A DNA stretch of 64,000 nucleotides, from contig OZ245046.1 in the NCBI GenBank assembly GCA_965224245.1, positions 1,888,001 through 1,952,000 on the forward strand. Direction: 5' to 3'. Within the stretch, counting starts at the first letter, position 1, and each line of letters starts with the position of its first letter. The notes under the pieces are model-generated. The model worked only from the letters and a program-made list of their open reading frames with translations. It made no database searches and was not told the origin of the DNA. This DNA comes from Candidatus Eiseniibacteriota bacterium. GTDB taxonomy: Bacteria > Eisenbacteria > RBG-16-71-46 > CAZAMP01. A program made the position numbers and the translations under genes. Positions 1 to 64,000 of this stretch are shown in pieces.

Positions 1-1420
1 GGTCGGTCGCGTCGATCGTGCAGTCCAGGGTGTTCATCTCGAACGTGCCCAGGCGGGCGATGGCGCGTCCCGCGCGATCGATGCACATCGAGATGCCCGT
101 GTTCGCGCAGCGCACCATCGGGCGGCGCGTCTCCACGGCCCGATAGCGGGAGAGGTTCGCGTGCTGGTACGGGCCGGCCGTGTCACCGAACCAGACGTCG
201 TTCGTGATGTTCACCAGGAACGTCGCCCCGGACCGAACGAGGTCCCGCGCCAGGTCGGGGTAGATCGCCTCGATGCAGATCATCATGCCCGCCCGCTCGC
301 CGGCCGCCTCGAACGGGGCCGGATCGGTGCCCGGCGTGAAGTCCGCCTGCCCGAAGTTGATCTCCATCAGCCTGAGGAAACGAAACGGCAGCCACTCGCT
401 GAACGGGACGAGGTGTCGCTTGCGATAGATCGGATGATCGCCGTGGACGCCCGGCTCGATCAGGGTGGCGGCGTTGTAGAAGACGTCCTCTTCGTCGACG
501 ACGTCGACGTGCGGCATGCCGGTGACGATCGGGATGCCCGTGCGCGTCGTCCAGTCCTCGAGCTCGGCGCGGTACCCGGCGCCACCCGGGTGCATCAGAC
601 GGAACGGGAGCGCGGTCTCGGGCCACACGATCAGCTTCACGCCGGCGTCGGCCAGCTCGTCGCTCTGGTGAAGGTACCGCGTGAAGACCGCGTTGCGGTT
701 CACGGGGTTCCACTTCTCGCCGGCGCCCAGGTTGGGCTGGATCAGTCCGACGTGGATCGCGCGGGCGGAGGCGTCGGCGGCGCCGAGCTGGATCACGCCG
801 TACGTCAGGGCCGCGGCCGTGATCACGCTCGCGGCCGACAGCGAGCGCTGCGAGCGGGCAGCGAGGAGCGCCGTCACCAGGAGCGTGACGAACGAGAGCC
901 CGAAGAGCCCGTAGAGATCGAGCGTCTGGTAGAGCATCGGAATGCCGGCCAGCGCGTTGCCGATCCCGAGCCACGCGAAGCCCATGACGCCCTTGGCGCC
1001 GATCCACTCCCCGATCGCCCAGGCGGCCGCCAGCGCGATGCCGACCGGAACCCGGCTCCCACGGGCGATCCGAACCGCGACCGTGAACGCCACCGCGGGC
1101 CAGAACCCGAGGTACGCGCACATCAGCACCAGCGCCGGCCACATGACCCACGTGTACGTCAGGTTGTCGGGGACCATCGACGGGATCCAGATCATGACGG
1201 TCGCCACCTGGGCGCCGGCGTACAGCCATCCGATCGCCAGCGTCCGCCTGAGCGACGTCGACCCATCGGGGTGCGCGGCGCGCGCGGCGAGCCAGAACAG
1301 CGGGAGGAGACACAGGGGCGTCAGGGCGCTGAGCCAGGGGAGCTTGGGCCAGAACGGCACCGAGAGGAGCGCTCCCGCCAGGGGGGCCAGCCACGGGTCG
1401 ATCCGACCGGACACGGGCAT
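1..1420 (-). CDS. lnt: Apolipoprotein N-acyltransferase (3' end truncated by window edge)
   Basis: Read from the sequence (not in the ORF track): TM N-terminus, then VGLIQPN, LIVWPETA, YYNAA, YRKRHLVPFSE, MICIEAIYP, LVNITNDVWFG and RAVETRRPMVRCANTGIS motifs. Confidence 0.95.
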   Translation of the reverse strand, partial: MPVSGRIDPWLAPLAGALLSVPFWPKLPWLSALTPLCLLPLFWLAARAAHPDGSTSLRRTLAIGWLYAGAQVATVMIWIPSMVPDNLTYTWVMWPALVLMCAYLGFWPAVAFTVAVRIARGSRVPVGIALAAAWAIGEWIGAKGVMGFAWLGIGNALAGIPMLYQTLDLYGLFGLSFVTLLVTALLAARSQRSLSAASVITAAALTYGVIQLGAADASARAIHVGLIQPNLGAGEKWNPVNRNAVFTRYLHQSDELADAGVKLIVWPETALPFRLMHPGGAGYRAELEDWTTRTGIPIVTGMPHVDVVDEEDVFYNAATLIEPGVHGDHPIYRKRHLVPFSEWLPFRFLRLMEINFGQADFTPGTDPAPFEAAGERAGMMICIEAIYPDLARDLVRSGATFLVNITNDVWFGDTAGPYQHANLSRYRAVETRRPMVRCANTGISMCIDRAGRAIARLGTFEMNTLDCTIDATD

Positions 1421-1560
1421 CTCCACGGCCTGTGCGGCCGATGAGGGCGAACTGTCGCGAAAAGGGGCTCCGGCGCGGCCGGACGTGCGCGCGCAGTCTA
1501 TGAGGCCTCGGTGCCTCCCGCAAGCGCCGCTCACGCGCCCGGTGGGGCGCAGGAGCCGCG

Positions 1561-1589
1561 TTGACACACCGGCGGGACGCTGGTAGTCT
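1561..1589 (+). promoter_or_regulatory. sigma70-type promoter of rpsT
   Basis: TTGACA-N17-TAGTCT with TG extension; AAGGAG RBS downstream. Confidence 0.7.
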
Positions 1590-1636
1590 CCTCGCCGCTC
1601 GATTCGAGGATCAACCGGTCAAGGAGATCGATCTCA

Positions 1637-1894
1637 ATGCCGCATACCAAGTCGACGTCGAAGCGACTTCGCCAGAGCAAGATCCGCCGCACGTACAACC
1701 GCGCCGTTCGCACGCGGATGCGCAACGTCATCAAGACCGCTCGTGGAGCGGAGGGGGCCGACGCGGCCACCCACGTGAGCGGCGTCTACGCGAACCTGGA
1801 TCGTGCCGTGAAGCGCGGCGTCGTCACCCGTCGCCACGCCGCCCGGATCAAGAGCCGGCTCGCGCTCCGCGCCAACCGCGAAGCCGCCGGCTAG
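1637..1894 (+). CDS. rpsT: 30S ribosomal protein S20
   Basis: MPHTKSTSKRLRQS...LDRAVKRGVV...AARIKSRL. Confidence 0.97.
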   Translation: MPHTKSTSKRLRQSKIRRTYNRAVRTRMRNVIKTARGAEGADAATHVSGVYANLDRAVKRGVVTRRHAARIKSRLALRANREAAG

Positions 1895-1904
1895 GCCCGA
1901 TATC

Positions 1905-1938
1905 TCGATCTGGCCGACTGGTCGATCTGGCCGACTGG
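1905..1938. repeat. 17-bp direct tandem repeat (TCGATCTGGCCGACTGG x2) between convergent rpsT and dapF
   Basis: Exact copies at 1905-1921 and 1922-1938. Confidence 0.8.
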
Positions 1939-1942
1939 CCGA

Positions 1943-2761
1943 TCACGCGCCCTCGGGCGTCCAGGACCCGACGAAGCTGGTGACCGCCGGTCCCTCCAGC
2001 CACAGGCCGTCGTGATCGCGGGTCACCGTGAGCAGATCCCCGCTGGCCACCCGCACGGGAACCGTGAACGGCGCGCCGTCGCCGCCGCGGACGCAGATCG
2101 CCGCCGCCGCCGCGCCGCTCCCGCAGGCCAGCGTCTCCGCCTCGACACCCCGCTCGTAGGTGCGGAGCTCGAGCCCCTCGGGCCCCGCGTCACGGACGAC
2201 GTTCACGTTCGCTCCCTCGCGACCCAGGGCGGCGTGCCGCCGCACGCGCGGGCCGAGCTCGGCGAGGTTCACCGATCCCACGTCGGCCGTCACGAGGACG
2301 ACGTGCGGAACCCCGACGCGGACGGTCTCGATCTCCCCGTCCCATCCCGACCCCGGTAGCTCGAGCCGGCGCCGGCCCTCCGGCTCGGGCATGCTCACCG
2401 ACACGCGGCCGTCCCGCACGCGCGCCCGGCACGGCCCGGCCACCGTGGACACGACGGCGTCGGCTCCGACCCAGTCCCGCTCGTACGCGTACGCCACCGC
2501 GCACCGCGTGCCGTTGCCGCAGAACGCATCGCTGCCATCGGCGTTCCAGTACGTCACCGAGATCGCGCCGGCCCCGGTCGGGGCGACGCGGAGGACGCCG
2601 TCGGCTCCGATTCCCCGTCGCCGATCGCACATGGCGGGGACGAGTCGGGCCAGCACGCGCGCGTCGACGGCGCTCTCGTCGAGGAGCACGAAGTCGTTTC
2701 CCGCGCCGTGCATCTTGCGAAAGGCGATCGCTCCGGGCGCGCCGGCGGGGGTGTCCGTCAT
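1943..2761 (-). CDS. dapF: Diaminopimelate epimerase
   Basis: FRKMHGAGNDF, GIGADG, NADGS-FCGNGTRC, ERGVEAETLACGSG; start set at MTDTP (ATGA overlap). Confidence 0.95.
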   Translation of the reverse strand: MTDTPAGAPGAIAFRKMHGAGNDFVLLDESAVDARVLARLVPAMCDRRRGIGADGVLRVAPTGAGAISVTYWNADGSDAFCGNGTRCAVAYAYERDWVGADAVVSTVAGPCRARVRDGRVSVSMPEPEGRRRLELPGSGWDGEIETVRVGVPHVVLVTADVGSVNLAELGPRVRRHAALGREGANVNVVRDAGPEGLELRTYERGVEAETLACGSGAAAAAICVRGGDGAPFTVPVRVASGDLLTVTRDHDGLWLEGPAVTSFVGSWTPEGA

Positions 2762-4230
2762 GGTGCGTCGCTCTCCCCGGTCGGCTCCGATCCGGTCGCG
2801 CCGGAAGGAGCCGCGCTGGAGTCCGAGACGTCGGGCATGAAGCTCTCCGGGCGCTGGATGGACAGCGTGTCGGGGACGGCGGCCTGCCCGGGACCGACCC
2901 AGAGCCGGAGCGTGTCGGACACCCCCGGCTCGGTCTCCCATGCGTACCGGCCGTCCCGGTCCAGGTCCCGCCAGACGAGCCCCGCGTACGGCCCGGGCGT
3001 CACCGGGCTCATCGTGTAGTCGCCGGCCCCACCCTGAATCTCGTCCGAGAGCCGCGTCGTGTCCACCTCCGACCAGAACCGGACGCGGATCGGGCACGCG
3101 CAGTACACCGAGTCGATCCGCGCGCGGGGATCCAGCATCCGAGATGCCGCGATCGATGCCGAGTCCGGCACCGAGACCGCGTCCGAGCGCGCGCGGAGCG
3201 AGTCGGCGACCGCGCGGAGCGAGTCGATCCTCGCGCCCCGCCGCGGCGCGTCGTCACCGGCCGCCTCGTCGATCGGCGCCACCAGCTGGCCGTAGAGGCT
3301 GTCCGCGCGGGCGGAGAGCACGGTCTTCGCCGTGCGCAGGCTGTCCTGGGCGGCGAACAGCGAGTCCGTGCGCGCGCGACGCCGCTGCCGGAGCGTGACC
3401 AGCGCGCTGCAGGTGGTATCGCGTACCGTCCCCTGGATGCGCCCCGGCTCGTCCGGATACACCAGCGCGATCGACAGGTCGAGCGGGCCACCGCCGGAGT
3501 CCGGGACGACCGGGGTCAGAACACGGCAGTACAGATCCGACCGCGCGTCCCAGTCGCGGTTCTCGTTCCCGTCGTGGAACGCGCCGATCTCGTACGCGCG
3601 ACCGGGAGCCAGCCCCGGCACGAGGAACCGTCCCTCGGCGTCCGGCTCGGCGATCGAGACCGCGTCGTAGATGTTCACGTCGGTGGTGTCGGCGATTCGA
3701 CGGTCGAACGCCAGCACCAGAACCGGCGCCGACAGCCCTCCGAGGCGCACGAGCGTCCCGCCGGCCCGCCCCAGATGCGCCTCGTCACCGGTGCTGAACA
3801 CGACGAGACCCGGCTCGGTCACACGGTTCCGCCTCCGGTCCTGCATCGTCGCGCGCAGCACGACGGTGTACGTCGTCTCCGGTTGCCAGCCGGTGGCGGG
3901 CTCCAGCGAGAGCGTGTCCTCCTCCCACGTGCGGCGACCCCAGTCCACGTGCGGGCGCACGACGATGCCGTCCTCGGCCGATCCCCGGTCCATTCGCTCG
4001 GAGAAGACGACCCGCAGCGGGGCGTCCAGCGGCACCGACGTCTCGAACAGCCTCGGCCGGGTTCCCACCACGCTGGGCGGGGATCGATCGGGCGGCCCGC
4101 CCGAGGGCGGGACCTTGTTCGCGCACCCGATCCCGGCGGCCAGGACCCCCGCACCGGCGAGGACGAGTCCGAGCACCGCGCGCGCGCTGCCGGGCGCGCG
4201 CTTCGACGTCGAGTGGACCACGTTCAGCAC
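2758..4230 (-). CDS. Lipoprotein with Ig-like (Big_5) domain
   Basis: Lipobox AGIGC followed by PPSGGPPDRSPP and FSERMD, typical of Big_5 lipoproteins. Confidence 0.75.
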   Translation of the reverse strand: MLNVVHSTSKRAPGSARAVLGLVLAGAGVLAAGIGCANKVPPSGGPPDRSPPSVVGTRPRLFETSVPLDAPLRVVFSERMDRGSAEDGIVVRPHVDWGRRTWEEDTLSLEPATGWQPETTYTVVLRATMQDRRRNRVTEPGLVVFSTGDEAHLGRAGGTLVRLGGLSAPVLVLAFDRRIADTTDVNIYDAVSIAEPDAEGRFLVPGLAPGRAYEIGAFHDGNENRDWDARSDLYCRVLTPVVPDSGGGPLDLSIALVYPDEPGRIQGTVRDTTCSALVTLRQRRRARTDSLFAAQDSLRTAKTVLSARADSLYGQLVAPIDEAAGDDAPRRGARIDSLRAVADSLRARSDAVSVPDSASIAASRMLDPRARIDSVYCACPIRVRFWSEVDTTRLSDEIQGGAGDYTMSPVTPGPYAGLVWRDLDRDGRYAWETEPGVSDTLRLWVGPGQAAVPDTLSIQRPESFMPDVSDSSAAPSGATGSEPTGESDAP

Positions 4231-5135
4231 ATCAAGACGTCCAGGAGGCCCTTCTGGGCGTGCAGGCGATTGTGTGCCTCCGGGAACACCACCGACTGCG
4301 GTCCGTCGATGACCTCGGCGGCGACCTCCTCGCCCCGATGCGCGGGCAGGCAGTGCATGAACAGCGCGTCGGGCTTCGCACGCGCCATCATGGCCGCGTC
4401 GACCTGGAAGCCCTGGAAGCGCGCCAGGCGCTCGGCCTTCTCGTCCTCCTGCCCCATGCTGGCCCAGACGTCCGTGTACACGACGTCGGCGCCCTCGGTC
4501 CCCGCCACAGGATCGGTGGTCGCGAGGACGCTCGCGCCACGCGCCCGGGCGGCCGACACGATCGCGTCGTTCGGGGCGTAGCCCTCCGGATGCACTACGC
4601 GCACCTCCATCCGGTAGTGGATCGCGGCGTTGATCCAGGAGTGCGCGACGTTGTTCCCATCCCCCACGAAGGCCACCGTCAGCCCATCGAGGCGGCGGCC
4701 GTGCTCGCGGGCCGTCATCAGGTCGGCCAGGATCTGGCAGGGGTGATAGCCGTCGGTCAGGGCGTTCACGACGGGCACGCTCGCGTGCTCGGCCAGCTCC
4801 TCGACGAACGCGTCGGCGAACGTGCGGATGACGATGCCGTCGACGTAGCCCGACAGCACGTGCGCGATGTCGTGCACGGTCTCCCGCGTGTTCATCCCGA
4901 TCTCGCGATCGGTGATGAAGAGCGCGCTCCCGCCCATCTGGTTCATGCCGGTCTCGAAGCTCACGCGGGTGCGGAGGCTCGGCTTGTGGAAGATCATCGC
5001 GAGCGACTTCCCGCGCATCCGATCCGACGCGCCGTCCCGCTGGAAGGCCGTCTTGATCTCCACCGCGCGGTCGAGAACCCGATCGATCGAGTCGCGATCC
5101 CAGTCGGCGAGCGACACGAGATGGCGTGGGGTCAT
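4224..5135 (-). CDS. argF: Ornithine carbamoyltransferase
   Basis: SLRTR, HPCQ, DVWASMG, FMHCLP, NRLHAQK. Confidence 0.96.
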   Translation of the reverse strand: MTPRHLVSLADWDRDSIDRVLDRAVEIKTAFQRDGASDRMRGKSLAMIFHKPSLRTRVSFETGMNQMGGSALFITDREIGMNTRETVHDIAHVLSGYVDGIVIRTFADAFVEELAEHASVPVVNALTDGYHPCQILADLMTAREHGRRLDGLTVAFVGDGNNVAHSWINAAIHYRMEVRVVHPEGYAPNDAIVSAARARGASVLATTDPVAGTEGADVVYTDVWASMGQEDEKAERLARFQGFQVDAAMMARAKPDALFMHCLPAHRGEEVAAEVIDGPQSVVFPEAHNRLHAQKGLLDVLMC

Positions 5136-6097
5136 GGTGAGGGGTCTCCCTTGGGTTCGAGGTCGTGTCGCCGGGACCGGGGGCGCCGCCGGGCCGCAGC
5201 GCTCGCCTCGGCCCGCGGATGGGCGCGATCGTACGAGCGGCGAAGCCGCTCCACCGTGAGGTGCGTGTACACCTGCGTGCTCGTCAGCGCCCGGTGCCCG
5301 AGCAACTCCTGGACCGCTCTGAGATCCGCGCCCCGCTCGAGCAGGTGCGTCGCGAACGTGTGTCGGAGCGTGTGAGGCGAGAGTCGCGTCTGGGCGCTGA
5401 CCTGCCTCAGCAATCGCGTCGCGACGTTCTGCACGGTGCGACGCGAGAGGCGACGTCCCCCGCGTCCCACGAACACCGGCTCGTCACGGAGATTCGCGGG
5501 CGCCGGCCGTTCCGGCGAGGCCAGATAGGTCCGGAGCGCGTCGATCGCGGCCCGTCCCAGCGGCGCCAGACGCTCGGTGGACCCCTTGCCCCGGACGTGC
5601 ACGACGCCGGCCCGCCAGTCGACGTCGGCCACGTTCATGCCCACCAGCTCCGACAGACGCACGCCGCTCGCGTAGAACGTCTCCAGGATGGCCCGGTCGC
5701 GGTCGGACTCCATCCGGTCGGGCTCGAACAGGCGCGCGGCCTCGGCCTGGGTCAGGTGAACGGGTAGCCGCCGGTCGGCCTTGGGTCGCGACAGCTCGCG
5801 CGCGGGATTGTCGTCCAGGATCTCGCGATCCACCAGGTAGTCCCCGAAGCTCCGGAGCGCGGCGATCTTCCGCGCGATGGTGCGCGGGCGATGCCCGGCG
5901 ACGCGAAGCGACGCCACGTAGCGCCGCAGAGCCACGAACGAGAACGCCGTGACCTCGGGGTCGGCCTCGGCCTGGGCGGCGATGAACCCCCGCACGTCCC
6001 GCCGGTAGGCGGCGACGGTGTGCGGCGAGAGATCACGGATGTCGCGCAGCTGCGACACGAAGCCGCGAGCCGCCTGCTCGAGACCGACGCTCGTCAT
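5132..6097 (-). CDS. xerC: Tyrosine recombinase XerC
   Basis: SPHTVAAY, RDRAILETFYASGVRLSEL, HTLRHTFATHLL, LLGH-TQVYTH, AHPRA. Confidence 0.88.
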   Translation of the reverse strand: MTSVGLEQAARGFVSQLRDIRDLSPHTVAAYRRDVRGFIAAQAEADPEVTAFSFVALRRYVASLRVAGHRPRTIARKIAALRSFGDYLVDREILDDNPARELSRPKADRRLPVHLTQAEAARLFEPDRMESDRDRAILETFYASGVRLSELVGMNVADVDWRAGVVHVRGKGSTERLAPLGRAAIDALRTYLASPERPAPANLRDEPVFVGRGGRRLSRRTVQNVATRLLRQVSAQTRLSPHTLRHTFATHLLERGADLRAVQELLGHRALTSTQVYTHLTVERLRRSYDRAHPRAEASAAARRRPRSRRHDLEPKGDPSP

Positions 6098-6327
6098 GCG
6101 GGTGCCTCCGAATGATCGGGGTCGGACGATACGAGCCCCCACACCCCCGAATCCACTCCGAAATGGGGATCGTCCCCTCTCGGGGCGGCACGGGGTTTCC
6201 CGACGGTGCGGCTTCCGCTGGCGGGGGTACAGTTGATAGGGTCTCCGCGCTCGGGAGTGTGCCGGCGGGACGGTGATCGGGGTGAACCGATCGGGGACGA
6301 ACGCGAGAGGTCGAGGGTGAAGACACG

Positions 6328-8367
6328 ATGATCGATCGTCACGACGGACGATTGACGTGGCGATCGGTCGTGGGGCCCGCTCTGGTCGCCCTCCTCGGCG
6401 TGGCGCTCGCGTCGACGGCCGTGTCCGCGATCCGGAACCAGTACCTCGCGCTGGGCTTCACGCGCACGCCGTGGATCGTCCTCGGGGACGAGATCCGATC
6501 GGCGGCGCCGATCGTCGGCGCCCTCGGGCTCTGGTGCGCGCTCGTGGTGCTCGCCATCGGGCGTCTGCCCCGCCGATCCCGGTCGCTCGACGCATCCGCG
6601 CCGGGCGCACGCTTCGCGAGTCCCGCGCGGCGTATCTCGCTGGCCATCGCCTCGGGTCTGGCCATCACCGCGCTCCTCCGGGTCGCCTACGCGTTCAATC
6701 GCTTCCACGCCGACGTGAACTGGTCGTGGCGGCGCGACTGGCACGGCCTGCCGGTTCCGGACGTCTTCTTCCGGCCGATGGTGTGGCTCCAGAACGCCGG
6801 CATCATCCTGGGTGCAGCCGTGTGCGGGTGGCTCCTCTACCGTCTCCTGTGGCTCGGTCTCGGGCGACGGCCGTCGGCGGCGCGGGCGCTCCACCGCGTG
6901 GCGGCGGCGTGGCCGACGATCGTGGCCACCACGCTGGCGCTCGTCGCCCTCCTGATCGTCGCGCACGCTCACCGCGCGCGCACCCCCGAGCGTCCCAACG
7001 TCGTCGTGATCTCGCTGGACACGCTGAGGGCGGATCACCTCGGTGCATACGGCTACTCCAGGCCGACCTCCCCCACGCTGGACGCGTTCGCCCGTGACGG
7101 GGTGCTCTTCGAGTGGACGATCGGGCAGGCCGAGGCCACGCTGCCGTCACACATGTCGATCTTCACCGCCAAGCTCCCGTCGGGACACGGCGTGTGGAAC
7201 CACAACCACGTGCTCGCTCCCCCGGTGGTCACGATGGCCGAGGCCTTCCGCGAGGAGGGATACCGGACGGCGGCATTCGTGGACGCCGGCCACATGCTGA
7301 AGCTGTTCGGCTTCGGGCAGGGCTTCGACGTCTATCACGATCGCTTCAAGCGCCTGGCGGGATCGGTCGACATGGCCATCGAGTGGCTGGACGCTCTCGG
7401 AGACGACGACCGGTACCTGCTGTTCGTACACGGGTACGACATCCACACGCCGTACTCGCCGTGGTCGCCGTACCGAAAGGACTTCGTCGATCCGACGTAC
7501 ACCGAGCCCGCGGTCGAGCCCAACGTGGATACGATGGCCAAGATCACCTGGCGGCTGGCGGCCGACTCGACGTACGTGGATCCGATCGACGCACGCAACC
7601 GGGAGTACATCGTCGCCTGCTACGACGCCGCCATTCGCTGGGCCGACGACCAGGTGGCGCGGCTCCTGGCGCACATGCAGGCGCGCGGAGACCTCGACGA
7701 CACGTGGGTGGTCGTTCTCTCCGATCACGGCGAGGAGTTCGGCGAGCACGGCGCGTACCTGCACGAGAAGCTCTACCACACGGTCACCCACGTGCCGCTG
7801 ATCGTACGACCGCCGTCCGGCCCCCTCGGGGCGCGCTTCGAGGCGCGGCGCGGGGCCCGCGTTTCCGACGTGACCAGCCTCGTGGACGTGTTCCCGACCC
7901 TGGCCGAGATCTCGTCGATCCCGGCGCGCGCCGACTGGGTGGGAGCGAGCCTCGTGCCCTACCTCGAAGGCCGGTCCGCTCGATCCGATCTCGCCGGCGA
8001 CGCTCCCGACTCGCTCGCGGCCGGCCGCCGGGCGGCGAGTCGGGTCGCATACAGCCAGAGCTATCGCTTCGGGCACGTCCGGGCCATCACGTCCGACTCG
8101 CTCCACATCCTCAGCAGCGAGGACGCACGCGATCACTTCGAGCTCTACCGCCATCGCGAGGACCGAGCCGAGCAGGACCCGACCCGGGTGATGCTCGGCG
8201 AGAACGGCGCGCTCGTCGACGGTCCTTACGACGCGCGAGGTCGCGCCCTCACGGGCCGGCTTCGCCAGTGGATGGACGAGACCCGCGCGCGCATCCTCGG
8301 CAACGAGGCGCGGCGCTTCCTCGGCTCGGACTTCAAGACCCTGCGGAACCTCGGCTACATCCAGTAG
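6328..8367 (+). CDS. Membrane-anchored sulfatase-like hydrolase/transferase
   Basis: N-terminal TM helices; PNVVVISLDTLRADH, TLPSH, SDHGEEF, VPLI. Confidence 0.85.
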   Translation: MIDRHDGRLTWRSVVGPALVALLGVALASTAVSAIRNQYLALGFTRTPWIVLGDEIRSAAPIVGALGLWCALVVLAIGRLPRRSRSLDASAPGARFASPARRISLAIASGLAITALLRVAYAFNRFHADVNWSWRRDWHGLPVPDVFFRPMVWLQNAGIILGAAVCGWLLYRLLWLGLGRRPSAARALHRVAAAWPTIVATTLALVALLIVAHAHRARTPERPNVVVISLDTLRADHLGAYGYSRPTSPTLDAFARDGVLFEWTIGQAEATLPSHMSIFTAKLPSGHGVWNHNHVLAPPVVTMAEAFREEGYRTAAFVDAGHMLKLFGFGQGFDVYHDRFKRLAGSVDMAIEWLDALGDDDRYLLFVHGYDIHTPYSPWSPYRKDFVDPTYTEPAVEPNVDTMAKITWRLAADSTYVDPIDARNREYIVACYDAAIRWADDQVARLLAHMQARGDLDDTWVVVLSDHGEEFGEHGAYLHEKLYHTVTHVPLIVRPPSGPLGARFEARRGARVSDVTSLVDVFPTLAEISSIPARADWVGASLVPYLEGRSARSDLAGDAPDSLAAGRRAASRVAYSQSYRFGHVRAITSDSLHILSSEDARDHFELYRHREDRAEQDPTRVMLGENGALVDGPYDARGRALTGRLRQWMDETRARILGNEARRFLGSDFKTLRNLGYIQ

Positions 8368-8402
8368 AGCGGCCGGCGGCGCCGTTGGGGGCGATCACGG
8401 GA

Positions 8403-9739
8403 TCAGCCGGCCAGGTCCACCGGCGTTCGCTGCCGCCATGCGGCGAGGTCCTGGAGGCTGCGGCGGTGCATCGCGAGCTGCCGGTCGCGCTTGTTCCGGA
8501 TGCGCGGAGCCGGCGGCGGCAGGAGCCCGAAGTTCACGTTCATGGGCTGAAAGCTCGTGACCTCGGGATTGGAGATGTAGCGCGTGAGCGCGCCGAGGAG
8601 CGTCGTCTCCGGCAGCGACTCGGGCTCGCGTCCCTCGACCCGAGCCAGCGCGCCGAGCGCGGCCACCAGGCCGGTTCCACACGCCTCGGTGTAGCCTTCG
8701 CACCCGGTGATCTGTCCGGCCAGGAAGAGCGCCGGCCGGTTGCGCACCTCGAGCGCGGGCGTCAGCACGCGGGGCGAGTCCACGTACGCGTTCCGGTGCA
8801 TGCTGCCCAGGCGCAGAAACTCCGCCTCCCTCAGCGCCGGGATCATCCGCAGGACGCGCTTCTGCTCGGGATAGGTGAGCCGGGTCTGACAGCCCACGAG
8901 GTTGTACATCTCGCCGCCCGCCTTCTCGCGGCGGAGCTGCACGACGGCGAACGGGCGGCGACCGGTGCGGGGGTCGACCAGCCCCACGGGCTTGAACGGC
9001 CCGAACAGCAGCGTCTTCTCGCCGCGCGACGCCAGCTCCTCGATCGGCAGGCACATCTCGAAGAGCTTCGACGACTCGAAGTCCTTGATCGCCACCCGGT
9101 CCGCCGAGACGAGCTCGCGGTGAAAGGCGCGGTACTCGTCCTCGGTCATCGGGCAGTTGACGTAGTCGTCCTCTCCGCGACCGTAACGACCGGCCGAGAA
9201 CGCCCGGTCGAGGTCGATCGACTCCGCGTCGACGATCGGGCTGATGGCGTCGAAGAAGTAGAGATCCTGCTCGCGACCGATCACGCGGCCGAGCGACGCC
9301 AGGAGCGCGTCGGTGGTCAGCGGGCCCGTCGCGAGCACCACGACACCGCTCCCGGGGACGGCGTGGACCTCGTCGCGGACCAGCTCGATCCCCGGATGCG
9401 CGGTGATCGCCTCCTCGACCGCGTTGGCGAACCGCTCGCGGTCCACGGCCAGCGCCTGGCCCGCCGGGACCGCGGCGGAGCGGGCGGCGTTCAGGATCAG
9501 CGAGTCGAAGGTCGCGATCTCGGCCTTGAAGAGCCCCGGCGCCGTGCCCTCGCGGAGCGACTTGAGGGAGTTCGTGCACACGAGCTCGGCCAGGCGACCC
9601 GTCTTGTGCGCGGGGGTGCGACGCCGGGGGCGCATCTCGAGGAGCCGCACCCGGTGTCCGCGGCGAGCGATCTGCCACGCGGCCTCGGTGCCGGCGAGCC
9701 CGCCCCCGATGACCGTGACCGCGACGCCGCCGGTCGGGG

Positions 9740-9743
<4 letters not shown>
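8403..9743 (-). CDS. trmFO: Folate-dependent tRNA (U54) methyltransferase TrmFO
   Basis: [57 protein letters not shown]. Confidence 0.95.
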
Positions 9744-13249
<3,506 letters not shown>

Positions 13250-13504
13250 GTTGACTCGCTCGGGCCGTCTCCCGCGCGGCGGCGGGTACGCCCCAGTTTG
13301 GATATCGACGTACGCGGCGCGACCGGCCGCGAGAGGGACCGCCGCCGATCGATCACGGTGAAATCAAGGGCTCCGAACTCTATCAGAGTCGCCAGTCGAG
13401 CATCAACGACGGTGGGGAGTTCCGAGCGGCGGCGGCGCGGAGGGCGGTCGGACCGCCCTGCCGCCGACGGTGCCGGGGCGGACGAAGCCACCCTCGACGA
13501 GAGC

Positions 13505-13720
13505 TCAGGAGACCGGAGTGACGTGGCGCGCTTCGACGACGCCATCGAGGCTGGCGCCCACCGAGAACTCGACCTCGATGCCTTCGCGAAGCCCGCTCGG
13601 CTCACGATCCTCGGGCATGTCGATCGCCGCCGACCGAACCAGAACGCGGTCCCCTCGAGACGTCTCGATGAAGCCGTATCCCAACGTTTCCGAGTACCAG
13701 TGAACCGTTCCTCTGGACAT
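13505..13720 (-). CDS. Divergent cold-shock domain protein
   Basis: MSRGTVHWY...GYGFI...LREGIEVEF...ARHV, 71 aa; GGAGG RBS. Confidence 0.75.
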   Translation of the reverse strand: MSRGTVHWYSETLGYGFIETSRGDRVLVRSAAIDMPEDREPSGLREGIEVEFSVGASLDGVVEARHVTPVS

Positions 13721-13811
13721 CTGCGCACCTCCGCGTTGGGTCTGTCTGCAACTATGCCCCCCAGTCCGTGTTCCCGTCAAACGGTTCGCTCACCAAGCGC
13801 TCACACCCTCC

Positions 13812-14984
13812 TCACCCCAGCTTGCGCGGGTGCTTGCTCGCCTCGAGGCCCGACCGCGTGCGCACGAACGCGTAGCCGCCCCAGAGCACGGGGGCCGCCT
13901 CGATCGCGTCATGGAAGCCGTTACGGGACAGAACGTTGCCCCCATCGATGCGAACCGACGTGAGGGTGGTGGTCCCCTCCAGGCAGAACAGCACGGCGTC
14001 GCTGGCCCCGAGCAGACGGCCGGCGTCGGTTCGCAGTCGCCAGCGCCGCTGACCGGTGACGAGATCCAGGGCCTCGACGACACCGTCCCGTGTGGCCACG
14101 AACACACCGCCGGCATGAACGATCGGGCTACCGGCGGGGCTCGCCCCCAGATCGCGGGACCAGCGCCGGTTGCCCCGTGCGAGACGGTAGGCACCGACGT
14201 TGCCGGCGGAGTCGGCGACCACGACCATCGCCCCGGCGATCACCGGTCGCCGGCCGGGGGCGTCCAGCGCGACCGACCATCGCTCGCGGCCGCTGGTGGG
14301 GTTCCAGGCCACGATCCGCCGTCCCGCGACGGCCACGCCGACCCGGCTGGCGACGTCGAGACCGGTGATCGCGGTCGCCGCCACGGCTCGCCTCCAGGCG
14401 AGCGCGCCCGTGGACGCCACGAGGCACACGACCTCGCGGCCCGTGGCGAGCCACAGGCGATCCCGATCCGCCGCGACCGCCGCGGGGACGGCCCCCAGCT
14501 CGACGTGCCATCGCAGCTCGCCCGTCGTGGAATCCACCGCGAGGATGCGTCCACCGGCATCCGACCAGACGAGATTCGCCCCGACGACCCGGACCTCGCT
14601 CGCCGGCGGCGCGGGCACGGACATCCGGCGCACCAGGAAGCCCGTCTCGGGGTCGAGGAGCCGGAGCTCCGCCCCGACCACCACGGCGATCAGGTCTCCG
14701 ACCCCCACGGGCGAGGCCACGTCGTCCGACAGCGCCACGCGCCACACCGGGGAGGCTTCGCGGACCGGAGTGGACACCGAGTCGACCGGATCCTCGGCCG
14801 CGAGGGCACGATCGACGGCGGCGTCGGATCCGACCGAGCCGTCGTCTCGTGCGTCCCCGCCGGCGTCCTCCACCGAGCCGGGGGCGCGGGGAGCGCCACG
14901 CGAGCCGGTCATGACGATGCCGAGTGCCACGACGCCGAGGAGCGCCGCCAGAGCCAGGGGCACCGCGCGACCGCGCGGTGGCAT
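13812..14984 (-). CDS. PQQ-like beta-propeller (BamB-like) protein
   Basis: N-terminal TM/signal; repeated A(L/V)DxxTGxxxW blades. Confidence 0.75.
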   Translation of the reverse strand: MPPRGRAVPLALAALLGVVALGIVMTGSRGAPRAPGSVEDAGGDARDDGSVGSDAAVDRALAAEDPVDSVSTPVREASPVWRVALSDDVASPVGVGDLIAVVVGAELRLLDPETGFLVRRMSVPAPPASEVRVVGANLVWSDAGGRILAVDSTTGELRWHVELGAVPAAVAADRDRLWLATGREVVCLVASTGALAWRRAVAATAITGLDVASRVGVAVAGRRIVAWNPTSGRERWSVALDAPGRRPVIAGAMVVVADSAGNVGAYRLARGNRRWSRDLGASPAGSPIVHAGGVFVATRDGVVEALDLVTGQRRWRLRTDAGRLLGASDAVLFCLEGTTTLTSVRIDGGNVLSRNGFHDAIEAAPVLWGGYAFVRTRSGLEASKHPRKLG

Positions 14985-15007
14985 GCGTCGCCGGCGCGCC
15001 ACCGGGC

Positions 15008-17347
15008 TCACCACGCCATCGCGGGTGCGTCGATCGACCCGCGATAGAGGTCCAGGTACGCCAGGTAGTGACCGAGCACCGACCGTACGTAGCCTCGCGT
15101 CTCGATGTAGGGAATCGTCTCGATCCAGATCCAGGGCTCCGCGTGCGGACTTCCCCATCGGTCGACGGCGTCCTTCCCGGCGTTGTACGCGGCGATCGGT
15201 CGCAGCACGTCGTCGTACCGGGCCACGAGCCCCGACAGGTGGTGCGTCCCGATGGCGACATTCACGCGCGGATCCAGGAGCGATGCGGCACCGTCGTAGG
15301 ATCGGCCCATCACGCGGGCCTCGCGTCGCGCGGTGGCGGGCATCAGCTGCATCAGCCCGAGCGCGCCGGCGCGACTGCGACCCCGCTCGTCGAAACGGGA
15401 TTCCTGTCGGATCAGCGCGGCCACCAGAAGCGGATCCAGGCCGACCCCGCCCGACGCGGCCGCCACGTCGACGTCCGCGATGAAGCCGAGCGGGTAGCGA
15501 AGACGAAGCAGGCCCGGAGCGTCGGCGGCGTTGCGCGCGTAGCCGACGCGGAGCGCGGCGCGCGGATGACCGGCGGCGATGGTGGCGAACGCCAGCGCCA
15601 CCTGCCCGTCGGGATCGGACGCCGCTCGCGCCAGCTCGCGCGAGAGGAGACGGCGGGCCACGTCCGGATAGCCGAGCCGCTGGGCCAGCGCCGTGTCCTC
15701 GAACACCGTCCAGTCCACGGCCGCCACGTCCTCTCCGGCGGATCGATCGTCGCGGACGCGCTCGGGCCCGACCGGCCATCCCTCCGACCGGGGGCTCGAG
15801 AGCAGGCGCGAGGTGTCGACGACTCCGCTCCGGAGCGCGCGAGAGAGGTATCCGAACGGGCTCTCCTCACGCCGGACGCCCTCGAGGAGACTGTCGCGGT
15901 CGGCATCATCGGCCGTGATGGCGGCCCACACCCGCGCGCGGGCCCGGCGATCCGCGTCCGGTGCGGATGCCTCGGCGGCGCGAAACGCCACGTGCGCGCT
16001 GTCGCGCATGCCCAGCGCCAGCGTCGCCACCGCTCCCCGGAACGTCGGCTCGAACGGCGCGTGGCCGGCTCCGAGCGCGCGCGCGTACAGCTCGCGCGCC
16101 TCGAGCAGGTCTCCGGCGGTGTGATGCTCCCAGGCGCACTCGAAGTACGCGGTGGCCGCGTGTGCCGGGTCGGACTCCCAGACCGACCGGTACGCGTCGA
16201 CCATGTCCGTGAACTCGCCCGACGAACGCTCCATGCGCGCGAGCGCGAGCATGCCCGCTCCGGCCCGATCGGGCGACGTCGTGTCGGCGAGAAGGGGCGC
16301 CAGGTGCCGCCGTGCGGCCTCGAAGTCGCCGCGCCGCCGCGCCGCCGTGGCCAGGCGGAGACGAAACGCGTCGCCTTCGGCACCCGGGAGCTCGCCCGCG
16401 GCCAGCTGGGCTGCGATGCTGTCGGCCGACCAGAGCCCGCACCGCTCGCGGGCGCGCCAGTCGAGAACGGTGTCGGCGACCGTCGGCGTCGCGAGACGTC
16501 CGAGCGCGGCCCATGCCTCGTCGAGAAGATCCGCTCGCGCGACCCGCGACATCACGGCCCGCCAGTCGTCGGCGGTGGCGTGTCCGGCCTGCTCCCGGTG
16601 CTTCGCCCAGCGAACGTCGGCCAGGAATCCGCTCGGCACGAGGTGACGAACGTCGCGCCGGAACGCCCGGAACCGCGCCTCGCCGAAGTCCGCGACGCCC
16701 ACGCCGGCCCGCAGAGCACCGTCGAACGCGATCTCCCGGACGAAGATGGCGTCGCTGGCGGACGCCCGGGTGAACGACCCGGCCGCGCGCATCGTGTCAC
16801 GCGAGGCCAGCGCCAGGACACCGTCCACGAGACGGCTGCGCACCGACCGATCCCGAAGCGGCGGCCACGACCCACCGCCGTCCCCCGTGCGGTCGTCGCC
16901 CTCACCGGCCTCGAGCCGACAGAGCGCGAGCCAGCGCTCGAGCCGAGGGTCCCCGGCCGCGAACGCCTCCGGTCCGGGCCGCGGCAAGGGTCCGTCCGTG
17001 ACGCCGAGAAGCACCAGGGCCTCGACCTGGAGCGATTCGGGCCACGCCGCGGTCCCGGTCGCGGCCCAGTGCTCCTCGACCAACCCGACGAGCGTCCCCC
17101 GCCGGGACGTGGCCTCGCGCGCGGCCTCGGAGATGGCGTCGTACGATGCGTGCGCCAGCGCGTCCGTGAACCGGTCGAGCGCCGTGCGATAGCGCGAGGT
17201 GGCCTCGGTCAGGCGCGAAGCGTTGCCGGCGTCCGCGATGGACGGCCCGGCGCCGAGACCGGCGGAGAGTGCCGCCACGATCAGGCTGCGGGACACGAGC
17301 CCGGACCACCAGCGGTGCGATCGTGTCGAGAGTCGGCGATGCGGCAC
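15008..17347 (-). CDS. Soluble lytic transglycosylase with TPR-like region
   Basis: IRQESRF, GALGLMQLMP, AAYNAG, IPYIETRGYV; start approximate. Confidence 0.85.
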   Translation of the reverse strand: MPHRRLSTRSHRWWSGLVSRSLIVAALSAGLGAGPSIADAGNASRLTEATSRYRTALDRFTDALAHASYDAISEAAREATSRRGTLVGLVEEHWAATGTAAWPESLQVEALVLLGVTDGPLPRPGPEAFAAGDPRLERWLALCRLEAGEGDDRTGDGGGSWPPLRDRSVRSRLVDGVLALASRDTMRAAGSFTRASASDAIFVREIAFDGALRAGVGVADFGEARFRAFRRDVRHLVPSGFLADVRWAKHREQAGHATADDWRAVMSRVARADLLDEAWAALGRLATPTVADTVLDWRARERCGLWSADSIAAQLAAGELPGAEGDAFRLRLATAARRRGDFEAARRHLAPLLADTTSPDRAGAGMLALARMERSSGEFTDMVDAYRSVWESDPAHAATAYFECAWEHHTAGDLLEARELYARALGAGHAPFEPTFRGAVATLALGMRDSAHVAFRAAEASAPDADRRARARVWAAITADDADRDSLLEGVRREESPFGYLSRALRSGVVDTSRLLSSPRSEGWPVGPERVRDDRSAGEDVAAVDWTVFEDTALAQRLGYPDVARRLLSRELARAASDPDGQVALAFATIAAGHPRAALRVGYARNAADAPGLLRLRYPLGFIADVDVAAASGGVGLDPLLVAALIRQESRFDERGRSRAGALGLMQLMPATARREARVMGRSYDGAASLLDPRVNVAIGTHHLSGLVARYDDVLRPIAAYNAGKDAVDRWGSPHAEPWIWIETIPYIETRGYVRSVLGHYLAYLDLYRGSIDAPAMAW

Positions 17348-17396
17348 TCGGGAGCATCCTCCTCGGTCGGCGTCTCGTCGGCCTCGTCGCACCGCG

Positions 17397-20255
17397 TCAG
17401 CGCAGCACAACGATGCGCCCTCGCACATCGTTCATCGTGTAGAAGTACACACCGGCGCCCAGGAGGTGCCCGGCTCGCGATCGGCCGTCCCACCGGAACT
17501 CCCGGCCCCCGTCACCGCTCTCGCGGCTCGTCACGCGGGCGACGTCCCGTCCCGTCACGTCACGGATCACGAGCGGCGGTACGACCGCCGACGTCGGCGC
17601 CAGCCGGACGCGAAAGACGTCGGCGCCCGGACGAAACGGCAGCGGTCCCGCGCTCTCGACACGGATCGCCACCGGGAACGCCGGTATCGCCACCAGGACC
17701 TCGGCCCGTACGACGTCGCCCTGCCCCGGAACGTTGCGCTCGATCAGCCGGAACCGATGCCGCTCGCCGGGCGCGGGCCGGACGTCCTCGACCCACGCGA
17801 TGTGCCCTCCGTCCAGCGACTCGGAGACCAGCTCGACCGCGCCGTCGAGTGCCTCGCCGTCGGCGTCCACGCGCTCGCGGACGAGCGCGATCGTCCCGGC
17901 GAACCGGTCCACGTTCTCGATCACGGCCCACCGGAGCCGCACGCGATCCTCCAGGACGCACGGCGGGGTCAGGTGGAACGCCACCCTGGAATCGTCGGTC
18001 GCGACACGGACGTTGTCGAGCCTCCAGCCGTCCCACGGACCCCCGAGGGTGAGCCGGTCGCTCGCGAAGCGAAAGCGGATCCGGACGGTGCGCCCGTCGT
18101 ACGCCGACAGGTCGATCGACGCGTCGCGCCAGCCGCCGAACTCGCCTGCGTACACCCCATCATCGGCCAGGGCGAAGAACGCGTTCAACGACGGCGCGTT
18201 CGGGTAGCCTCCGTCGGGCGCCACCGGGGCCCACCGGTCGGTTCCGGCCGAGATCTCGACACGTCCCCCGTCGTACGCGTCGCCGTTCTCGGCGGTCTCC
18301 GCCGACATCCAGTGCCGGAAGGTCAGCCGGGACCCGGCCCCCAGGAGAAACGCCGGCGAGACCAGGACCGCGTCCACGCTGTCGGGGTAGCTGACCGAGG
18401 AGACGTCTCCGCAGCGCGCATGTCCACCGGCCGTCCGCCCGGTGGGGTCGGTCGCCCAGTGCCACGGATCGGCCGGCGAGAGCGCGTTGGGCGCGTGCGT
18501 GAACCCGTCGAGGTCGGCGTCGAACGGGGCGTCGAGCCCGAACGTGCGACCGGCGACCCAGAGCGCGGTGGTGATCTCGTCGCGGCCGTCTTCCTGGACG
18601 TCCAACGTGATCGGGACCACGAACGGATCGGCCAGAACGGGCGGCAGCGTCACCGTGACCGTGCCGATCCGCTCGCGCGCCTCACCCGACGCCAGCGCCG
18701 GCACGTCCAGCGTCGACGGCTCGAGCATGACGCCGGCGGCCTCGGTGGCGATCTCGACGAGCGTGGGGCCGATCGCCCGTCCCGTGTTCTCGACCGAGAC
18801 CGCGGCGCGCCACGTCTCGCCGGCGTCGGCCCGGAGGTCGCCGTTCCCGTCGAGCTCGGTCCAGCTGGAGATGCGCGCGGCGACACCGGGCGCATCGGCG
18901 ATCGAGACCCGACACGTCACGTCGTCGCCGGTCTCGGCGATGTCCCAGATCGCCACCTCCGAGCCCGAGCCGTCGTGCGCGTCGGAGGCGGGCACGGTGG
19001 TCGCGTCGAAACGCGTCGCTCCGGTCTCCCCCGGAAACGGATCCTTGGCATCGCCGGCGGGGAACGTGAACCGTTCCAGATCGAACTCTCCGTCGGCCTG
19101 CTCGAGCGCGACGCGGTAGCGATCGGGATCCAGCTGGCTCGGCGCCCGCTCGTCCACGTGGTAGACGAGGAGCCCCTCCCCGGGAAGCGCCGCGTCGTAC
19201 GCACCCACGTCCCGGCGCCGGTTCTCGAGCAGGAAGTACTCCGGCCCGGCCGCACCCCGGCTCCAGAGTCGATGGATCGGGCCGCCCGATGCGACCGGGG
19301 CCACCGAGAGCGTCCCCTCCGCTCCGCTGAACGGCAGCGGCGTGACCGTGTCGTAGCCGAGGAAGACGCGGGTCCACGCGTCCGGATACGCCGGGTTGGA
19401 GTACTTCGGATCCCCGAGCGCCGCGCCGGTGGCCATCAGCGACCAGTCCCCGAGCCCCACGCCGATCGTCGTGAGACCGTACAGATCGGGTACGCCGTAC
19501 AGGTGCAAGAGCTCGTGTGCGAAGCCGCCGATCCCGCTCCACTCGCTGAGGATGATGTACGCGTTCGCGCGCACGCCGTCGGGCTCGGGTACGTTCACCG
19601 GTCGCCACTGGTGCGATCGGATCTGACGAGCCTGCGAGGCCGGCGCGCCGTCCTCGCGCGCGATCCCGGCGTGCACGATGATCAGCGCATCGACCGCGCC
19701 GTCGCCGTCCGCGTCGTAGTCGCGAAAGTCGACACGCTCGTCCACCGCGTGCACGAGATCCTCGCAGAGCTTCTGGGAGTTGGTCGGGTAGGCTCCGATG
19801 CCGCCCTGGCGGTTCGCGTAGCGCTCGATGCTGGACGGAAGTCGCGTGACGGGCACGACGTCGCCGGTGACCGCCAGTCGGCCGCGAAAGACCTCGTCGA
19901 AGTAGCCGCGCATGCTCTGGGGCCGGTCTGCGAAGAGACGCGACGCGATCGCGTCCGGCGTGTTGACCGCTCGGCTCCAGGTGGTGTCGGCGAACTCGAC
20001 CATCAGCACCAGCGCGTGGACGTGGGCGGTGCCCCGGGCCAGCGTGAATGGACCGCCCGAGACCCCGCGGGCCAGCGCATCCCGCACGAGCGCCTCGTCG
20101 ATCCGCCGCCGGGCGGCGTCGTGCTCCTCGAGGATCGGCAGCAGCGCCGGCGCCGGCAGTGCCACGAGGAGCGAGATGGCCGCCCCCGCGAGGGCCGCGA
20201 TCGGACGCGCGCGACCCCACGCGATCGGAGCCGGAGACCGCCCCAGACCGATCAT
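17397..20255 (-). CDS. M6 (immune inhibitor A-like) metalloprotease with C-terminal FlgD-Ig-like domain
   Basis: DYDADGDGAVD, IIVHAG, HELLHLYGVPDLY, WSLMATG, EYFLLENR, C-terminal WDGR...GVYF. Confidence 0.88.
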   Translation of the reverse strand: MIGLGRSPAPIAWGRARPIAALAGAAISLLVALPAPALLPILEEHDAARRRIDEALVRDALARGVSGGPFTLARGTAHVHALVLMVEFADTTWSRAVNTPDAIASRLFADRPQSMRGYFDEVFRGRLAVTGDVVPVTRLPSSIERYANRQGGIGAYPTNSQKLCEDLVHAVDERVDFRDYDADGDGAVDALIIVHAGIAREDGAPASQARQIRSHQWRPVNVPEPDGVRANAYIILSEWSGIGGFAHELLHLYGVPDLYGLTTIGVGLGDWSLMATGAALGDPKYSNPAYPDAWTRVFLGYDTVTPLPFSGAEGTLSVAPVASGGPIHRLWSRGAAGPEYFLLENRRRDVGAYDAALPGEGLLVYHVDERAPSQLDPDRYRVALEQADGEFDLERFTFPAGDAKDPFPGETGATRFDATTVPASDAHDGSGSEVAIWDIAETGDDVTCRVSIADAPGVAARISSWTELDGNGDLRADAGETWRAAVSVENTGRAIGPTLVEIATEAAGVMLEPSTLDVPALASGEARERIGTVTVTLPPVLADPFVVPITLDVQEDGRDEITTALWVAGRTFGLDAPFDADLDGFTHAPNALSPADPWHWATDPTGRTAGGHARCGDVSSVSYPDSVDAVLVSPAFLLGAGSRLTFRHWMSAETAENGDAYDGGRVEISAGTDRWAPVAPDGGYPNAPSLNAFFALADDGVYAGEFGGWRDASIDLSAYDGRTVRIRFRFASDRLTLGGPWDGWRLDNVRVATDDSRVAFHLTPPCVLEDRVRLRWAVIENVDRFAGTIALVRERVDADGEALDGAVELVSESLDGGHIAWVEDVRPAPGERHRFRLIERNVPGQGDVVRAEVLVAIPAFPVAIRVESAGPLPFRPGADVFRVRLAPTSAVVPPLVIRDVTGRDVARVTSRESGDGGREFRWDGRSRAGHLLGAGVYFYTMNDVRGRIVVLR

Positions 20256-21796
20256 TCCCACTCGATCGTGCCGGGAGGCTTGGAGGTCACGTCGTAGACG
20301 ACGCGGTTCACGCCGTCGACCTCGTTCACGATGCGGTTCGCGATGCGGGATAGGGCCTCCCTCGGAATGTCGGCCCAGTCGGCCGTCATGCCGTCGGTGG
20401 ACGTCACGGCGCGAAGCGCGACCACGCCGTCGTACGTCCGCGCGTCGCCCATGACGCCGACACTCTTGATCGTGAGGAGCACCGCCAGGGCCTGCCAGAT
20501 GTCATCGTACAGCGCGCGCCGGTGAAGCTCCTCGATGAAGATCGCATCGGCCTCCTGGAGGGTCGCGATGCGCTCGGGCGTCACCTTGCCCAGGATCCGC
20601 ACCGCGAGACCCGGGCCCGGGAACGGATGTCGGCCGAGGATCCGCTCGTTCAGCCCGAGCACGCGTCCGACCTCGCGCACCTCGTCCTTGAACAGCTCCC
20701 GGAGCGGCTCGACCAGGCGCAGCGACATGTTCTCGGGCAGACCCCCCACGTTGTGGTGGGTCTTGATCGTGTGCGAGGGACCGCGCGTCGACACCGACTC
20801 GATCACGTCGGGGTACAGCGTGCCCTGAACGAGAAACTGCACGTCGCCGATCTCGCGCGCCGCCTCGTCGAACACCTCGATGAACTCGCGGCCGATGATC
20901 TTGCGCTTCTGCTCGGGATCGGCGACACCGGCCAGCGCCCCCAGGAACCGCTCGCCCGCGTTCACCCGTCGGATGGTCAGATGTTGCTCGCCGGCGAGAA
21001 GTTCCATGACCTGATCGCCTTCGTCCTTTCGGAGAAGGCCGTGATCGACGAACACGCAGGTGAGCTGGTCGCCGATCGCTCGATGGACGAGGGTCGCGGC
21101 CACCGACGAGTCGACGCCGCCGGAGAGGCCGCACACCGCGCGCCCCGACCCCACGTGCTCGCGGATGCTCTCGAGCGAGGCATCCACGAACGCCACCATC
21201 GACCAGTCGGCGGTGAGCCGGGCCACGCGGAACAGGAAGTTCTCGATGACCTTCGCCCCCTGTGGGGTATGCGCGACCTCGGGATGGAACTGCAGGAGGA
21301 ACGCCCGCCGATCCGGATGCATGGCCGCGGCCACCGGACAGTCGTCGGTGTGGGCCACCGCGTGGAAGCCCTCGGGCAGCGTCCCGACCGAGTCCCCGTG
21401 GCTCATCCAGGCCTGGAACGGCGCGTGCACGTGCTCGAAGAGCGGACAGGTCGCATCGAACTCGAGGACCGACTTGCCGTACTCGCTGGACCGCGACGCC
21501 TCGACGCGCCCGCCGAGGACGTGCGTCGTCACCTGCATCCCGTAGCAGATGCCGAGGATCGGGACCCCGAGCTCGTAGAGCTCGGGCGAGGGCAGCATGG
21601 GGTCGTTCTCGAGCACCGAACGCGGACCGCCGGAGAGGATGATGGCGCCGGGGTCGAACTCGCGAACGGCTTCGATCCCGACATCGAACGGATGGACCTC
21701 GCAGTACACGCCCAGCTCGCGCGTCCGCCGTGCGATGAGCTGGTTGTACTGCGATCCGAAGTCCAGGATCAGCACTCGCGACGTCGACTCGACCAC
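20252..21796 (-). CDS. guaA: GMP synthase (glutamine-hydrolysing)
   Basis: LDFGSQY, GICYGMQ, QFHPEV, SGGVDS, IKTHHNVGG, KPPGTIEWE. Confidence 0.98.
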   Translation of the reverse strand: MVESTSRVLILDFGSQYNQLIARRTRELGVYCEVHPFDVGIEAVREFDPGAIILSGGPRSVLENDPMLPSPELYELGVPILGICYGMQVTTHVLGGRVEASRSSEYGKSVLEFDATCPLFEHVHAPFQAWMSHGDSVGTLPEGFHAVAHTDDCPVAAAMHPDRRAFLLQFHPEVAHTPQGAKVIENFLFRVARLTADWSMVAFVDASLESIREHVGSGRAVCGLSGGVDSSVAATLVHRAIGDQLTCVFVDHGLLRKDEGDQVMELLAGEQHLTIRRVNAGERFLGALAGVADPEQKRKIIGREFIEVFDEAAREIGDVQFLVQGTLYPDVIESVSTRGPSHTIKTHHNVGGLPENMSLRLVEPLRELFKDEVREVGRVLGLNERILGRHPFPGPGLAVRILGKVTPERIATLQEADAIFIEELHRRALYDDIWQALAVLLTIKSVGVMGDARTYDGVVALRAVTSTDGMTADWADIPREALSRIANRIVNEVDGVNRVVYDVTSKPPGTIEWE

Positions 21797-21897
21797 GTTC
21801 CCCCCTGCCGCGCGAGTGCGCGCGTTCAGACCCCTTCGTCGCGCCGCCGATCCCGGTGGACCGACCGATCCCCGGACGCGGCGCCCACGGCGCGCCG

Positions 21898-23493
21898 CTA
21901 GTGACGGAACGAGCGGCGGCCGGTGAAGACCATCGCCATGCCCGCCGCATCGGCTGCGGCGATCGAGTCGCCATCGCGCTTCGATCCGCCGGGCTGGACG
22001 ACGGCCGTGCAGCCGACCTCGGCGGCCGCGCGAACCGAATCGTCGAACGGGAAGAAGGCATCGGACGCCATCACCGAGCCCGCGAGGTCGTGACCGGCCC
22101 TCCGCGCCTTGGCGATCGCCAGCGTCACCGCGTCGATGCGACTCGTCTGACCGCACCCGACGCCGACCGTGCGCGTCCCGTTCACGAAGACGATCGCATT
22201 GGACTGCACGTAGCGCGTGACCTGCCACGCGAACGCCAGCGCCCGCGCCTCGAGATCGGTGGGAGCGCGGTCGGTCGCGGTGTGCCAGGCGGTGGGCTCG
22301 TCGCGACCCGGTCGATCGGACGCCTGCGCGAGGAGTCCGCCGGCGACCGCCCGCACCTCGACGGCCCCCTCCGCGATGGGCTCTCCCCCGGGACCGAGCC
22401 CCGGGCTCGTGACCAGGACGAGGTTCTTCTTCTTCCGGAGGATCTCGAGCGCCGCGTCGTCGAACGCCTCGGCCGCGACCATCTCCACGAAGTTCGCCTT
22501 GATCGCCGTGGCGAGCGCCGCGTCGACGCGGCCCCGAAGCACGATCACGCCGCCGAACGCGGAGAGCGGGTCGCCCGCCCACGCGTGCGCGAACGCGGCT
22601 CCCAGGTCGGGAGCCTCGGCCGCACCGGCGGGGTTGCGATGCTTGACGACGACGGCCGCCGGCGGCGCCAGCGCCTGCGCCAGCCGCCAGCCGCCGTCGA
22701 GATCGAGAAGGTTGTTGTAGGAGATCGGCTTCCCGTGAAGCTGGGTCAGCGCGCCAAGCGCCCGGGGCGTCCGCGGAACGTAGAACGCGCCCGGCTGGTG
22801 CGGGTTCTCTCCGTAGCGAAGCGGTCGCTCCAGGCGCCACGGCTCGAGCAGGACCGTCGGCCACGGCGCAGCGTCCTGCGGCGCGTCGACCCGCGCGAGG
22901 TACGACGCGATCGCGCCGTCGTAGGCCGCACACCTGGCGAACGCGCGGCCGGCCAGCTCCCGGCGCCGGGCCGCAGTCACGCCGCCGGACTCGACGGCGT
23001 CGGCCACGTCGGCGTAGTCGTCTGGCGACGTGACCACCGTCACGTGCGCGTGGTTCTTCGCGGCGGCCCGGATCAGCGAGGGCCCGCCGATGTCGATCTG
23101 CTCGATGGCCTCGTCCCGCGTCGTGTCGGGTGCGGCGACCGTCTCCTCGAACGGATACAGGTTCACGACCACGAGATCGATCGGGCCGATGCCGTGCTCC
23201 GCCAGAATCTCGACGTCGGACGGCACGTCGCGCCGGAAGAGGATTCCGGCGTGCACGTGCGGATGGAGCGTCTTCACCCGGCCCGCGAGCATCTCGGGGA
23301 AGCCGGTGACCTCGGACACGTCGGTCACCGGAAGGCCGGCCTCGCGCATCACCCGCGCGCTGCCGCCGGTGGAGATGATCTCGACGTCCTTCCGCACCAG
23401 ACGCGTGGCCAGCTCCACGAGGCCCCGCTTGTCGCTGACCGAGATCAGAGCACGGCGAGGAGTGACGGCGCCGCGGTCGGCTTCATCGGTCAC
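21898..23493 (-). CDS. purH: Bifunctional AICAR transformylase/IMP cyclohydrolase
   Basis: RALISVSDK, GRVKTLHP, IDIGGP, LRYGENPHQ, SDAFFPF, QPGGS. Confidence 0.97.
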   Translation of the reverse strand: MTDEADRGAVTPRRALISVSDKRGLVELATRLVRKDVEIISTGGSARVMREAGLPVTDVSEVTGFPEMLAGRVKTLHPHVHAGILFRRDVPSDVEILAEHGIGPIDLVVVNLYPFEETVAAPDTTRDEAIEQIDIGGPSLIRAAAKNHAHVTVVTSPDDYADVADAVESGGVTAARRRELAGRAFARCAAYDGAIASYLARVDAPQDAAPWPTVLLEPWRLERPLRYGENPHQPGAFYVPRTPRALGALTQLHGKPISYNNLLDLDGGWRLAQALAPPAAVVVKHRNPAGAAEAPDLGAAFAHAWAGDPLSAFGGVIVLRGRVDAALATAIKANFVEMVAAEAFDDAALEILRKKKNLVLVTSPGLGPGGEPIAEGAVEVRAVAGGLLAQASDRPGRDEPTAWHTATDRAPTDLEARALAFAWQVTRYVQSNAIVFVNGTRTVGVGCGQTSRIDAVTLAIAKARRAGHDLAGSVMASDAFFPFDDSVRAAAEVGCTAVVQPGGSKRDGDSIAAADAAGMAMVFTGRRSFRH

Positions 23494-24404
23494 CTCGTGC
23501 CCCCTCCCCAGCTCGGGCGCGACGCGCCGCCCGTGATCCGCTCGACCGCCGTGCGGTAGCGGCGAAGGGTCTCGGCGATGACCTCGGGCGACAGATCGGG
23601 CGGCGGCGGCGAGTGATCCCAGCCGGTCGCGTCGACCGCGTTGCGGACGTACTGCTTGTCCATCGGCTCGGGCTCCCGACCCGGCGCATGGCCCTCCACG
23701 TCCCAGAAGCGTGAGGAGTCGGGCGTCAGTACCTCGTCGATCACGATGAGCTCGTCGCCGACCAGCCCGAACTCGAACTTGGTGTCGGCGATGATCACCC
23801 CGCGCTCGCGCGCGTGCGTCGCGCACTTCTCGTAGATGGCCAGGCTCGTCTCGCGAAGCCGCGCTCCGAGCGTGTCCCCCACGATCCCGCACATCCGCTC
23901 GTAGCTGATGTTCTCGTCGTGCCCCTCGTCGGCCTTCGTGGACGGCGTGAAGATCGGCGACGGCAACGGGCCGTAGGCCTCGAGCCCGGCCGGCAGCGCC
24001 TCGCCGCACACGGTTCCGCTCCGCCGGTACTCCTTGAGGCCCGATCCGGCCAGGTAGCCGCGCACGATGCACTCGACGTCCAGGCGCTCAGCCTTCTTCA
24101 CCCGCATCGTGCGGCCGTGGAGCTCCTCGGCCGACCGGAACGGCTCGGGCAGATCGGCCGGCTCGGACGAGATGAAGTGCGTGGGGACGATGCCCTCCAG
24201 GCCCCGGAACCAGAACGTGGAGAGCGCGGTCAGGATCTTGCCCTTGTCGGGGATGCGCTGGGGCAGGATCACATCGTAGGTCGACACGCGGTCGGTGGCC
24301 ACGATGACCAGCTCGTCGCCGATGTCGTAGATCTCGCGGACCTTTCCCAGATACGTCGGCTCGAGATTCGCGATCGGATACTCGACCGGCAACGTCGCGG
24401 TCAT
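23490..24404 (-). CDS. purC: SAICAR synthetase
   Basis: GKVREIY, TDRVSTYD, FTPSTKA, ADTKFEFG, DEVLTPDSSRFW. Confidence 0.97.
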   Translation of the reverse strand: MTATLPVEYPIANLEPTYLGKVREIYDIGDELVIVATDRVSTYDVILPQRIPDKGKILTALSTFWFRGLEGIVPTHFISSEPADLPEPFRSAEELHGRTMRVKKAERLDVECIVRGYLAGSGLKEYRRSGTVCGEALPAGLEAYGPLPSPIFTPSTKADEGHDENISYERMCGIVGDTLGARLRETSLAIYEKCATHARERGVIIADTKFEFGLVGDELIVIDEVLTPDSSRFWDVEGHAPGREPEPMDKQYVRNAVDATGWDHSPPPPDLSPEVIAETLRRYRTAVERITGGASRPSWGGGTR

Positions 24405-25039
24405 GGTACGGCTCCTTCGTCTCCCGCGCCGGTGGGCGCGGCGGGGCGGGTCAATGCGCTCAGGTCGAGGTCACCGGTCTCGATCGCGCGGATCGTCTCG
24501 ACGTAGATGCGATGCTCCTCGGCCAGGATGCGCTCGGAGAGCGTGCGCTCGGTGTCGTCCGGGCGCACCGCCACGCGCGCCTGCATCAGGATCGGACCGG
24601 CGTCGACGGCCTCGGACACGACGTGCGCGGTGCAACCGGCGACGTCCACGCCCGCCTCCAGGGCCTGACGCTGCGCGTGAAGACCCCGGAACGCCGGGAG
24701 CAGCGACGGGTGGATGTTCAGAATGCGACCACGGTAGCGCGCGAAGAACGTGCGTCCCACGACGCGCATGAACCCGGCCAGACACACGAGATCCACGTGA
24801 TGCTCGGCGAGCGCATCCACGTAGCGGCGCGCGTTCGTCGGAGACAGACGCGGCCGATCGGTGCCCGGCGGGATGAAGCGCGCCGGGATCCCGGCCTCGT
24901 GAGCACGCACGAGCGCGCGGGCATCCTCGACGTCCGAGATCACCAGGGCGATCCGGCTCTGGAGACGCCCGTCCCGGGTGGCGTCGATGAGAGCGCCGAG
25001 GTTGGATCCTCGACCCGAGGCCAGAACACCGAGCTTCAT
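24401..25039 (-). CDS. purN: Phosphoribosylglycinamide formyltransferase
   Basis: SGRGSNL, LAGFMR, NIHPSLLP, DAGPI. Confidence 0.97.
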   Translation of the reverse strand: MKLGVLASGRGSNLGALIDATRDGRLQSRIALVISDVEDARALVRAHEAGIPARFIPPGTDRPRLSPTNARRYVDALAEHHVDLVCLAGFMRVVGRTFFARYRGRILNIHPSLLPAFRGLHAQRQALEAGVDVAGCTAHVVSEAVDAGPILMQARVAVRPDDTERTLSERILAEEHRIYVETIRAIETGDLDLSALTRPAAPTGAGDEGAVP

Positions 25040-25162
25040 GTTTCAGGACTCACGACTTCGTGGGAGGTGGCCGGCGCGCCGTGCGCGCATCACGCCTGGA
25101 AGAGCGCTTCTAGCATACGCACGACGCGGCACGCAATGCATGAGACCGGGCAGGATAGCGCC

Positions 25163-27103
25163 TCAGCGCAGTCGGCGCCACGTTCCCCCCCAGTGGAACA
25201 CCGACGAGGCGCCCGGATCCAGCTCCACACGGATCGCGCCCAGCCGTCGGGTCGCGTAGACCGGAACGCGACGCTCCGCGAGTGCCCCGGCGACCTCGCT
25301 CGCCACCGGCTTGGCCCCCGAGACCACGGCCAGACTCGGGGTCAACAGTGACAGGAGCCCCGGCGGTGAGGCGTCTCGACTGCCGTGGTGCCCGAGCTTG
25401 AGGACATCGGTCTCCGCGACCGCCGCACGGTGGCGGGCCGTGAGACGCGCCAGCCCCTGGCCGGAGAGGTCGCCGGTCAGCAACACGCGCGTTCCCCTCC
25501 AGTCGACGAGAAGCGTGACCGAGCGGGCGTTGTCGGCCAGCGCGGAGTCGGCCGGCGCCGGATGGAGGCACACGATCGATCCCTCGCGTGCGCTCCAGAG
25601 GGTGTCGCCATCGGCCAGCCGATGCACGTCGAGGCCGTATCGGTGCCCGGCGTCGCGCTCGGTGATCCCGACGAACACCCGATCCACGCGCCCGGCGTCG
25701 ACCAGCGCGCGAACGCCGCCGTCGTGATCCACGTCCGGATGCGTCACCACGAGGTTCACCCGACCGACGTTCATCGCGCGAAGCGCCCGTGACACCGCGC
25801 CCGCGTACCGCTCCCGGCCGGTATCCACGAGGAGGGGCTCGTGCCCGGGTAGCTCGCACACGATGGCGTCGCCATCGGCCACGTCCAGGAGCGTGATCGC
25901 GGCACGCGGCGCTTCGCGCGGGGTTCCGATCACCGCGAGCACCGCGAGGGCAACCCGGACCGCCCGATGGCCGCGCGAGAGCCCCGGCCACGCCGCGAGC
26001 GCCAGCGCCAGGATCCCGAGGGCGACGCCGGCGTCGATCGGCACCCGCGGGAGCGGCGGCAGCGCGCGCCCCGTCCCCCGCGATGCGCGGCGCGGCCGTG
26101 GCAGCTCGAGAAACGCGAGAATGCCCGCGGTGGCCGAGTACGACAGCACGTACCCCGCCGATCGCACGGCCCCCGGCGAGACGATCGTGGTCAGGATGAA
26201 CACGAACGCAAGCACGTTGCCGCCATCGAGGCGACGCCGGCGCAACGAGAGAACGGCCACGACGCTCGTCATGATCGCCGCGCGGACCACCGACGGCGAC
26301 CCGCCGGCCAGGATCGCGTACGGACCGAGCACCAGCGGGACCACCAGCGCGCCGTGCCGCCAGCCGAGTGCGCGCAGAAGCCCCACCAGGAGCGCGGCCA
26401 GGACGCCGACGTGCGCGCCACTGATGGCCAGCACGTGCGCGAGCCCCCGCTCGCGATAGGCCTCGCGAAGCTCGCGCGACAGCCCGGACCGATCCCCGAG
26501 CACGAGCGCGCGCAGAAGCCCGGCGCTGGTCGGATCGAGGCGCGAGTCGATCCGGTCGCGTGCATGCCGCCGGAACGCTCCGAGCCCGTGCGCCACCCCC
26601 GATCCGCCGTCCGTGACGAAGAGGGCCGCCGGACTCTCGACCGCGACGACGTTCCCGCGCGCGACGCCGCCGCCGGGGTTCCGTCGGCCGAAGGGCGGCC
26701 GCGGTCGCCCAAACACACCGATCCGCGAATCCTGCGCGGGCAAGCGGGCGAAATCGAGCAGCAAATCCGTCACATGTCCGGTTGAGTCGACGATCTGGGC
26801 GCGTCCGCCTCCGGGGGTCCAGTCCGCGCTCCGCACGCGCCCCCTGTGCCACACCCGCTCGGGCGGGACCACGGGCGCCTCGACGGGCCGGGGATCCAGA
26901 CTCGCGCCCGACATGAATCCGGCCATCGTAAACATAATGTAGACAAACGGTTGCGAGCCCCGGCGGTGCTCGCGGGCCAGGCTCAGCAACAGAAACGCGG
27001 TCAGCAGCGAAAGCCACGTGCCGTCCGCGGCCGTGACACCCGCCGCGAGACACAGCGCCGGCGTAACGAGCGGCGCGGCAACGCCGAGCGGCAGAGCCTT
27101 CAT
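25163..27103 (-). CDS. comEC: ComEC/Rec2 competence protein with MBL domain
   Basis: GLAHVLAISGAHV, SVVRAAIM, THPDVDHDGG, LLTGD, KLGHHGS. Confidence 0.85.
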   Translation of the reverse strand: MKALPLGVAAPLVTPALCLAAGVTAADGTWLSLLTAFLLLSLAREHRRGSQPFVYIMFTMAGFMSGASLDPRPVEAPVVPPERVWHRGRVRSADWTPGGGRAQIVDSTGHVTDLLLDFARLPAQDSRIGVFGRPRPPFGRRNPGGGVARGNVVAVESPAALFVTDGGSGVAHGLGAFRRHARDRIDSRLDPTSAGLLRALVLGDRSGLSRELREAYRERGLAHVLAISGAHVGVLAALLVGLLRALGWRHGALVVPLVLGPYAILAGGSPSVVRAAIMTSVVAVLSLRRRRLDGGNVLAFVFILTTIVSPGAVRSAGYVLSYSATAGILAFLELPRPRRASRGTGRALPPLPRVPIDAGVALGILALALAAWPGLSRGHRAVRVALAVLAVIGTPREAPRAAITLLDVADGDAIVCELPGHEPLLVDTGRERYAGAVSRALRAMNVGRVNLVVTHPDVDHDGGVRALVDAGRVDRVFVGITERDAGHRYGLDVHRLADGDTLWSAREGSIVCLHPAPADSALADNARSVTLLVDWRGTRVLLTGDLSGQGLARLTARHRAAVAETDVLKLGHHGSRDASPPGLLSLLTPSLAVVSGAKPVASEVAGALAERRVPVYATRRLGAIRVELDPGASSVFHWGGTWRRLR

Positions 27104-27158
27104 TCCAGCGGACCGTTCATGTTAGGCTTTGGCGTATATCATCCACCTGGAGATGTTG

Positions 27159-27527
27159 ATGACGCAGGGGTCACCCGCCGTCCACGCCAGCCGTAACGGC
27201 CGGGCGGACGACCAAGATTCGGTCAACGGCGCCGTCACGCTTCTCAAAGCCGTCGGTCATCCTCTTCGCTTTCGCATCGTCGATCTCCTGGCCCGGCACA
27301 GCGCGCTCTCCGTGACCGAACTCTGCACCGTGCTCGACACGAAACAGCCGATCATCTCGCAACAGCTGTCGATCCTCCGAAAGGGCCTCGTGGTCAAGGG
27401 CAACCGCCACGGGAACCGCGTGCTCTACTCGCTGGCGAGTGATCGCGTGGCGAGGCTCGTACAGCTTCTTCACCATCCGACGAGCGACTCGGGCTGGGAA
27501 GAGTTCGCGGGAGACTTGCGCCAGTAG
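27159..27527 (+). CDS. ArsR/SmtB family transcriptional regulator
   Basis: LKAVGHPLRFRIV, SVTEL, ISQQLSILR...GLV...YSL. Confidence 0.85.
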   Translation: MTQGSPAVHASRNGRADDQDSVNGAVTLLKAVGHPLRFRIVDLLARHSALSVTELCTVLDTKQPIISQQLSILRKGLVVKGNRHGNRVLYSLASDRVARLVQLLHHPTSDSGWEEFAGDLRQ

Positions 27528-27671
27528 CGCTCGGGAGACGTCACGGGGACGCGCATCATCGCGCGGTTCGCGGGGCGGTTCCACATCCGATTTCAGAGAG
27601 CCGTCGCGACGCATCGGCGTCGTGACGGCCCGGCCCGCGGTCGCTCGTACCCGTCCGACCGCGGCGATTGC

Positions 27672-30473
27672 TCACGGTCGGCTCGGGACCGGCTCCCCCG
27701 TGAGCGACGAGCGCACGCGCCAGTCCGGATCGTCGGCCAGCACGCTCACCGCCGCCGTCTCCGGCGGTACGCCGTGTGCGTGAAGCGCCCGCGCGAGCGC
27801 GATGCGTGGCATCGCCTCCCATCCGGCCGCCGACGCCGCGAGCTCGATCAGCGCGTCGGTCGTCACCTCGGTACGGCAGCTCGCGAGCACGCCGAGCGTC
27901 CAGGTGCGACGCATGGCGTGGTCGTCGCGGCGCACCCGATCCACGAGCGAAGGCGCGACCTCCGGGCCCGCACGCACGAGCGCCTGGTACGCCGCCTGTC
28001 GGACCCGATGGCTTCGATCGCCGAGCGTGTCCGTCAAGCGCTCCACGTCGCCGGCGGTACCGAGCGCGCCGAGCGCGAACACCGCGGCGCTTCTCACGTC
28101 GGCATCCGGGTCGCGTAGAACCCCGTCGAGCATCGCGGGCGTGATCGCGGCCGCCGCGCTGGAGTCGGCCCGTGCGAGCCGCCCCAGCGACATCGCCGCG
28201 CGCGCGCGCAGGCCGGCGTCGTCATCCTCGAGGATCGGGACCAGGGGGGCGACCGCGGACCGGTCGGCCAGATATCCCAGCGTCCAGGTCACCTGTCGCC
28301 GGACGCGCTCGCTTCGGGCGCTGTCGACCACCGCCGCCAGGAGCGGCACGCCGACCCCGCCGAGCGACTCGAAGACGTCCTTGATTCCCCAGTACTCGCG
28401 CGGGATTCGGGTGTCCATGTACGGGACGAGCGCCTCGAGACCGGCGATGCCCAGCTCCTCGAAGCGCGATCGGGCCGCGTCGCGCCATTCGGAGAACTTG
28501 GGCGGTCCGGTCGACGCGAGCACGAATAGCTCGTCGAGGGTGTAGTCCCGATCCACGAACGGCACCTTCGGATCCGGCGGCCACACCTCCTCGGCCGACA
28601 GCTCGCCGGGCCGATCCACGAGCGCGCCCACATCGCTCCTGACCCGCACCGATCCGTCGCGCGGCGTTCCCGGATACGTGTCGAGCCCCACCGCGTCCAC
28701 GACGAGGCCGATGCTGCCCGAGCCCCGGCGCCGATTGCCGTACCCGAGCGTGCTGGAGGAGCGGCGAACGGTGTATGCGTCGTCTCCGGACGCGTCCAGC
28801 ACGAGCCCGAATCCGTTCGCGTTGCCGGCCCCCTGGGAGAGCTCGATCGCATCGTACGTGTCGTTGCCTCGCGCGTCGTACAGGATCCCGGCCGCCCGAT
28901 CGTGTCCGCACCCCTGACTGACGCTCTTGGTCACGTACATGTCGTCGCCCCCGGTGTCGGACAGCATGCCGACGCCGTAGTGCACCCCGGATCCCTGGGT
29001 GTACTGGTAGCCGGCGTACACGTCGTGACCGTCGGCGTCCACCAGCGCGCCGAGCCCGAACCAGTACGCGACGCCCTGGCCGAAGATGTCGCACTGGTAG
29101 AGATCGTTTCCGCGCTCGTCGATCAAGAGGCCTACCCCGCCGGAGCGATCGGGACGTGCGCCGAACGCGGCGCCCTGGAGGAACGACACGTAGTGCGTGT
29201 CGTATCGGATCACGTCGGTCACCAGCGGCGTCGCCAGGTACCGATCGCCGCCGTCCCGGTCGCAGAGCACGCCGACTCCGCGCACCCCGCCGAAGCCCTG
29301 ACCGTACGTGCCCAGGCGGTAGACGTCGTCGCCGGCGTCGTCGAGCAGAAGGCCGACGCCGAACGTGGCCGCCCCCTGCCCGAGCTCGGTCCCCATGTAG
29401 GTGTCACGTCCGGCGGCATCCCAGAGGACGCCCACGCCGACGACGCCGGCGCCCAGTCCGACCGGACCGGCCACGTACACGTCGTCCCCCCCCAGATCGA
29501 ACAGGACGCCCACCCCCCCGACGCCCGACGCGATCGCACCGGGCTCGACACCGCGGTACGTGTCGTCGCCGGACAGATCCAGCGCACAGGCCGCCGTGCG
29601 CGCGTGCCGGCCGGTTCCCCCGGCACCGTGCCCGTACAGGTCGTCGCCGCCGGGATCCACCGACACGAAGAGGTCGTCGGGATAGGTGTCGCTTCCGGTC
29701 GTGCCCACGATCACGTGACCGAAGCCGGTCTCAACCCCGACGGGCACCCATGCCGACACGTCGGCCGACGAGAGCGACCGTGCGGCACGCAGGCACGCCT
29801 CGGTGAACGTGCGCGCGATCGTCGAGAGGGCCTGCACCGACACCGGCTCCACGGCCGCGTAGAACGAGTCGGCCGACGCGATCGACGCGCGCTCGGCGGC
29901 CCGCAGCTCGAAGGGATCGGATCCGGATTCGTCGGTCTCGTCGAAGCTGGCGAGGGCGCCCTCCACGACGCCGGGCGGCAGCGGAACGCTCGCCACCGCC
30001 GCGAGCACCGCCGCCTCGACGAGCGCCACCGTGAGCTCGGTCTCGTCCGCGGGGGCGCCGGCCGCCTCGAGCGCCTCCCGGGTGGCCACGACGGCCGAGG
30101 CATTCGGCCGTCCGCCCGGCGGACCGTCGCGCGGACCGCCCACCAGCCCGTCGGCCCGCTGGAGGAGCGAGAGGATCGCGTCCGCCGCATCGCCGGGGAC
30201 GTCGGCCAGCTCCTCGACCCGCTCGGGTGTCTCGAGCGGGGCGGCCAGGAGATCGTCGACGATGGGCATGCGAAACGCATCCGCCCGGTTCTCGGTCACG
30301 CTCACGTCGGTGTCGTCGGGCACGAGACCCATGGTCTCCAGCGCGTCGCGAACCCAGGTCTCCTCGCCCGCTCGTGCCCCGAACGACGCCGCGAGCACCA
30401 GCGCGGTCGCGGTCGCGGCAATCGTCCCCTCCCGCCGCGGTCTCGAGGACGGCGGGCGTCGACGGCGCGTCAA
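27672..30473 (-). CDS. Secreted protein with DxxGxDxY repeat solenoid and C-terminal HEAT repeats
   Basis: About 12 DxxG(D/N)DxY repeats; HEAT motifs (LEDDDAGLRARAAMSLG, DPDADVRSAAVFALG); TTG start overlapping the upstream stop. Confidence 0.75.
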   Translation of the reverse strand: MTRRRRPPSSRPRREGTIAATATALVLAASFGARAGEETWVRDALETMGLVPDDTDVSVTENRADAFRMPIVDDLLAAPLETPERVEELADVPGDAADAILSLLQRADGLVGGPRDGPPGGRPNASAVVATREALEAAGAPADETELTVALVEAAVLAAVASVPLPPGVVEGALASFDETDESGSDPFELRAAERASIASADSFYAAVEPVSVQALSTIARTFTEACLRAARSLSSADVSAWVPVGVETGFGHVIVGTTGSDTYPDDLFVSVDPGGDDLYGHGAGGTGRHARTAACALDLSGDDTYRGVEPGAIASGVGGVGVLFDLGGDDVYVAGPVGLGAGVVGVGVLWDAAGRDTYMGTELGQGAATFGVGLLLDDAGDDVYRLGTYGQGFGGVRGVGVLCDRDGGDRYLATPLVTDVIRYDTHYVSFLQGAAFGARPDRSGGVGLLIDERGNDLYQCDIFGQGVAYWFGLGALVDADGHDVYAGYQYTQGSGVHYGVGMLSDTGGDDMYVTKSVSQGCGHDRAAGILYDARGNDTYDAIELSQGAGNANGFGLVLDASGDDAYTVRRSSSTLGYGNRRRGSGSIGLVVDAVGLDTYPGTPRDGSVRVRSDVGALVDRPGELSAEEVWPPDPKVPFVDRDYTLDELFVLASTGPPKFSEWRDAARSRFEELGIAGLEALVPYMDTRIPREYWGIKDVFESLGGVGVPLLAAVVDSARSERVRRQVTWTLGYLADRSAVAPLVPILEDDDAGLRARAAMSLGRLARADSSAAAAITPAMLDGVLRDPDADVRSAAVFALGALGTAGDVERLTDTLGDRSHRVRQAAYQALVRAGPEVAPSLVDRVRRDDHAMRRTWTLGVLASCRTEVTTDALIELAASAAGWEAMPRIALARALHAHGVPPETAAVSVLADDPDWRVRSSLTGEPVPSRP

Positions 30474-31207
30474 AACCGTGACCGGATCGATGCGGTGACA
30501 CGATCCAGCGTGTTCACCTGGCTGCCGCTGAACACCGAGAGGAGGCGGTAGCGGATCACGAATGCGAGCGAGTCGCTGAGATCTCCGACACCTCCGAGAT
30601 CGACCAGGAGCGTGCCGTCGGTCCGGGCGTCGATCCGGTAGCGACTGGTCTCGACGTAGTCGATCCAGTCGAACGCGATCAGCTCGTCGACCCGGCCCCA
30701 GCGAACGACGCCACCGCCGATGCCGGCGATGGGTGTGACGTGCCACCGGTAGAGCCAGGTCTCGATGGAGACGAACGCACTGCTCAGCGACGGCATCGGA
30801 ATCGTCGTCGTTCCCCCACCGTTCGCGCTGACCCACTCGCTGACCGACTCCCCGGCATGTCCGAGGGACAGGCGCGCCTCGAGGCGCGGGCTGAGGCGGC
30901 GTCCGAGCGTGATCTCGATCAGGGGCTTCGCCGTCGTGTCGTTCGCGCCGCTGGGGATGTTGGCCACCGAGGGTGTGTACACGACGACCCCCCCGCCGAC
31001 CTCCAGATCCCACCGGCTCGACCACGGCGTGGCATCGGTGTCCGCGCCCCGAGCCGGGCCGGGAACGAGCGCTCCGCCGACGAGGACCGTGGCGGCGATG
31101 CGGCCGGCGATGCGGCCGGCGATCCGGCCGGCGGTGCCGCGGGCGATGCGGCGCGCGGCGATGCGGCGCGCGCGGATGCGGGCCGCTCTGGATGGCGTGT
31201 CCTGCAT
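30470..31207 (-). CDS. Putative outer-membrane beta-barrel protein
   Basis: Signal peptide, amphipathic beta strands, C-terminal Phe (ASIRSRF). Confidence 0.6.
   Translation of the reverse strand: MQDTPSRAARIRARRIAARRIARGTAGRIAGRIAGRIAATVLVGGALVPGPARGADTDATPWSSRWDLEVGGGVVVYTPSVANIPSGANDTTAKPLIEITLGRRLSPRLEARLSLGHAGESVSEWVSANGGGTTTIPMPSLSSAFVSIETWLYRWHVTPIAGIGGGVVRWGRVDELIAFDWIDYVETSRYRIDARTDGTLLVDLGGVGDLSDSLAFVIRYRLLSVFSGSQVNTLDRVTASIRSRF
31094..31180. repeat. Degenerate 12-bp tandem repeat (GGCGATGCGGCC) encoding IAGR repeats in a signal-peptide n-region
   Basis: Three near-exact units at 31094-31129 plus degenerate copies. Confidence 0.7.
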
Positions 31208-31246
31208 GGGTCTCAGTCTAGCCGTACCCGGCATCCGCGCAAACAA

Positions 31247-32848
31247 TTACGGAAGCTCGTGCGGCATGTTCTCGTTGGGCGGCTTGAAGAACTTCCGGAC
31301 CGGGTAGCGGAAGAAGTTCGAGGCCCGGCTCGTGTAGATGCAGGCGAAGCGCGTGAGCTGCGCGCCGAATCGGCTCTGGGTGTTCCCGTTCTTGAAGATG
31401 GGACCCCAGTTCGCGTTGTAGATCGACTCGGCCGCCTCCCAGCTCGATTCCATGCGCTTCTCCGCCCGCTCGATCCGTCGCTCCATCTCGCGCAGCCCGC
31501 GCTTCATGTGCGCGAACGTCTCCCGGAGCTTCGCCCGCTCCGCAGGTGGGACGGCCGGATCGGATCGCCGACGATCGTGCTCGGCCAGCTCGATCTCCAG
31601 GAGGTCCCGGTCCGAGAGGAGCCGGTCCAGGCTTCGCTCGGCGTTGCGCGCTCGCTCGATCTGACGCTTGGCCCTCTGGCGAGCCGCGATCTCGTCCTCG
31701 AGCTCGTGGAGGATCATCGCCGTGCGCCACCCCAGCGCCCGCTTCGAGCGAAGGATGTCCCCGTACGTGTGATCGCCGAAGTAGAGGATCTGATCGCCCT
31801 TGTGACCGAGACGCTCCTCGAGCGCCGCGGCGTGCCCGCCCGACAGCACCGGCCGGCGCGCTCGCATGTGCGATCTCGCGCCGCTCGTCCCGCTCGGGGA
31901 GGTGGCATGACCCGGCGAGACCTCGGACTCGGGCAGCTCCTCGAACGGGGTCGTCGACGTGAAGAACCGCGGCTTCCGCGCGTTCACGACGACCAGATCG
32001 AAGTAGTCCCGCCAGCTCGCGTACTGCCCGAGCACGCCGGAGAGGAGCGTGCTCATGACCACGTGCGTGTACGTGGGCTCGGAGTTCGTCAACAGGAAGA
32101 GCTTCTTGTGATGACGGCGGAACTTGTCGAGAGTCAGCGCCAGATGGTCGTCGTGCATCACGTAGTAGTCGGGGTCGGCCTGGATGACGTCCTTGATGCT
32201 GCCGTCCTGATGGGAGGCGTCCACGCACCAGCGAACGTCGTCGTAGAGTGCGTCGTAGGCCACGTCACCGCCCCGGCTGTCCATCAGCGCGACGAGCTGC
32301 GCGTACAGCGACACCTCGGGGAGCGAGAAGAGCGTGTCGAGGCTGATGAACCGGTCCTCGGAGAGCGGGATCTTCCGCCCCTTGTACTGCTTCTTGCGAT
32401 CCTCGGGCGAGAGGCGCGTCAGACCGTGGAACACGTTCGACACGTAGTGGTGGCGGTCCATCTTGAGGATGTTGCCGCACGTCTTGTCCACCACCAGGCC
32501 ACGGATGACGAAGTCGTGGTCGTACTCGAACGCGGCCACCTCGTCGGGATATCCCTTCACGTCCACGAGCTTCGTCCTGGATGCGTCGAACGCCAGGCGC
32601 TCGAACTCGCGCGAGCGATAGATCGCCAGCGTGTGATCCATGTCGAAGCCGACGGCCTTCACGCTCGGCATCTTCAGGTTCCGGTTGACGTAGATCCGGA
32701 GCTCGGCCGGGATGTCCTGATTGCGCAGGCGGGGTCGCGGCACGCTGGGACGCCGACCGCGATGCGGGTGACCCTCGCGGTTCTCGGCGGACGGGTCCCG
32801 CCCGGCCGGCCGGCCGGACACCGAGGACCGGTCGTCGGGGCCGCTCAC
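31247..32848 (-). CDS. HAD-IG family 5'-nucleotidase (cN-II-like)
   Basis: GFDMDHTL, FLLTNS, FDLVVVNARKPRFF, LYFGDHTYGDI, RFACIYTS. Confidence 0.92.
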   Translation of the reverse strand: MSGPDDRSSVSGRPAGRDPSAENREGHPHRGRRPSVPRPRLRNQDIPAELRIYVNRNLKMPSVKAVGFDMDHTLAIYRSREFERLAFDASRTKLVDVKGYPDEVAAFEYDHDFVIRGLVVDKTCGNILKMDRHHYVSNVFHGLTRLSPEDRKKQYKGRKIPLSEDRFISLDTLFSLPEVSLYAQLVALMDSRGGDVAYDALYDDVRWCVDASHQDGSIKDVIQADPDYYVMHDDHLALTLDKFRRHHKKLFLLTNSEPTYTHVVMSTLLSGVLGQYASWRDYFDLVVVNARKPRFFTSTTPFEELPESEVSPGHATSPSGTSGARSHMRARRPVLSGGHAAALEERLGHKGDQILYFGDHTYGDILRSKRALGWRTAMILHELEDEIAARQRAKRQIERARNAERSLDRLLSDRDLLEIELAEHDRRRSDPAVPPAERAKLRETFAHMKRGLREMERRIERAEKRMESSWEAAESIYNANWGPIFKNGNTQSRFGAQLTRFACIYTSRASNFFRYPVRKFFKPPNENMPHELP

Positions 32849-33843
32849 GCGTGTCCCCCGCCGGTGAGACCCAGAAAGCGCCGGGCATTGTCACCGGCGA
32901 ACGCCGCCACGTGCGCCGGTGGGTGACCCCGCTCCAGGAGTCGCGCCACGAGGAGCGGAAACCGCGCGGCACCCTCGAAGCCGCTCGGTCCGAACGGGAT
33001 CCCGTCGAAATCGCTGCCCAGCGCGAGCGCGTCGGTTCCGGCCACGCGCCAGAGGTGCTCGAGGTGGGTGACGACGTCGTCGAGCGTCGCGTTCCGGATC
33101 GTCCGCGACAGGAACACCGGAAACACGTTCACGCCGATGATGCCGCCCCGATCGGCGATGGCGTGCGCGATCGCGTCCGAGACGTTGCGCGGATGCGGGT
33201 GCCGGGCCCGCGCGGACGAGTGGGACGCCAGGGGTGGCAGGGTGGCCGCGGAGATCACGTCGAAGGCCGTCGCGTCCGATGCGTGCGAGAGATCGATCGG
33301 GACCCCCTCGGCGTTCAATCGCGCGATCAGCTCGCGGCCGTCCTCGGTGAGTCCGCCCGGTCGCGAGTCCTCGCAGGACGTGGCCCATGCGTTGCCGACG
33401 TTCCAGGTCAGCGACACGTAGGCGGGGCGCCACCGCGCCAGCGCCTCCACCCGGTCGGGATGGCCGATCAGCACGCGGGCGTCCTCCAGCGCGGGCAGGA
33501 GCGTGAGGCCACCGGTCCCGACGGCGCGCCGGCGCTCACGGAGCCGCTCGAGCGCGTCCATCATGGTCAGTGCGCGCGCCCAGCCACGCTCGGACCCGAG
33601 GTGCGCCGGGATCCAGAACGCGTAGACCGCCGCGCCGAATCCACCGGCCACGAGATCGTCCGGCGCCGCGTGACCGACGGGATCGCCGGGCGGTCCATCC
33701 GCCAGCGCGTGCGCGATCGTGTCGCAGTGGAGATCGACGGCCGGATGGCGGGCGAGGAACTCGCGCGCCTGGACGAGACGTGCCTCGGGAATCGCGAACG
33801 CGCGTGCGGCCTCGGCGAGTGAATCGGTCGTCGTATCGGCCAT
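32845..33843 (-). CDS. Membrane dipeptidase (M19 family)
   Basis: VDLHCD, LTWN, IDLSH, ASHS, PRN, LGSDFDG. Confidence 0.9.
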   Translation of the reverse strand: MADTTTDSLAEAARAFAIPEARLVQAREFLARHPAVDLHCDTIAHALADGPPGDPVGHAAPDDLVAGGFGAAVYAFWIPAHLGSERGWARALTMMDALERLRERRRAVGTGGLTLLPALEDARVLIGHPDRVEALARWRPAYVSLTWNVGNAWATSCEDSRPGGLTEDGRELIARLNAEGVPIDLSHASDATAFDVISAATLPPLASHSSARARHPHPRNVSDAIAHAIADRGGIIGVNVFPVFLSRTIRNATLDDVVTHLEHLWRVAGTDALALGSDFDGIPFGPSGFEGAARFPLLVARLLERGHPPAHVAAFAGDNARRFLGLTGGGHA

Positions 33844-33965
33844 CCGGAACCTCGTGTCGCGAGCGTGCGACGTCCACGGGCACCCAGGATCGTGCCCGGA
33901 CGCATCATAGGGACGCGGACCCCGCGCCTCAACCGGCGACACCGGAGATGGCACCCTCGCCGCCG

Positions 33966-35183
33966 CTAGGCGGCGTCGACGGTGATCTCGAGGCGCGAGC
34001 CGCTGTCGACCGGCCACGGCGCCACGAAACGCCATGCCGTCACCCCCTCGAGCGCCCGCCGCGCGGTGTCGCGTGCCGTCTGACGGTCGCCCGTCCGCAG
34101 CGTCAGCACGACCTGACGTCCGGCGCACCGGGCGGCGGTGAGGAGCCCGCGGGCCGCCTCGCTCGGCGTTGCGTCCCAGACCACCACGTCGGGCTGCCAG
34201 CGACCGTAGACGCGCGCGACGTGCGAGAGATCCCCGTCCGGGGCGACCGTCTCGTGCCACACACCCAGCCCATCGGCCAGATCGTAGGCGGGGAAGTCGG
34301 TGACGATCAGACAGCGCCAGCCTCGACGGGCGTAGCCGATCGCCAGGAGCGCCGCGACGAGACTCTTGCCGGTGGCGGCCGGTCCGTAGACGACGGTCGG
34401 CGTCAGCTCCACGAGGAGATCCTCGAACCGGGCGGTCGAGATCAGATGCGTCTCCGGATCGGGGGTCGGAAAGGGATTCACGACGCGGTAGCCATCGGGT
34501 CCGTTCGAGACGTACACGCGCCGCGTGCCGAGACGGCACCATCCGCCGTCCGGCACCGACCCGTGCCCGGCCGAGAGCGTCGCGGCGAGGTCGAACGACG
34601 GGGCCTCGCCGAAGGAGAGCCGCTCTCCGGTCACCTCCTCTCCGACCAGGGCGTGCCCGGTGGCACGGAAGAGGCGCCGGCCCGGCCGCTCCAGGAGCCA
34701 GGACAAAGGTGCGCTCTCGCCGGACGCACGCCCCGCCGCGGAGGCGCTGATCTCGGCGAAGGTGCGCGACAGCTCGTCGACTTCCCGTAGCGACGCGGCC
34801 ACCTCCTCGGCGCCCGTCCCGGACTCGTCGGTCAGGCGCGCGGTCTCCAGCAACAGGTTCCAGGTCCCGCCCTCGATCTCGCGCGCAGCGTGGATGGGCT
34901 CCCGGACGAACGTGAACGTTCCCTCGTCCCACACCAGGAGCCGCATCGCGGTCTCGGTGCCGCCCCGGAGATCGGGTCCCACCGCGGCGACGACGTCCCC
35001 GTCCGAGAAGTACAGCACCCCCCGCTGGTCGTCTCGCACGAGGTGGAGCGTACCGGTCTTGCGCCCCAGGAGCAGGAACTGGCTGAGCTCGATGGGCGAG
35101 GTCGCCTCGAGCGAGCCGCTGATCGTCGCCACCGCCTCCAGGGCGTCCGAGACACGAGGCGCGCTACGCCGCATGGTCGTCAT
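33966..35183 (-). CDS. DUF4388 domain fused to a degenerate P-loop ATPase
   Basis: ISGSLEATSPIELSQFL...KTGTL...LYFSDGDVVAA...WDEGTFTF; C-terminal GPAATGKS, PDVVVWD. Confidence 0.65.
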   Translation of the reverse strand: MTTMRRSAPRVSDALEAVATISGSLEATSPIELSQFLLLGRKTGTLHLVRDDQRGVLYFSDGDVVAAVGPDLRGGTETAMRLLVWDEGTFTFVREPIHAAREIEGGTWNLLLETARLTDESGTGAEEVAASLREVDELSRTFAEISASAAGRASGESAPLSWLLERPGRRLFRATGHALVGEEVTGERLSFGEAPSFDLAATLSAGHGSVPDGGWCRLGTRRVYVSNGPDGYRVVNPFPTPDPETHLISTARFEDLLVELTPTVVYGPAATGKSLVAALLAIGYARRGWRCLIVTDFPAYDLADGLGVWHETVAPDGDLSHVARVYGRWQPDVVVWDATPSEAARGLLTAARCAGRQVVLTLRTGDRQTARDTARRALEGVTAWRFVAPWPVDSGSRLEITVDAA

Positions 35184-36234
35184 CCATGAGCCTCCAGAAC
35201 ACGTCTTTGCGTTTCGCATATCGCACGGCATCGTCCGGCGTCACGATGCCGTGCTGAACGAGGTGCAGGAGATCGTCGTCGAGCAGAAGCATCCCGTCGC
35301 GCCCGCCGGTCTGCATCACCGACGCGAGCTGGTGGGTTTTGCCCTCGCGGATGAGCGCACGCACCGGCGGCGTCGCGACCAGGATCTCCAGCGCGGCCAC
35401 GCGCCCGGCGCCGTCGGCCCGGCGGAGGAGGCGCTGCGCGACGACGCCCTGGAGCGACTCCGAGAGCGTCATCCTCACCTGATCCTGGCGGGCGGGACCG
35501 AACGCATCGATGAGCCGGTCGACGCACTCCGCGGCCGACGCGGCGTGAAGCGTGCCGAACACGAGCTGCCCCGTCTCGGCCGCCGTGATCGCCAGGTCGA
35601 TCGTCTCCGAGTCGCGCATCTCGCCGACCAGGACCACGTTGGGATCCTGGTGCAATGCCGCGCGCAGACCGTCGGCGAACGAGCCGGTGTTCCGGCCCAC
35701 CTCGCGCTGGCTGATCAGCGACGCCTTGTTCTCGTGGACGTACTCGATCGGGTCTTCGAGCGTGATCACGTGGCGCCGGTGGTAGCGGTTGATGTAGTCG
35801 ATGACGGCCGCCTGCGTGGACGACTTCCCGCTCCCGGGAGGACCGGTCACGACCACGAGACCCTTGGACAGGTTCGCGAAGCGGGTCACGACCTCGGGAA
35901 GTCCGAGCTGCTCCAGCGCCAGCACCTGGGCCGGCATCATCCGGAAGGCTCCGGCGATCCCGCGCCGCTGCTCGAAGACGTTGCACCGGACCCGGAGGAC
36001 GCCCGGAATCTCGTAGCCGAAGTCGACCTCGCGCGCCTGCTCGAACCGACTCCACTGATCGGCCGTCATCATCTCACGAAGCAGCTCCTCCAGGAGGCTC
36101 GGGGCCAGCGCCTGGTACTCGATCGCCTGAATCTCACCGTCCAGCCGGAGCATCGGCCGGGCCCCGGACGTGAGGTGGAGATCGGACGCGCCCCGTTCCT
36201 TGACGAGCTTGAAGATGGCGTCGATTCGCGCCAA
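35164..36234 (-). CDS. pilT: Type IV pilus retraction ATPase PilT
   Basis: ASDLHL, GPPGSGKS, TLEDPIEY, QREVG, VGEMRD, AETGQLVFGTLH, ALIREGK. Confidence 0.92.
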   Translation of the reverse strand: MARIDAIFKLVKERGASDLHLTSGARPMLRLDGEIQAIEYQALAPSLLEELLREMMTADQWSRFEQAREVDFGYEIPGVLRVRCNVFEQRRGIAGAFRMMPAQVLALEQLGLPEVVTRFANLSKGLVVVTGPPGSGKSSTQAAVIDYINRYHRRHVITLEDPIEYVHENKASLISQREVGRNTGSFADGLRAALHQDPNVVLVGEMRDSETIDLAITAAETGQLVFGTLHAASAAECVDRLIDAFGPARQDQVRMTLSESLQGVVAQRLLRRADGAGRVAALEILVATPPVRALIREGKTHQLASVMQTGGRDGMLLLDDDLLHLVQHGIVTPDDAVRYAKRKDVFWRLMDDDHAA

Positions 36235-36465
36235 CGCGCTCCCCCGCGGTGGTCGGCAGGCCACGGATCGTCGGCCGGTCGGCCGGTCACCGTGTCCGGT
36301 TCCGCGCACGTGGGCGGCGGCGCGCATCTGTTCCTAGGGGTTATTACGGTCCGACCGGACGGAACCTTGAGGCCCCTCGCGCGAGCGGCGGCGGCGGGAC
36401 GAGCAGGGCGGGATCGAAGGAACGACGGTGCGGGATACGAGTGTTCCGGGTCGCAACTCGGGACA

Positions 36466-36750
36466 CTAGCGCAGGTAGTAGTTGTACTTGATCGCGAGCT
36501 CCTCTTTCGTCTTCTCGTGAAGGATGATCCATTCGGCCGTACCCGGCGTGATTTCACGCGAGTACGTCTTCAGCCGTTCGGTCGCCTCCTGATCGATGCG
36601 GTCGCCGAAGGCCAGGTCCTCGAGGATGACCTTCTCGATCTTCACGGTGAGCGCTTCGAGGCGACCGGCGTAGTCGATGTGGTTGTCATCGTAGAGCACG
36701 TCCGTGATCCGATCGGCGATCTGACGTACTCGTTCGTCCTTCAGCTTCAT
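36466..36750 (-). CDS. DUF507-like protein
   Basis: MKLKDERVRQIADRI...EDLAFGDRIDQEA; paralogue of the adjacent gene. Confidence 0.6.
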   Translation of the reverse strand: MKLKDERVRQIADRITDVLYDDNHIDYAGRLEALTVKIEKVILEDLAFGDRIDQEATERLKTYSREITPGTAEWIILHEKTKEELAIKYNYYLR

Positions 36751-36772
36751 GTGCGCTCCGGAGCGACCCGCC

Positions 36773-37054
36773 CTAGACGACGAAGCCGCGCTTCTTGGCG
36801 ATCTGGTCCTTGAACCGCCGGCGGATCAGCTCGACGTCCATCCCGCCGCGATCGATCTCCGAGCGGTACTGCTCGAGCATGCCCTCGACCTCGGCGTCGA
36901 TCTCATCCTCTTCCAGCAGGTCGGCGTTGATGGCTCCGGCGACCGCCGACTCCATCTCGCGCGGCGACGTGTGGATCGTGACCTCGCCGTCGTTCTCGAG
37001 CATGTCGACGATCTTCTCGGAGATCGCGTGCACCTTGTCCCACGAAAACCGCAT
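36773..37054 (-). CDS. DUF507 family protein
   Basis: MRFSWDKVHAISEKI...EEDEIDAEV...KDQIAKKRGFVV. Confidence 0.8.
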   Translation of the reverse strand: MRFSWDKVHAISEKIVDMLENDGEVTIHTSPREMESAVAGAINADLLEEDEIDAEVEGMLEQYRSEIDRGGMDVELIRRRFKDQIAKKRGFVV

Positions 37055-37189
37055 CCCGCCTCCTTCACGACGCAACGAGCCTAGCAGAGTGCCGACCGGG
37101 GGGTCCAGGAATCCGCCTCGAGCGGGCGATACGCGGTGATTGGACGGCCTCGGTCCCGGCGAGAGCGCCGGCCGCGCCCGGCGACGACG

Positions 37190-38848
37190 CTAGTGAAGCC
37201 GGTGGATCGCGTCTCCCCCTTCGTGCGGCGAGCGGCGCGGTGGCGCGGACGGCCGTTCGGTCGCGGTGCTGTCGGTGATCGCGGTCGCGTTGCGGCGCCG
37301 CGCACCCGCGGGCCGACGGAGCCCGTGCTTGCGAACGAGGTTGTGCAGGTGCTGGCGCGAGATGTCCAGCGAGCGGGCGCTCATCGAGATGTTCCACTCG
37401 TGGTCGGTCAGCGTCCGCGCGACCACGAGTCGCTCGAGCTCGTCCATCTGATCGCGGAACGGCCCCTCGGGCAGGGTGAGCGTTCCCGGCGTGTGGCCGC
37501 TCGCGTCCCGAAAGGCATCGGCGGGCAGCTCGGTGTCGTCCCACAGGACGACGGCGCGCTCGACCGCATCCATCAGCTCGCGCACGTGGCCGGGCCAGGT
37601 CCGAGAGGTCAGCACGCGTCGCGCGTCACGCGTCACGGATGCGCGAGGACGTCCCTGGCGCGCGGATGCATCGTGGGCGAAGGCATCCGCCAGGAGCGGG
37701 ACGTCCTCGAGCCGCTCGTCCAGTCCGGGCACGCGGATCGAGGTCGCTCGAAGCATCGACGCAAGGTCGCGTCGGAACCCGCCGGCCCGGACGCCCTCGT
37801 CGAGATCGCGATCCGTCTCGGCCAGGATGCGACACGCGCACTCGCCCGCGCGGGCCAGTGCGTCGACGAGACGATCCTGCGTCGACGGCGGAAGCGCATG
37901 CACGGCGTCCAGGTGAAGCGTGGCTCCGGCGAGCCGACCCTGCAATCGACCTCCGTCCGGCGAGAAGAGCAGCGAGTCGAGCAGCGAGGCGTCACCGGCA
38001 TCGCAACGGACACGGATCAGCCGTCCGTCGGACGTCGCTCCGGTGGCATGGAGCACGCTGACCACGAGCGTCTTGCCGGTGCCCGGCTCACCGGTGACGA
38101 GCACGCGGGCGGCGCTTCCGGCGAGCCGTCCGACCGACCGGCGAAGCGAGACCGCGGCGTGGCTGACCCCGACGATCGCGTCGGTGCCCGCCCGCACGCC
38201 GAGCAGCTGCCGGAGCTGCTGATTCTCGCCGATGGCGACAGCACGCTCGCGCTCCGCGGCGGATCGCGACGCCATCGCCCCGAACGTGCGGGCACACGCG
38301 GTGGTGAAGAACTCGAGCGCCCGGAGCGCTCCCGAGACCGGACGCGGCCGGGGGTCGCGCGCCAGCGCGACCACCGCCAGATCGGCGGCGGGGCGGGCGA
38401 CGACTCGAAAGTAGACCGCGACACCGGCGTCCAGCGGCGAGGGGATCGCCCCCACGCGGCCGGGTCCCGGCTCGAGCCACTCCACGCGTGTCGCATCGGT
38501 GGCTCCGAGCGATCGCATCGCCGTCTCGACGGCCTCGACTTCCGATCCCGTGAAGTCCCCGACCGTCGTTCGCGTGCGCGCGCCCGACGCGCCCTCGGAG
38601 ACGGCCACCGCTCGCTCCAGCTGCGTGAGCCCCAGGCACTCGCGGACCACGGCGGCCGCCAGCTCCGCCGGGCTGATCAGGCTCGACAGACGATCGAGCG
38701 CCCTGGACACGCTCTCCCAGGCGCGAGCCTCGGCCGCCGCCGCGTCGACCAGACGAGTGGTGGCATCTCCCCAGCCGGTCCCGTCGGCCGCCGGCCGTCC
38801 CCCCCGGGCGTCGGTGTCGAGTCCCGACCAGGATCGCGGATCGCTCAT
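37190..38848 (-). CDS. NtrC/Fis-like regulator with degenerate sigma54-activator AAA+ domain
   Basis: VLVTGEPGTGKT, FRRDL, WPGHVREL, C-terminal Fis HTH (NISMSARSLDISRQHL); no GAFTGA. Confidence 0.75.
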   Translation of the reverse strand: MSDPRSWSGLDTDARGGRPAADGTGWGDATTRLVDAAAAEARAWESVSRALDRLSSLISPAELAAAVVRECLGLTQLERAVAVSEGASGARTRTTVGDFTGSEVEAVETAMRSLGATDATRVEWLEPGPGRVGAIPSPLDAGVAVYFRVVARPAADLAVVALARDPRPRPVSGALRALEFFTTACARTFGAMASRSAAERERAVAIGENQQLRQLLGVRAGTDAIVGVSHAAVSLRRSVGRLAGSAARVLVTGEPGTGKTLVVSVLHATGATSDGRLIRVRCDAGDASLLDSLLFSPDGGRLQGRLAGATLHLDAVHALPPSTQDRLVDALARAGECACRILAETDRDLDEGVRAGGFRRDLASMLRATSIRVPGLDERLEDVPLLADAFAHDASARQGRPRASVTRDARRVLTSRTWPGHVRELMDAVERAVVLWDDTELPADAFRDASGHTPGTLTLPEGPFRDQMDELERLVVARTLTDHEWNISMSARSLDISRQHLHNLVRKHGLRRPAGARRRNATAITDSTATERPSAPPRRSPHEGGDAIHRLH

Positions 38849-39217
38849 CCATGCCTCCGCCGCTCTCGTGCCCGCGTCGTCCCCGGGCGATCCGATGCCC
38901 GAGTCTGTGGATGATCCGCGGGTCGTGCCGGCGCGCACTATAGGCGATGCGGGGTGGGGTCGCCAGGGTTGGATGGACGTCATGTCGTTGTCGTTACGAC
39001 GGGTGCAGGGCTCGGCGGCTCGGCTCGGGCGTTTCCCCCATTCCTTCGGACGATACGAGCCACGAGCGCCGATCACGGGCCGTCGGAGCGCGGCCCGGCC
39101 GGACTCGAGCCGACAATCCAGAGTGCGCCGGCGGCGCTGCACGCAACCGCGTCGTCGCGCCACCGCCAGTTCTCCGGTGGCAGGCGAGGAGCTGACCTCG
39201 ACCGAAAGGACCCAGGC

Positions 39218-39580
39218 ATGTCTCACCGGATCCTCGTCGTCGACGACGAGCCCGCCGTTCGCGACGTCCTGCGGACGATGCTCGAGAAACACGGCTATAC
39301 CGTCACCGAGGCCGGGGACGGCGCCCAGGCGGCACGCGCACTCACCGACGCGTCGTTCGATCTCGTCGTGACCGACATCGTGATGCCCGAGCGAGAAGGG
39401 CTGGAGACGATCCGATTCATCCGGCGAGACTTCCCGCACATCCGGATCATCGCGATCAGCGCTCCCTCGAACAAGGACTACCTCCGGGCGGCCGAGCGCT
39501 TCGGCGCCGAGCGAACGTTCACCAAGCCGTTCAGCCTCTCCGAGCTCGCGACCAGCGTCCGGGACCTCCTGGCGGCCTGA
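39218..39580 (+). CDS. Single-domain response regulator (REC)
   Basis: ILVVDDE, VTDIVMP, KPF. Confidence 0.92.
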   Translation: MSHRILVVDDEPAVRDVLRTMLEKHGYTVTEAGDGAQAARALTDASFDLVVTDIVMPEREGLETIRFIRRDFPHIRIIAISAPSNKDYLRAAERFGAERTFTKPFSLSELATSVRDLLAA

Positions 39581-39599
39581 CGGGCCGTGCCCCCGGAGC

Positions 39600-40466
39600 T
39601 CAGAGCAGCTCGAACGGGACCGGCGTGAAGCACGCCCACAGGACCGCGCCCATCAGGATCGCGAGCACGACCCGGCCGGCGTCCAGGGGCGCCTCGTCCC
39701 GCGTGGGAGGATGCGGCGCTCGCGTGAAGATCGCGACCAGCACCGCCAGGACGAGCCAGTTGTACGCGTGCGTCCCGATCGCCAGCGCGAGCAGCCCGAG
39801 CACCACGAGACGCGACATGACGCGGTGCGCCCGCCCCAGCACGGCGTAGACGATGTGTCCGCCGTCGAGCTGACCCGCCGGAAGCAGGTTCAATGCCGTC
39901 ACGAAGAGCCCCGCCCACGCCGCGAAGGCCATCGGATGTAGCCCCGACATTCCCAGGACGAGGTGCTCCTTTCCCAGCGCCCGCGCGATCTCGTCCAGGA
40001 GCGGCGGGCTTCCCAGGACGATGTCGTCGGCGGGCACGGCACCGAAGCGGGAGCGCGCGAGCCCGTACGTCAGACACGGGACCGCGACCACGAGCCCGGC
40101 CAGAGGACCGGCGATTGCGATGTCGAACAGCGCTCGCCGGGACGGGACCCGGGCCCGCATCCGGATGATCGCGCCCAGGGTGCCGAACGGGGAGATCGGG
40201 AACGGCAAGAAGTACGGGAGCGACGTGGCGACCCCGTAGTGGCGACTCACCGCGTAGTGACCGGCCTCGTGTGCCACGAGGATCGCCATCACCGTGACGC
40301 CGTAGGCCAGGCTCTCGGCGAGCGTCCCGCGGCTGCCGAACGCATACGCGACGACGGTGCTCGCACACGTGGCCACGAACAGCCAGACCGGCCGTCGAGC
40401 GCCATTCCGGCGCTCGTGTCCCGCGATGATCGGCCTCACCGGCGCGAGGTCAGCGCGGAGCGGCAT
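39600..40466 (-). CDS. Site-2 protease (M50) family protein
   Basis: HEAGH, FGTLGA, IAIAGP, LNLLPAGQLDGGH. Confidence 0.92.
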   Translation of the reverse strand: MPLRADLAPVRPIIAGHERRNGARRPVWLFVATCASTVVAYAFGSRGTLAESLAYGVTVMAILVAHEAGHYAVSRHYGVATSLPYFLPFPISPFGTLGAIIRMRARVPSRRALFDIAIAGPLAGLVVAVPCLTYGLARSRFGAVPADDIVLGSPPLLDEIARALGKEHLVLGMSGLHPMAFAAWAGLFVTALNLLPAGQLDGGHIVYAVLGRAHRVMSRLVVLGLLALAIGTHAYNWLVLAVLVAIFTRAPHPPTRDEAPLDAGRVVLAILMGAVLWACFTPVPFELL

Positions 40467-40510
40467 GGACGTCGCGGCAGAGAGGGCGGAGAGGGGTCAT
40501 GCGGGCCCGG

Positions 40511-41668
40511 TCACCGGGGGAGTCGAACGAGACGCTCGACGCGTCGGCGATCACCGACGTCGACGACCGTGAAGTACGTGCCCGGTGGCGCGTCACGACC
40601 GTGCTCGTCGAGACCGTCCCACGACATGTGAGCCAGACCGCCCTCGACCGGTCCGTCGAACAGCGACCGGACGCGCCGGCCGGCGACGTCGACGATCGTG
40701 ACCCGCATCGGGCCCTCCGCTCCGGTATGGACGAGGACCGTGGCCCGCGGACGAAACGGATTGGGCATCACCGAGAGCGTGATCCTCTCGGGCCGTGCCG
40801 CGTCCGGGACCGAGACGGTGCCGGCGACCCACTGGCTCACCCAGACGTCGTAGCCCCCGAGCCCGCCCGGCCGGTCGGACGTGAAGTAGAGGGTGAGGCC
40901 GTCCGGGGAAAGCACCGGACTGGCATCGAGATAGCCCGGATGACCGACGCCGCCGGGGACGGGGACCGGATCGCCGAACTCCCCGCCGCCGATCGCGTAG
41001 GCGACCGCGACGTCCCCGTCGACGCACAGGAACATCGAGTCGCCACCGGCCGCGACGAACGGCATGTAAGCGTGCGCGGAGGTGTTGAACGTCAGCGCTA
41101 CCGGCGCCTGCCAGACGCCGCCGACGCGCGTGGCGGTCCAGACGTCGTGACCGCCGGCCCCTCCGGCGCGGTCGAAGGCGGAGAAGACGATGGTATCGGC
41201 TCCGGACGCGCGCCCACCCCACTCGTCGGCCCCGGAGTCGATCGGGGTCCCGAGCGGTGCGTCCGCGATCCAGGAGCCGCCCCCGTCCGGGCTGGCCGTG
41301 CGCAGGTTGAACCCGTGGGTCGTGTACATCAGGACGCCCGACGGCGACAGGTCCGGCGCGTACTCGCGGAGCGGGGTGTTGACCGAGGGCCCGAGGTTCG
41401 TCGGCTCGCTCCAGACACCGTCGGTCCAGTCGGACCGGTAGAGATCGCGATCGCCGTGGCCGCCGGGACGATCGGAGTCGAAGACGAGCACGAGACCGTC
41501 GGCGCTCAACGCGAGGCCGAGCTCGTCGCCCGGGGAGTTGATCGGCGCGCCGAGGTTCACGGCCGGACCCCAGTCGGCGGCCGCCGGCTGAACCGTCGCG
41601 ACCGCGGCGAGGAGCACCGCGAGGGTGGAACGACGAGCTAGATCGGGGTGTGAGCGGGAGATACGCAT
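40511..41668 (-). CDS. Secreted PD40/TolB-like repeat protein with C-terminal FlgD-Ig domain
   Basis: NLGAPINS, SDRPGGHGDRDLY, SDRPGGLGGYDVW; PNPF...DVAGRRVRSL...WDG...PGTYF. Confidence 0.85.
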   Translation of the reverse strand: MRISRSHPDLARRSTLAVLLAAVATVQPAAADWGPAVNLGAPINSPGDELGLALSADGLVLVFDSDRPGGHGDRDLYRSDWTDGVWSEPTNLGPSVNTPLREYAPDLSPSGVLMYTTHGFNLRTASPDGGGSWIADAPLGTPIDSGADEWGGRASGADTIVFSAFDRAGGAGGHDVWTATRVGGVWQAPVALTFNTSAHAYMPFVAAGGDSMFLCVDGDVAVAYAIGGGEFGDPVPVPGGVGHPGYLDASPVLSPDGLTLYFTSDRPGGLGGYDVWVSQWVAGTVSVPDAARPERITLSVMPNPFRPRATVLVHTGAEGPMRVTIVDVAGRRVRSLFDGPVEGGLAHMSWDGLDEHGRDAPPGTYFTVVDVGDRRRVERLVRLPR

Positions 41669-41833
41669 CCGGGGGGTTCCTCGGGTGTGGAGCGCGGCGC
41701 CGAGCCGCAGAATGTCGTGGGCCGCCGGGCTGGTCGGCACCGTCGAGTATAGCACCGCCGGGGGTCCGGCGCGGTGGACGGAGACCCCCTCCGAGGGCGG
41801 GCCGAAACGGGCAAGTGACCATCAGAGCGTTAG

Positions 41834-41862
41834 TTGACGGTTTGAGGGGCCCGTGGTAGACT
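41834..41862 (+). promoter_or_regulatory. sigma70-type promoter of the qhp-like operon
   Basis: TTGACG-N17-TAGACT with TG extension; AGGAG RBS at 41901, 7 nt before GTG 41913. Confidence 0.65.
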
Positions 41863-41912
41863 CCGCGGGTTCCATGTCGTGGGTCGACACAATCATCGCC
41901 AGGAGCGGGCCT

Positions 41913-43370
41913 GTGGCCGTCGCCTCGGTGCGTGCGAAGGCACGTGCGCTCAGCGTCAACGACTTTCATCTCTTCACCGAGGACGCTCATTCGCACGTGC
42001 TCGTCGTGCCCACGTCCGCGCTCTTCCGGGTCGACCCCGAGGGCCGGCGCATCCTCTCCGCGCTGGCCGACCAGCGTCGAGCCCCGTTCGATCTGGACGC
42101 CTTCCTCGCCCATCCGTCGGTGGACGTGCCGTCCGCGGATGCCGACGCGCTCGTGGAGTCCCTGATCGCCATGGGCGTCCTGACGCACCCCGAGGCCCGC
42201 GGCTCCGACCCCGGCATCCTGAAGGACGACCTCCTGCGTTTCACGACGCCGCCGGTGGGCTCGGTCACGGCGCTGGTGTCGAAGGACTGCAATCTCAAGT
42301 GCGGCTACTGCTACGCCGACCAGGGCCGCTTCGGCCAGTCCGAGGGCGGCGAGATGGACTTCGAGACCGCCAAACGGTTCATGGACATCCTCATCGCCGA
42401 GTCCGGAAACCTCCCCCAGATCCGATATCAGTTCCTGGGAGGCGAGCCGCTGTTGAACGCGAAGCTGATGCGCCGGATCATCGAGTACGGCCGGTCGGAG
42501 GCCGCGCGCATCGGCAAGCGCATCAGCTTCGGCATGACCACCAACGCGACGTTCCTGACGCCGGAGATCATCGGCTACTTCGTCGAGCACGACGTGACGT
42601 GCACGATCAGCATCGACGGTCCCGAGCACGTCAACGATCTGATCCGGGTCAATCACGCCGACAAGGGGTCGTACCAGCGGATCATGCGCGCGGTGGCGCC
42701 GCTTCTGGCGGTGCAGGAGACGCGCGCGCGGGTCACGGTCACCAAGCACTGCCTCGACATGGAGATGATCGTGGATCACCTCCTCGGCGAGGGGTTCAGC
42801 GAGGTCGGCCTGACCCCGGTCAACTCGACCGATCGGCGCTACGCGCTCGACGACGCCGATCGCGAGCGGCTGCTCGACGAGTTCCGCCGGCTGACACGCC
42901 GCTACGTGCGAGAGGCCCGGGAGGGCCGCCGGTTCGGGTTCGCGAACCTCAACGAGCTCCTCAAGCAGATCCACGAGGGACGGAGCCAGACACACCCGTG
43001 CGGCGCCGGCATCAGCATGTTCGCGACCGATGCGAACGGCACGATCTACCCGTGCCACCGCTTTCCGGGCCGCGAGGAGTACGCGATGGGCCACGTCGAC
43101 AGGGGCGTGGATCGCGAGAAGCAGGCCGCCTGGCTGGCGCAGGTCCACGTCCACAACCGGTCGGCCTGCAAGAGCTGCTGGGCGCGCTACATCTGCTCGG
43201 GAGGCTGCTACTACCTCTCGGCGATCGAATACGGAGACGTGTCGCAGACGTTCACACCGATATGTGATCATCTGCGCCAGTGGTATCAGATGGGTTTGGC
43301 TGCGTACGCCGACATCGTCGAGACCTGCCCGGAGCATCTGTCCCGGATGGGTCTCGCGTTGGAAGCCTGA
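41913..43370 (+). CDS. RRE-containing radical SAM/SPASM peptide maturase (QhpD/PeaB-like thioether-forming enzyme)
   Basis: N-terminal PqqD-like RRE; CNLKCGYC; GGEPLL; SPASM CGAG...YPCH...CKSCWARYICSGGC...C; directly upstream of the QhpC-like peptide. Confidence 0.9.
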   Translation: MAVASVRAKARALSVNDFHLFTEDAHSHVLVVPTSALFRVDPEGRRILSALADQRRAPFDLDAFLAHPSVDVPSADADALVESLIAMGVLTHPEARGSDPGILKDDLLRFTTPPVGSVTALVSKDCNLKCGYCYADQGRFGQSEGGEMDFETAKRFMDILIAESGNLPQIRYQFLGGEPLLNAKLMRRIIEYGRSEAARIGKRISFGMTTNATFLTPEIIGYFVEHDVTCTISIDGPEHVNDLIRVNHADKGSYQRIMRAVAPLLAVQETRARVTVTKHCLDMEMIVDHLLGEGFSEVGLTPVNSTDRRYALDDADRERLLDEFRRLTRRYVREAREGRRFGFANLNELLKQIHEGRSQTHPCGAGISMFATDANGTIYPCHRFPGREEYAMGHVDRGVDREKQAAWLAQVHVHNRSACKSCWARYICSGGCYYLSAIEYGDVSQTFTPICDHLRQWYQMGLAAYADIVETCPEHLSRMGLALEA

Positions 43371-43402
43371 CACCGCGAGCACGCGGGCGCGAAGGGGGAC
43401 GC

Positions 43403-43696
43403 TTGAAGCATTTCAAACCGATCAACAAGAAGAGCCGCGAGGCGGTCGCCGAGGGCGCGCCGGATGCGTTCGGCCACGCATGTGCCGCATGTTGCGCGTC
43501 GTTCGCTCCGGGATGGGAGGTCGGCCCGGCCGGCGACCTCGATCCGTGCCCGTGGCAGAACGACCTGCATCTCTGCTGGGTCACGTGCTTCTGGAACTAC
43601 CAGATTCCCGACGACTCGGCGTACTCGTCCTGGATGGACAGCTGCGGCAGCGTGGCCGTGGACTGGACGACGCTCTGCGTGGTGCCGGACGTCTAG
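43403..43696 (+). CDS. QhpC-like (QHNDH gamma subunit-like) Cys/Trp-rich precursor peptide, 97 aa
   Basis: TTG start after GAAGGGGG; leader MKHFKPINKK; core CCASFAPGWEV...CPWQNDLHLCWVTCFWNYQIPD...DWTTL matches the QhpC pattern CxxSFDPGWEV...C...DLYGCxxxCWWxxQVxD...DWxxL. Confidence 0.85.
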   Translation: MKHFKPINKKSREAVAEGAPDAFGHACAACCASFAPGWEVGPAGDLDPCPWQNDLHLCWVTCFWNYQIPDDSAYSSWMDSCGSVAVDWTTLCVVPDV

Positions 43697-43825
43697 AGCC
43701 GCGCACCGGCAAAGGACCGCATCTGACGTGAACGACAACCGCAGGCTCGCGATCTTCGCGTTCGGCGCCGAGCGCGCTCCGGGGATGGCGACCACTTTCA
43801 TCGAGCCGACGGGAGGCATGATCGC

Positions 43826-44800
43826 ATGAAGCGAGTCATCCTGAGCGTTGCCGTAGCCGCCCTGGCCGTGACGTCGGCCGACGCGGCACGCGTGTACGTG
43901 ACGAGCAATCAGGTCAAGATCATCGACGACGTCGCCGGCGACGTCGTGGGCACGATCGATCTCGGGAAGTCCTACGTCCGGGACATGGTCTTCTCCGCGG
44001 ACGGGTCCACCGCGTACGTGGCCCACACCCGCGGCGTGGCGGTCGTGGACGTCGCGACGTCGGCCGTGACCGCCAACTGGTCGGACTGGACCGTGAGCGA
44101 CCTCGCGCTGGACGACGCCGGCGGGACGCTGAGCACGCTCGAGCACAAGGCGGGCTCGGGGTACCGCGTCGTCACGTACGACGTGTCGACCGGCGACACC
44201 GTCCGGAGCTACGCCGTCGACAACAAGGCGCTCGACCTGACCGCGCCACCGGCCGGCGGACGCGTGTTCACGACGAACCTGCACCGCGGCGTGGTCACGA
44301 GCTACGACCGGCTGACCGGAGAGGCCGGGTCCACGCTCGACGTCGCGCCCTCGGCCACGCCGGACGAGCTCGGGACGTACATCATCAAGTCGCTGATCTC
44401 CCCCGACGGCGGCACGATCTACGTCGTGCTCAACGGCGAGCGGGCCGGCATCACGACGATCTCGGCGACCACCGGCGAGACGACCGGTCAGATCCTCCTC
44501 GGGCACCCCGCGTACGTTCGCGACGCCGTCCTGTCCCCCGACGGCACGCGCATGTACATCTCGGCGCTCGACCACCTGTCGGTGGTGGATCTCGGGACGG
44601 GCACCGAGCTGGCGTGGGTCGACCTCGAGGTCACGCACCAGGGCATCGCGGTGTCGCCCGACGGCTCCCGCGTGTACCTCGTGAACCCGGTCTACGACAC
44701 CAGCGGCAGCCTGGCCGTCGTCGACGCGCGGACGTTCGAGCTGGTGAAGCGCATCTCGGTGCCCGACATCAGCCCGTATCGCGTCGCGATCGTTCCGTAA
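43826..44800 (+). CDS. Secreted YVTN/YncE-type beta-propeller (QhpB position)
   Basis: Sec signal peptide; repeats FSADGSTAYV, ISPDGGTIYV, LSPDGTRMYI, VSPDGSRVYL. Confidence 0.8.
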   Translation: MKRVILSVAVAALAVTSADAARVYVTSNQVKIIDDVAGDVVGTIDLGKSYVRDMVFSADGSTAYVAHTRGVAVVDVATSAVTANWSDWTVSDLALDDAGGTLSTLEHKAGSGYRVVTYDVSTGDTVRSYAVDNKALDLTAPPAGGRVFTTNLHRGVVTSYDRLTGEAGSTLDVAPSATPDELGTYIIKSLISPDGGTIYVVLNGERAGITTISATTGETTGQILLGHPAYVRDAVLSPDGTRMYISALDHLSVVDLGTGTELAWVDLEVTHQGIAVSPDGSRVYLVNPVYDTSGSLAVVDARTFELVKRISVPDISPYRVAIVP

Positions 44801-44841
44801 CGAGGAGCGGCGCGGCGACGCGCGCGCTCGAGGCCATCGTC

Positions 44842-45852
44842 ATGGTCGTTGTCGTCAGCATCCTGGCCGCCCTCATCGCCGTCTGGCCGGCGAGGGCGGT
44901 CGATTTCTTTGCCGCGGGCGACGCGCTGTACGGCGTGGATCCCGTCGGCGCGTCCATCCTGTGTCGGTCCGAGCCGCTCCCGGCCACGGCCAGCGACGTC
45001 GAGGTCGACCCCCACGGGCGCTACGTGGCCGTGACCACCGCCGCGGGGCTCACACTCCACGACCTCGAGTGCGCGCCGATCGGCGTCCTCGAGCTGGGCG
45101 TTCTGGACTGCGTCGAGCTGTCCCCGGACGGCGAGACGATCTACGTCCTCGTGCACCCGGCCGCCCGCCGGCGCGACGTCGGCGGACAGCACCGGCTCCT
45201 GGCCATCCCCTTCGCCGAGCCGCGCGAGCCGGTGGAGGTGTGCCGGGTGGGCGCACTCAGCTACGACATGTTTCTCTCGACCGACGGGTCCACCCTCGTG
45301 ATCACGAACAACATCGGACGGGACGTGGACGTGGTCGACGTGGCCTCGGGCAGCGTACGAACCCTTACCATCGCCGCCGGGGCCGAGCCCGAGAACGAGC
45401 TGGCCGTTCTCAGGGCGGGGCTCTGGGATGGTGCACGCTTCCGCCTGGGCGAGAGCGCGCGCACGCGAAAGCTGATTCTCTGGGACATCGACGTCGCCTC
45501 GGGAACGATGACGAAGGCCGAGCAGCCCTGGCGGATGCATGCCCTCGGGCTGGAGCGGGTAGGTGACGTGCTGGTCGTGAACGGTCTGGACCGGATCGCC
45601 TGGGGCCCGTGGTCCTCGTCCGGACTCGACGAAGAGCGCGACGTGCTCCGGGACGTCACCGGCATCGCCGCGTTCTCGAGGGACGGGTCGTCTCCCGAGG
45701 CATACCTGATCGCGCCCGCCGCGGACGGCTCACACCTCATGCGGCTCCGCGGCGGCACCGTGGAGGAGGTGCTGACGCTCCCCGGCAAGGTCACCACACT
45801 GGTGAGCGCCCCGGGCGCGACGTCCCCCGCCGCGACGCCGGTCGAGCCGTGA
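44842..45852 (+). CDS. Second secreted beta-propeller protein
   Basis: Signal peptide ending PARA; VDPHGRYVAV, LSPDGETIYV, LSTDGSTLVI. Confidence 0.7.
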   Translation: MVVVVSILAALIAVWPARAVDFFAAGDALYGVDPVGASILCRSEPLPATASDVEVDPHGRYVAVTTAAGLTLHDLECAPIGVLELGVLDCVELSPDGETIYVLVHPAARRRDVGGQHRLLAIPFAEPREPVEVCRVGALSYDMFLSTDGSTLVITNNIGRDVDVVDVASGSVRTLTIAAGAEPENELAVLRAGLWDGARFRLGESARTRKLILWDIDVASGTMTKAEQPWRMHALGLERVGDVLVVNGLDRIAWGPWSSSGLDEERDVLRDVTGIAAFSRDGSSPEAYLIAPAADGSHLMRLRGGTVEEVLTLPGKVTTLVSAPGATSPAATPVEP

Positions 45853-47606
45853 CCCCGCCTCCTCCGACGCGAGGGGAGCTCCGCTGGCTGTTCGATCGCG
45901 TCCGGCGCTACCGCGGTCGGCTCGCGATCCTGATCGGCCTGTTCGCCGTCGGCGCGGCCCTCGGGCTCGTGTACCCCCTGGTGCTCCGGTTCCTGATCGA
46001 TCGCGTGTTCACCGACCGGGACGGCCGCCACCTCCTGCCCGCGCTGGGCGTGCTCCTGCTGCTGTCGCTGGTGCAGGTCGTGGTGACCCAGGTCAGCACC
46101 TACCGGTACACGCAGCTGGCCGGCCGCGTCGTCCTGGATCTCCGGATGCTGCTCTTCCGGCACCTCGAACGTGTTCCGCTCGAGTTCCATGCCGAGCGCC
46201 GCGCGGGTGACATCGCCTCGCGCATCGGGGGCGACATCGCCGAGGTGCAGCAGGCCGCCACCGGCTCGGTGATGGCGCTCGTGACGTCGGTCCTGACGCT
46301 CCTGGCCACCGTGGGCGTGCTCGTGTATCTCGACCCGGTGCTGTTTGCGCTGTCGCTAGCGCTCGTCCCGTTCTCGTGGCTGATCGCCCGACGGTTCGCC
46401 GATCCCGTCCAGGACGCGTCCCGAGAGATCCGCGAGGCGAGCGCCGATCTGGGCTCGACGCTCCTCGACTCGATCGTCGGCCAGCACTTCATCCGGGCGC
46501 ACGGGCTCGAGACCGGCGCCGCCCGGCGGTTCTTCGGAGACGGACGCGAGATCTTCCGCTCTGTCCTCCGCGTCACGCGGCTGAACTGCTGGTCGAGCGG
46601 CCTGAGCAGCGTGCTCTCGACGGTCACCACGCTCTTCGTGCTCGGCATCGGCGGCTGGCGCGTCATCCGGGGCGACATCACGCTGGGGACGCTCCTGGCG
46701 TTCCAGATGTACGTCACCGGACTACACGGACCGATCCGGGGGTTCGTGTCGCTGTACCTCCGTCTCCAGCGCTCGGCCGTCTCCATCCGTCGCATCCGCG
46801 AGATCCTGGAGGTCCCGAGGCTCTCGCGGGGCGGATCGCGCGACGCCGACGACATCGCCGGCCACGTCACGTTCGAGCACGTCTCGTTCGCGTACGAGCC
46901 GGGAGCCGACGTGCTCACCGACGTCTCGTTCACCGTCGCGCCCGGCGAGCGCCTGGCCGTGGTCGGGCCGTCGGGCATCGGCAAGTCCACGCTCCTGGAT
47001 CTCGCGATCGGACTGCGCGTGCCCACCGCGGGACGCGTCCTCCTGGACGGCGTGCCGGTCGACGACTACCGACCCGACGCGCTTCGACGCCGGGTCGGCG
47101 TGGTCTCGCAGGACGTCTTCATGTTTCACGCCTCGATCGGCGAGAACCTCCGCCTGGTGGACCGCACGCTGACCGACGACGCGATCTGGGACGCGCTCGC
47201 GGCGGTCGAGCTGGCCGACTGGGTGCGAACGCTGCCCGAGAGTCTCGACACGTCGGTGGGCGAGCGGGCGCTCCGGCTCTCCGGTGGCCAGCGGCAACGG
47301 CTGGCGATGGCGCGCGCGCTCCTGCGTCGCCCCCGGGTGTTGATTCTCGACGAGGCCACGAGCGCGCTCGACGAGGTGACCGACGCGCTGATCCAGCGCG
47401 CGCTGGAGCCCGCCCTGGCGTCGGCGGCCACGATCGTGGCCAGCCACCGGAGATCGGTCATCGAGGCGGCCGATCGGGCGATCCTCCTCCACCAGGGACG
47501 CATCCACGCCACCGGCTCCCCGACCGACGTCCTGGCCCGGCTGGCACCGCGCGGCGGGCCGCCCCACGCCCCGTCGGCGCCGACGCGGACCCCGCTCACG
47601 CCATGA
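45849..47606 (+). CDS. ABC exporter, TMD+NBD fusion (QhpF-like)
   Basis: TM domain; GPSGIGKS, LSGGQRQR, ILDEATSALD; GTGA overlap. Confidence 0.92.
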   Translation: MTPPPPTRGELRWLFDRVRRYRGRLAILIGLFAVGAALGLVYPLVLRFLIDRVFTDRDGRHLLPALGVLLLLSLVQVVVTQVSTYRYTQLAGRVVLDLRMLLFRHLERVPLEFHAERRAGDIASRIGGDIAEVQQAATGSVMALVTSVLTLLATVGVLVYLDPVLFALSLALVPFSWLIARRFADPVQDASREIREASADLGSTLLDSIVGQHFIRAHGLETGAARRFFGDGREIFRSVLRVTRLNCWSSGLSSVLSTVTTLFVLGIGGWRVIRGDITLGTLLAFQMYVTGLHGPIRGFVSLYLRLQRSAVSIRRIREILEVPRLSRGGSRDADDIAGHVTFEHVSFAYEPGADVLTDVSFTVAPGERLAVVGPSGIGKSTLLDLAIGLRVPTAGRVLLDGVPVDDYRPDALRRRVGVVSQDVFMFHASIGENLRLVDRTLTDDAIWDALAAVELADWVRTLPESLDTSVGERALRLSGGQRQRLAMARALLRRPRVLILDEATSALDEVTDALIQRALEPALASAATIVASHRRSVIEAADRAILLHQGRIHATGSPTDVLARLAPRGGPPHAPSAPTRTPLTP

Positions 47607-48331
47607 TCGACCTTCGTGCCTCGCGCGGCTCTGGCATCCGCGTCGCCATCGTCGATTCCGGCGTCGTGGATCGGCACCCACACGTGGGCCCGGTCGCCGC
47701 GGGGTTCGGCGTCGACCCGACGCCCGACGGCCCGCGTCTCAGCGAGCGCTTCGACGACGTGGCCGGGCACGGTACCGCGTGTGCGGGAGTCGTGCGCTGG
47801 GGCGCCCCCGACGCCGCGATCGTAGCCGCGCGCGTGCTCGACGCACGCCTGACCGCGCGCGCCGACGCGCTGGAGCTCGCGCTCGACGCGCTCGTGGCGA
47901 GGCGGGTCGCCATCGTCAATCTCTCGCTGGGTGTCCCCGACCAGGAGGCGCGGGCGCGCCTGGCCCCCGTCACCGATCGCCTGACCGACGCCGGCGTGCT
48001 GATCGTCTCGGCGGTGCGTCCCGACGGTCGGCCGAGCTGGCCGTCCGACGACGCGCGAGCGTTCGACGTTGCCGCCGACCCCTCCCTCTCCCGCTGGCAG
48101 TATCGGGCCGGTGGACCCGGCGAGGCCACGTTCGTCGCCGCACCCACTCCTCGCCCCATTCCCGGCCGGCCGGAGACGGGCAACTACTCGGGCACGAGCT
48201 TCGCCGCGCCCCGGATCGCCGCGCTGCTCGCACGCGCGCTGGCGATCGACCCCACGTTGACGCGTGATACGCTGATCGACGTCCTGATCGCCAACGCACC
48301 GCACTTCGATCACACGAGGGCCTCGTCATGA
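47603..48331 (+). CDS. Small cytoplasmic subtilisin-like (S8) peptidase (QhpE-like)
   Basis: Triad motifs VAIVDSG, GHGTAC, SGTSFAAP; VNLSLG; no signal or propeptide; ATGA overlap. Confidence 0.88.
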   Translation: MIDLRASRGSGIRVAIVDSGVVDRHPHVGPVAAGFGVDPTPDGPRLSERFDDVAGHGTACAGVVRWGAPDAAIVAARVLDARLTARADALELALDALVARRVAIVNLSLGVPDQEARARLAPVTDRLTDAGVLIVSAVRPDGRPSWPSDDARAFDVAADPSLSRWQYRAGGPGEATFVAAPTPRPIPGRPETGNYSGTSFAAPRIAALLARALAIDPTLTRDTLIDVLIANAPHFDHTRASS

Positions 48332-49917
48332 CGTCGCGAGACGGCCGCGCGCGCAGGCTGCGCATCGGCTTCTTCCAGTACGAGCTCTCGCACCCGAACA
48401 ACGCCCCCCACGTGGGCATGTGCCTGCTCCTGGCCGACCTGCGTCGCGCGGGACACGAGGTCGACGCCGCCCTAGTGCACGCGCAGGCCGTCGACCTCTT
48501 GATCGATGCCATCCGCGATCGCGCGTACGACTTCGTCGCGTTCGACGCGATCTTCACCGTGCCGGTCCTCGACCGGGTGAAGGCCGCGTGCCCGGACGTC
48601 CCCATCCTGGTCGGCGGGAACAATGCGCTGGCGCTGATGCTGCTCTCGCGCGCGGACTTCGCGATCGTCGGCCCCGCGCGTTCGGCGATGCTCCGGTTCG
48701 TCGAGGGCGTCGCGTCGGAGACCCTCCCGGCCGGCGTACCGAACCTGTTCGTCCGCCTTCCGGACGGCCGCGTGGACCACTCCGGCGTTCACGCCGACTG
48801 GGCCGTGCACGGGGAGCTGGCCGACTACGCGCCCGATCTGGACTGGGGGTATCTGGGTCCGTCCCGCGCGCCCGGATCCAACACCCGCTTCGCGAGCGTC
48901 GTCCCCGAGTGGGGCTGCGCGTTCCAGAACGACTCGCTGACGGGACCGGCGTTCGATGCGCTGGAGCGGGGCGGCGTCAGCGACGTCGTGTCGTCTCTAC
49001 CCCTGACCGACGCGGCGCGGCGGGCCGTGCAGCCCTACGCCTCCAACACGCGCGGATGCTCGTTCTGCGCGTTTCGGTACCAGCCGTACACGATCGATCG
49101 GGTCACGACCACCATCTCGCGCGTGATCGATCAGATGACGTTTCTGTCCACGCGATACGGCGTGACCGAGTTCTCCATCCAGAGCGAGAACCCGTTTCGC
49201 TTCCTCGAGCCGCTGATCACGGCGCTCTCGGAATCCACGCTCAGGGTGGACAAGCTCCTGATCCGCACGTTCCCGGCCATCCTCGCCCGCAACGCGGACG
49301 TGGTCCGCCAGGCCCTCTCGCATGCGCTCGACCGGGGCATCCGAGTTCGCCTGCAGCAGCTCGGGTTCGAGAACTTCTCGCAGCCCGAGCTGGATCGGCT
49401 GGGCAAGGGCATCTCGGTGGAAGAGAACGTGGCCGCCGCCCGTCTCCTGACCGAGCTGTCGGACGCACTCGGCGACGGCGTCGAGCTGTTCGGCGGCCAC
49501 GGGTTCATCCTGTTCACGCCGTGGACGCGTCCCTCGGACATCGTGCAGAACGTCCGCACCGTGGCGAACGACGCCCCGTTTCTCGCCGACTCCTTGACGC
49601 CCGCGTCACGGCTCTGCTTCTACGATCCCTTCAACCCGATCTTTCGGCTGGCCGAGCGCGAGGGCCTGGTCGTGCGCGTCCCGCACGACTACACCCTCGA
49701 CTTCCGGTACGCCGATCCCGACACCCGCCGGATGCTGAAGCTGGCCGCGGCGCTCGAGGGACACCTGGTCCGGCACGGAGCCGAGGCCGGCTCGTGGCTG
49801 TCGACCACGGTGCTCCGCGAGACCGCATCGCTGTTCGCGGGGTCGGACACAACCCCCCGAGATCCGGAAGCGCTCTTCCGGACGGCCGAGGCCCGCGTCA
49901 GGAGCGCCATCGCCTAG
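48328..49917 (+). CDS. Cobalamin-binding radical SAM protein with split cluster motif
   Basis: N-terminal B12-binding-like fold (LRRAGHEV, PILVGG, ADFAIVG, VPNL); WGC-x46-CSFC; GFENFSQPELDRLGKG; FILFTPWT. Confidence 0.75.
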   Translation: MTSRDGRARRLRIGFFQYELSHPNNAPHVGMCLLLADLRRAGHEVDAALVHAQAVDLLIDAIRDRAYDFVAFDAIFTVPVLDRVKAACPDVPILVGGNNALALMLLSRADFAIVGPARSAMLRFVEGVASETLPAGVPNLFVRLPDGRVDHSGVHADWAVHGELADYAPDLDWGYLGPSRAPGSNTRFASVVPEWGCAFQNDSLTGPAFDALERGGVSDVVSSLPLTDAARRAVQPYASNTRGCSFCAFRYQPYTIDRVTTTISRVIDQMTFLSTRYGVTEFSIQSENPFRFLEPLITALSESTLRVDKLLIRTFPAILARNADVVRQALSHALDRGIRVRLQQLGFENFSQPELDRLGKGISVEENVAAARLLTELSDALGDGVELFGGHGFILFTPWTRPSDIVQNVRTVANDAPFLADSLTPASRLCFYDPFNPIFRLAEREGLVVRVPHDYTLDFRYADPDTRRMLKLAAALEGHLVRHGAEAGSWLSTTVLRETASLFAGSDTTPRDPEALFRTAEARVRSAIA

Positions 49918-49993
49918 CACCCGTGTGGATCGCACACGCCTGACCGAGCACTCGCACGACGCTACCGATCATGACGACGCCGCACGTGGACCG

Positions 49994-51898
49994 CTAGCGT
50001 GATCCCCATCGGTCGGCGTCCAGACCGTTCTCGGCACGTCGGAGTCGCACGAGCTCGCCCTCCATCGCGTCGAGCGGGGGCCAGGGGCTCAGGAGATAGC
50101 CGTGCGGCCGCCCGCGCGCGAGGAACCGCTCCGCCAGACGAACGGCCGGCGCGGACCGCGGTCCCTCGGTGAGCCGCACGAGGTTGTAGGCCGCGATCGG
50201 AAACCCGGGGTCGGCGGCCATCGCCTCGCGGAAGTGCCGCTCGGCGGCGTCCCGATCGCCGCGAAACACCGCGATGGTGCCCAGCCCGCACGACACCTCT
50301 GCCCCGGGGGCCCCGACGCGTCCGGCGGCGCGAAACCCGTCGGCCGCCTCGTCGAGCTCGCCGCGCTCGAGGCGCGTGATCGCATGGAAGTGCCGGAGTC
50401 GCGCGTCCTCGGGGCGCCGGGACAGCCCGGCGGCGACGTCGGCCAGGGCCGCGTCGACGAGGCCGACCCGGAGGAGGTGACCCGCCCGCTCGAGGTAGGC
50501 CAGCGCCGTCGCTTCGCCGCGCTCGGCGTCCGAGGTGTAGGCGGTGAGCCCCGGGAACATGCGCTCGATCGGCCAGCGCTCGACCGCGCGAGAGAGCGTG
50601 CGCCGCGCGGACGTCCGCATCAGTGCGATCCGCTCCGGGGTCAGCGCGTTGCCGGGATGACGCCGCACCTCGGTGAGGGCGAGATCGAGCACGGTCACCG
50701 GGCCGCGCGCGGCCAGCTCCATCCACATGCCGTAGTCCTGGGCCCGCGTCAGGGACTCGTCGTACGGGGCATCGCCCAGCGCCCGGAGGTGCTCGGTGCG
50801 CACCATGACCGTGGGCCCCAGGAAATGCGAGCCCCCCAGGAGCAGCCGTAGCGTCTGACCGGGATCGAAGTTCACGACCGGTCGCCACTCGAGGAGATCC
50901 CCGGTGGGCCCGATCGCGTAGTGGTGCGTCGCGCCGAAGACGGCGTCCGGATGTGCGGCCATGTGCGCCGCTTGCAGCTCGAGCTTGCGCGGCAGAAAGC
51001 GATCGTCGTCGTCGAGCCAGGCCACGAGCTCGGTCTTCACGTGCCGCAGCGCCTCGTTCATCGCCCCGGCCTGTCCGCGACGCTCGATCTCGATCAGCGT
51101 GATCGCCTCGCCGAACGGGTGCGCGATCTCGCGCGTGACGGGTGCGCTCCCGTCGGACACCACGATCACGGCGGCCGCCCGTGCGGTCTGCCCGAGCGCG
51201 CTCCGGATGGACTGGGCCAGCCACGGCGAGCGTCCGAGCGTCGGGATCACGACGGTGACCGGAACCCGATCGGCGTCCACGTCGACGTGTACGACGCCAC
51301 TCGCGGTCGCCGCATCCGCACGCCCCACGTCCGCGTGGCCCGCGCCGTCGACGTCGGTGCCGGCGTCCGGCTCGTCCGCCGCGGACGCCTCCACCCGCAC
51401 GAGGTAGCGCCCCACCTCCCCGATCGGCACCGGATACGCGAGACGGGCCAGCGGCGTGTAGTCCACGAGGACCGGCGTCGGCGATGGATGTCGTCCCGGG
51501 ATCACGTGATCGATCCGGCGCTCGCCGCGCCCGACGACGAGCACGACGCCGCCGGGAACCACGTGCTCGAGCACGTCGGCGGCGCGGAGATCCCCCCACG
51601 CCCCGTCCGCATCGAGAACGATCGTGTCCCAGACGCCGTCCAGCGTGCGATCGGCGCCGTGTGTGACGTAGTCGGCCACCCCCAGCTCCGCGGCACGACG
51701 CAGCAGATGCAGGCGGAGGACGGGATCGGCCACGCCGTGCATCACGCTCGGTACGCGCTCCCAGAGCGCCTCCGGGATGCCGTCGCACGGGACGCCGAGC
51801 ACGAGCGTGTCGCCGGACGCCAGGGCCGCGATGCGCGCGGCGAGCCGGCGCTGGCGCGGGACCGCTCCCTCGTGAAAGCCGCCGGGCCCGCTCAGCAT
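49994..51898 (-). CDS. Family 2 glycosyltransferase with C-terminal TPR region
   Basis: VTVVIPT, SALGQT, VSDGS, WLDDDD, QDYGMW; TPR-like helices. Confidence 0.85.
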   Translation of the reverse strand: MLSGPGGFHEGAVPRQRRLAARIAALASGDTLVLGVPCDGIPEALWERVPSVMHGVADPVLRLHLLRRAAELGVADYVTHGADRTLDGVWDTIVLDADGAWGDLRAADVLEHVVPGGVVLVVGRGERRIDHVIPGRHPSPTPVLVDYTPLARLAYPVPIGEVGRYLVRVEASAADEPDAGTDVDGAGHADVGRADAATASGVVHVDVDADRVPVTVVIPTLGRSPWLAQSIRSALGQTARAAAVIVVSDGSAPVTREIAHPFGEAITLIEIERRGQAGAMNEALRHVKTELVAWLDDDDRFLPRKLELQAAHMAAHPDAVFGATHHYAIGPTGDLLEWRPVVNFDPGQTLRLLLGGSHFLGPTVMVRTEHLRALGDAPYDESLTRAQDYGMWMELAARGPVTVLDLALTEVRRHPGNALTPERIALMRTSARRTLSRAVERWPIERMFPGLTAYTSDAERGEATALAYLERAGHLLRVGLVDAALADVAAGLSRRPEDARLRHFHAITRLERGELDEAADGFRAAGRVGAPGAEVSCGLGTIAVFRGDRDAAERHFREAMAADPGFPIAAYNLVRLTEGPRSAPAVRLAERFLARGRPHGYLLSPWPPLDAMEGELVRLRRAENGLDADRWGSR

Positions 51899-51917
51899 CG
51901 GAGCCGCTCCGGCCGGC

Positions 51918-53480
51918 TCACGACGCGGGGCTCCAGAAACGCGCGGGTCGGATCGGTCCTCCGAAGCGCGGACTCTCCAGCAACTCGGCGTAGCGCTCGA
52001 CCATGCGCTCGCTCTCGCCCGGCACGCGGAGCCCGGGCAGATGCTCCATCGTCCGGAACAGCTCGGGCGTCACGCGATAGGCGAGGCGCTCGCGCTGGCG
52101 GAGCCGGAGCTTCAGCGTGGCCTCGACGCGTGCGTCGGCGGGAAGCGCATCGCTCTCGACACTGATCGCACCGGCGTCGATGGGCGCGTGCCAGCCCAGG
52201 GACAGCGCCTCGAAGTCACGCGGCGCCTCCATCCGGAGCCGGACGCCGTACGCCCCCGGATCGCGGAAGATCGCGGTCTCCGGAAACGCGACCACCGGGA
52301 GCACGTTCGTCATGACGCCTCGCTCGTTCAGCGCGGCGATCATCGCATCGGAGGCCGCGATCGTGTCGGGCGTCTCGCCGGGGAGTCCCACCATCAACGA
52401 CGACTGCAGGTGCGTCAGGCCGCGGGCCGCGAGCCGGTCGAATGCGGCCAGCAGCGCGTCGTCGGTGATGTCACGTCCCGCGCGGCGGCGCACGCGCTCG
52501 GCACCCGCCTCCACGCCGAGCCACACACGAAGGCGAGGGGTGCGGGCCGAGATGCGCGCCAGGGCATCCGCGGCGCGGTCGGTGATCATGCCCGGGTGAA
52601 CGTCCACGAGGACGGCGGCCGCGTCACCGTGGGCCTCGAGCGCGGCGGCCAGCGCCTCCAGCGGCCTGGGGCCGGAGAAGTGCTCGGGCAGGTACAGCGG
52701 CACCTTGCGGGCCAGCATGTCCGGTATCTGCTCGTCCAGCTGACGGGCGAGGGACTTCTGAAGCGCGGGAAACAGCCGCTCGGAGTTCAGTGAGCAAAAC
52801 GTGCACGGCTTGGGGCAGCGCCCGCGCATGAACGGCAGGCCGATGTAGCGACCTCGCCCGCGCGGCCACACGAGATCGGGGTCGAACGAGAGCGTGACCA
52901 CCTCGTCCGGCGGCGTGGGCGCCGCCGGGGTACCGTCGCCGACGAGCACACCGTCCCGATCGCGGCGCACGACCCCCGGAACCGACGAGACCCGATCGGC
53001 ATCCAGGCCGGCCAGGAGCGCCGGATACGCCGCGTCACCGTCGCCGATCACGATCGAGTCCACGGCCGGCACCGAGCGCAAAATGGGCTCGGCGAGGGCT
53101 CCGGCGTGAACGCCGCCGAGCGTGACGTGCACCGACGGATCGAGCTCCTTGATCCAGCCGGCCACCGCGAACGCACCGGCGCTGTGGTACGACCAGTGGC
53201 ACTGGATCCCGACCGCCCGCGGTGCCATCTCGTCCAGAACCCGTGCGAGAAGATGACGCCAACGATCTTCCCCCCAGCGACTTCGGGCCTCCATTCCCGA
53301 GATGGTGGCCGCCGCGTCGTGCAGCTGGACCAGCACCGGATCGTGCCCGTGACGGCGGCACGCCTCGGCGACGTACAGGAGCCCCATCGGGATGATGTCG
53401 GCCGTTCCGTGCCAGTCGCCCGGACTCTGCATCGGATACGGCGGTGGATGAATGAGGACGGGGTTCTTCACCGGTTCCAT
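51918..53480 (-). CDS. Cobalamin-dependent radical SAM protein
   Basis: LIHPP, PMGLLYVA, LGGVHA, VDSIVIGDGD, RGRCPKPCTFCS, GVEAG, MVGLPGET. Confidence 0.85.
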   Translation of the reverse strand: MEPVKNPVLIHPPPYPMQSPGDWHGTADIIPMGLLYVAEACRRHGHDPVLVQLHDAAATISGMEARSRWGEDRWRHLLARVLDEMAPRAVGIQCHWSYHSAGAFAVAGWIKELDPSVHVTLGGVHAGALAEPILRSVPAVDSIVIGDGDAAYPALLAGLDADRVSSVPGVVRRDRDGVLVGDGTPAAPTPPDEVVTLSFDPDLVWPRGRGRYIGLPFMRGRCPKPCTFCSLNSERLFPALQKSLARQLDEQIPDMLARKVPLYLPEHFSGPRPLEALAAALEAHGDAAAVLVDVHPGMITDRAADALARISARTPRLRVWLGVEAGAERVRRRAGRDITDDALLAAFDRLAARGLTHLQSSLMVGLPGETPDTIAASDAMIAALNERGVMTNVLPVVAFPETAIFRDPGAYGVRLRMEAPRDFEALSLGWHAPIDAGAISVESDALPADARVEATLKLRLRQRERLAYRVTPELFRTMEHLPGLRVPGESERMVERYAELLESPRFGGPIRPARFWSPAS

Positions 53481-53627
53481 CCGAGGGAGGGCGGTCCGAT
53501 CGGCCACCGCGGGTGTGCGGGCGCCGCCGGACTATAGCACACGGCACGCGACGTACGCGGCTCCCCCGACGCCGACAAGTCGTTCTTCGTCAGTATGTTG
53601 GGCGGGACGGCGGCTCCACCGGCCCCA

Positions 53628-53657
53628 TTGACCGGGGCCGAGCGCGGTCGGTATGCT
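53628..53657 (+). promoter_or_regulatory. Candidate sigma70 promoter upstream of a structured leader and the Fe-S carrier gene
   Basis: TTGACC-N18-TATGCT. Confidence 0.45.
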
Positions 53658-53668
53658 GGGTGCGAACG

Positions 53669-53826
53669 GGTCGTGGAGGGGCGCAGAACGGTCACCGCCG
53701 CGGCCGGCCCCCGCCGAGCACGCTCCGGCGCCGCTCAGGGGCCGGAACCCACTTGCCGATCCGTACGTCCAACCGGCGGACAGTCACGAACCGCGGCGGG
53801 CGCCGCGAGGCCCCGCTTCTTCGACC
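53669..53826 (+). ncRNA. Candidate structured RNA (rod-like leader or small RNA), family unassigned
   Basis: Nested complementary segments 53669-73/53822-26, 53678-82/53810-14, 53695-703/53791-99, 53711-16/53774-79, 53724-29/53741-46. Confidence 0.3.
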
Positions 53827-53840
53827 AGGAGCACACGTCC

Positions 53841-54173
53841 ATGGAAGCCACGACACAGATCACGCTCACCGACTCGGCGGTCGGCAAGATCGCGGAGATC
53901 ATCCAGGAGGAGGGCCGCGAGGGGAAGGGACTGCGCGTCTTCGTGGAAGGCGGCGGCTGCTCGGGCTTCATGTACGGGTTCGAGTTCGACGATCCCCGCG
54001 ACGGCGACACGATCGTCCCCTGCGGCAGCTTCGACGTCGTCGTCGACCCGTTCAGCCTGGGGCATCTGAAGGGCTCGGTGATCGACTTCACCGACGGACT
54101 TCAGGGCAAGGGGTTTCAGGTCACCAATCCCAACGCCACCGGGACCTGCGGCTGCGGTCAGTCGTTCAGCTGA
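53841..54173 (+). CDS. HesB/IscA/ErpA family A-type Fe-S carrier
   Basis: ITLTDSA, LRVFVEGGGCSGFMY, NPNATGTCGCGQSF. Confidence 0.95.
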   Translation: MEATTQITLTDSAVGKIAEIIQEEGREGKGLRVFVEGGGCSGFMYGFEFDDPRDGDTIVPCGSFDVVVDPFSLGHLKGSVIDFTDGLQGKGFQVTNPNATGTCGCGQSFS

Positions 54174-54226
54174 CGCCCCGGCTCGCTCGCGGCGCGACTG
54201 CCGTCGGCGCCGCGATACTCGTCGCG

Positions 54227-55435
54227 TCACTCCCTCCTACGTCCCGCCCGGCCCGCCAGACCGGCCTGGATCGAGTCGATGACGTGATCGATCTGCGCGT
54301 CCGTCAGCGTCGGATAGAGCGGCAGCGACAGCTCCCGCTCGGCGACGTCCTCGGTCACCGGCAACAGCCCCTCCCCCGTTCCGCACACGCGCCGATGGTG
54401 GGCCATCAGGTGGATCGGCCGGTAGTGCACCGACGTCTGGATGCCCCGCGCGCGCAGCGCCGCCGCGAACGCGATGCGATCGACCGCCGGCGGTAGCACG
54501 ATGGGCATCAGGTGGTTCACCGACGTACCGGGCACACCCGCGAACGGGAGCCCGAGCCCCTCGATGGACGCCAGGGCGTCGCGGTAGCGCGCGACGATCT
54601 CGGCCCGCCGCGCGTTGTACCCCCGCACCTTCGCGAGCTGCACGCGGCCGATCGCGGCCCGCACCTCGTCGATGCGGTAGTTGTAGCCGAGCTCGACGAC
54701 GTCGTATCCGAACACCTTGCCGCGGTCCCGGTCGAGGACGCTGGCCGTCATCCCGTGACTGCGCACGAGGCGGACGCGCTCGGCGAGGTCGTCGCGCGTC
54801 GTGGTGACCATGCCCCCCTCACCGGTGGTCGCGTTCTTGGTGGAGTAGAAGCTGAAGCAAGCCAGGTCGCCCGCGGTTCCCACGGTGAGGCCCTCGCGGG
54901 CCGCGCCGATGGCCTGCGCCGCGTCCTCGACGAACGCGAGGCCGTGCCGATCGGCGAACGCGCGGAGCGCGACCAGGTCGGCGGGATGTCCCGAGTGATG
55001 GACGGCGACGATCGCGCGCGTTCGCGCGGTGAGCTTCCGCTCGGCGTCGGCGAGATCGAGGTTCAGGTCGTGTGCCCCCGGAATGTCCACGAAGACGGGC
55101 GTCGCCCCCACGTAGAGCACGGCGTTCGCGGTGGCCACGAACGACAGCGAGGGGACCAGCACCTCGTCACCGGGACCGACGTCCAGCGCGATCAGCGCCA
55201 GGTGGAGCGCCGCGGTGCAGTTCGACACCGCGATCGCGTGGGGCGCCCCGACGAGCGCGGCGAACTCCTCCTCGAATGCAATCGTCTCCTCGCCCATGGT
55301 CAGCCACTGCCGCTCGAGCACGCGTGTGGCCGCGGCGATCTCATCGGGGCCGACGTCGGGGATCGCCAGCGGGACGGCGAGAAACGGCGCGTCGGGGGCG
55401 CCGGCGTCGGGAGTCCGGTCGCGCTCGGCGCTCAC
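54227..55435 (-). CDS. DegT/DnrJ/EryC1/StrS family sugar aminotransferase
   Basis: SNCTAALH, EDAAQAIG, FSFYSTKNATTGEGG, GYNYR, LSLPLYP. Confidence 0.95.
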   Translation of the reverse strand: MSAERDRTPDAGAPDAPFLAVPLAIPDVGPDEIAAATRVLERQWLTMGEETIAFEEEFAALVGAPHAIAVSNCTAALHLALIALDVGPGDEVLVPSLSFVATANAVLYVGATPVFVDIPGAHDLNLDLADAERKLTARTRAIVAVHHSGHPADLVALRAFADRHGLAFVEDAAQAIGAAREGLTVGTAGDLACFSFYSTKNATTGEGGMVTTTRDDLAERVRLVRSHGMTASVLDRDRGKVFGYDVVELGYNYRIDEVRAAIGRVQLAKVRGYNARRAEIVARYRDALASIEGLGLPFAGVPGTSVNHLMPIVLPPAVDRIAFAAALRARGIQTSVHYRPIHLMAHHRRVCGTGEGLLPVTEDVAERELSLPLYPTLTDAQIDHVIDSIQAGLAGRAGRRRE

Positions 55436-56139
55436 AGCCCGAACCGATCCCGGACGCCGTCGAAGGCCTTCTGGGCCTCCTCGTAGTCGTCGTGACGCCC
55501 GATGTCGAGCCAGAAGTCGTCCGACGGGTAGGCGGCCACCGGGAGGCCCTTCTCGAGCAGCACCTGCACCAGGTCGGGGAAGTCGAACCGCCCGGCGTCC
55601 GGCACGTATCGCACGACCTCGGGCTCCATCACGTACACGCCCATGCTGACGCGGTAATGAAGCGTCGGCTTCTCGGTGTACGCGACGACGCGGTTGCCGT
55701 CGGTGTCGAGCACGCCGAGATCCACGTGGACGGCCTTGGCGTGCGTGGCCACGGTCACCAGCGCCCCCTCCGAGCGATGAAACGCCACCAGCGTCTCGAA
55801 CGGAAGCGTGGTCAGGACGTCTCCGTTCAGCATCACGAACGTCTCGTCGAGCTCGGGCATCAGCCGGAGCGCGCCCGCGGTTCCGGTGGGGGTGGTCTCG
55901 TGGACGTACGACAGCGCGAGCCCCTCGAGCCCCGGACGCACCTCGTGGAAGTAGGCCTGGATCAGCTCCGAGAGGTACCCCACGGACAGGACGACGTTCG
56001 TGAATCCCTCGCGCGCGAGCTTGCGCAGGATGATCTCGAGGATCGGGTGGTCGCCGACGGGCACCAGCGGCTTCGGAAACACCGTCGTGTACGGCCGCAG
56101 CCGCGTGCCCTGGCCGCCCGCGAGGACGATGGCTTTCAT
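55432..56139 (-). CDS. Sugar-phosphate nucleotidyltransferase
   Basis: LAGGQGTRLRP, PKPL, GTAGAL, NGD, WLDIG. Confidence 0.93.
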   Translation of the reverse strand: MKAIVLAGGQGTRLRPYTTVFPKPLVPVGDHPILEIILRKLAREGFTNVVLSVGYLSELIQAYFHEVRPGLEGLALSYVHETTPTGTAGALRLMPELDETFVMLNGDVLTTLPFETLVAFHRSEGALVTVATHAKAVHVDLGVLDTDGNRVVAYTEKPTLHYRVSMGVYVMEPEVVRYVPDAGRFDFPDLVQVLLEKGLPVAAYPSDDFWLDIGRHDDYEEAQKAFDGVRDRFGL

Positions 56140-56152
56140 CGGGATGCTCCCG

Positions 56153-57118
56153 TCAGTTCACGTACTTGGGGTCGTCGTAGTCGGTCAACGATCCGGTCTC
56201 CAGGAGCAAGCGCACCTCGCGAACCCCGGCGGCGGCGTCGCGGGTCAGCGTGAAGCCGAAGGTCTCTCGAATGCGATCGAAGCGGACCCGGTAGCTCCGC
56301 GGATCCTCTTCCTTGGCGACGCGCTCGATCTCCGTGCCGGGTACGGCCGCGGCGGCCATCTCGGCGATCTGACGCTTCTGGAAGTTCTGCGAGCAGTCGC
56401 CGACGTTGAAGACGCGCGGACGGGCGTCGTCGCGCGGCGCGTCCACGACCGTTTGCAGCGCGCGCGCCACGTCGTACACGTGGATGTGCGGACGCCAGAA
56501 CTGCTCGCCGAAGATGACGATCTTCTTGCGAGCCACCGCCTCGCGCGTGAAGTCGTTCACGAGGAGATCGAATCGCATGCGGGCGCTCACCCCGTACACG
56601 GTGCTGAGACGCAGCACGATCGGATCGAAGGTCGGGCCCGGCATGCCCAGGAGCAGCTCCTCGGACTTGACCTTGCTCTCGGCGTAGAGCGAGACCGGAT
56701 TCAGCGTCGAGTCCTCGTCCACCTCCGCGTTCGGATCGGAGACTCCGTAGTTCGAGCACGTCGAGGCGAACACGAAGCGCCCCACGCCGCGCTCGGCGGC
56801 CTCGGTCGCCAGATCGCGCGTGGCCTCGAAGTTGGTGCGCCACGCCTCGTCGGGCCGGCGCTTGCACGCGGGATCTCCGACGATGGCGGCCAGATGGACG
56901 ACCGCGTCCACCCCGTCGAGCGCACGCGCCCGGACGCCGGCATCGGCCAGATCGCCCACGACGACGTCCACGTCGTCCAGCGTCCACAGGTCCAAGAGTG
57001 AGCTGCCCCCGTACATGAGAGCGTCGGCGATCCGGACGCGATGTCCGGTCGCGAGAAGGTGCCTGGCCGCCATCGATCCGATGAAGCCGGCCCCGCCGGT
57101 GACGAGCACTTTTTCCAT
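56153..57118 (-). CDS. NAD-dependent epimerase/dehydratase
   Basis: VTGGAGFIGS, HLAAIVGDPAC, STCSNYG, YAESK. Confidence 0.95.
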   Translation of the reverse strand: MEKVLVTGGAGFIGSMAARHLLATGHRVRIADALMYGGSSLLDLWTLDDVDVVVGDLADAGVRARALDGVDAVVHLAAIVGDPACKRRPDEAWRTNFEATRDLATEAAERGVGRFVFASTCSNYGVSDPNAEVDEDSTLNPVSLYAESKVKSEELLLGMPGPTFDPIVLRLSTVYGVSARMRFDLLVNDFTREAVARKKIVIFGEQFWRPHIHVYDVARALQTVVDAPRDDARPRVFNVGDCSQNFQKRQIAEMAAAAVPGTEIERVAKEEDPRSYRVRFDRIRETFGFTLTRDAAAGVREVRLLLETGSLTDYDDPKYVN

Positions 57119-57389
57119 TCACACCTCGCGCAGCGCGCGCATCGAACGCCTCAACCAACTGCACTGCAACATATTGCAGACCACCAAAAAAGACGTCGCC
57201 GAGCTCGCGCTCCACCCGGCGCGTGAGCCGGCGCTGTCGTCCACCGACGCCCGTGCCCCAATGAATCGGCCGCGAAGGGCGACTCGTCCAGCCCCGAGAC
57301 CCGCTCCCGTCCACGGAAGCCGATCGCGGCGCAACATGATAAACCCCGCGAGCGCCCGCGCGTGCGACGAAATCCCGCCGCGCGGGGCG

Positions 57390-58289
57390 TCATCCGAGCC
57401 CGTCCAGGATGGCCGGCGTCACCACCGTCAGATCGTGGGTTTGCCGGTCGACGACGCCGGCCAGCCGTCCCCACCCCAGCAGCGGCACGTCGTGTCGGGT
57501 GTGGCTCGTGACCCGGAGGTCCTCCAGATTGCCGTGGTCGCTCACCACCAGGATCCCGTCGCGGTCCGGATCCAGCGCGGATGCGAGCGACTCAAGCGTC
57601 GCCTCGAGGCGCCCCAGCAGCTCGGCGGCATCCCCCTCGACGCGACCGTGGCCGAGGAGGTCGGTCAGGAAGTGCTCGAAGAAGACGAGGTCGTGATGCC
57701 CGGCCAGCGCGGCCAGGTGCGCGCCTGCCTCGGCGGCGGTGACCGCCGGGACGTCGTACCCGCGCCCGGCCAGCCACTCCCGCGTCACGTCGTGGTACAG
57801 GGCCTCGCCCCGGCGAAGGTCCTCCAGCGTCCGTATCCGCGTTCCCGAGACCCACGTGGCCAGCGTGCTCGCCGACGCGCGCCGCGGCCGCCCGTGGGCC
57901 CGAACGCTCTCGAAGAACGCCGGACGGAAGGCGTTCGCGAACGTCACGCGGTGTCCGGCTTCCCGGGCCTGCCGGAGGAGCGAACGACGCGTGAGGATGC
58001 CCTGGAGCGTCTTCCCCGGGAACGCGGACTGGTGATGACCGAGCGCCGCGGCGGCGTTGACACCGGTCAGGATGGTCGTCTGACCGGTCGCGCTCTGCGG
58101 CAGACCGGCCACGCCGAGTGTGGCGTCGATCGCGCGACCCCGCCAGGGGCCCGGCAGTCCAGTGATCTCCCCGTCCCGGACGCGCGCGGCCGACAGGCCC
58201 AGGAGCGCGCCACCGAACCGCGACAGGGGGTTCTCTTCGCGGGGAGGCCCGATGCCGATCCCGTCGATGAAGAAGAGGACGAGTCCCAC
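57390..58289 (-). CDS. Phosphoglycerate mutase-like metalloenzyme (alkaline phosphatase superfamily)
   Basis: FIDGIGIG, GLPQSATGQT, TDLLGH, SDHGNLED, HT-VP. Confidence 0.85.
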   Translation of the reverse strand: MGLVLFFIDGIGIGPPREENPLSRFGGALLGLSAARVRDGEITGLPGPWRGRAIDATLGVAGLPQSATGQTTILTGVNAAAALGHHQSAFPGKTLQGILTRRSLLRQAREAGHRVTFANAFRPAFFESVRAHGRPRRASASTLATWVSGTRIRTLEDLRRGEALYHDVTREWLAGRGYDVPAVTAAEAGAHLAALAGHHDLVFFEHFLTDLLGHGRVEGDAAELLGRLEATLESLASALDPDRDGILVVSDHGNLEDLRVTSHTRHDVPLLGWGRLAGVVDRQTHDLTVVTPAILDGLG

Positions 58290-58295
58290 CGACCG

Positions 58296-59768
58296 TCACC
58301 GGTATCGCGACTTCAACCGGGACCAGGTCGTGCGCTCGACCGGCGTCGATCCGGCCCGGAAGTACACGTCGAACGCGCCGCACTCGCCGAGCGTGCCGTC
58401 GACGTACACGAAGTACGTCTGCCCGGTGCCCCCGGGCAGCCCGGTCAGAATCTCGGCCTTTCCGGGACCCCACGCGTCGACGGCACCGAGGCACGTGTCC
58501 CAGAACCGCGTCGACGCGTTGCAGTCGGACGCGACGAGGATCGCGGGATCCCACGGTCCCCGGGGCACGACCTGGACCGCCCAGTCGATTCCGTCGGCCA
58601 GCTCGACCGTGACCGCGTACACGACCTCGAGTCCCGTCAGCGGCGCGTCGAGGCTCACCCCGCACGGGGACCCGTCGGTTCCCGAGAACGAACCGCCGTC
58701 GCAGGACCATCCGTCCAGGGGCTCGAAGTCTCCGTTGCCGAGGCTGACGTCGATGGCCTCGACGCACGTGCGACCGGTGCCCGACGTGATCTCCCGTCGG
58801 TGGATGCGCAGATCGAACCCGCCACATCCCTGCACCTGGCCGGCCGCGATCGGCGAATCGATCGCGAGGTAGTGCGTGGCGGGGTTCCCCGTGCCGCTGA
58901 GCACGGAGATGTGACGCGTCTCCTCGGAGGCGCCGACCCCGCCCCGATCCGAGACGGCCAGGCAGGTGCCGGACGTCATGTCGCATGCCGTCGATGCGCA
59001 GAGCGCGACGTCCCACGGATCGTCGGGCACCACCTCGGCCCACCACTCGCTCGAGTCGGGAACGGAGATCTCGAACACGAGATCACGTCCGCCGAGCGAG
59101 AACCCGAGCGCGTCGCCGCACTCGCCTCCGATCACGTCGATCGCGTGCGTCGCGCCGCAGGTGGTCAGGCTCAGCTCGAAGTCGCCGTCGGCCAGATCCA
59201 CCTGGATCGGCCCGTCGCCGTCGCAGGCATCCCCGGCCGCCGGGCGCGGGTTCGGCCGGAACTCGACCGTGAACGGACCCGACCCGAACGTGGAGGAGGT
59301 ACTGGCGCTGTCGATGAACAGGTACAGGACGCGCTCCTCGGGCGAGTCGTTCCCCAGGCCGGCCAGGACCTCCGGGTCCCCGTCGAACCCGGCGTCCACG
59401 CCCGCGATGCAGGAGTCGGGCAGCGACTCGGGGACGTCGGTCCAGGCCGCGTAAACGGCGGGGTCCCAGCTCGAGTTGGGCGTCACCACGACGTCGAGCA
59501 CCCACTGCGCGGGCAGCGTGACCGCGTACACGAGGTCGCGGCCCGGGGTGGGAACGCTGGACCCGAACGCCAGCACGCACCCGGTGGCTCCGGGATCGTA
59601 GTCGTCGGTCTCCGGGGAGGTGTCCCCGGTGCAGACGACCGACACGGTGCCCTCGAACGCGATCGTGCGATCGCCACAGTCGGCCTGCGCGCGGGAGAGG
59701 GGACCCCACGCCACGATGAGCCCCAGGCCGATCCCGATCGCGCGCCCCGGCCGTTTTCCGCGTCGCAT
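58296..59768 (-). CDS. Secreted Cys-rich protein with three repeated PPC-like domains and C-terminal TPVERTTWSRLKSRYR tail
   Basis: Signal peptide; three repeats G(R/L)(D/E)xVY...WD...CxxxxD...YxxxD. Confidence 0.75.
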   Translation of the reverse strand: MRRGKRPGRAIGIGLGLIVAWGPLSRAQADCGDRTIAFEGTVSVVCTGDTSPETDDYDPGATGCVLAFGSSVPTPGRDLVYAVTLPAQWVLDVVVTPNSSWDPAVYAAWTDVPESLPDSCIAGVDAGFDGDPEVLAGLGNDSPEERVLYLFIDSASTSSTFGSGPFTVEFRPNPRPAAGDACDGDGPIQVDLADGDFELSLTTCGATHAIDVIGGECGDALGFSLGGRDLVFEISVPDSSEWWAEVVPDDPWDVALCASTACDMTSGTCLAVSDRGGVGASEETRHISVLSGTGNPATHYLAIDSPIAAGQVQGCGGFDLRIHRREITSGTGRTCVEAIDVSLGNGDFEPLDGWSCDGGSFSGTDGSPCGVSLDAPLTGLEVVYAVTVELADGIDWAVQVVPRGPWDPAILVASDCNASTRFWDTCLGAVDAWGPGKAEILTGLPGGTGQTYFVYVDGTLGECGAFDVYFRAGSTPVERTTWSRLKSRYR

Positions 59769-60009
59769 CGTTCAGTCCCCTTCCCGGCGTCCGTTGCGCC
59801 GGGCGGACGCTATCATACCTGGGTCGCGACACGCCAAACGCGGATCCGGACCGGGTTTCGGTCCTGGCAGGGATTCACCGCCGGCCGGTCTCCGGTTCCC
59901 TCGATCGGGATCCCGCGCAGATTCGTGGAACCCCGGGAGCGCCCAAACGTCTACTACAGCTGTAGTGCCACGGCCACGGACCCCACTCTCCACCGGAGGT
60001 AACGAGACC

Positions 60010-61005
60010 ATGCGGATCCATCACCTTCGCCGAGCCGCGTCCCTCGCGGCCGGCATCGTGCTAGTCGGGGCCGGCGTCGCCCTGGCGGACGGCGGCTGGC
60101 TCGGCGTCCGACTCCAGACGATCGACGACGATCTTCGCGAGGCGCTGGATCTCGCCCGTAGCGACCACGTCCTGGTCAGCGACGTCGCCGAGGACAGCCC
60201 GGCCGAGGACGCCGGACTCGAGGAGGGCGACGTGATCGTCATGATCGACGGCGAGGACGTCGAGACCGCCAGCGACGTCGTCCACCTGATCCGGGATCTC
60301 GACCCCGGCGACGAGGTGCCCATCGTGGTGATCCGTGACGGGGAACGAGAGACCCTGGCCGTCGTGCTCGACGAGCGCCCAGCGGACGAGGGCTTCTCTC
60401 GCATGGGTCGCCGCCTTCATCGCGTGCGCCCGCACGTGTACCACTTCCGTGGCGACGATGACCTCTATCTCCGGAACGTTCCGGGCCTCGAGGGACTACG
60501 TGGCCTCCGCGGGCTTCACGGTCTTCACGACATCGAAGGGCTCGCAGACCTCGAGGCGCTGGAGGTGTTCTTCGGAAAGCCGCGCCTCGGCGTGGAGACG
60601 CGCGCCCTCGACGATGCGCTCGCCGGCTACTTCGAGGTGGACGAGGGCGAAGGCGTCCTCGTGCTGTCGGTCATGGAGGACAGCCCGGCCGAGGAGGTCG
60701 GGATCCAGGTCGGCGACGTCATCATGGAGGTCGACGACGCGGCGATCGACTCGCCGGGGGACCTGCGCGACGCCGTCCTCGATCACGAGGGCGAGACGGT
60801 CTCGATTCGCATTCGCCGCCACGGCGAGGACCTGACCCTCGACGTGGAGCTCGACGAGCCCGAGCGCTGGGAGGCACGGCACCCCCTCGGCCGGGCGCGC
60901 GAGCTCTCCATCGAGCGCGAGGGCCTGCAAAGTCAGCTCGAGGAGCTGCGCGAGCAGCTCCGCGATCTGCGCGAGCAGCTGCGAGAGCTCGAGCAGGACC
61001 GGTAG
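60010..61005 (+). CDS. Secreted tandem-PDZ protein with C-terminal coiled coil
   Basis: Signal peptide; GWLGV...DSPAEDAGLEEGDVI and PRLGV...DSPAEEVGIQVGDVI; heptads LEELREQLRDLREQL. Confidence 0.85.
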   Translation: MRIHHLRRAASLAAGIVLVGAGVALADGGWLGVRLQTIDDDLREALDLARSDHVLVSDVAEDSPAEDAGLEEGDVIVMIDGEDVETASDVVHLIRDLDPGDEVPIVVIRDGERETLAVVLDERPADEGFSRMGRRLHRVRPHVYHFRGDDDLYLRNVPGLEGLRGLRGLHGLHDIEGLADLEALEVFFGKPRLGVETRALDDALAGYFEVDEGEGVLVLSVMEDSPAEEVGIQVGDVIMEVDDAAIDSPGDLRDAVLDHEGETVSIRIRRHGEDLTLDVELDEPERWEARHPLGRARELSIEREGLQSQLEELREQLRDLREQLRELEQDR

Positions 61006-61246
61006 CGATCGGTCACGGGGCGACCGGCCGGCCGGGGCGGCGGATCGCCCCGGTCGGCTCTGCTTGCTCCCCGAGCGCTGGACGCCTACTGTTCGGATCC
61101 TCGGGACCGACCGGCCGGGACCGAGCGGTCCCGTCTCACGCAGTCACTGGCGGATGTGCCCGGCTGGGGCGCGTTCGTCCCCGCGCGCCGGCCTCGCGCA
61201 CGTCCGCGCGTCGCCCGCGCCCCGTCACGCTCGAGCAGAGGTTCCG

Positions 61247-61699
61247 TTGGGGTTCGTACGTGGGACACTCTGGGCGGGCGCCCTCGTCGACTGGGCGTTC
61301 GCGGTCGTGGCCCTCTGGCCCGTGCGGACGGTCACCGACGCGCTGGGCATTCCGATCGGCGAGCACGTGATGTACTTCCGCTTCGCCGGTCTGCTCCTTC
61401 TGGTGCTCCCGATCTTCTACGTGCTGGGCGCGCGACGGCCGACCCTCACCCCGCCGATCGCGGCCGGCGCATGCCTCGCGCGGGGCGCGGGCGCCGTGTT
61501 CCTGCTGGCGCACCTGACGCGCGGCGAGGCCGTGATCGCGTTCTGGTTCTTCGCCGTGATCGATGCGTCATTCGCGGCGCTCCACGCCGTGTCCCTGTCG
61601 CGCGCGAGGTACTCGCTCCTCGATGCCCTGTTCGGGGACGTTCCTGCCGCCGGCACTCCGCGTCCAGGGCCACCCGGGCACGAGTCCGAGCCCGAGTGA
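61247..61699 (+). CDS. Hypothetical membrane protein (about 4 TM)
   Basis: Hydrophobic helices; start uncertain. Confidence 0.6.
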   Translation: MGFVRGTLWAGALVDWAFAVVALWPVRTVTDALGIPIGEHVMYFRFAGLLLLVLPIFYVLGARRPTLTPPIAAGACLARGAGAVFLLAHLTRGEAVIAFWFFAVIDASFAALHAVSLSRARYSLLDALFGDVPAAGTPRPGPPGHESEPE

Positions 61700-61715
61700 C
61701 GCCGGCCGCGCGAGG

Positions 61716-63158
61716 TCAGTCGAGGTAGCCGAGCGAGCGAAGACGCTCGCGGACCTCGTCGGAGATCTCGACCTGAGCGCCGACCTGCGCGTCGACGATG
61801 GCATCCCACTCCTCCAGCATCGGCGTCAGCTGCGCCACCACGTCCCGCGCCTCGTCGATGAGGTCGTTCGTCTCGTCCGGATCGCGAACCACGTCGTACA
61901 GCGAGTACCGGTCTCCGTTCGGATCGGGGATGCGCACGAGCTTGAAGTCGCCCGCCACGACGGCGCGCCACTTGCCCCTGGGCCCCTCGTAGTGAAAGTC
62001 GGGATTCTCGGGGTGGATGAGCTGGTAGTCGCTCTCCAGGAACGTGACCTCGCGGGTGCCGCCGCGTTTCTTGCGGAGCGCATCGGAGAGATCCACGCCG
62101 TCGAAGTGCGCGTCGGTCTCGACGTCCATGAGCGACAGCAGCGTCGGGGTGAAGTCCACGAGCGAGGCCAGATCGTGGAGTCTGCCGGGCTCCAGGTGTC
62201 CCGGGTAGTTCACGATCGCGGGGACGCGAACGGTGCCCTCCACGAGCGTCTCGCCGTGCGCGTAGTAGTAGTCGTGCTCGCCCATCGACTCGCCGTGGTC
62301 GGCCACGACCACGAGGATCGTGTTCTCGAGATACCCGCGGTTCCGGAGCATCTCGATCAGACGGCGCACGTGGCCGTCCATGTAGCTGATCTCGGCCAGG
62401 TAGCGGCGCTGCACGCGCCGGCGAGTGTCGGCGTCCAGCTCGTTCTCGAAGATGATCTCGCCACGTGTCACCTTCGCCGAATCGATATCGGCGTACAGGG
62501 TGAACGGCTCGGCCCAGGACGTGTCGAACTGACGGAGCGCCTGCGGCGGCGGGTCGTAGGTCCAGTGTGGATCGAGGAAGTGGAACCACAGGAAGAACGG
62601 CCCGTCCGGGGGCTCCAGCGTCTGGAGATCGGCGCGGGACACGACGTCCTCGGCGTACTCCTGCCGGCTCTGGTAGGCGTAGTCGTCGTATACCTGGAAG
62701 CCCTGCTCGAACCCGCGGCCCGACTGGAGGAAGTGATTGGTGACCACGGCCTGCGTTCGATATCCTGCGGCGGCGAGGACCTCCGCCAGCGTCGTCGCGT
62801 CCGGCGACAGCGTGTGGAAGAGCCCGAACGCGCCGTGATTGGTCGGATACTCCCCCGTGAAGAGGCTCGCCATGGCCTGAGTCGTCCGGGGAGACGGCGT
62901 GTAGCAGCGGGTCAGCACGACGCTCTCGCTGGCCAGGTCGTCCAGGTTGGGCGCGACCGGAACCGGGATCCGGGCCATGCGCCCGTACTGATCCAGAACG
63001 TCGGCCCGAATCGTGTCGAGGCTGATGATCACCAGATTCGGCGGTTCGTCTCGCCCGCAGCCGAGTGCCATGGCCAGCGCGATCGCCCCGCCGAGGAGCG
63101 CGCGGCGCGTGGCGTGACGCCGAGACGGGAACCGGCACGTCGTGGAAGGACTGACCAC
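61716..63158 (-). CDS. Sulfatase-like lipoprotein
   Basis: ALGC lipobox; PNLVIISLDTIRAD, SPRTTQAMASLFTG, DPHWTY, ADHGES, LRSLGYL; start uncertain. Confidence 0.85.
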   Translation of the reverse strand: MVSPSTTCRFPSRRHATRRALLGGAIALAMALGCGRDEPPNLVIISLDTIRADVLDQYGRMARIPVPVAPNLDDLASESVVLTRCYTPSPRTTQAMASLFTGEYPTNHGAFGLFHTLSPDATTLAEVLAAAGYRTQAVVTNHFLQSGRGFEQGFQVYDDYAYQSRQEYAEDVVSRADLQTLEPPDGPFFLWFHFLDPHWTYDPPPQALRQFDTSWAEPFTLYADIDSAKVTRGEIIFENELDADTRRRVQRRYLAEISYMDGHVRRLIEMLRNRGYLENTILVVVADHGESMGEHDYYYAHGETLVEGTVRVPAIVNYPGHLEPGRLHDLASLVDFTPTLLSLMDVETDAHFDGVDLSDALRKKRGGTREVTFLESDYQLIHPENPDFHYEGPRGKWRAVVAGDFKLVRIPDPNGDRYSLYDVVRDPDETNDLIDEARDVVAQLTPMLEEWDAIVDAQVGAQVEISDEVRERLRSLGYLD

Positions 63159-63690
63159 CGATCGCTTCACCGGTGCGGGCTCGCTCGCCGATCGACCGCG
63201 GGCACCGGTGCGGGTCGTGCTGGACAACTTGCGTAGTGCGTTCAACGTCGGCTCCATCTTTCGCACGTCCGACGCCGCGCGCGTCGAACACCTTCATCTC
63301 TGCGGGATCACGCCGACCCCACCCCATCGCCAGCTGGCGCGCACGTCGCTCGGCGCGACGCGACACGTGCCGTGGTCGTCACACCCGGACGCGGCGGCCG
63401 TCGTCCGGGCGCTCGCCGCGCGCGGCCATCAGATCGTCGCGCTCGAGATCACCCCCGAGGCCGAATCGTACCTGGACGCCCCACTCCAGAGCCCGCTCGC
63501 GCTCGTTCTCGGACACGAGGTCCTGGGGATCTCCGGGGCCACGCTGGCCGAGGCCGATCGGATCGTCCGCATCCCGATGTTCGGGGTGAAGAACTCGATC
63601 AACGTCGCCACGAGCTACGGCATCGTCATCTTCGAGATTCTCCGGCGTCTCGGGTATCCCAGCCCGACGGCGGCAGGAGATTGTACTTGA
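63142..63690 (+). CDS. TrmH/SpoU family RNA methyltransferase
   Basis: [36 protein letters not shown]. Confidence 0.92.
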
Positions 63691-64000
63691 TGATGCACAC
63701 CAGCGCGCGGACGCCGTCGCGCCATCCGATCTTCTTGCCATCCGAGTAGTCGCGCCCGCTGTAGGACACCGGCGTCTCGTACACGTGGTACCTGCGGCGC
63801 GCCACCAGCGCGGTGAACTCGACCTCGAAGCCGAACCGTGCCTCGCGGAACGACACGCTCTCGATCACCTCCCGGCGAAAGACCTTGTAGCAGGTCTCCA
63901 CGTCCGACAGGTTCAGGTTCGTGCACATGTTCGAGAGCGTGGTGATGAGGAGGTTGCCCACGAAGTGCCAGAAGTGCAGGACGCGATGCGGCCCTCCCAG
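63626..64000 (-). CDS. Family 2 (DPM1-like) glycosyltransferase, C-terminal part (5' end outside window)
   Basis: [47 protein letters not shown]. Confidence 0.9.

Follow-up and report, generated by a model that had tools for sequence, protein, structure and literature searches.

The described system closest to the present locus is that of quinohaemoprotein amine dehydrogenase (QHNDH), encoded by qhpABCDEFG(R) in Paracoccus denitrificans and Pseudomonas putida according to the available part of the source (PMC7876137), with structures in PDB entries 1JJU and 1JMX. In both systems the small subunit is made with a leader, and the two agree in its cysteine tryptophylquinone (CTQ) Trp/Cys pair and in its three Cys-Asp/Glu thioether pairs. 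They also share a QhpD-type radical SAM/SPASM enzyme, a small QhpE-type subtilisin, an ABC exporter, a seven-bladed propeller partner and the gene order D-C-propeller. The present system, however, has its own distinctive features: the genome lacks the dihaem alpha subunit and QhpG, the small subunit carries four extra invariant Cys residues, a second, paralogous propeller is present, a cobalamin-type radical SAM enzyme co-occurs, and hydroxylation is likely to be the task of a U32 iron-sulfur protein. Of the family models for QHNDH proteins, only Pfam PF08992 reaches its curated cut-off. In the available part of one review (PMC11951088), LodA and GoxA are listed as the only other CTQ enzymes. 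These oxidases, which have the flavoprotein maturases LodB and GoxB, are haem-less like the CTQ enzyme proposed here, but their cofactor lies in a large single polypeptide and they have no radical SAM enzyme, thioether knot, propeller or exporter.

No published description of the present system was found. Judged from sequence comparison, the operon product is probably a periplasmic haem-less quinoprotein related to QHNDH, matured as proposed below.

Organization of the operon

The window, a stretch of 64,000 nucleotides from a Candidatus Eiseniibacteriota bacterium (assembly GCA_965224245.1, contig OZ245046.1), contains seven co-oriented genes on the forward strand, which encode a radical SAM/SPASM enzyme, a QhpC-like protein, two propellers, an ABC exporter, an S8 protease and a cobalamin-type radical SAM enzyme. 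The earlier note on this DNA had described such a run, and family matches for the radical SAM/SPASM enzyme, the QhpC-like protein, the exporter, the protease and the B12 domain bear it out. Its other statements on layout also hold: the last four genes are joined by overlaps (GTGA at 45849, ATGA at 47603 and ATGA at 48328), the upstream gene (40511..41821, minus strand) is divergent, and a sigma-70-type promoter-like site, predicted from its match to the consensus only, precedes the first gene (TTGACG-17-TAGACT with TG ahead of the -10, 41834..41862, plus strand). One such site occurs in 41500-50300, against 0.2 expected from shuffles. The two propeller genes do not overlap, the TAA of the first being followed by a 41-nt gap and the ATG of the second at 44842. 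The same D-C-propeller-exporter-protease order is found again in loci of Eisenbacteria, Acidobacteriota and Gemmatimonadota and in Myxococcota-like ones.

The genes on either side are uncertain members of the system. The divergent gene encodes a secreted protein with PD40 and FlgD-Ig domains (Pfam) and is kept as a neighbour in Eisenbacteria loci, adjoining the radical SAM/SPASM gene in L014/L044, L015/L039 and L032. Downstream, on the minus strand at 49994..53531, lie convergent genes for a GT2-TPR glycosyltransferase and a second, canonical B12 radical SAM enzyme. Both adjoin the cobalamin-type radical SAM gene in L032, L039 and L044, and in the Planctomycetia-labelled locus L040 they are co-directional with it.

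The small subunit, its putative thioether maturase and its export

The QhpC-like gene (43403..43696) has a TTG start, preceded by GAAGGGGGA, and encodes a precursor of 97 residues, with a leader of about 23-25 residues followed by a core that holds the CTQ site and eight Cys residues. It scores 35.8 bits against PF08992 (cut-off 25) and 48.9 bits against NCBIfam NF037958 (cut-off 50). When it is aligned with the QHNDH gamma chains 1jmx_G and 1jju_C, residues C7, E16, C27, D33, C37, C41, W43 and D49 of the latter are matched by C30, E39, C49, D54, C58, C62, W64 and D70. Thus every residue of the CTQ pair, which we take to be Cys37-Trp43 in QHNDH numbering, and of the thioether pairs, presumably Cys7-Glu16, Cys27-Asp33 and Cys41-Asp49, has its counterpart. 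A passage of a review, as far as it goes, agrees with this numbering for Cys7, Cys27 and Cys41. The CTQ and thioether residues and four further Cys are invariant among 12 QhpC-like homologues from several lineages. Two additional pairs, Cys81/Asp87 and Cys92/Asp96, are possible further thioether sites.

Since all the CTQ and thioether residues are kept and four extra Cys are invariant, the comparison points to a quinoprotein subunit rather than a free ranthipeptide. The earlier note had left both readings in play, the second as a haem-independent quinoprotein using different cofactor chemistry. The haem-independent part stands, given the retained residues and the absence of QhpA, while there is no need to invoke a different cofactor chemistry: the site resembles that of CTQ, and it is the maturation that appears to differ. 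Retention of the Trp and Cys residues does not by itself amount to proof of quinone formation.

The radical SAM/SPASM enzyme (41874..43370, or from a GTG start at 41853) has an N-terminal leader-binding region, and its best-scoring family is TIGR03906, the QhpD model, with 387.1 bits (cut-off 453) over model positions 2-460 of 467. Its second-best family is the ranthipeptide maturase PapB (NF047865; 301.2 bits, cut-off 340). The SPASM domain matches TIGR04085 with 63.4 bits, and the CX3CX2C motif is formed by C139, C143 and C146. The enzyme is inferred from these matches to be a QhpD-like thioether maturase. The S8 protease (47603..48331) is a small, cytoplasmic, subtilisin-like protein and a putative QhpE-like leader peptidase; its top family match is NF049966, QhpE, at 128.9 bits (cut-off 165), and its catalytic motifs DSG, HGT and GTS are kept, with D18, H56 and S199. 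In the radical SAM enzyme, the small protein and the protease alike, the QHNDH counterpart is thus the top family match, even though their scores and that of the first propeller (387/453, 48.9/50, 128.9/165 and 40/223) all lie under the NCBIfam curated cut-offs. The exporter (45849..47606), equivalent to QhpF, is a fused permease and ATPase without a peptidase domain, with 137.9 bits for ABC_membrane and 114.2 bits for ABC_tran.

What can be said for an exported, further-tailored ranthipeptide, with the propellers acting in immunity, as receptors or as carriers, is the PapB match and the fact that exporters of the ABC type, leader proteases and class B radical SAM enzymes are all common in RiPP systems. 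This reading is improbable, since the core of about 73 residues, with 33 positions invariant across the 12 sequences, behaves like an enzyme subunit and not like a diversifying RiPP, and it aligns over its whole length with the solved QHNDH gamma chains. Moreover, a propeller gene lies 3' of the QhpC-like gene in every related locus, and the PapB score is below both its own cut-off and the QhpD score.

The two beta-propellers

Both propellers carry a visible signal peptide. Propeller 1 (43826..44800) is a secreted seven-bladed propeller of the YVTN type in the position of QhpB. Its score against TIGR03907, QH_beta, is only 40 bits (cut-off 223), and its PDB matches include the QHNDH beta chains 1jmx_B and 1jju_B, though other entries match better. 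Its fold class and gene position are in keeping with QhpB. Propeller 2 (44842..45852) is a rare paralogue: a search of 1.84 billion representatives yields 30 matches at E<=1e-3, and its hhalign comparison with the propeller-1 family has a probability of 99.7 and an E-value of 3.7e-27. Its predicted model (pLDDT 90.3) is a seven-bladed propeller, as are its structural matches, with 1jmx_B at rank 12.

The predicted complex of propeller 2 with the propeller-1/QhpC pair scores 0.35, against 0.02 for the best of three controls, with at least 32% contact agreement between runs and a partner pLDDT of at least 81. Of 80 solved complexes, 58 reach the pass mark used, as do 2 of 110 mismatched pairs, while passes scoring 0.60 or less comprise only 7 of the 80 solved complexes plus both passing mismatched pairs. 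Since propeller 2 resembles QhpB, the pass may merely echo the solved QHNDH beta-gamma complex. The prediction thus lends weak support to binding of propeller 2 to the pair. Propeller 2 was not found in the Myxococcota-like clusters, which means that it cannot stand in for the alpha subunit in general.

Absence of the haem subunit

The earlier note had recognized no multihaem c-type cytochrome in the window and had proposed a search of the whole genome for qhpA and qhpG. Indeed, the region from 31 to 63 kb holds 22 ORFs, all without a CXXCH motif, and the best match to QhpA (TIGR03908) in this genome scores 23 bits against a cut-off of 274. Nor is QhpA found above the cut-off in ten further genomes bearing the variant, giving none in 11; here, as in the counts below, genomes that are related do not amount to separate observations. 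It is therefore very improbable that this is an ordinary QHNDH with qhpA and qhpG missed through incomplete assembly. The assembly, at 97.39% completeness over 27 contigs, does miss a little, but the window sits on a contig of 6.45 Mb. The 11 genomes without QhpA include 99%-complete ones and a single chromosome of 4.58 Mb, and the QhpC subfamily has an eight-Cys signature of its own.

A candidate for tryptophan hydroxylation

QhpG is likewise absent. The best match to NF049967 in this genome scores 78.6 bits (cut-off 240) and lies at C1:4460758 beside a Ca/Na antiporter gene, and the QhpG-like protein of genome G039 has no BLAST match here. In line with the earlier note, which had recognized none in the window, no FAD monooxygenase was found in the part of the window that was annotated. 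The note's statement that the Trp oxygenase is lacking stands for QhpG, but a U32 protein encoded elsewhere in the genome is a likely substitute, one that would not use O2.

This protein (G000:C1:37295-39412; PF01136, 112.6 bits) is a fusion of UbiV-like and UbiU-like parts. Its gene is 1.85 Mb from the operon, among neighbours that are not Qhp-related. Conserved Cys residues are found at 51, 217, 235 and 239 in the N-terminal half, a UbiV-type CXnCX17CX3C pattern, and at 512, 519 and 532 plus 588 and 591 in the C-terminal half, as CX6CX12C followed by CGLC. The protein shares with UbiU and UbiV two U32-type halves with four conserved Cys each in UbiV-like and UbiU-like spacing, the motifs being comparable to those in the available part of PMC6747719. 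U32 proteins are proposed as prephenate-dependent aromatic hydroxylases in the part available of PMC10990095, and the substrate proposed here is also an aromatic ring that a flavin monooxygenase hydroxylates in the aerobic route. The halves are fused in this genome, however, and the score against the UbiU equivalog NF047963 is 86.1 bits against a cut-off of 440. A further difference is that the predicted substrate would be a protein Trp side chain. To our knowledge, no member of the U32 family is known to act on such a substrate.

Among 206 Eisenbacteria genomes, strong U32 matches occur only in this genome (G000) and in G041 (248.8 + 136.6 bits); the other four matches score 43-58 bits, so it is not a housekeeping gene. 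The U32 module lies within the cluster in G041, three Acidobacteriota genomes, G211, G213, G214, L101 and L105. Because orthologues thus lie within the cluster in relatives of three other lineages, the fused protein is likely to be an O2-independent Trp hydroxylase, as far as sequence can tell. A QhpG-like gene is lacking in G000 and G041 (78.6 and 26.6 bits) and in the Acidobacteriota (67-75 bits); it is present in G039, G012 and G010 (230.8, 193.4 and 153 bits), where the U32 module is lacking, and in G039 it adjoins the cluster. The Myxococcota-like genomes with the U32 module also have QhpG-family matches of 83-135 bits, which blurs the either-or pattern in that group. Nor is the present organism bound to a route without O2, as its genome encodes two oxidases of the COX1 family.

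The small protein might instead be thioether-crosslinked and exported without a quinone, serving the propellers as a knotted structural or binding partner or persisting as a redox-inert QHNDH relic, with methylation or some other tailoring by the B12 enzyme. The missing QhpG orthologue, the unlinked U32 gene, the weak QH_beta match of propeller 1 and the lack of a nearby electron acceptor gene would all agree with this. It is nevertheless unlikely, since the Trp and Cys of the CTQ pair and the Asp residues flanking them do not vary between lineages whose overall identity is only about 45-55%, and hydroxylase candidates accompany the cluster, whether QhpG-like beside it or U32 within it.

The cobalamin-type radical SAM enzyme

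The last gene of the operon (48328..49917) encodes a protein whose B12-binding domain matches PF02310 with 33.4 bits (cut-off 32.1), while no sequence family model above cut-off was found for its radical SAM part. The canonical CX3CX2C motif was not found either; in its place is a conserved C197-X46-C244-X2-C247, in which C244 and C247 do not vary among 14 sequences and C197 hardly does. The predicted model (pLDDT 91.7) has the class B fold, an N-terminal Rossmann-type B12-binding domain followed by a radical SAM barrel, and its top Foldseek matches are OxsB, TsrM, TokK, MgmA and CysS (E 4e-15 to 1e-9, TMq 0.46-0.58, identity 12-15%). It differs from these enzymes in the 46 residues that part the first cluster Cys from the CX2C pair.

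The distribution of this enzyme makes it a fixed partner of one QhpC subfamily. Strong matches occur in 7 of the 206 Eisenbacteria genomes, exactly those with this subfamily; all five genomes picked for an unlinked copy encode the subfamily elsewhere; and the gene adjoins the cluster in three Acidobacteriota loci. It was not found in nine other genomes that lack QhpA and have QhpC-like proteins with a different motif, and it is therefore not required by all haem-less variants. The "added" B12 radical SAM enzyme of the earlier note is thus present, on the strength of PF02310 and the predicted fold, but it is not an accessory of this locus only. An aromatic residue directly after the CTQ Cys is a candidate correlate of the enzyme, by a post hoc rule that fails in G220.

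Proposed maturation and function

Building on the observed gene content, conserved residues, absence of QhpA and QhpG, predicted folds and co-occurrence, we infer the cofactor, the roles of the U32 and B12 enzymes, the substrate and the subunit make-up as follows. In the cytoplasm, the QhpD-like enzyme would bind the leader of the QhpC-like precursor and make three Cys-to-Asp/Glu thioethers, possibly with further crosslinks through Cys81/Asp87 and Cys92/Asp96. The fused UbiV/UbiU-like U32 iron-sulfur protein would hydroxylate the CTQ-precursor Trp64 without O2, and Cys58 would join the hydroxylated Trp64 to give cysteine tryptophylquinone. The cobalamin-type enzyme would make another modification, one needed by this QhpC subfamily alone, with the aromatic residue directly after the CTQ Cys as a lead to its target. 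The QhpE-like protease would then cleave off the leader, and the ABC exporter would carry the knotted subunit to the periplasm, where its partner would be the QhpB-like propeller, perhaps joined in this lineage by the second one. The resulting dehydrogenase would give its electrons to a separate acceptor rather than to a built-in dihaem subunit.

In its fullest form, which we put forward tentatively and as rather doubtful, this would be a third route to a tryptophylquinone, in which CTQ is formed without O2 or haem by a U32 enzyme acting on a protein Trp together with a split-motif cobalamin radical SAM enzyme, and the product is a gamma-beta(-beta') dehydrogenase with a free carrier as its electron acceptor. 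If so, the cobalamin enzyme would modify the residue beside the CTQ Cys or help to close the Cys-Trp link.

Gene content of the operon

The window has a G+C content of 70%, and frame-specific GC3 singles out a single co-oriented gene run, located at 41.8-49.9 kb on the forward strand. Its first gene encodes a radical SAM/SPASM enzyme matched best by the model of QhpD, the maturase of quinohemoprotein amine dehydrogenase (QHNDH), with a TIGR03906 score of 387.1 bits (cut-off 453) over model positions 2-460 of 467. The second, which has a TTG start at 43403 and the ribosome site GAAGGGGGA upstream, encodes a QhpC-like protein of 97 residues that scores 35.8 bits with PF08992 (cut-off 25) and 48.9 bits with NF037958 (cut-off 50). 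In the family scan, the remaining genes encode a secreted YVTN-type propeller (propeller 1), a secreted protein with no family match (propeller 2), an ABC exporter, a subtilisin of 242 residues whose best model is QhpE (128.9 bits, cut-off 165), and an enzyme of 529 residues with a B12-binding domain, the B12-type enzyme. The gene overlaps described in the earlier note, GTGA at 45849 and ATGA at 47603 and 48328, are all real, the gap between the two propeller genes is 41 nt, and a sigma-70-like site is found at 41834-41862 as the sole such site in the region. The co-oriented seven-gene run proposed there is therefore confirmed, with small corrections.

A divergent gene at 40511-41821 on the minus strand encodes a protein that has PD40 repeats and ends in a FlgD-Ig domain, and is kept beside the radical SAM gene in Eisenbacteria loci. 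Because FlgD-Ig also ends several unrelated secreted proteins of Eisenbacteria genomes, it may be a sorting tag. A second QhpD-like radical SAM/SPASM enzyme lies outside the window at G000:C1:2436428-2437582 of the own genome (L061:6377-8050, minus strand). It scores 337 bits with TIGR03906 over model positions 81-461 and has a long, unrelated N-terminus. Its neighbourhood contains no small ORF that is QhpC-like or rich in Cys; the adjacent genes encode a lipoprotein resembling LpoB and proteins whose function is unknown.

The QhpC-like protein

Among solved structures, the sole phmmer matches of the small protein are the gamma chains of two QHNDH structures (E 1.8e-7 and 1.3e-6). In QHNDH gamma, the thioether pairs are Cys7/Glu16, Cys27/Asp33 and Cys41/Asp49, and the cysteine tryptophylquinone (CTQ) pair is Cys37/Trp43. 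In the alignment to the gamma chains all of these modified residues are kept, as C30/E39, C49/D54 and C62/D70 for the thioethers and C58/W64 for CTQ, and none of them varies in 12 homologues, whose identity with the window protein is 48-75%. C27, C31, C81, C92, Asp47, Asp87 and Asp96 are also invariant in these homologues. Since the spacings C81-x5-D87 and C92-x3-D96 are like those of known Cys-to-Asp pairs, extra thioethers at C81/D87 and C92/D96 are possible. The protein has a core of about 73 residues, 33 positions of which are invariant in the 12 homologues, and a propeller gene always comes directly after its own. This is not what one expects of a free RiPP; it is what would be expected of an enzyme subunit and, judged by its sequence, the protein is a putative subunit of a CTQ-type enzyme. 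The quinone itself, the substrate and the electron acceptor of such an enzyme are what we infer.

In several genomes QhpC-like paralogues occur at 2-4 per contig, some of them in tandem: three on L035, two each on L034, L036, L105 and L109, and four tandem copies with 10 Cys on L110. These sets of paralogues suggest families of related quinoprotein subunits.

The two propellers

The best matches of propeller 1 are YVTN propellers, with QHNDH beta and methylamine dehydrogenase heavy chains among the weaker ones. Its score does not reach the cut-off for QhpB, and only its fold class and the position of its gene equate it with QhpB. Matches to propeller 2 are rare: 30 at E<=1e-3 among 1.84 billion representatives. 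Aligned by hhalign to the propeller 1 family, with no rows shared between the alignments, it gives a probability of 99.7 (E 3.7e-27), and on this profile comparison it is a clear paralogue of propeller 1. Its model is a 7-bladed propeller (pLDDT 90.3) with 1jmx_B at rank 12, and the ESM Atlas yields no more than leads (under 0.9), which point to propellers of the TolB/DPP-IV-like kind. The alignments behind the propeller 2 fold and the complex prediction (A2, A4) include two rows, P0052 and P0063, that the two propeller families share.

With propeller 2 as the partner, the three-chain complex prediction scores 0.35, versus 0.02 for the best of three controls; contact agreement in the complex runs is at least 32% and partner pLDDT at least 81. 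Of 80 solved complexes 58 reach the pass mark, as do 2 of 110 mismatched pairs, and passes at scores of 0.60 or less comprise only 7 of those 80 solved complexes, plus both passing mismatched pairs. The prediction tentatively places propeller 2 in the complex; given the likeness of propeller 2 to QhpB, the pass may do no more than mirror the beta-gamma complex already solved. Clusters of Eisenbacteria and Acidobacteriota contain propeller 2 and Myxococcota-like ones lack it, which marks it as an addition peculiar to some lineages; it does not take the place of the alpha subunit in general.

Absence of the haem subunit and of QhpG

The QhpA model finds at best 23 bits in the organism's own genome (6.94 Mb, 97.4% complete) and no match above cut-off in 10 further variant-bearing genomes, and the CXXCH motif is absent from all 22 ORFs around the operon. 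The best match of the QhpG model in the own genome, at 78.6 bits (cut-off 240), is a protein 2.5 Mb off, beside a Ca/Na antiporter. Its low score and its unrelated neighbours argue against a QhpG orthologue, as does the fact that BLAST finds no similarity between it and the QhpG-like protein linked to the cluster in the relative G039; it may be an analogue of QhpG. The earlier note had named qhpA and qhpG orthologues elsewhere in the genome, completing a canonical QHNDH, as the finding that would overturn its reading; none are found by either model, and the reading is therefore not overturned.

The operon thus differs from QHNDH as defined in that QhpA and QhpG are missing and four family scores are under their cut-offs. 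In its way of working the operon would resemble QHNDH biogenesis in Paracoccus and Pseudomonas (PMC7876137). According to a 2025 review of protein-derived cofactors (PMC11951088), CTQ is known in three enzyme types only, QHNDH, LodA and GoxA, and its formation is O2- and flavin-dependent, with the dihaem subunit possibly involved and with QhpG and QhpA as biogenesis factors.

In Acidobacteriota, a protein of 374 residues encoded upstream of the radical SAM gene (L035:8592-9716) matches PF09100, the QHNDH alpha domain IV, at 26.8 bits and has no haem motif; by this match it resembles what is left of an alpha subunit that lacks haem. PF09100-type proteins are also encoded in L105, L109, L110 and L103, so that only some variant clusters have one, and the window has none. 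The lone match to the remnant in the own genome, C1:2283959, is weak and unrelated.

The U32 module

A QhpC-like gene is present in 7 of 206 Eisenbacteria genomes, and its loci are of two types. In G039, a QhpG-like gene (230.8 bits) adjoins the cluster; G012 and G010 have orthologues, 38-39% identical to that of G039, which are unlinked to the cluster (193.4 and 153 bits). The closest relative, G041, has the gene order of the window and no QhpG-like gene (26.6 bits), and carries instead, between propeller 2 and the exporter, a 320-aa gene and, after it, a gene for a U32 'peptidase'. The same pair lies within the cluster in three Acidobacteriota loci, in the Myxococcota-like L077, L078 and L080, in L101 and in the Gemmatimonadota L105. 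In the own genome both genes are fused (705 aa, C1:37295-39412), and the product is 41% identical to that of the G041 U32 gene. Strong matches to the fusion among the 206 genomes are confined to G000, the own genome, and G041, which shows that the phylum does not use it for housekeeping; four others reach 43-58 bits, in unrelated larger proteins.

The N-terminal half of the fusion has four conserved Cys, CXnCX17CX3C, and the motif of the C-terminal half is CX6CX12C, to which a CGLC pair is added. These spacings are comparable to those of the cluster ligands reported for UbiV, CXnCX12CX3C, and UbiU, CX6CX16CX38C, respectively (PMC6747719). In ubiquinone synthesis, U32 proteins are the counterparts of flavin hydroxylases that work independently of O2; they are proposed to hydroxylate aromatic rings, with prephenate supplying the oxygen (PMC10990095). 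Read most simply, the U32 module would replace QhpG. Three observations qualify this reading: the fusion is unlinked to the operon in its own genome, Myxococcota-like genomes hold several QhpG-family matches (83-154 bits), and the own genome has two haem-copper oxidases, so that an O2-independent route would be by choice, not need.

The fusion belongs to a co-oriented run (L059, G000:C1:34077-40098) whose other products are a 7-bladed propeller lipoprotein of the lactonase type and three small family-less proteins; homologues of these four are not found in related Qhp-like loci. In two Myxococcota-like loci, L079 and L081, the place that the U32 module has in other clusters is taken by a secreted protein, 235-249 aa long and rich in Cys. 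Genes for FadL/TodX-type outer-membrane channels follow the protease there (L079:14349-16370, L081:4926-6473), which hints at a hydrophobic substrate.

The B12-type enzyme

Matches to the B12-type enzyme of at least 271 bits are found in G000, G041, G038, G039, G010, G011 and G012, exactly the seven QhpC-like carriers among the 206 Eisenbacteria genomes; three others have matches of only 132-165 bits. The gene also adjoins the cluster in three Acidobacteriota loci. Five Myxococcota-like genomes were chosen for a copy with no Qhp gene within 10 kb, and all five have a QhpC-like gene elsewhere (128-139 bits to the subfamily profile), within a D-C-propeller-(U32)-exporter-protease cluster. At E<=1e-20 the gene is absent from all nine genomes, G215 to G223, in which QhpC-like genes were found independently; the positive control, G224, gives 494 bits. 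This distribution ties the enzyme to one QhpC subfamily.

The surroundings of the CTQ cysteine are LC[WY]x(T or AG)C[FY]W in 16 of 16 B12-positive genomes, versus ACHPC[FY]W or CH-x5-C in 8 of 9 B12-negative ones, the exception being G220 (2.3 Mb); this contrast is a lead, since it was found post hoc and the lineages are few. It suggests that the B12-type enzyme may act on or near the aromatic residue adjoining the CTQ cysteine, where it would methylate, form a further cross-link or aid the Cys-Trp bond. A rule by which the extra first Cys (C27) occurs together with the enzyme fails, as Myxococcota-like B12-positive genomes are without C27.

In the homologues of the enzyme, C244-x2-C247 is invariant and C197, 46 residues upstream, nearly so, replacing CX3CX2C. 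The best structural matches of its model (pLDDT 91.7, pTM 0.90) are all cobalamin-dependent radical SAM enzymes, OxsB (E 4e-15) followed by TsrM, TokK, MgmA and CysS; by sequence, its profile has no significant match in the PDB (TsrM, E 0.093). Members of the family are rare: of the 8000 candidates that were scored out of 5.8 billion clusters, 34 proteins have E<=1e-10. Convergent to the gene, at 49994-53531 of the window on the minus strand, are genes for a GT2-TPR glycosyltransferase and for another radical SAM enzyme that binds B12, this one canonical. This pair adjoins the B12-type gene in L032, L039 and L044, and is co-directional with it in the Planctomycetia-labelled L040 (ABC, S8, B12-like, GT2, B12-rSAM); it may be part of the system.

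Implications

A full-text literature search, its coverage excluding supplements and one ranthipeptide survey, finds no description of a QhpA-less, U32-linked or B12-linked QhpC system, and no paper in which 'tryptophylquinone' and 'U32' occur together. The variant is real in its gene content and in its co-occurrence with the B12-type enzyme and, since the haem subunit and the flavoenzyme are lost and the cofactor site is intact, it allows two questions to be tested directly: can a quinone derived from a protein form without O2, and are U32 proteins able to hydroxylate the side chain of a protein? For a rare, unassigned class B radical SAM family, it provides a defined candidate substrate, the 97-residue protein, so that the chemistry is testable by co-expression and mass spectrometry.

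Follow-up and report, generated by a model that had tools for sequence, protein, structure and literature searches.

Protein-derived quinone cofactors are few. Methylamine dehydrogenase (MADH) and aromatic amine dehydrogenase (AADH) combine a TTQ light subunit with a heavy subunit that is a seven-bladed propeller, while UbiU-UbiV and TrhP are U32-family hydroxylases that act independently of O2. For comparison we used the maturation pathway of QhpC as given in the part of PMC7876137 on which we drew, where the tryptophylquinone routes described all use O2-dependent or haem-dependent steps; facts on the cross-linking of the TTQ subunit of MADH were taken from the discussion of the same paper.

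Here we analyse a gene in a 64,000-nucleotide stretch of DNA (the whole of which is termed the window) from a Candidatus Eiseniibacteriota bacterium. By a modest degree, we favour the reading that its product is the precursor of a small cross-linked quinone-bearing subunit, in an enzyme akin to quinohemoprotein amine dehydrogenase (QHNDH) but without haem. The product resembles QhpC in having a leader and a core of about 75 residues, a C-x8-E pair within which the Glu ends the motif xxPGWE, a C-x7-D pair, the C-x5-W pair of CTQ and an Asp before the CTQ Cys. The locus also resembles that of QhpC, with an adjoining QhpD-type radical SAM (rSAM) gene, then a seven-bladed propeller, and a subtilisin-like protease and an ABC exporter. 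Unlike QhpC, however, it has a second ring of the form C-x4-D, Ala in place of the Asp of SFDPGWE, four extra cysteines and an invariant C-x5-DW...LC-x-x-PD tail. In contrast to QHNDH, searches of its own genome and of 10 further carriers found no dihaem α subunit, and its own genome lacks QhpG.

The proposed layout would be like that of MADH and AADH, with a small, heavily cross-linked Trp-quinone subunit sitting on a seven-bladed propeller, and without haem. Because no haem subunit was found, this two-part layout would be nearer to methylamine dehydrogenase than to QHNDH. Against this likeness, the searches that we ran gave no sequence relation of the precursor to TTQ light subunits, the predicted cofactor is a Cys-Trp (CTQ) rather than a Trp-Trp adduct, and the predicted crosslinks are thioethers made by an rSAM enzyme in the cytoplasm, rather than disulfides alone.

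The precursor gene and its operon

As the earlier note had claimed, translation of the precursor frame (Table 1) gives a 97-residue product with eight cysteines (positions 27, 30, 31, 49, 58, 62, 81 and 92) and six tryptophans (38, 51, 59, 64, 77 and 88), and its TTG start lies inside a longer ORF call, i.e., a GTG-started frame of 138 residues (43280-43696). With that start the frame would begin before the rSAM gene has ended (stop at 43370). The TTG start is favoured because a purine-rich GAAGGGGGA lies immediately 5' of it, third-position GC shifts into the precursor frame at about 43400-43425 (up to 0.82-0.94), and homologues begin at the same residue (M-K-H-F-K-P-I-N-K-K). We infer a leader/core boundary at about 23/24, placed by aligning residue 3 of mature 1JJU_C to A26. 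An AF2 model of the precursor (46-row alignment) had a pLDDT of 43.3, which makes it unusable for Cys-Cys or Cys-Asp distances.

Table 1. Features of the operon, with positions in the window
Feature	Position	Strand	Remarks
QhpD-like radical SAM/SPASM maturase	41853..43370	+	start possibly ATG at 41874
QhpC-like precursor	43403..43696	+	97 aa + TAG; leader ~1-23, core ~24-97
Exported 7-bladed YVTN-type beta-propeller, QhpB gene position	43826..44800	+	signal-peptide-like N-terminus
Second exported protein, 336 aa, possibly propeller-like	44842..45852	+	hydrophobic N-terminus
QhpF-like ABC exporter	45849..47606	+	Pfam ABC_membrane + ABC_tran; permease + ATPase, no peptidase domain
QhpE-like subtilisin-type leader protease, 242 aa	47603..48331	+	Pfam Peptidase_S8; ATGA overlap with ABC gene
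B12-binding/radical-SAM-like protein	48328..49917	+	translationally coupled to protease gene

Judged from their sequences, the seven genes of the operon are tightly coupled and find their best matches in QhpD, QhpE and a QhpF-type exporter, with all partners falling below the curated equivalog cut-offs of the QhpD, QhpE and QhpB models. The rSAM gene ends 32 nt 5' of the precursor start. Its translation contains a CNLKCGYC motif and SPASM cysteines and matches Pfam Radical_SAM; its best NCBIfam match was TIGR03906 (quino_hemo_SAM; 387.1 bits, under the cut-off of 453), followed at lower scores by the PapB ranthipeptide maturase model NF047865 (301.2 bits; cut-off 340) and the SCIFF model TIGR03974 (248 bits, under its cut-off). 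The protease matched NF049966 (QhpE) best, at 125.3 bits (under the cut-off of 165), and the GTG start of the ABC exporter overlaps the stop of the preceding gene. Between the precursor and propeller genes we found no terminator-like site and no unusually stable RNA fold (z-score 1.53). Elsewhere in the genome there is a second QhpD-like rSAM gene (L009), within 1.5 kb of which we found no Cys-rich ORF of at least 45 residues.

The 336-residue exported protein belongs to no Pfam family and matched TIGR03866 weakly (E = 0.002); it shares 39% identity with the gene at the same place in locus L010, and in L049 and L050 an exported protein of about 350 residues occupies that place. The B12-type protein scored 33.4 bits on Pfam B12-binding, with weak matches to BchE and RiPP C-methyltransferases, and its translation has no canonical CxxxCxxC. 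Its homologues adjoin the cluster in L010 (53% identity), L011 (42%), L049 (35%) and L050 (34%).

Using the patterns DWxxLCV[VI]PD and [APS]SF[ASI]PGWEV, we found 23 related loci. An rSAM homologue was detected by tblastn in 20 of them and adjoins the precursor in nearly all (in L031 it is downstream of the propeller). The propeller accompanies the precursor in every locus, following it in 22 and lying upstream in L032, while 16/23 have the ABC exporter and 12/23 the S8 protease. In L018, a seemingly conserved ORF 5' of the rSAM gene (7194-8567, +) was rejected, because it proved to be an artefact read antisense to a gene for an M28 peptidase.

A cluster of leader, rSAM/SPASM enzyme, protease and ABC exporter would also fit an exported ranthipeptide-like RiPP. 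The product would then be no enzyme subunit but a peptide on its own, with crosslinks and possibly a quinone, that serves as an antimicrobial, a signal, a metal binder or a redox shuttle; the propellers would be its receptors or have nothing to do with it. The score of the rSAM enzyme on the PapB model, the coupling of a B12-type rSAM-like gene to the operon and the failure to find a haem partner are all consistent with this. So are tandem precursor copies, of which there are two in L030, two in L031, three plus a broken one in L032, and a two-gene pair on one contig (P0022, P0024); this pattern is commoner for RiPP products than for enzyme subunits, and counts against our own reading. As in ranthipeptides and SCIFF peptides, made by PapB- and CteB-type maturases, leader-directed linkage of Cys sulfur to the β or γ carbon of Asp or Glu is predicted here. 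However, those peptides are far shorter than the precursor core, in whose approximately 74 residues the complete QhpC cofactor motif and all active-site residues are preserved (D54 and W64 in 46/46 sequences). Moreover, a signal-peptide-bearing propeller with a QhpB-like fold lies beside the precursor in 23/23 loci, and a Trp hydroxylase type (QhpG-like or a U32 pair) travels with the family. As for the PapB type in particular, the rSAM enzyme is under the NF047865 cut-off, and the precursor has 97 residues and is a member of PF08992. The protease and ABC exporter, in turn, belong to canonical QHNDH biogenesis too, according to the part of PMC7876137 used here. We consider a free peptide product unlikely.

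Ring residues and the additional cysteines

The relationship to QhpC proposed in the earlier note was borne out by significant profile matches and by alignment with 1JMX_G and 1JJU_C. The precursor scored 36.9 bits on Pfam PF08992 (QH-AmDH_gamma; cut-off 25, E = 3.7e-9) and 50.5 bits on NCBIfam NF037958 (cut-off 50, E = 1.6e-13), the latter being marginal, 0.5 bit over the cut-off, and falling to 49.1 (under the cut-off of 50) in a six-frame search of the genome. There were 21 homologues at E ≤ 1e-8. A profile of its branch matched the solved γ subunits 1jju_C (E = 6.9e-15) and 1jmx_G (E = 8.3e-15), the QhpC chains of Paracoccus denitrificans and Pseudomonas putida, respectively.

In the HMMER alignments to these chains, C30-E39 (C-x8-E, ending in PGWE) corresponds to Cys7-Glu16, C49 to Cys27 and D54 to Asp33, C62-D70 (C-x7-D) to Cys41-Asp49, and the CTQ pair C58/W64 (C-x5-W) to Cys37/Trp43, so that the first and third rings and the cofactor pair are kept as had been proposed by eye. 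The suggested shortening of ring 2 also held up, since both alignments place a single-residue gap after C49 (C49-x4-D54 versus C-x5-D), as did the replacement of the Asp of SFDPGWE, the site of which is occupied by A35. The count of four surplus cysteines was likewise correct, because each solved chain has four over the stretch that aligns (residues 3-74 of 79). The alignments support assignment of the precursor as a divergent member of the QhpC family that retains the CTQ Cys/Trp pair and the Cys-to-acid pairs, with a contracted ring 2.

The branch is distinct and rare, occurring in 7/206 genomes of its phylum; the titles of the records name uncultured Eisenbacteria-like, Gemmatimonadota, Myxococcota-like and marine MAG sources. 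In an alignment of 46 branch sequences E39, C49, D54, C58, C62 and W64 are each present in 46/46, C30 in 44 and D70 in 42, the last being absent from the L032-type copies. The spacing of the CTQ pair is longer, by an insertion of two or three residues, in L030, L031 and P0021-P0024, i.e., in Gemmatimonadota-type and related metagenome copies. On the conservation of residues across the 46 sequences we rejected a decayed relic. Three signatures of the branch had escaped the earlier note: an invariant L-C92-x-x-P95-D96 at the C-terminus, the lack of both QhpA and QhpG, and a link to U32 proteins.

It had been left to homologues to show whether the extra cysteines are conserved, and three of the four are. 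C81, D87, C92, P95 and D96 were each found in 46/46 sequences, although the invariance of C92 and D96 is partly by construction, because loci were picked with the DWxxLCV[VI]PD pattern. C31 is present in 39/46, and C27 is weaker (20/46): C27 occurs without C31 in the L032-type copies and P0012, and C31 without C27 in 26 sequences. The suggestion that C27xxC30C31 might bind metal did not fare as well, this being unlikely as a conserved feature of the family because C27 is present in only 20/46 and is independent of C31. The C81-x5-D87 pair, put forward as a possible fourth thioether, is invariant in the branch but is not special to the precursor, because 13/16 relatives of QhpC with canonical rings carry the same pair.

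These data bear on a second interpretation, which concerns the extra cysteines only and leaves the role of the subunit unchanged: that they form structural disulfides in the periplasm, linking C81 to C92 and, in sequences that have both, C27 to C31, rather than rSAM thioethers. The co-occurrence of C81 and C92 in 46/46 sequences is consistent with this, as is the even number of extra cysteines in the window-type (four) and L032-type (six) copies, but 26/46 sequences have seven cysteines, i.e., three extra, so that in these at least one would not be in a disulfide. Canonical QhpC keeps D87-W88 without a Cys at position 81, and D87 therefore need not be an acceptor; yet in 13/16 canonical-ring relatives that lack C92 the site of C81 holds a single Cys, and each time the motif is C-x5-D-W. 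A precedent is the TTQ subunit of methylamine dehydrogenase, with six disulfides according to the part of PMC7876137 consulted. However, C27 and C31 occur independently, and the invariance of P95 and D96 at the extreme C-terminus is unexplained by a simple disulfide staple. We regard the disulfide interpretation as a serious contender, if not quite the probable one, and the precursor might hold one to three additional thioethers or disulfides.

Candidate partner subunits and tryptophan hydroxylase

The AF2 model of the propeller had a pLDDT of 92.2. When it was compared with the PDB using Foldseek, a generic YVTN propeller ranked first, 1jju_B second (E = 4.5e-17, TM 0.72/0.70) and 1jmx_B fourth. 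Its sequence places the protein no nearer to QhpB than to the remaining YVTN propellers (E = 3e-25 for 1l0q and 4.5e-10 for 1jju_B); it scored 40 bits on TIGR03907 (QhpB; cut-off 223.2), and its profile matched the heavy chains of AADH and MADH weakly (E = 2e-4 to 5e-3). A complex prediction for propeller residues 21-324 (24-row alignment) with core residues 24-97, run without controls, scored 0.02 against a mark of 0.32, and we give it no weight in either direction.

QhpA, the dihaem α subunit (TIGR03908), was not found in the own genome, where the best score was 23 bits against a cut-off of 274, nor in 10 others, drawn from 31 carrier genomes or loci, where 0/10 exceeded the cut-off and the best score was 25 bits; these searches ran without a positive-control genome. 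For QhpG, the flavoprotein Trp hydroxylase (NF049967), the best score in the own genome was 78.6 bits against a cut-off of 240, and the QhpG-like protein of L011 used as a query gave no match in this genome. L011 itself has a QhpG-like gene near the cluster (230 bits; cut-off 240), and in the g9 genomes, which have the same operon order, candidate QhpG-like genes reach just 153-193 bits and are located elsewhere.

These absences speak against the alternative that the gene encodes an ordinary QHNDH γ subunit in a canonical qhp operon, divergent in sequence only. The equivalog model NF037958 is just reached (50.5 versus 50), and the gene order rSAM-gamma-propeller-...-protease agrees with that of qhp, but the lack of QhpA and QhpG led us to reject the canonical subunit. 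The same absences in 10 other carrier genomes, the contraction of ring 2, the four extra cysteines and the scores of all partner genes below equivalog cut-offs also speak against it, and we give it hardly any weight.

Most of the related loci carry instead a U32 gene (14/23) and a partner protein, termed X (16/23). The cluster-associated U32 proteins scored 109-144 bits on Pfam PF01136; their matches to the equivalog models of UbiU (86 versus a cut-off of 440) and TrhP (67-102 versus 534) were weak and fell far short. X is a distant relative of U32 (hhalign 74.7%, E = 2.6e-5, 71 columns) with four invariant cysteines, so that, like UbiU-UbiV, U32 and X look like a two-protein pair. In a sequence search of the PDB the U32 profile matched no solved structure, and for X the only matches were to TIM barrels designed de novo (best E = 5e-4). 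The sole U32 gene of the own genome encodes an X-U32 fusion of 705 residues, which shares 38% and 42% identity with the cluster-encoded pair of L010. Unlike UbiU-UbiV and TrhP, the proposed (putative) substrate is a peptidyl Trp, and in this genome the pair is fused and lies outside the operon, 1.9 Mb away; its neighbours, a lactonase-type propeller and exported proteins, look unrelated and gave no link to QhpC. X occurs in just 2/206 genomes of the phylum, both of which have the precursor.

Proposed maturation and its implications

Taking the product to be a quinone-bearing subunit, the following course may be proposed from homology. The conserved leader (MKHxKPxNKKA..., about 23 residues) would serve to dock the precursor on the QhpD-like rSAM/SPASM enzyme encoded beside it, and this enzyme would install thioethers between C30 and E39, C49 and D54 (a ring smaller by one residue than that in QhpC) and C62 and D70. 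Trp64 would then be hydroxylated, and because the genome lacks QhpG this would likely be the work of the O2-independent U32-type pair, here a single fused gene; the lack of a hydroxylase gene in the operon of the window is a point against the subunit reading. A QhpE-like protease would cut off the leader and a QhpF-like ABC exporter would carry the peptide to the periplasm, where it would join the Sec-exported seven-bladed propeller, and perhaps the second exported protein too. In that compartment a bond between C58 and oxidised Trp64 would complete a CTQ-type cofactor, and D54 would act as the conserved Asp of the active site. The four extra cysteines are additions made in the family. C81/D87 and C92/D96 would form either two more Cys-to-Asp thioethers (C-x5-D and C-x3-D) or, through their cysteines, a C81-C92 disulfide, and C31 (39/46) and C27 (20/46) appear to be under less constraint than C81 and C92.

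A more far-reaching version, which we put forward tentatively and regard as rather doubtful as a whole, is a haem-less two-component quinoprotein made up of the propeller and a subunit of about 74 residues. The latter would bear up to six rSAM thioethers (C30-E39, C31-D47, C49-D54, C62-D70, C81-D87 and C92-D96), more than any known protein, and its Trp quinone would come from an O2-independent iron-sulfur hydroxylase of the U32 type (UbiU/UbiV-like) that replaces QhpG, acting in trans as a fusion in this organism.

Among the titles and abstracts listed in searches of a mainly open-access literature, we found no account of this branch of QhpC, nor of U32 proteins in connection with QHNDH or of UbiU with tryptophylquinone. 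A branch with additional conserved cysteines and without a haem subunit or an O2-using maturation enzyme therefore appears to be undescribed. All of the cofactor residues persist in it, the haem subunit and the O2-dependent hydroxylase are gone, and its clusters carry U32 proteins instead, which makes anaerobic formation of a Trp-derived quinone directly testable. If the quinone is indeed built by the U32 protein, a protein-derived tryptophylquinone would for the first time have a route that needs no O2, and a U32 hydroxylase would for the first time have a peptidyl substrate. The invariant extra Cys/Asp pairs would also provide a test of how many rings, and of which sizes, a QhpD-type enzyme installs in one polypeptide.

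Identity of the precursor and its operon

Translation of 43403-43696 (+) gives 97 residues followed by TAG and agrees with the eight Cys (27, 30, 31, 49, 58, 62, 81 and 92) and six Trp (38, 51, 59, 64, 77 and 88) counted in an earlier note. That note also placed the TTG start inside a longer ORF call, and this proved to be a GTG-started frame, 43280-43696, which would run into the 3' end of the upstream gene. We adopted the TTG start because it is directly preceded by GAAGGGGGA, because third-position GC enters the precursor frame at about 43400, climbing to 0.82-0.94 (window GC, 70.6%), and because homologues' N-termini coincide with the TTG-start residue in the alignment.

The precursor matched Pfam PF08992 (QH-AmDH_gamma; 36.9 bits, cut-off 25) and NCBIfam NF037958 (QH_gamma; 50.5 bits, cut-off 50, with 49.1 in a six-frame genome search), and its database label would be QH-AmDH gamma. 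When all PDB chains were searched with phmmer, good E-values were obtained only for two solved gamma subunits, 1jmx_G (1.8e-7) and 1jju_C (1.3e-6), improving to about 7e-15 with a family profile. In alignments to these subunits, C30/E39 corresponds to Cys7/Glu16, C49/D54 to Cys27/Asp33, C62/D70 to Cys41/Asp49, and C58/W64 to the CTQ pair Cys37/Trp43. A one-residue gap just after C49 shortens the predicted second thioether ring (ring 2) from C-x5-D to C-x4-D, and the Asp of SFDPGWE is replaced by Ala. An alignment to QhpC previously made by eye was therefore right in all particulars.

Operon boundaries were derived from frame analysis and start codons (see table). The genes are tightly packed, with 4-nt overlaps joining the last four (45849/45852, 47603/47606 and 48328/48331). 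The TIGR03906 alignment with the rSAM ORF starts at residue 37, and the true start is probably ATG 41874 or later; a sigma-70-like promoter match (window 41834-41862) overlaps the first GTG (41853). The propeller model (pLDDT 92.2), compared with PDB folds, ranked a generic YVTN propeller first and beta subunits of quinohemoprotein amine dehydrogenase (QHNDH) second and fourth; sequence comparison gave no specific match to QhpB, the canonical propeller subunit.

Genes of the QhpC-like cluster and its flank in the window
Feature	Position	Strand	Basis or remark
QhpD-like rSAM/SPASM	41853-43370	+	TIGR03906 best family, 387 bits (cut-off 453)
QhpC-like precursor	43403-43696	+	PF08992, NF037958
Exported propeller	43826-44800	+	fold model
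Second exported protein	44842-45852	+	
ABC exporter	45849-47606	+	without peptidase domain
QhpE-like S8 protease	47603-48331	+	125 bits (cut-off 165)
B12-binding rSAM-like gene	48328-49917	+	only GCSFC, no canonical CxxxCxxC seen
GT2-TPR glycosyltransferase	49994-51898	-	beside cluster
Second B12-rSAM	51918-53507	-	beside cluster

Homologues of the first B12 gene and the GT2-TPR gene adjoin the cluster at two related loci (L010, L011), and those of all three at two others (L049, L050). Since the sigma-54 activator, M50 and PD40 genes upstream are also conserved, the arrangement may reflect mere synteny and not function.

Conserved signatures and the extra cysteines

Homologues came from a word-indexed search (21) and an exhaustive representative search (27; E<=0.001, 1.84 billion representatives), and pattern scans of species-representative genomes yielded 23 loci. 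In an alignment of 46 branch sequences, E39, C49, D54, C58, C62, W64, W77, C81, D87, C92, P95 and D96 were invariant; C30 and D47 were each present in 44, D70 in 42, C31 in 39 and C27 in 20. The earlier question of whether the four Cys without counterparts in solved gamma subunits are conserved thus received a divided answer: C81, C92 and C31 characterize the family, C27 a subgroup of it. In the alignment and among the homologues, the presence of C27 was independent of that of C31.

The 23 loci were picked by the patterns DWxxLCV[VI]PD and [APS]SF[ASI]PGWEV, and invariance of the C-terminal motif is therefore partly by construction. The same split appeared in two pattern-free searches: closer matches carried C81 and C92, the exceptions being truncated, fragmentary or frameshifted (P0017, P0031 and P0032), and distant canonical-ring matches were without the C..PD tail. 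Among 16 representatives with a C-x5-D ring 2 (within P0033-P0051), the tail was missing from all, and 13 carried a Cys aligned with C81, in every case within a C-x5-DW motif; judged from these comparisons, it is therefore the contracted ring 2 and the L-C-x-x-P-D end that mark the branch, rather than C81 on its own. Both solved gamma subunits are without the fifth Cys of C-x5-DW.

That the extra Cys form disulfides only (C81-C92, plus C27-C31 where both exist) has nearly an even chance, given that C81 and C92 always co-occur, that the extra Cys are even in number in the window-type peptide, and that D87-W88 is conserved even without a Cys at position 81. At least one extra thioether is somewhat less likely; candidate pairs in the sequence are C81-D87, which has the C-x5-D spacing of canonical rings, C92-D96 and, more tentatively, C31-D47. 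In favour of a thioether, no aligned sequence varies at D87, P95 or D96, the count of extra Cys is odd in 26 of the 46, many canonical-ring relatives have a lone Cys in C-x5-DW, and conserved donor Cys and conserved acidic residues number six each in the branch. An AF2 monomer model (pLDDT 43) gave no usable structural statement on the extra Cys.

Several variants were seen. In P0051 (320 aa), a QhpC-like C-terminus is joined to a region containing two CxxCH haem motifs. Tandem precursors occur at L030:948-1586 (two), L031:10001-10646 (two) and L032:4418-5804 (three and one broken); in the L032 copies there are 10 Cys and D70 is replaced by Gly, and in those of L030 and L031 three residues are inserted between the CTQ Cys and the Cys that follows it.

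Putative hydroxylases and canonical subunits

With operon proteins as tblastn queries, the propeller was found at all 23 loci, the rSAM at 20, the ABC exporter at 16 and the S8 protease at 12, several misses being on short contigs. Most loci have two genes between propeller and ABC gene that the window operon does not: a Peptidase_U32 protein weakly similar to UbiU and TrhP (14/23), and a partner that we call X (16/23), with four invariant Cys and distantly related to the U32 protein (hhalign 74.7%, E 2.6e-5, 71 columns). At L010, the nearest related locus (74% identity in the precursor), both lie inside the operon. L011 has neither; 6.5 kb from its same-branch precursor is a gene resembling the flavoprotein Trp hydroxylase QhpG (L011:2006-3475 (-); NF049967, 230 bits, cut-off 240), so that QhpG-like and U32-pair genes alternate within one precursor family.

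The sole U32 gene of the window's genome (97% complete) encodes a 705-aa X-U32 fusion about 1.9 Mb from the window (G000:C1:37295-39412; L041:9296-11413, L033:253-2370), 38% and 42% identical to the L010 pair. In other genomes X and U32 are encoded separately, side by side within the QhpC-like cluster; the fusion adjoins a lactonase-type propeller and exported proteins of no assigned function. In the phylum, 7 of 206 genomes carry the precursor and two carry X, both of them precursor carriers. Three more carriers, all of one genus, share the gene order of the window and have no hydroxylase in cis; two have QhpG-like genes elsewhere (153-193 bits), and none was found in the third (56% complete). 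In most cases one or other hydroxylase accompanies the family, as would be expected were Trp64 converted to a quinone; given the few cases and the relatedness of the carriers, this lends support without amounting to proof.

Searches made with no positive-control genome gave, in the window's genome, at best 23 bits for the dihaem subunit QhpA (cut-off 274; none at cut-off in 10 other carrier genomes) and 78.6 bits for QhpG (cut-off 240), a query with the L011 QhpG-like protein also being without match. We regard an ordinary QHNDH gamma subunit as ruled out by these absences, with very little probability left to it. A six-frame search of this genome found no second QhpC. Small proteins adjoining precursors at Gemmatimonadota-labelled loci (L030:90-896, L032:1746-2267) weakly match QhpA domain IV (PF09100, 20.5 and 25.9 bits; TIGR03908, 19.7 bits) and, by sequence, may be an alpha subunit remnant; that of L030 additionally carries a T9SS-type C-terminal sorting domain. 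A second QhpD-like rSAM/SPASM lies outside the window (G000:C1:2436428-2437582, L009; TIGR03906, 337 bits), with no Cys-rich ORF of at least 45 aa within 1.5 kb.

Proposed maturation and place of the branch

According to PMC7876137, QhpC acquires three Cys-to-Asp/Glu thioethers from QhpD while it still bears its leader; Trp43 is dihydroxylated by QhpG, the leader (28 residues) is cleaved off by QhpE, and QhpF exports the peptide; the alpha-subunit haems are suggested to act in the final oxidation, and a catalytic role is suggested for Asp33. By homology, the window's system would follow the same order of steps with four changes: ring 2 would be smaller by one residue; the U32 fusion would replace QhpG in trans; as there is no haem subunit, another partner would be needed for final oxidation and electron transfer; and one to three additional crosslinks would be made. 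It is unlikely that the product is instead a free RiPP: the tandem precursors at some loci and the set of leader, rSAM, protease and exporter would suit one, but the QhpC cofactor residues are fully kept, the exported propeller is always present and hydroxylases accompany the family.

A literature search, with most subscription journals outside its scope, found no description of this branch. The branch is haem-less, with an extra Cys tail and either U32 or QhpG; the window's genome adds the relocated, fused U32 pair and B12-type genes.
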